NCBI RefSeq assembly: GCF_020969955.1
Contig: NZ_JAHDSX010000061.1
Location: 1 to 11,596 of the forward strand
DNA: 11,596 nt
DNA from: Allobaculum fili
GTDB taxonomy: Bacteria > Bacillota_I > Bacilli_A > Erysipelotrichales > Erysipelotrichaceae
Direction of reading: 5' to 3'
The notes under the pieces were generated by a model. That model saw only the letters and a list, made by a program, of their open reading frames with translations, searched no databases and was not told the origin of the DNA. Both the position numbers and the translations under genes were made by a program. Positions within the stretch are counted from its first letter, which is position 1; every line of letters begins with the position of its first letter. Of this stretch, positions 1-11,596 are shown piece by piece.

Positions 1-2
1 TC

Positions 3-39
3 AGGATGATTTTTTCAACAGGTAGAAAATCATCCTTTT
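3..39 (+). terminator. Stem-loop at the window edge; possible intrinsic terminator of a + strand gene lying upstream of the window
   Basis: Perfect 11-bp stem AGGATGATTTT (3-13) / AAAATCATCCT (26-36) with a 12-nt loop. The tail TTTC is short, so terminator function is uncertain. Confidence 0.3.
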
Positions 40-161
40 CGTCATGCCTGAGACGCAAAATATAAGAAATAACAACGCTCATGAACAGGGTATACGATTT
101 TTATCCCTCCTTAACTTAATGACATTGTAATTTTCCTTTCAAAAATGGCTATAGTGTACTG

Positions 162-575
162 TTATGCATTTACACTGGGCATTGTTTTCCAGACACCGTA
201 GACGTACAGTCCGGGTACCAGCAAGCTGAGCGCCAGATTCGTAATACGGAACTTTCCGCCGCCGATCAGACCGATTCCCGTAGAAATAATGCTCAGAACC
301 GTGATCCCAATGCCCCAGTTCACGCATTTGCTGGCATTCTCAGGGACTTTGCACGCCCTGAGACCTTTTACGCCGGCGATGATCTCAATCACCGAGTTGA
401 TTGTCACGATGATGGAACTCGCGTAGAGGATACCCGTTCCATCTGCACTCCCCGCCAGCGCCGCCAGTGCACTGACACCAAGAATCGCGATCACCCCGGC
501 GATCCCTGCGATGATGCCGCCTGCGATCATCAGGATAGAAGTGATCTTCAAAAATATCTGTCTGCCGTTAGTCAT
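162..575 (-). CDS. Small integral membrane protein (about 4 predicted TM helices), function unknown
   Basis: ORF track 162..620. Start moved to ATG 575 (MTNGRQIF...) because GGAGA lies 8 nt upstream. There are Gly/Ile/Ala-rich hydrophobic segments (ILMIAGGIIAGIAGVIAILGV, GILYASSIIVTINSVIEIIAGV, WGIGITVLSIISTGIGLIGG, LALSLLVPGLYVYGV). TAA stop. Confidence 0.7.
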   Translation of the reverse strand: MTNGRQIFLKITSILMIAGGIIAGIAGVIAILGVSALAALAGSADGTGILYASSIIVTINSVIEIIAGVKGLRACKVPENASKCVNWGIGITVLSIISTGIGLIGGGKFRITNLALSLLVPGLYVYGVWKTMPSVNA

Positions 576-631
576 GGTAATTTTCTCCGTTTTTGTTGAT
601 TCAGAATGCAAATTCTTCACGGTATCTTTGG

Positions 632-1183
632 TTATTTCTCTTGCTTTTTGAACTCGACTGTTTTGCTGCTGTCCGCAAGGTCGAGCTCCAGGATCAGTCT
701 GCCGTCAGTATCTTCATCCGAGGCCTCATGGTAAAAGGAAGTGATTTCCCCCGCAGGGGATCCATCTTTCCTCTGCAATACGCAGGTATCCAGGAAAAAC
801 TCCGTAGACTGGACGATTCCCGGCTGAAGATAGACAAATTGAATAGGATCATCCAGCTATTGCTCGCCATCCAGTAAAAGCTTGATGCGGCAGCCGCTGT
901 CCAGCTCTATGACATAATGCCCGTCCTCACTTGACCAAGTGCCTGAAATCACCTGAAGCAGCATCTCATTATCGGCGTATGTATGATCGCCATCCAGTAT
1001 CGTAGGAGTCTCTGAACCATCTATCGTAGGAGTCTCTGAACCATCCACAGTGTCCGGATTCATCGAGCCGCCATTTTCCATGATCCGTTCAGCAGCAAAA
1101 TAACGAAACAGACGAACTCCGGTCACTCCCAGAACTGTCAGCGCAGGCAGCGCAATCAAGAATACGCTTCGAATCTGTTTCAT
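632..1183 (-). pseudogene. N-terminally anchored secreted/surface protein gene interrupted by an in-frame TAG at 857-859 (uninterrupted 5' ORF is 857..1183)
   Basis: ATG at 1183 sits directly after AAAGGAGGGGGG. N-terminal hydrophobic anchor IRSVFLIALPALTVLGVTGV. After TAG 857-859 the same frame stays open for 74 more codons (LDDPIQFVYLQPGIVQSTEFFLDTCVLQRKDGSPAGEITSFYHEASDEDTDGRLILELDLADSSKTVEFKKQEK) to TAA 632-634. That extension contains no Met, so it is absent from the ORF track. Confidence 0.6.
998..1045. repeat. Perfect 24-bp tandem duplication inside the secreted-protein gene
   Basis: tatcgtaggagtctctgaaccatc occurs at 998-1021 and again at 1022-1045. On the - strand it encodes DGSETPTI twice in frame. 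Confidence 0.95.
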
Positions 1184-1414
1184 CCCCCCTCCTTTCTCCT
1201 GATGAGGATTCCTGCTGCAGAGCAAGTTCGGCCTGAGCTGCGGCAAGAAAAAGCCGGCACGTGTTCCGCTTGCCTCTCAGGGCCTTCTCGTTTTCGACAG
1301 AATACGGATATTTATTTTCCTTACAGATTGATACTGTGGCCATTGTAATGAGTTATTTTCGATCGCGCCCTGTCCTTAAGTACAGGTTCGGACACTTTTT
1401 TCAGAAAAATTTTC

Positions 1415-1445
1415 AAAAAAAATCCCGGCTCTAAAGAAAGCCAGG
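1415..1445 (-). terminator. Intrinsic terminator downstream of the response-regulator gene
   Basis: - strand CCUGGCU (1445-1439) / AGCCGGG (1430-1424) forms a 7-bp stem (one G-U) with an 8-nt loop. It is followed by A then U8 (complement of the A run 1415-1422). It lies 21 nt after the TAA at 1466-1468. Confidence 0.75.
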
Positions 1446-1465
1446 ATAGACAGAACAGGTTCTTG

Positions 1466-2118
1466 TTATTCGGTTGTGGAAAATGTCTGTTCCTCGGGGA
1501 GGTTTGGAACGATAAAATTCTTCTTTGTTACCGCGATGGCAAGCTGGGTTCTATTCGTAAATCCGGTTTTGGACAAAATGTTGGAAACATGGTATTTGAT
1601 GGTTCTTTCCGAAACATTCTGCCGGGCGGCGATCTCATAGTTTTCCAATCCGTCACAGATCAGCCGCAGTACCTCGATCTCCTTTGACGTCAGCTCCGTA
1701 CTTTCGACCAATCCCAATTTTCCTTCGGCGTTTCGCCCGGAAAAAGATGTTCGCCCGCCATGGTCCGGTCGATCACGTCGATCAGTGCTTCCGGACTGAT
1801 GTCCTTATACCAGAAGCTGTCCACTCCGGCCGCTTTTGCACGTTTCAGGTAGCTCACCTCAACCATGGATGTGACGATGACGATCCGGATGTCCGGAAAC
1901 TTCGCCTTGGTCTCGGCGGCAGCTTCAATGCCGTCTTTACACCCTGAAGTACAGACATCCATCAAAATCAGGTCAATGTGCTGCTGACCGCATTTCAAAA
2001 GAGCCATATCCGCTCCGTTGAGACTGGCGGCCAGCTCCTATCTGCAGCTGTCGGAAAGCACCCGCTCCATGTATTCACGGGGCATCCGCTGATCCTCTAC
2101 AATCAGAACCTGTTTCAT
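1466..2118 (-). pseudogene. LuxR/NarL-family response regulator (receiver + HTH), disrupted by an in-frame TAG and a 1-nt frame disruption
   Basis: Three ORF-track pieces join into one gene. The first is MKQVLIVEDQRMPREYMERVLSDSCR (ATG 2118, overlapping the kinase stop as ATGA). Then TAG at 2038-2040. Then ELAASLNGADMALLKCGQQHIDLILMDVCTSG...IVIVTSMVEVSYLKRAKAAGVDSFWYK (receiver). Then a frame change at the T4 run 1718-1721. The last piece is the LuxR-type HTH TSKEIEVLRLICDGLENYEIAARQNVSERTIKYHVSNILSKTG. TAA stop at 1466. Confidence 0.85.
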
Positions 2119-3404
2119 TTCATACTCTCCTTTGTCCCCGGGAAAACCACGGTCAGCACAAAGACCGGTTTCGACTGTATTTCCATCGTACCGCCGCAGT
2201 CCAGAATATGGCGATACAGGTTGAAAAGTCCGTCCTTGGGAACGATCTCCGTTTCGGGCGATCTTCCGTCGTTTGTGATCTGCATGGAAATGCTGCCGCC
2301 GGTTTTCTCCACCGTTATATACAGTGCTGTTGATCCGACATGGCGCACGCTGTTTGTCAGACATTCCCGCATGGCGAGGATCATCACACCGCGAAGCTTC
2401 TCCTGCTCAGGCAATTCTCCGGATAAGTTTACTTGGATACCGATGGTCCTGGCATCCTGCAGGAATCTGTCCAGCTCGCTGTGCCCCTGCGAATAGTCAT
2501 TATCGTATTTAATAGCGCTGACCGCACGGGAGAACAGCTCAATGGCATTTGCCGCTTCCTCCGTCTGGTTGTGGTTAAGAATGTGGCGTATGGCAATCAG
2601 TCCCGCTCCCCTATCGTCATGCAGCTTCGTCTTGGCGGCGAGCACTTCCTTTTCTCTTGTCAGGATTAAAGCATTGTCAGAAAGCCATTTCAATTCGAGC
2701 GAAATGGCTTTCAGCCGTTTAATCTGCGCTTTCAGCTCAAGATTTTTATGGTACAGCTCCGTGACATCCGAAAAGATAGCTTCCGTATACAAGGTGCCGT
2801 CCGACGCTTTCACTTCAGTCTTCCGGTAACGCCAGGCTTTGCCGTCGGGAAAAAGACAAGTCTGCCTCTGGGGAGAGAGCTGGATCACCCCGCTGCACGC
2901 GTTGCAGTCTGACAGCGCATCCTGCAGTTCCGCAACCGTCTGGAGATCACTCTGTGAGATCGTGCGGAACAGAGTATCCATTTGCCGGTTGCACAGTTTC
3001 ACACTCCCGGAGGGCGTAAAATAGCAGATGCCGCTTGGCAGCATATCCAGAGCCTGCTTGACGGAATCGCGGCTGAGCGTCTGCTTTCCCAGTCTGTGCA
3101 GCTTTGCCATATCCCATATCAGCAGAAGATCTGCCGCTAATGTGATGCCCCATAAAAGCCACATAGGCAGAGGCAGCCATGTCCTGTACGCCAGTCCTTT
3201 GGTCATCTTTGAAAAAGCATCCGCCAGCCCGGACAATACGATAAGAACGAGCACAAATATGGATAGATGCATAATATTATTCCGCTTGTCGCGCAGTTTA
3301 CCGTAAGCAGCCAGCATCACGAAAAGGGACAGGATCAGGGTAAGGAACAAGGCAACCAGCAGCGGCGTTTGTGCCGGAGTTGAAGAAAAATAAAAATTCC
3401 TCAT
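2115..3404 (-). CDS. Membrane-bound sensor histidine kinase, HisKA_3 (NarX/DegS-like) type
   Basis: Intact 429-aa ORF with three N-terminal hydrophobic segments. H-box-like KLHDDRGAGLIAIRHIL, N-box ECLTNSVRHVGS, ITNDG, and G-box GLFNLYRHILDCGGTMEI. The TGA stop overlaps the regulator ATG (ATGA at 2115-2118). Confidence 0.85.
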   Translation of the reverse strand: MRNFYFSSTPAQTPLLVALFLTLILSLFVMLAAYGKLRDKRNNIMHLSIFVLVLIVLSGLADAFSKMTKGLAYRTWLPLPMWLLWGITLAADLLLIWDMAKLHRLGKQTLSRDSVKQALDMLPSGICYFTPSGSVKLCNRQMDTLFRTISQSDLQTVAELQDALSDCNACSGVIQLSPQRQTCLFPDGKAWRYRKTEVKASDGTLYTEAIFSDVTELYHKNLELKAQIKRLKAISLELKWLSDNALILTREKEVLAAKTKLHDDRGAGLIAIRHILNHNQTEEAANAIELFSRAVSAIKYDNDYSQGHSELDRFLQDARTIGIQVNLSGELPEQEKLRGVMILAMRECLTNSVRHVGSTALYITVEKTGGSISMQITNDGRSPETEIVPKDGLFNLYRHILDCGGTMEIQSKPVFVLTVVFPGTKESMK

Positions 3405-3442
3405 GCCGGTTCACCCGCCTTTCCGATCCGAAGGGAAAAGCG

Positions 3443-5036
3443 CTATACGCCTTCCTCACAGGTGCACGTATCGGCAAGAACAGACAGCTCCGACAAATCG
3501 CCTTTGCTTTCCGCATGCAGATAAAAGACGATCGCATCTTCCAGACTGCGGGCTTTCAGCCAGACCAAACGAAGGTCATCCATGGCCGCTTCCGTCACGG
3601 CTTCAAAAAAGTCATAGACACGGATTGCATCCTGGGTATAAATGCGGTTTTTGCCCGGAATATCCATGGCACATTCCACACTCATCAGTTCCAGATTGGC
3701 AAGGGATTCCTCCAGACAGGCGGACAGCTCAGCGGTATCCGTTACGCTCGATCTTTCACCGATAAACATCAGATTGCCCCGGCGTTTTATGTACGCGCCG
3801 ATCACCGCCGCTTTTGCCAGCAGACTGCGGCGAATTTCCGGATTGTCTTCCGCTTCATTTTGTGTCAGCAGCTGATCGAGCAGCTCGATCTGATGCACTG
3901 TGTGTGCCTGCAGCCGGTCATAGAGCCGGCTCTTTTCCCGAACTGCATTGATCTTTACCTTGGTTTTATAGTTTTGCTGCTCCACATCATCGCTTTCCGA
4001 AATCCTTTGCCGGTTTTCCTCCAGCTTTTCCAGCAGAGCAGTAATGTCTGTGATATCTTCCTGCCACAAAACATGACCGCCATTGATCCTGCAGCTTCTG
4101 AGCAGCGTGTTGCGATCCAGCATGGTCGCGTCCTTTTGTGCCGAGCGTATCACATCCGCCGTCAGCATCGGTGCGTTTGAAGAGGCATAACGGGTATGCA
4201 AGTCCGTGTCTACGATCTGCGCTCCTATGGAGCCGGCTTCAAGCAGCGATTTGTACCCGGTATTGGTCTGAATCAGCCCGCTCTGAATACAGCTTTCCAA
4301 TATTCCGGTAAACATCAGGCACTGGGCTGCCGTGATGTCTCCGCCGATCAGCCGCATCCATTTTGCGCCGCTGATATATCAGGGCATATGCGATCGAGCA
4401 TGTTAACAGCAAGAACGGAAGATATTTTTTCCTTTGGGAGAGTCGGCACTTGATCAGCATGATGACAAATGCCGCCAAAGCACAAAATATCTCCCATCCG
4501 AGAACGATATAATACCCGAATCTATATCCATTGTTTTCGCCCGTCCATGCCTCTCCTTCCGGGAAGGAAAAGGCAAGCTGATGGAAATCATTTGTAAGCT
4601 CAAAAAGCAGACAGAGCACCGTAGGAACAGCTAATAACAGGAGCGTCGTTTTCGATAACTTTGCATTTGCGGGCTTCCCCAGTGGGAGGGCAACAAGCAA
4701 AGAAAACAGCGGAATAAACAGCATGGGCAGGTAGTACCAGTCCCACAGTTGCCGTGCTGTTCCGATATCGGTTATGAAATAGTATTTCATTGAACGGAGA
4801 ATAAACCAGAAAACCATTAAACCTGAAACAGCAATCAGATAATGGCGCACCTCTACCTGAATGATCCGTTTGCTGACGGAAATTTCCCATCCGATATAAA
4901 GAGCGATATAAATAAGCGAGCGGACAATTCCACTGGGAACGCCCAATATGCCAAGATTTCCCAGAACGCGTAAGAAAACAGCAGAGAAGATCATCGCGTC
5001 TACAAGAAGACCTGTTTTGTGATTCTGTTTCGTCAT
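3443..5036 (-). pseudogene. 7-TM sensor-like membrane protein (resembles histidine-kinase N-terminal 7TM family) with a coiled-coil/DHp-like cytoplasmic domain; frame disrupted near 4361-4364
   Basis: ATG 5036 follows GAAAGGAGG. Seven hydrophobic helices lie between MTKQNHKTGLLVDAMIF and CSIAYALIY. ORF track pieces 4239..5294 and 3443..4357 overlap by 119 nt in different frames. Removing one base of the A4 run (T4 on + strand, 4361-4364) gives ...ALIYQRRKWMRLIGGDITAAQCLMF..., a typical positive patch after a TM helix. The gene ends at TAG 3443-3445. Confidence 0.75.
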
Positions 5037-5245
5037 GAGGAACCTCCTTTCTAATTCATCTTGTTTTATTATTCGGGCAAGGTACAGGTAACGTTTTCCC
5101 GAAGAACCGAGGCAGCCATATTTTTGATTTAGCCAGACTGGGACTGACCCGTCAGGAGCAGCTGAACATCGCCATCTCGCCTGTCCGCTCGTATGAATGA
5201 AAAAGTCTGCACAGTCATACGCCGTACGGTTATTTCTGCTTTCTG

Positions 5246-5282
5246 AAAAAAAAGAACCCCGAACTATACAGTCCAAGGTTCT
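5246..5282 (-). terminator. Intrinsic terminator between lysS and the signalling cluster
   Basis: - strand AGAACCUUGGAC / GUUCGGGGUUCU forms a long stem with several G-U pairs and loop UGUAUA. It is followed by U8 (complement of the A run 5246-5253). Confidence 0.7.
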
Positions 5283-5406
5283 GTCGGAAATCACGAGCGA
5301 TGCTCAAAAAGTTATTTGTTTAAAATTTGCGGTAACCCCGTTTTACGACATTTTTTCGATTAACAAAACGGCGCAAACGCTGTTTAAACCTGATTTTTGT
5401 GCTTAT

Positions 5407-6918
5407 TTAGTCCGAGAGGGGCTTCATCGTCGGGAAGAGCAGGACTTCGCGAATCGAGCTCTGATCGGTCAGGAGCATGACAAAACGGTCAATGCCGAGG
5501 CCGACACCGCCGGTAGGCGGCATGCCGTATTCGAGGGCTTCTACGTAGTCGACGTCCATGTCGTTCGCTTCATCATCGCCCAGTTCGCGCAGAGCGAGCT
5601 GATTGAGGAAGCGTTCTTTCTGGTCAATCGGATCGTTGAGCTCAGAGAAGGCGTTGGCGTATTCGTGGCCTTTGATGAAGAGCTCATACCGGTCGGTGAA
5701 GCGCGGATCTTCCGCGTTCTTTTTGGCCAGCGGGGAAATTTCTACTGGATAATGGTAGACAAATGTCGGCTGTTCCAGCGTTTCTTCCACATATTTTTCG
5801 AAGAACAGGTCGAGAATGTGACCAACCGAGTTGTGCTTCTTCTCGAGTTCAATGCCGTGTTCTTCCGCAATTTTCTTCGCTTCTTCGAAATCGGTAATTT
5901 TTTCGAAGTCGATGCCGGTCTTTTCGAAAACCGCTTCGGACATTTTCAGACGAGCGAACGGCTTAGAAAGATCAATTTCCGTACCCTGATACGTTACGGT
6001 CTGCGTACCGAGAACGTTCTGTGCTACATAACGGAACAGACCTTCGATCAGGTCCATCATGCCCCGCAGATCGGAGTAAGCCACATACGCTTCAACGGTT
6101 GTGAATTCCGGGTTGTGGGTCTGGTCCATGCCTTCGTTACGGAACAGACGGCCGATTTCATAAACCCCTTCGAGTCCGCCGACAATCAGACGCTTCAGGT
6201 TCAGCTCAGTAGCAATACGCAGATACATATCGATGTCGAGCGTATTGTGATGCGTTACAAACGGACGGGCTGCCGCACCGCCAAGAATGGTATTCAGAAC
6301 TGGCGTTTCGACTTCAATCAGGCCCTGGCCGTCAAGATACTGCTGAATGGCACGAATGATTTTCGGACGCGTAATTGCAATGCGGCGGGCATCGTCATTC
6401 ATGATCAGATCGACGTAGCGACGACGGAAACGCTCTTCCATATCCGTCAGTCCATGGAATTTTTCCGGAAGCGGACGGAGTGATTTGGAAAGATGCGTGT
6501 ACTCTTTGGCGCGTACGGCAATATCACCATGATCGGTTTTCATCAGAATGCCTTCAATGCCGACAATATCGCCAATATCGTTTTTCTTGTACACTTCGTA
6601 AGCCTCATCGCCTACCGTATCTTTACGTACGTAAATCTGGATCTGGCCGTCACGGTCCTGGATATGCATGAATCCGGCTTTGCCCATGCGGCGCTTGGTC
6701 ATAATGCGGCCGGCGACTTTAACCGGAACCTGAAGTTCTTCGAGTTCTTCTTTGGATTTATCCGCATAAACCGGCAGAATATCGCTGGTTCGGTGGGTTC
6801 TTGGATAGGCCTGGCCGAATGGATCAACGCCCATATCGATCAGATCCTGCATTTTCTGACGACGGACTTTTTCCTGTTCAGTCAGTTTTACGTTATCTTT
6901 ATTGCCTTTCTGGCTCAT
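5407..6918 (-). CDS. lysS: Lysine--tRNA ligase (class II LysRS)
   Basis: Intact 503-aa ORF. The N-terminal OB-fold region ([31 protein letters not shown]) and class II core ([73 protein letters not shown]) are recognisable. RBS AAAGGAA lies 7 nt upstream. TAA stop. Confidence 0.97.
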
Positions 6919-7062
6919 GATGACATTCCTTTCTGTTTACATATTTTCGGTGCGCAAAACAAAAGTCTGCAGATCAGACCGTTCGCTTTCCAGTTTGGAA
7001 AAAGCGTTCAAATTCACTTTATCAAAAACAGTTCTGACCATTTTTCGTTTTGCTTTCTCTTC

Positions 7063-7091
7063 AGAGTATTCATTTTTTCGGGCTCTGTCAA
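7063..7091 (-). promoter_or_regulatory. Candidate sigma-70/sigmaA promoter for lysS
   Basis: - strand TTGACA (7091-7086), a 17-nt spacer, then TACTCT (7068-7063). This would give a 5' leader of about 135 nt before lysS. Confidence 0.4.
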
Positions 7092-7145
7092 ATTGTTCGA
7101 AAACCCGTACAGACGCCCGCTATGCCTGCGACAGGCTGTATGGCT

Positions 7146-7745
7146 TTAGCCAAGGACTTTTTTAATCTCTTCGAGATGAATAGGTCCCTGACGAAGGATT
7201 ACAGGTGCGTCCCCGGTGCAGTCCACGATGGTGGAGGCGATGCCTTCCTGACAGGGACCGTCGAGAATTCCGTCGAGTGCCGGAAGCATATCGGCAGCCT
7301 CTTTCATGCAAAGGGCAGCCGGTTCGCCGGAAAGATTGGCGGAGCTGACCATCAGCGGTCTGGCTGTCTGACGCATGACATCGAGCAGTACCGGCGCATC
7401 CGGAATACGAAGGGCAATCGTATCCTTCCCGTTCGTGTATTCCCGACTGGCGTTTTCTTTAAGACGTACGATGAGCGTCATGGCGCCAGGTAAAAATGCG
7501 TCCGCCAGCTTCTGCGCCAGCGGGGAAATTTCAACGATATCCTCGACCTGATCCAGAGATGCGCACATCATCGGGATCGGTTTGGATTCCGGTCTCTTTT
7601 TAATCTGTTTCAGTCTTTGAAGGGCGTCCAGATCACCGCAAATGCAGCCGACGCCATATACGGTATCGGTCGGAAACGCGAGGATTTTTCCGTCCTTCAG
7701 ATCCTGAGCCATTTCACGAGTCTGTGTACTCGAATACTGTTTCAT
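7146..7745 (-). CDS. tsaC: L-threonylcarbamoyladenylate synthase (YrdC/TsaC-type, single domain)
   Basis: ORF track 7146..7907. Start moved to ATG 7745 (MKQYSSTQ...) with AGGTG 6 nt upstream. Motifs: ILAFPTDTVYGVG, KQIKKRPESKPIPMM, ALRIP, MVSSANLSGEP, ASTIVD. TAA stop. Confidence 0.85.
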   Translation of the reverse strand: MKQYSSTQTREMAQDLKDGKILAFPTDTVYGVGCICGDLDALQRLKQIKKRPESKPIPMMCASLDQVEDIVEISPLAQKLADAFLPGAMTLIVRLKENASREYTNGKDTIALRIPDAPVLLDVMRQTARPLMVSSANLSGEPAALCMKEAADMLPALDGILDGPCQEGIASTIVDCTGDAPVILRQGPIHLEEIKKVLG

Positions 7746-7792
7746 TTTTTCACCTGCTTTAGAATTTCCGCTTAATTTATTTGGGTTTCTAC

Positions 7793-7820
7793 TATATAGT
7801 GCCTTAAGCATTGTATACAA
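7793..7820 (-). promoter_or_regulatory. Candidate promoter for tsaC within a palindromic AT-rich patch
   Basis: - strand TTGTAT (7820-7815), a 16-nt spacer, then TATATA (7798-7793). The same patch read on the + strand gives TATACA (7814-7819), which could serve the mnmE leader. Confidence 0.35.
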
Positions 7821-7826
7821 CCAGAG

Positions 7827-8036
7827 CCGGCCTGGCTTGCCCAAAAGCCAGATCGGTGTTCTGCAGCGTACGTGTCCGGCTTGTCTGCATTCGGATTCGG
7901 ATCCCAAATCGCCGGCAGCCCTTGTCCTGGCGATCGTTCCTGGGATGCGGATACATTGGCCGGGTGTGCTATTCTCGTTAAGAGGAAGATAAGAAAGCAG
8001 GCCGGGTTTTACGGTCTGCCTTTCTTCTGTTTTTTT
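7827..8036 (+). promoter_or_regulatory. Structured GC-rich 5' leader of mnmE with terminator/antiterminator-like alternative pairing (candidate cis-regulatory RNA or small RNA)
   Basis: CCGGCCTGgCTT (7827-7838) is complementary to AAGCAGGCCGG (7995-8005): 11 bp with one bulge. This overlaps the 5' arm of the terminator at 7992-8025. A local hairpin CTGGCTT (7832-7838) / AAGCCAG (7845-7851) competes for the same 5' strand. Confidence 0.4.
7992..8036 (+). terminator. Intrinsic terminator 65 nt upstream of the mnmE start codon
   Basis: AGAAAGCAGGCCG (7992-8004) / CGGTCTGCCTTTCT (8012-8025) forms a 13-bp stem with one bulged C and loop GGTTTTA. It is followed by TCTG and T7 (8030-8036). Confidence 0.7.
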
Positions 8037-8100
8037 AATCTGCCTGTTTACACGCTTTTGGCTGAACGGCGCGGCCGGTTTCAGCTTCAGGAGGTTTTAC

Positions 8101-9432
8101 ATGTTTGAAGATACCATTGCGGCGATTGCTACCCCGCTGGCGCGCGGAGCCATCTCCATTATCCGGCTCTCGGGCGACGATGCGATTGCGATCGCGGATT
8201 CCCTCTTTTCCGGAAATCTTTCCGCCGCGAAAAGCCATACCATTCATTATGGATATATTGAAGAAAACCAGACGCCGGTTGACGAGGTTCTCGTTTCTGT
8301 TTTCCGTGCCCCTCGATCGTATACGTGCGAGGATGTTGTGGAAATCAATGCACACGGCGGACCGCTCGTTACCCGCAAGATTCTTTCGCTGCTCCTGAAA
8401 AACGGCGCGCGGATGGCCCGACCCGGCGAATTTACGGAGCGCGCCTTTCTGAACGGCCGGATTGATTTGTCCCAGGCGGAAGCGGTCGAAGACATGATTG
8501 ATGCGTCCACCGATGCCGGAAGCCGACAGGCCATCTACTCCATTCGCGGAGAAATCCGCAAGCTGCTTCAGCCGCTGATCGATTCCATGATGGATCTGAT
8601 CGCCAATATCGAAGTCAATATCGATTATCCTGAATACGAAGATGCCGCCGAAATGACGGCGGAAACGCTCCTGCCTCATTCGCGTGAAATTATTGAACGA
8701 ATGGATGAAATTATCGAACGTTCGAAAGCCGGGATGATGGTACAGGACGGCATCAGGACGGTCATTGCCGGCAAGCCGAATGTCGGCAAAAGTTCTCTGC
8801 TCAACGCTCTGCTGCGGGAAGACAAAGCGATTGTAACGGATATTGCCGGAACGACGCGCGACTTAGTCGAAGGCCGTGTTCAGATCGGCGATTTTGTTCT
8901 CAATCTTGTCGATACCGCCGGCATCCGAGAAGGGGCAGAAAAGATCGAGCAGATCGGTATTGAAAAAAGCCGTCAGTCGATTGAAGATGCGGACCTTGTT
9001 CTGCTCGTTCTGGATGCGTCCAGACCTCTCGACGAACAGGATCAGGAGCTTCTGAAGATGACCGAAAACAAGCGGCGCATTCTGATCCTGAACAAAAAGG
9101 ATCTTGCCCCCGCCTTTGAAATGGATGGCGCCGTCTCGATTTCCGCTCTGAACAAAGATCTGGGCGGCTTGAGCGAAGCGCTCGGCCATCTGTTCACGAG
9201 CGATCAGATCGTATGGCAGCCGCGTCTTTCCAACGAACGGCAGCTCGGGCTTCTAAGTCAGGCCCGACAGGATATGGATCGCGCCAGAGAAGCTATGGAA
9301 AACGGCATAGAGCCGGATCTGATCGAAATTGATCTTCTGTCTGCACACGATCATCTCAAGGAGATTCTCGGTGAAGTTCACCGGGAAGATCTTCTCGATA
9401 CCCTGTTTACCAATTTCTGTCTGGGCAAATAA
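8101..9432 (+). CDS. mnmE: tRNA uridine-5-carboxymethylaminomethyl(34) synthesis GTPase MnmE
   Basis: Intact 443-aa ORF with AGGAGG 7 nt upstream. N-terminal TIAAIATPLARGAISIIRLSG, G-domain GKPNVGKSSLLNAL / DTAG / NKKD, and the C-terminal CLGK tetrapeptide typical of MnmE. TAA stop. Confidence 0.97.
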   Translation: MFEDTIAAIATPLARGAISIIRLSGDDAIAIADSLFSGNLSAAKSHTIHYGYIEENQTPVDEVLVSVFRAPRSYTCEDVVEINAHGGPLVTRKILSLLLKNGARMARPGEFTERAFLNGRIDLSQAEAVEDMIDASTDAGSRQAIYSIRGEIRKLLQPLIDSMMDLIANIEVNIDYPEYEDAAEMTAETLLPHSREIIERMDEIIERSKAGMMVQDGIRTVIAGKPNVGKSSLLNALLREDKAIVTDIAGTTRDLVEGRVQIGDFVLNLVDTAGIREGAEKIEQIGIEKSRQSIEDADLVLLVLDASRPLDEQDQELLKMTENKRRILILNKKDLAPAFEMDGAVSISALNKDLGGLSEALGHLFTSDQIVWQPRLSNERQLGLLSQARQDMDRAREAMENGIEPDLIEIDLLSAHDHLKEILGEVHREDLLDTLFTNFCLGK

Positions 9433-9460
9433 GGAAAACGCCCGCTAGGAGTACTTTTTC

Positions 9461-10066
9461 ATGTATTTTATTTCCACCTTATCCGCCAGCGCGCCCATCG
9501 TTTTGCGCGAAGCCGCCTATATGTCGGATACGACCCGGCTGTTTCATGAAGTGGTCATGGATCTGGCAGCCTTTTCCATGTATCTGCTGGAGCTGATGTC
9601 GATCATCCTGATCGTCTTTACCACCGTTTCGGCGTTCTTCAAGCTGTTTCGTCATGAACGCTATGCCCGCGTCTATCTGCTTCATGGCCAGTCTCTTGGT
9701 CTGACCTTCAAGCTGGGTGCCGAAATTCTGCGAACGATCACAGCGGCGTCCCTGATGGATATTTTCGAAGTCTTTCTTCTCATTGTGGTCAAGGCCTGCA
9801 TGGTCGTTCTGATCGACCGGGAACTGAAGAGTGCTGATGAAAGCGATCTTTCGCTTCCTCCCGCTCAGCGTATAAAAGAAAGCCATGGATCCAAGTCTTC
9901 GCGTTCGGGAGCAACCTATCATTTCTCCCTGCTCCATAACGAAAACCGTACCCGTTCAGCCGAAGAAATGGATGAACTGCGAAATGAAGTCGAATCTCTG
10001 CGCCGTCAGCTGGATGCCCAGAATACGGCTTCGAATTCCGCCTCAAACGATCCGCAAACCGAATAA
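9461..10066 (+). CDS. DUF1622-like membrane protein with a long charged C-terminal extension
   Basis: 201-aa ORF with AGGAG 9 nt upstream of ATG 9461 (alternative start ATG 9521 has no RBS). The core LLELMSIILIVFTTVSAFFKLF...GQSLGLTFKLGAEILRTI...FLLIVVKACMVVLIDRE resembles DUF1622 as I recall it. About 80 C-terminal residues are polar with a coiled-coil-like stretch (EEMDELRNEVESLRRQLDAQ). TAA stop. Confidence 0.7.
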   Translation: MYFISTLSASAPIVLREAAYMSDTTRLFHEVVMDLAAFSMYLLELMSIILIVFTTVSAFFKLFRHERYARVYLLHGQSLGLTFKLGAEILRTITAASLMDIFEVFLLIVVKACMVVLIDRELKSADESDLSLPPAQRIKESHGSKSSRSGATYHFSLLHNENRTRSAEEMDELRNEVESLRRQLDAQNTASNSASNDPQTE

Positions 10067-10081
10067 ATCTGGATCCATTTC

Positions 10082-10120
10082 AGGTTCATTTTTCCATTCG
10101 TGGAAAATGAACCTTTTTTT
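10082..10120 (+). terminator. Intrinsic terminator after the DUF1622-like gene
   Basis: AGGTTCATTTTTCCA / TGGAAAATGAACCT forms a 14-bp stem with one bulged T and loop TTCG. It is followed by T7 (10114-10120). Confidence 0.85.
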
Positions 10121-10359
10121 ACGTATATTTCCTCGAAGACAAAAAAGAGACGCCGAACCCGAACTAATGCTGCTTTTGAGAAATGGAGACCTCAGAGTAT
10201 GCCGCTCCCGGTAAGCCGCTGATCATTTTCGACATCTTTTTTATCTTTTTGCGATACTCCGATTATTCATTCATTATTAATGGTATTTTAAATCTGTAAT
10301 CCCTGTTGGCTGATCCAAAGCGGCCGAACGGTTTGGCAAACAGGACAAAGGAGAAGATT

Positions 10360-11247
10360 ATGAAATTCAAACGTACAGCTGCGCTCCTTTGCGCGGCTCT
10401 TCTTCTGGCTGGCTGTTCTTCTTCCGATTCCAAACCGGAGAAAGACAGCACAAGCGGAGGACAGAGTGAAGCAACGTCCGTCGCACAAACAGAAGAAAAG
10501 AAAGAAAAAGAAGAGGAAGGTTTTAAAGAAACCGTTATTTACGATCAGGACGGTCTCAAGGTCACCGCAACCGGCATGGAAAAAGGCTTTCTGGGCGAAG
10601 AAGTAAAGATGGTCTTTGAAAACAATTCGGATAAGAACTGGACCGTTCAGGCCAGAAACACTTCGGTTAACGGCGCTATGATCGATCCATCCATGTCCAT
10701 CGAAGTGGCTCCCGGCAAGACTGGCAAAGGCGAAATGACTTTCCTTTCAAGCATGCTGGAAGATCAGGGCATCGATAAAATCCACACCATTGAATTCAAC
10801 CTGCACTTCTTCAACAGCGATGACTTCATGGACAGCGTAGATTCCGATCTGATCACTCTGAAAACCGGAGAAGAAGAATCCGAAACCGATGCACCGGAAG
10901 GTACCGTTCTTGTAGACCAGAATGGAATCAAGATCATTTCTCTGGATGAAGTGGAATACGATGAATTTTTCGGAGCTGATCTTATGGTCTATATCGAGAA
11001 TAATTCAGAAATCCCTAGGACTGTTCAGGCCAGAGACTGTTCCATCAACGGCTATATGGTAGATCCAATCTTCTCGTCGGATGTTATACCTGGTAAAAAG
11101 GTACGAGAGGGCATTACCATCATGTCTTCCGACCTTGAAGACAACGACATCGATAAAATCTCAGAAGTTGAACTGACATTCCATATTTTTAACTCAGATG
11201 ACTTGATGGATTCCTTTGACGTCGGTCCTGTCACTCTGAATTACTAA
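10360..11247 (+). CDS. Lipoprotein with two tandem copies of an uncharacterised domain of about 110 aa
   Basis: ORF track 10306..11247. Start moved to ATG 10360 (AAAGGAG 6 nt upstream). Signal peptide plus lipobox MKFKRTAALLCAALLLAGC, followed by an S/E/K-rich linker. The two halves share DQ-G-K...ENNS...TVQAR...NG-M-DP...PGK...SS-LED--IDKI...H-FNSDD-MDS. TAA stop. Confidence 0.85.
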   Translation: MKFKRTAALLCAALLLAGCSSSDSKPEKDSTSGGQSEATSVAQTEEKKEKEEEGFKETVIYDQDGLKVTATGMEKGFLGEEVKMVFENNSDKNWTVQARNTSVNGAMIDPSMSIEVAPGKTGKGEMTFLSSMLEDQGIDKIHTIEFNLHFFNSDDFMDSVDSDLITLKTGEEESETDAPEGTVLVDQNGIKIISLDEVEYDEFFGADLMVYIENNSEIPRTVQARDCSINGYMVDPIFSSDVIPGKKVREGITIMSSDLEDNDIDKISEVELTFHIFNSDDLMDSFDVGPVTLNY

Positions 11248-11293
11248 TCCAAAACGATCTGCAGGCAGCTGCAGTTCATAAACGCTGAATATG

Positions 11294-11341
11294 AAAAAAA
11301 TCCCCGAAGAATATCGGATTTCTCCTTTATCTTTCGGGGAT
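11294..11341. terminator. Bidirectional intrinsic terminator between the convergent lipoprotein gene and rRNA operon
   Basis: ATCCCCGAAG (11300-11309) / CTTTCGGGGAT (11331-11341) form the stem. On the - strand it is followed by U7 (complement of A run 11294-11300), directly after the 5S rRNA. On the + strand it is followed by TTCATTTT. Confidence 0.7.
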
Positions 11342-11349
11342 TTCATTTT

Positions 11350-11457
11350 GTCTGGCAGCTTCCTATCTTTGCCTTGCGGCTATTGTCGGCGTTCTGCAGC
11401 TTAACGGCTGTGTGCGAGATGGGAACAGGTGTATCCTGCAGGCTATCGCCACCATAC
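11350..11457 (-). rRNA. rrf: 5S ribosomal RNA (compact, about 108 nt)
   Basis: The reverse complement reads GTATGGTGGCGATAGCCTGCAGGATACACCTGTTCCCATCTCGCACACAGCCGTTAAGCTGCAGAACGCCGACAATAGCCGCAAGGCAAAGATAGGAAGCTGCCAGAC. It matches bacterial 5S blocks (GGTGGCGATAGC, GTTCCCAT, GTTAAGC, GCCGA, TAGGA). The 5' and 3' ends pair as helix I. Ends are approximate, within a few nt. Confidence 0.85.
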
Positions 11458-11570
11458 GTAGATTTTTTGAATGGATCTTCCAAAAACAAACATCAGTCTT
11501 CCAGCATAACGATCTAACGCGATCGTTGGTTTCCATAGTGGCTTCTTGCGTATAGCTTTCTCGAATCTTA

Positions 11571-11596
11571 GATTAAGCTTTCGACCGATTAGTACT
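11571..11596 (-). rRNA. rrl: 23S ribosomal RNA, extreme 3' end (partial, continues beyond the window)
   Basis: The reverse complement of the window end is AGTACTAATCGGTCGAAAGCTTAATC. It closely resembles the conserved Firmicutes 23S 3' terminus (...ATACTAATCGATCGAGGACTTAACC). Its position about 110 nt upstream of the 5S is as expected. Confidence 0.75.

Follow-up and report, generated by a model that had tools for sequence, protein, structure and literature searches.

Reassignment or suppression of UAG, as with pyrrolysine, amber suppressor tRNAs and the UAG-recoded phages, leaves reading frames that are open and homologous beyond TAG, a feature shared by three genes of the window considered here, i.e. 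the whole 11,596-nt stretch of Allobaculum DNA that was analysed. However, other features differ; the window TAGs stand for no consistent amino acid, are polymorphic among strains and are confined to one decaying island, tRNA-CUA was not found in the sequence sampled, and the sister species A. mucilyticum uses TAG to terminate. Pseudogenisation of acquired cargo, as known from bacterial genes that decay once a mobile element has integrated, shares with the locus nonsense and frameshift lesions where orthologues have sense codons, lesions that differ by strain, a raised nonsynonymous/synonymous ratio, the loss of internal segments that an intact donor-type element retains, and flanking housekeeping genes that are intact. 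In nothing essential does the window depart from such decay, its modest TAG excess being within chance expectation.

The genes themselves resemble the NarL/LuxR-type two-component systems with an associated HisKA_7TM protein that are found on conjugative elements of gut Firmicutes: the order is 7TM protein, kinase, regulator, the genes join by ATGA overlaps in intact copies, the regulator combines a receiver with a GerE HTH domain, and the kinase has only a weak HATPase_c match. Unlike those systems, the window copy has two of its three core genes broken and its accessory genes deleted, and judged by its sequence it is probably non-functional as a system.

The first-pass annotation had left the choice between recoding or read-through and a decaying locus. 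Decay is supported by the different ancestral residues at the three TAGs, by their polymorphism and by the frameshifts, and recoding is not; the TAGs almost certainly arose by ordinary nonsense mutation, each through a single base change, in a signalling cluster of horizontal origin whose genes are becoming pseudogenes, and they do not speak for any change of the code.

Interrupted genes of the signalling cluster

The cluster occupies positions 632-5036, and its genes, lesions and borders are listed in the table.

Table. Features of the cluster and its borders (window coordinates)
Feature	Position	Strand	Remarks
IS element, terminal part (DDE_Tnp_1 transposase)	1..127	.	insertion in window strain only
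Small secreted protein, pseudogene	632..1183	-	weak PA14-like match; intact homologues 174-175 aa
Nonsense TAG, small secreted protein	857..859	-	codon 109 here, codon 101 in 175-aa orthologue; from Leu TTG
In-frame 24-nt tandem duplication	1022..1045	-	DGSETPTI twice; strain-polymorphic
NarL/LuxR-type response regulator, pseudogene	1466..2118	-	receiver + GerE HTH; intact form 217 aa
1-nt (T) deletion, regulator	1722..1723	-	frame shift between receiver and HTH domains
Nonsense TAG, regulator	2038..2040	-	codon 27; from Tyr TAT
Histidine kinase	2115..3404	-	429 aa, ORF intact here, TGA stop; weak HATPase_c match
7TM gene, pseudogene	3401..5036	-	545-aa protein; N-terminal Pfam HisKA_7TM
Nonsense TAG, 7TM gene	3443..3445	-	codon 532/545; from Trp TGG
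2-nt deletion, 7TM gene	4374..4380	-	shifts frame; common to every sampled conspecific strain
158-bp repeat at island edge	5094..5251	.	inverted copy, 90% identity, at opposite edge

The three minus-strand TAGs lie at the coordinates and in the frames first reported for them, and the frames downstream are open and homologous to full-length proteins. The TAG of the small secreted protein is followed by 74 open codons that end with TAA at 632-634; gene callers end this protein at 108 aa, and its homologues span the entire read-through translation. That of the regulator falls within the receiver domain (Pfam Response_reg, E=3.6e-15). That of the 7TM gene is followed by 13 codons, which constitute the conserved natural C-terminus of the protein, and then by a TGA overlapping the kinase ATG at 3402-3404. 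The remaining terminators of the window are all TAA or TGA, as had been observed.

Comparison with orthologues, which the first-pass annotation had proposed as a check, gives sense codons at all three sites, namely Leu (TTG/TTA), Tyr (TAT) and Trp (TGG), each ancestral codon being one base away from TAG. In the small secreted protein the Leu is invariant in a protein alignment of 14 homologues; the ICE-borne copy L007 and the conspecific L075 and L100-L102 encode it with TTG, A. mucilyticum with TTA. The regulator site is TAT in the conspecific L005, L006, L068 and L072 as well as in A. mucilyticum and L007. In the 7TM protein the Trp is invariant, with RFSLRIGKAGEPA conserved in the homologues aligned, and the codon is TGG in L075, L100-L102, L009 and L007. 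All three TAGs are thus polymorphic within the species, among near-identical strains of 97-99.8% nucleotide identity.

Two frame disruptions of 1 nt each had also been described in the cluster. The one in the regulator is indeed of 1 nt; the Pfam Response_reg and GerE matches fall in two different frames, and the missing T is retained in L006, L068, L072, L073, L009 and L007. In the 7TM gene 2 nt are missing, at ~4374-4380, where the window reads TAT--CAGC against TATGTCAGC in L009 and TATGCCAGC in L007. The regulator, whose NCBIfam matches are NarL/MadR-like, is intact at full length in L006, L068, L072 and L007. The 24-nt duplication within the small secreted protein gene is missing from L006, L068, L072, L073, L075, L009 and L007. 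Since the kinase ORF is intact in the window strain, some residual function is possible there.

Lesions among strains and the origin of the module

Further lesions are found in other strains of the species. The kinase is broken in some of these by a 46-nt deletion, a 17-nt insertion or a TGG>TGA change, and codon 217 of the 7TM gene has undergone TAT>TAG. Seven frameshifting indels are seen in the species when the two of the window are included (deletions of 2, 1, 46, 1 and 1 nt, insertions of 1 and 17 nt), together with a 21-nt deletion, and the disruptive events in the cluster within the species number at least 12. None of the sampled strains keeps all four cluster genes intact. The A. mucilyticum copy carries lesions of its own, a 4-nt insertion, a TAC>TAA change and a 1-nt deletion. 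Nonsynonymous to synonymous changes stand at 39:32 on the window branch versus 21:44 on the A. mucilyticum branch (Fisher p = 0.01), and on these counts purifying selection on the window branch appears to be relaxed.

An intact three-gene sensor/kinase/regulator module with ATGA-overlapping genes is present in the metagenome contig L007, where it adjoins genes for a relaxase, MobC and ArdC. Homologues of the 545-aa protein form more than 100 clusters, with lengths of 544-545 aa and 80-81% identity, and those that carry a taxon name are from Clostridia; Pfam HisKA_7TM aside, the protein gave no NCBIfam or PDB sequence match. The island is 86% identical to the L007 module at the nucleotide level, and the window lacks four genes that in L007 separate the regulator from the small protein. 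Compared across the two Allobaculum species, the island shows 93% identity and lysS 82.5%, and the island occupies different chromosomal sites in the two. The cluster is, by these sequence comparisons, a cut-down copy of a horizontally acquired module, the direction of transfer being one that we infer. In an RpoC comparison several Allobaculum lineages show ~91% identity.

The second copy of the 158-bp repeat lies ~1.2 kb beyond the window start, and homology to both L007 and L009 stops just inside the two repeat copies. The IS element at the window start is absent from L002-L006; L001 has it, along with a 9-bp duplication of the target; the same transposase was found at 56 loci in a scan of GTDB genomes, all of them in A. 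mucilyticum strain 128. None of the Illumina assemblies has a broken lysS, tsaC or mnmE, the genes that flank the island. Contigs that carry the lipoprotein gene terminate at an rRNA operon. As had been stated, there is no tRNA in the window, and an Rfam search of it returned 5S rRNA only.

Reading of UAG and other explanations

Reassignment or efficient suppression of TAG, with pyrrolysine or an amber suppressor tRNA as examples, would allow the three genes to be translated past their TAGs. Every premature stop in the window is TAG with homology continuing downstream, and ~19 local genes are without a TAG terminator, as such recoding would have it. However, the three TAGs replace three different amino acids for which conspecific strains keep sense codons, and since two of the three TAG-bearing genes are frameshifted too, read-through would not rescue them. 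No in-frame TAG occurs in lysS, mnmE, tsaC or the other intact genes of the window. A suppressor tRNA (CUA) was not found in ~27 kb around the window or in ~16 kb probably from the same species, and none of the 32 tRNAs found in 1.17 Mb of A. mucilyticum strain 128, whose stop usage and tRNAs were sampled from IS-transposase loci, was of this kind; in this sample prfA and prfB were likewise not found by tblastn, for which the E. coli RF1 query is approximate. The same sister species ends 92 of its 524 long ORFs (17.6%) with TAG, and in contigs probably from the window species the stop of an ABC-ATPase gene is polymorphic, being TAG in 7 contigs and TAA in 4. Recoding of the three genes is accordingly considered very improbable.

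The identity of the three stops had been taken to be somewhat unlikely if the mutations were random, and this proves to be a weak argument. In the intact orthologues, 40-53% of the single-step routes to a stop lead to TAG, so that three TAGs among three premature stops are expected with P about 0.07-0.15, and TGA and TAA nonsense mutations also occur in copies of the cluster. Within the species TAG accounts for four of the five nonsense events in the cluster (P about 0.09-0.23). The lack of TAG among the ~19 neighbouring terminators of the window species has P about 0.03-0.05 at the 17.6% frequency, and is a mild anomaly. A leaky termination at UAG in the window species, due to an amber suppressor tRNA or a weakened RF1, seems very improbable to us; if true, it would mean that TAG alleles persist preferentially (the four of five) and that true TAG terminators are depleted (none of ~19).

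Error in the sequencing or assembly of one genome record, as a source of the stops and frameshifts, is the least credible of the explanations considered. Set against the window, the complete genome CP078088.1 (L001) has 21 deletions of a single base and shows no mismatches; mnmE and tsaC are fragmented by these deletions, so this public record does contain indel errors that break up real genes. However, the window lesions are carried by at least 10 independent Illumina metagenome assemblies, with the TAGs and both frame breaks recurring in assemblies of different samples (L002-L005, L071-L074), and identical TAG substitution errors in many assemblies are implausible. Error is rejected for the lesions because independent assemblies have them in common. 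A functional role for the interruptions, through programmed read-through or frameshifting or through reversible on-off switching of the signalling module by phase variation, is also very unlikely. The tract that holds the 2-nt deletion is indeed (AT)n-like and an A run adjoins the 1-nt deletion, the lesions vary among strains, and kinase site 2332 bears tandem insertions of 15 and 17 nt, each in different strains. Programmed recoding is opposed by stops that are not conserved and by orthologues that are uninterrupted ORFs of 545, 217 and 175 aa. Phase variation is rejected on the basis of tracts that are short (ATATAT, AAAA) and of several lesions that are irreversible (the 46-nt and 21-nt deletions and the loss of four neighbouring genes); moreover no sampled strain is free of the 2-nt deletion, and the complete module is restored in none.

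Probable decay of an acquired island

Decay of an acquired module into pseudogenes is the explanation that we prefer. The region 632-5036 would be the remnant of an acquired four-gene signalling module that encoded a sensor-like 7TM protein (545 aa), a histidine kinase (429 aa), a response regulator of the NarL/LuxR type (217 aa) and a secreted protein (175 aa), and that was probably released from selection in the window's Allobaculum species, which is probably A. fili (CP078088.1). The changes TTG to TAG, TAT to TAG and TGG to TAG would then be independent and recent substitutions in genes that were already dispensable, with TAG read as a stop and with the 2-nt and 1-nt deletions accompanying them. 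The frames past the TAGs would still be open only because the mutations are young, and the shared identity of the stops may be due to chance, aided by the fact that from these codons no other stop is as easily reached as TAG. Both the loss of function and the order of events in the cluster are what we infer.

The outcome is a negative one as regards the genetic code, i.e. an apparent signal of recoding is attributed to routine gene decay, and the window does not merit follow-up as a candidate for a genetic-code change. What it offers, for a gut commensal, is a strain-resolved picture of a transferred two-component module that appears to be eroding through many independent lesions.

Sense codons behind the three TAGs

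All genes named in the first-pass annotation lie on the minus strand of the window. Translation confirmed that TAG 857-859, in the gene for the small secreted protein, is followed by 74 open codons up to TAA 632-634, and that 13 codons separate TAG 3443-3445, in the 7TM gene, from a TGA overlapping the start ATG of the gene that comes next; translation and Pfam together place TAG 2038-2040 at codon 27 of the receiver domain of the regulator. The remaining terminators in and around the window are all TAA or TGA, as had been reported for nine terminal stops. Of two frame breaks described as 1 nt each, one is of that size and the other is a 2-nt deletion.

A homologue search with the frame-repaired translation of the 7TM protein yielded >100 clusters of homologues, 544-545 aa long and 80-81% identical, some of them named Acutalibacteraceae or Ca. 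Apopatosoma, i.e. Clostridia. TAG 3443-3445 aligns to an invariant Trp in these proteins, and the 13 codons that follow it (RFSLRIGKAGEPA) correspond to their conserved natural C-terminus. Homologues of the small secreted protein are 174-175 aa long, span the entire read-through translation, and have an invariant Leu at TAG 857-859. DNA alignments with loci of the sister species A. mucilyticum (L009-L011, 93% nt identity) and with an intact copy of the module on a metagenome contig (L007/L008, 86%) give the ancestral codon as TGG at 3443-3445 and TAT at 2038-2040, and at 857-859 as TTA in A. mucilyticum and TTG in L007. The first-pass annotation had named sense codons in orthologues among the signs of simple nonsense mutation; they were found, the ancestral amino acids are different at all three sites, and each codon is one substitution from TAG.

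Features of the signalling island, its neighbours and its flanking repeats
Feature	Location	Strand	Basis
HisKA_7TM protein	island	minus	Pfam
Kinase, HATPase_c match weak	island	minus	Pfam
Regulator, receiver + GerE (LuxR/NarL-type), split over two frames	island	minus	Pfam
Neighbours lysS, tsaC (Sua5/YrdC family), mnmE	window		Pfam
158-bp inverted repeat, copy 1	window 5094-5251		
158-bp inverted repeat, copy 2	L002 (same-species locus) 12861-13018, about 1.2 kb beyond window start		

Lesions and variation among strains

Among further same-species loci (97-99.8% nt identity) all three TAGs are polymorphic: L075 and the L100 clade have TTG and TGG in place of TAG 857-859 and 3443-3445, and L005, L006, L068 and L072 have TAT in place of TAG 2038-2040. 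The same strains carry further lesions. Those in the kinase gene comprise a 46-nt deletion, an insertion of 17 nt and a nonsense change, TGG>TGA; the 7TM gene has another TAT>TAG and two 1-nt indels, one an insertion and one a deletion; and the gene for the small protein has lost 1 nt. In-frame length changes of 15, 21 and 24 nt occur in the cluster across strains. No sampled strain has all four cluster genes intact; none of the Illumina assemblies has a broken lysS, tsaC or mnmE. All strains sampled share the 2-nt deletion of the 7TM gene, which is probably the oldest lesion. TAG 3443-3445 appears to have come later, in a frame that was already shifted, since TGG persists alongside this deletion in L075 and L100. 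All four pairings of TAG or TAT at 2038 with presence or absence of a 1-nt deletion at 1722 are found, a pattern that indicates homologous recombination among strains of the species, or else recurrent mutation. A. mucilyticum has lesions of its own: its small protein gene carries an insertion of 4 nt, one strain has TAC>TAA in the kinase, and another has a 1-nt deletion.

Counts of single-step codon changes with L007 as outgroup gave 39 nonsynonymous vs 32 synonymous on the window branch and 21 vs 44 on the A. mucilyticum branch (odds ratio 2.55, Fisher p = 0.01), a higher nonsynonymous share that is consistent with relaxed constraint.

Kinase site 2332 has tandem insertions of 15 nt (L005, L006, L072) and 17 nt (L100, L102) and appears to be a hot spot of local duplication. 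A strain-variable 24-nt in-frame tandem duplication (DGSETPTI twice) occupies window 1022-1045 in the small secreted protein gene. L010, a contig grouped with the A. mucilyticum loci, is of the window type over about its first 500 nt (positions 1-500, window about 4862-4350), the 2-nt deletion included, and thereafter 100% A. mucilyticum-type; it reflects either recombination between the two species inside the island or a chimeric metagenome assembly.

Sequencing error as the source of the TAGs and frame breaks is excluded, since the Illumina contigs share the same lesions. An exact match search with the window's LysS led to this locus in the complete genome CP078088.1 (L001/L070) as well as in several Illumina metagenome contigs. 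Relative to the window and to the Illumina contigs, the CP078088.1 record has 21 single-base deletions and zero mismatches, and the deletions fragment mnmE, tsaC, the kinase and further genes in it; it is the same strain, with what look like uncorrected long-read indel errors. The metagenome contigs break at an rRNA operon edge, marked by a 5S rRNA gene at window 11350-11456 on the minus strand (Rfam RF00001, 63 bits).

TAG as a stop codon

That three of three in-frame stops are TAG had been thought somewhat unlikely for random nonsense mutations. When all single-nucleotide routes to a stop were counted from the intact genes, TAG took 40-53% of them, varying with transition bias, so that P(3/3 TAG) = 0.07-0.15; the species-wide nonsense tally in the cluster is 4/5 TAG (P = 0.09-0.23), and the bias was judged unremarkable.

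Copies of the IS element whose end lies at window 1-127 gave 1.17 Mb of the A. mucilyticum genome for survey. Of the 524 unique ORFs there with a length of 200 aa or more, 234 terminate in TAA, 198 in TGA and 92 (17.6%) in TAG, RpoC being among those with TAG, and none of the 32 tRNAs found has a CUA, UUA or UCA anticodon. In the window's species none of about 19 genes in about 27 kb around the window ends in TAG, most having TAA (P about 0.03-0.05 at the 17.6% frequency), which could reflect chance, local bias or lower TAG usage in the species; near the locus a tRNA-CUA was not found and a normal tRNA-Tyr (GUA) is present. Contigs with RpoC variants P0192/P0194 probably belong to the window's species, and in these an ABC-ATPase gene (L085 4333-5010) stops with TAG in 7 contigs and with TAA in 4 others at the same codon, as expected for TAG as a plain stop if that assignment is right. 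The TAA form also occurs in L083/L084 (RpoC P0196), and the difference comes with linked differences just downstream.

Origin and decay of the island

The intact module of L007 consists of genes for 545, 429 and 217 aa that overlap by ATGA, and it adjoins relaxase, MobC/NikA, ArdC, YodL and related genes, which mark a conjugative element; four extra genes between its regulator and 175-aa protein are absent from the window island. In A. mucilyticum the chromosomal location differs: there the island is flanked by MFS and MBOAT genes. Nucleotide identity between the two species is 93% for the island vs 82.5% for lysS, and protein identity is 75% for MnmE and 63% for TsaC. The identity gap with lysS, the different sites and the conjugative context together argue that the island is foreign and recently shared.

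In the window's species, homology to L007/L009 is bounded by 158-bp inverted repeats (90% identity), which were not found in L007, L009 or the 1.17-Mb A. mucilyticum sample. The two copies coincide exactly with the borders of a segment of roughly 6.2 kb homologous to the ICE-borne module; they may represent either the termini of a non-autonomous mobile unit or a duplication of the insertion site. Window 1-127 is the end of an IS element (DDE_Tnp_1 transposase, ~1.65 kb, 9-bp target duplication; L001 16781-18425) whose insertion here is unique to this strain; in A. mucilyticum strain 128 this IS, its protein 100% identical, occurs in >55 copies, a large expansion common to both species.

The first-pass annotation had left recoding or read-through beside a decaying locus. 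Decay is borne out by the other lesions, the polymorphic TAGs and the sense-codon orthologues; recoding is not supported, and leaky UAG decoding in this species is very improbable. On these comparisons the three TAGs are recent nonsense mutations of the ordinary kind, in a signalling island that was acquired horizontally and is decaying.

Follow-up and report, generated by a model that had tools for sequence, protein, structure and literature searches.

Does the strong terminator directly upstream of mnmE in Allobaculum fili belong to a switch, to a plain leader, to a separate small RNA, or to DNA with no regulatory purpose? The window, as we call the whole stretch that was analysed (11,596 nt, contig NZ_JAHDSX010000061.1), comes from a genome of 2.58 Mb in 201 contigs with 50.5% G+C. 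A preliminary description had read the region before mnmE as an unclassified structured leader in which a long-range helix (P1) competes with the terminator, as in ligand-activated riboswitches. The element occupies part of the 355-nt spacer (7746-8100) between the divergent genes tsaC and mnmE. As had been described, no + strand gene lies upstream of it, the neighbour tsaC being on the − strand. The features discussed below are these:

7146-7745, − strand: tsaC/yrdC-type gene, the divergent neighbour of mnmE, 199 aa with a Sua5_yciO_yrdC domain (Pfam PF01300, E = 1e-49)
7791-7800, both strands: palindrome ACTATATAGT, which reads TATAGT each way (5/6 of the −10 consensus); the + strand box is 7795-7800
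7814-7819, + strand: TATACA, the −10 box of the preliminary description, without a −35 partner
7822-7863, + strand: 5′ hairpin hp1 of the MFE fold, 16 bp in three segments, −22 kcal/mol
7868-7969, + strand: domain 2, a long imperfect GC-rich hairpin whose stability is indistinguishable from that of shuffled sequence
7977-8039, + strand: intrinsic terminator, core stem 7992-8004/8012-8025 with a 7-nt loop; its A-rich 5′ flank pairs with the U-tract
7995-8005, + strand: left arm of the terminator, with 7827-7838 (P1) or 7875-7885 as alternative partners in duplex energies and constrained folds
8037-8100, + strand: terminator-to-mnmE spacer, with the Shine-Dalgarno (SD) sequence AGGAGG at 8089-8094
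8101-9432, + strand: mnmE, 443 aa, with the Pfam domains TrmE_N, MMR_HSR1 GTPase and MnmE_helical

Analysis of the predicted folds revealed two segments that are far more stable than their composition would suggest. Positions 7977-8039 form an intrinsic terminator, a GC-rich stem-loop with a U-tract directly behind it on the transcribed strand; the stem of 13 bp plus extensions folds at −19 to −25 kcal/mol (z = −4.5 versus shuffles). The strong terminator originally placed at 7992-8036 in the 5′ region of mnmE is therefore genuine, with a somewhat longer span. Its U-tract (8030-8036) begins one nucleotide past the extended stem and comprises seven U in the window and six in 22 of 30 sequences. 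At the other end of the element, hp1 has a z-score of −4.0, none of 300 shuffles being as stable, and the 5′ strand of P1 (7827-7838) lies inside it. The local hairpin that the preliminary description had drawn between 7832-7838 and 7845-7851 is part of this MFE fold (inverted repeat I2). The middle domain (7866-7972, 107 nt) folds no better than shuffled sequence (z = −1.5). The complementarity reported between 7876-7880 and 7911-7915 (CCGGC with GCCGG) exists, as does the GGCCGGGT repeat at 7958-7965 and 8000-8007 (direct repeat D2). The whole element as + strand RNA (7821-8045) folds at −89.9 kcal/mol (z = −3.1), versus a weaker −76.1 kcal/mol (z = −1.6) for the − strand, and 8037-8100 has no significant structure (z = +0.6).

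Within the species the element is present in every contig compared. All 29 same-species contigs, which come from other samples (runs and assemblies such as SRR30338859, ERZ27309476 and GCA_964261755.1) and are 98.8-99.9% identical over 2.7 kb, carry it nearly invariant; these copies are too similar to reveal covariation. Only three sites vary in the 216-nt core (7821-8036): T8008A in the terminator loop and the length of the U-run (6 or 7), both structure-neutral, and G7943A, which breaks a helix-end pair in four strains. The resulting 1.4% of variable sites compares with 4.1% in other intergenic sequence (15 in 366 nt) and 3.5% at third codon positions, a deficit that is not significant in either comparison (Fisher p = 0.08 and 0.16, respectively). 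The most polymorphic part of the spacer is 8037-8100, with four sites in 64 nt. A separate 13-nt indel polymorphism was observed in the lysS-tsaC spacer at window position 6942, where 6 of 27 same-species contigs have ATTTTCGGTGCGC-like extra bases.

The element is non-coding, with no leader peptide. Codon-usage log-odds in the six frames range from −0.09 to −0.64, versus +0.33 ± 0.17 for the true frames of the genome. All three + strand frames are open over the element, ending at TAA 7979-7981, TAA 7990-7992 and TGA 8106-8108, the last of which overlaps the mnmE start. A scan of 7760-8100 for a start codon with an SD found none besides that of mnmE itself. The 78-aa ORF has no Pfam match, and a phmmer search of 1.8 billion representative proteins found no relative of the 94-aa frame, whose stop lies at the terminator base. 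On the opposite strand, the tsaC frame (7146-8096) is open for 117 codons 5′ of its ATG, across the entire spacer. This extra stretch scores as non-coding and the TsaC proteins of relatives align from residue 1, so that it probably reflects GC-rich sequence with few stops rather than an N-terminal extension.

Known RNA families were searched with the covariance models of Rfam 15, at the gathering threshold over the window and at E ≤ 10 over 7700-8150. The former search returned only the 5S rRNA at 11350-11456; the latter returned nothing on the + strand and a single chance match to P31 (E = 3.8) on the − strand. By eye, the preliminary description had seen no glycine, TPP, SAM, FMN, T-box, PyrR or SRP/6S signature, and no Rfam family matches the element even at E ≤ 10. 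A T-box leader was rejected in the absence of any RF00230 match at that threshold, a tRNA/tmRNA scan was empty, and 6S RNA was rejected because the region has no match to RF00013. The best 6S candidate of this genome lies on another contig (C139:11517-11692, + strand, locus L077); it matches RF00013 over its full length with 25 bits (cut-off 46.4) and is probably a divergent 6S RNA missed by standard annotation. We also considered by eye a BglG-type RAT antiterminator, which had been suggested by the motif UUGUCUGCAUUCGG, and rejected it: the motif forms no RAT hairpin and is 100 nt away from the terminator.

A standard promoter scan found no promoter on either strand. The top candidate of a relaxed hexamer scan was the palindrome at 7791-7800, which would provide TTAATT-N17-TATAGT with a start near 7807 on the + strand and TTGTAT-N18-TATAGT with a start near 7784 on the − strand, towards tsaC, each with a weak −35 hexamer. 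The palindrome could be the shared −10 element of back-to-back promoters for tsaC and for the leader and mnmE. TATACA, from which the preliminary description had predicted the first transcribed bases, is not conserved within the species: the T at 7816 occurs in the window only, and the site reads TACACA in 28 of the 29 same-species contigs. Between the terminator and mnmE (8037-8100), the relaxed scan revealed neither a −10-like hexamer nor a sigma-70-like promoter pair, all reasonable + strand candidates being upstream of the terminator. Since mnmE has no recognisable promoter past the terminator, it most likely depends on transcripts that begin upstream and read through.

The pairing at the centre of the proposed switch does exist. 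CCGGCCTGGCTT (7827-7838) can pair with AAGCAGGCCGG (7995-8005) over 11 bp, with G7835 bulged and a seed (7827-7834/7998-8005) that corresponds to inverted repeat I7. This duplex has −20.4 kcal/mol, and the 165 nt upstream offer the terminator left arm no better partner; further segments with CCGGC reach −17.3 kcal/mol. When the upstream region was shuffled with its dinucleotides preserved, 45 of 2000 shuffles gave an equal or better duplex (2.3%), and P1 is thus only modestly beyond chance. Constrained folding of the full-length RNA places the P1-enforced structure 17.7 kcal/mol above the terminator conformer. In nascent RNA up to 8006, the left arm prefers 7875-7884 over 7827-7838, and P1 cannot form unless hp1, the local hairpin with the highest stability in the element, is melted. 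In these models a P1/terminator switch is physically possible, yet the energetics do not single it out.

Comparison with relatives sets the element in a rapidly changing spacer. The mnmE gene is present in all 41 relatives searched, and the divergent tsaC-mnmE pair is kept throughout the genus and in three other genera. The spacer between the two genes is 56-116 nt long in the outgroups and one genus member, which we regard as the ancestral type, and 172-540 nt in the remaining genus members, with unrelated sequence in each subclade. Close relatives of this mnmE come from Allobaculum sp. and Erysipelotrichaceae MAGs. Upstream of the nearest mnmE outside the species (L052, 80% identity) the sequence is AT-rich and unrelated, and the upstream regions of the next nearest genes (75% and 74% identity) differ as well; a metagenome scan with mnmE found distant mnmE genes only. 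BLAST of the spacer gave no match in 60 relatives and only chance matches of 17-37 nt, mostly to the T-rich tail, in 400 family genomes. The element was absent from plasmid and phage sequences, no second copy was found in its own genome (blastn-short, nhmmer), and 185,579 species genomes, scanned twice for exact patterns, gave no match. With a covariance model of 7821-7972, the window itself was the sole match among 101 genomes (100 relatives). A hairpin and T-run scan of the relatives' mnmE spacers found no strong terminator, the best candidate reaching −9 kcal/mol versus −19 to −20 kcal/mol here.

Judged by these searches, no species but this one has the element, and a terminator ahead of mnmE is not characteristic of the genus. 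Conservation and covariation of the long-range helix, on which the switch was to be checked, did not materialise: no relative in sequence or structure was found, and therefore no covariation can exist. Without any relative, comparative methods cannot test a regulatory model. What the comparison does indicate is that the tsaC-mnmE spacer turns over fast in the genus, with a different insert in each subclade, self-splicing introns included.

These introns were found in the mnmE spacer of three sister species (G003, G004 and G005), as full-length matches to the group I intron family RF00028 with 83-85 bits. They lie at L012:2863-3401 (G003), L011:1920-2393 (G004) and L010:2863-3309 (G005), all on the − strand of the loci and on the strand of mnmE. 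The intron splits mnmE after codon 3: exon 1 carries the ribosome-binding site and TTG TTT GAT, ACAG closes the intron, and GAT ACT ATT GCG opens exon 2. The spliced product would read M F D D T I A, versus M F E D T I A in the window. As no alternative start codon precedes exon 2, these species appear to need splicing for the production of MnmE. The genomes G003, G004 and G005 have 6, 9 and 11 RF00028 matches, all from a single family of closely related introns; none occurs in the remaining nine genomes of the genus, that of the window (G000) included. Judged by eye, copies such as those in L078-L087 interrupt housekeeping protein genes, several of them near the 5′ end, with hosts that include uracil-DNA-glycosylase-like, RluA/RluD-like pseudouridine synthase, cardiolipin-synthase-like and SpoU/TrmH-like methyltransferase genes. 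A literature search found no report of these introns, and they may be of more interest than the mnmE leader itself. A RAGATH-18 RNA (RF03064, 60.8 bits) was also observed in G005, about 2 kb from mnmE (L010:861-926, − strand). We considered that the window element could be a decayed group I intron and rejected this idea, as the element has no RF00028 match and a nhmmer profile of the sister introns finds nothing in the window.

The explanation that we prefer, tentatively and at a little below an even chance, is that a non-coding, lineage-specific insertion in the 355-nt spacer has come to serve as a long structured leader of mnmE, with a terminator and read-through. Transcription would start in the shared divergent promoter region, for which TATAGT at 7795-7800 with a start near 7807 is the best candidate. 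The RNA is predicted to fold first into the very stable 5′ hairpin hp1 (7822-7863), which probably stabilises it, and then into the less well-defined GC-rich domain at 7868-7969. Most polymerases would stop at the U-tract (8030-8036) and release a non-coding RNA of about 215-230 nt, and mnmE, which has a good SD and no promoter past the terminator, would be fed by the fraction that reads through. Termination would then be the default and would damp mnmE expression from the promoter region shared with tsaC. Because two upstream CCGGC segments can pair with the terminator left arm in the models, factor-dependent antitermination would be physically possible.

This leader model draws on the strength of the terminator, the stronger folding of the + over the − strand, the non-coding frames, near-invariant retention in 29/29 contigs, the alternative pairings of the left arm and the lack of a promoter pair in 8037-8100. 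Against it, the standard scan passes no promoter on either strand and the within-species polymorphism deficit is not significant. Relatives have neither the element nor a strong terminator at this place; the genus can therefore express mnmE without the arrangement, and a strong terminator before a housekeeping gene with no regulated escape would be an odd design. As it stands, the finding matters little, as a further case of a lineage-specific leader that holds a premature terminator; if read-through were conditional, it would be a rare, very young attenuator ahead of a core tRNA-modification gene. Our literature search found no reported riboswitch or attenuator in an mnmE leader.

The same hairpins could also have no regulatory purpose. 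We assign an appreciable, if minor, chance to a neutral lineage-specific insertion, for example a foreign or rearranged relic, in a spacer with fast turnover, whose hairpins would be by-products of palindromic GC-rich GGCCGG/CCGGC motifs. Spacers that differ wholly between species (56-540 nt), even in comparison with the relative whose mnmE is 80% identical, and short ancestral-type spacers (56-116 nt) agree with this account, as do the middle domain that folds no better than shuffles, the non-significant polymorphism deficit and the lack of conservation anywhere. A direct repeat with 11 of 13 positions matching (TTTTTTCACCTGC and TTTTTTAATCTGC) moreover brackets 286 nt. However, no search of relatives, plasmids, phages, species genomes or proteins found a source sequence, and composition does not predict the stability of hp1 or the terminator (z = −4.0 and −4.5); provided that transcription enters from upstream, the terminator will work with or without selection for it. 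It is likewise possible, although unlikely, that the element is an orphan gene for a trans-acting small RNA of about 215-230 nt, from hp1 to the terminator, whose place before mnmE is incidental, with mnmE served by read-through or by a promoter that escaped recognition. A 5′ hairpin and a Rho-independent terminator, the stronger + strand fold, the non-coding sequence and retention in all same-species contigs fit such a gene, and species-restricted small RNAs are common. Its promoter candidates are only weak, it has no paralogue or homologue, and the missing mnmE promoter downstream means that the RNA is not cleanly separable from an mnmE leader.

Ligand control is much harder to defend. In a ligand-activated ON riboswitch, a metabolite would stabilise the 7827-7838/7995-8005 helix round an aptamer of some 155 nt, which would keep the terminator from forming. 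The helix does overlap the terminator left arm, an equal duplex occurs in just 2.3% of shuffles, and mnmE would need read-through because no promoter lies past the terminator. Nevertheless, we consider this reading very improbable: no Rfam model matches even at E ≤ 10, no genome searched contains a homologue that could show covariation, P1 costs 17.7 kcal/mol relative to the terminator fold, melts hp1 and is not the preferred nascent antiterminator, and the enclosed domain is not significantly structured. To our knowledge, conservation of the riboswitch classes described so far extends well past a single species. Of the preliminary interpretation, a structured, non-coding and unclassified leader with a genuine terminator whose left arm can pair upstream is retained; the ON-riboswitch-like logic is not, given the lack of conservation, the unconserved TATACA box, the cost of P1 and an "aptamer" no better folded than shuffles. 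The alternatives that it named, a protein-dependent attenuator or an independent small RNA, may still apply. A broader, recently evolved form, in which a metabolite, protein or tRNA stabilises the pairing of 7827-7838 or 7875-7885 with the left arm in this one species, is also a long shot. If true, an orphan antitermination switch without a family would couple expression of MnmE, the tRNA U34-modification GTPase, to a physiological signal. Hardly credible is a ribosome-mediated attenuator, in which an upstream short ORF that ends at or crosses the terminator left arm would control termination. The three open + strand frames and the purine-rich AAG AGG AAG ATA AGA AAG CAG on the left flank of the terminator brought it up; in the candidate frame (7980-8000) these codons read K-R-K-I-R-K-Q and are read by MnmE-modified tRNAs. 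No start codon with a Shine-Dalgarno sequence is available for a leader ORF, however, all frames score as non-coding, the A-rich tract is accounted for by the U-tract with which it pairs, and the protein search found nothing related to the 94-aa frame.

The leader that we favour resembles several known systems in part. In formal logic it would follow the pbuE/ydhL adenine ON riboswitch (RF00167), with an enclosing helix whose 3′ strand doubles as the 5′ arm of the terminator; unlike that riboswitch, the element has no match to RF00167 or another Rfam riboswitch, no conservation and no significant structure in the approximately 155-nt enclosed region, and a very stable local hairpin at the 5′ end stands in the way of its putative enclosing helix. 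With orphan small RNAs that end in Rho-independent terminators it shares a predicted length of about 220 nt, a non-coding sequence, a 5′ hairpin, a terminal hairpin with U-tract, an intergenic position between divergent genes and the lack of homologues outside the species. It differs from them in having no clear promoter and in directly preceding a gene that lacks a recognisable promoter of its own. Stabiliser hairpins at the 5′ end occur in Gram-positive mRNAs, for example in the ermC and aprE leaders, and similarly no more than about 15 nt separate the very stable hairpin of the element from the inferred start. This hairpin is followed by a terminator, unlike those leaders; we know of no stabiliser leader in which a terminator comes after the hairpin.

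In layout, the element also resembles the premature intrinsic terminators, or transcription attenuators, of Firmicutes 5′ leaders, which the survey of Naville and Gautheret (2010, PMC2965389) describes as diverse and rapidly evolving. No sensing module can be assigned to the element, which shows no T-box, riboswitch aptamer, RAT or leader peptide, and because it occurs in a single species it is unplaceable in any attenuator family. What it has in common with them is a Rho-independent terminator in a long 5′ UTR before the SD, with a left arm that can pair upstream.
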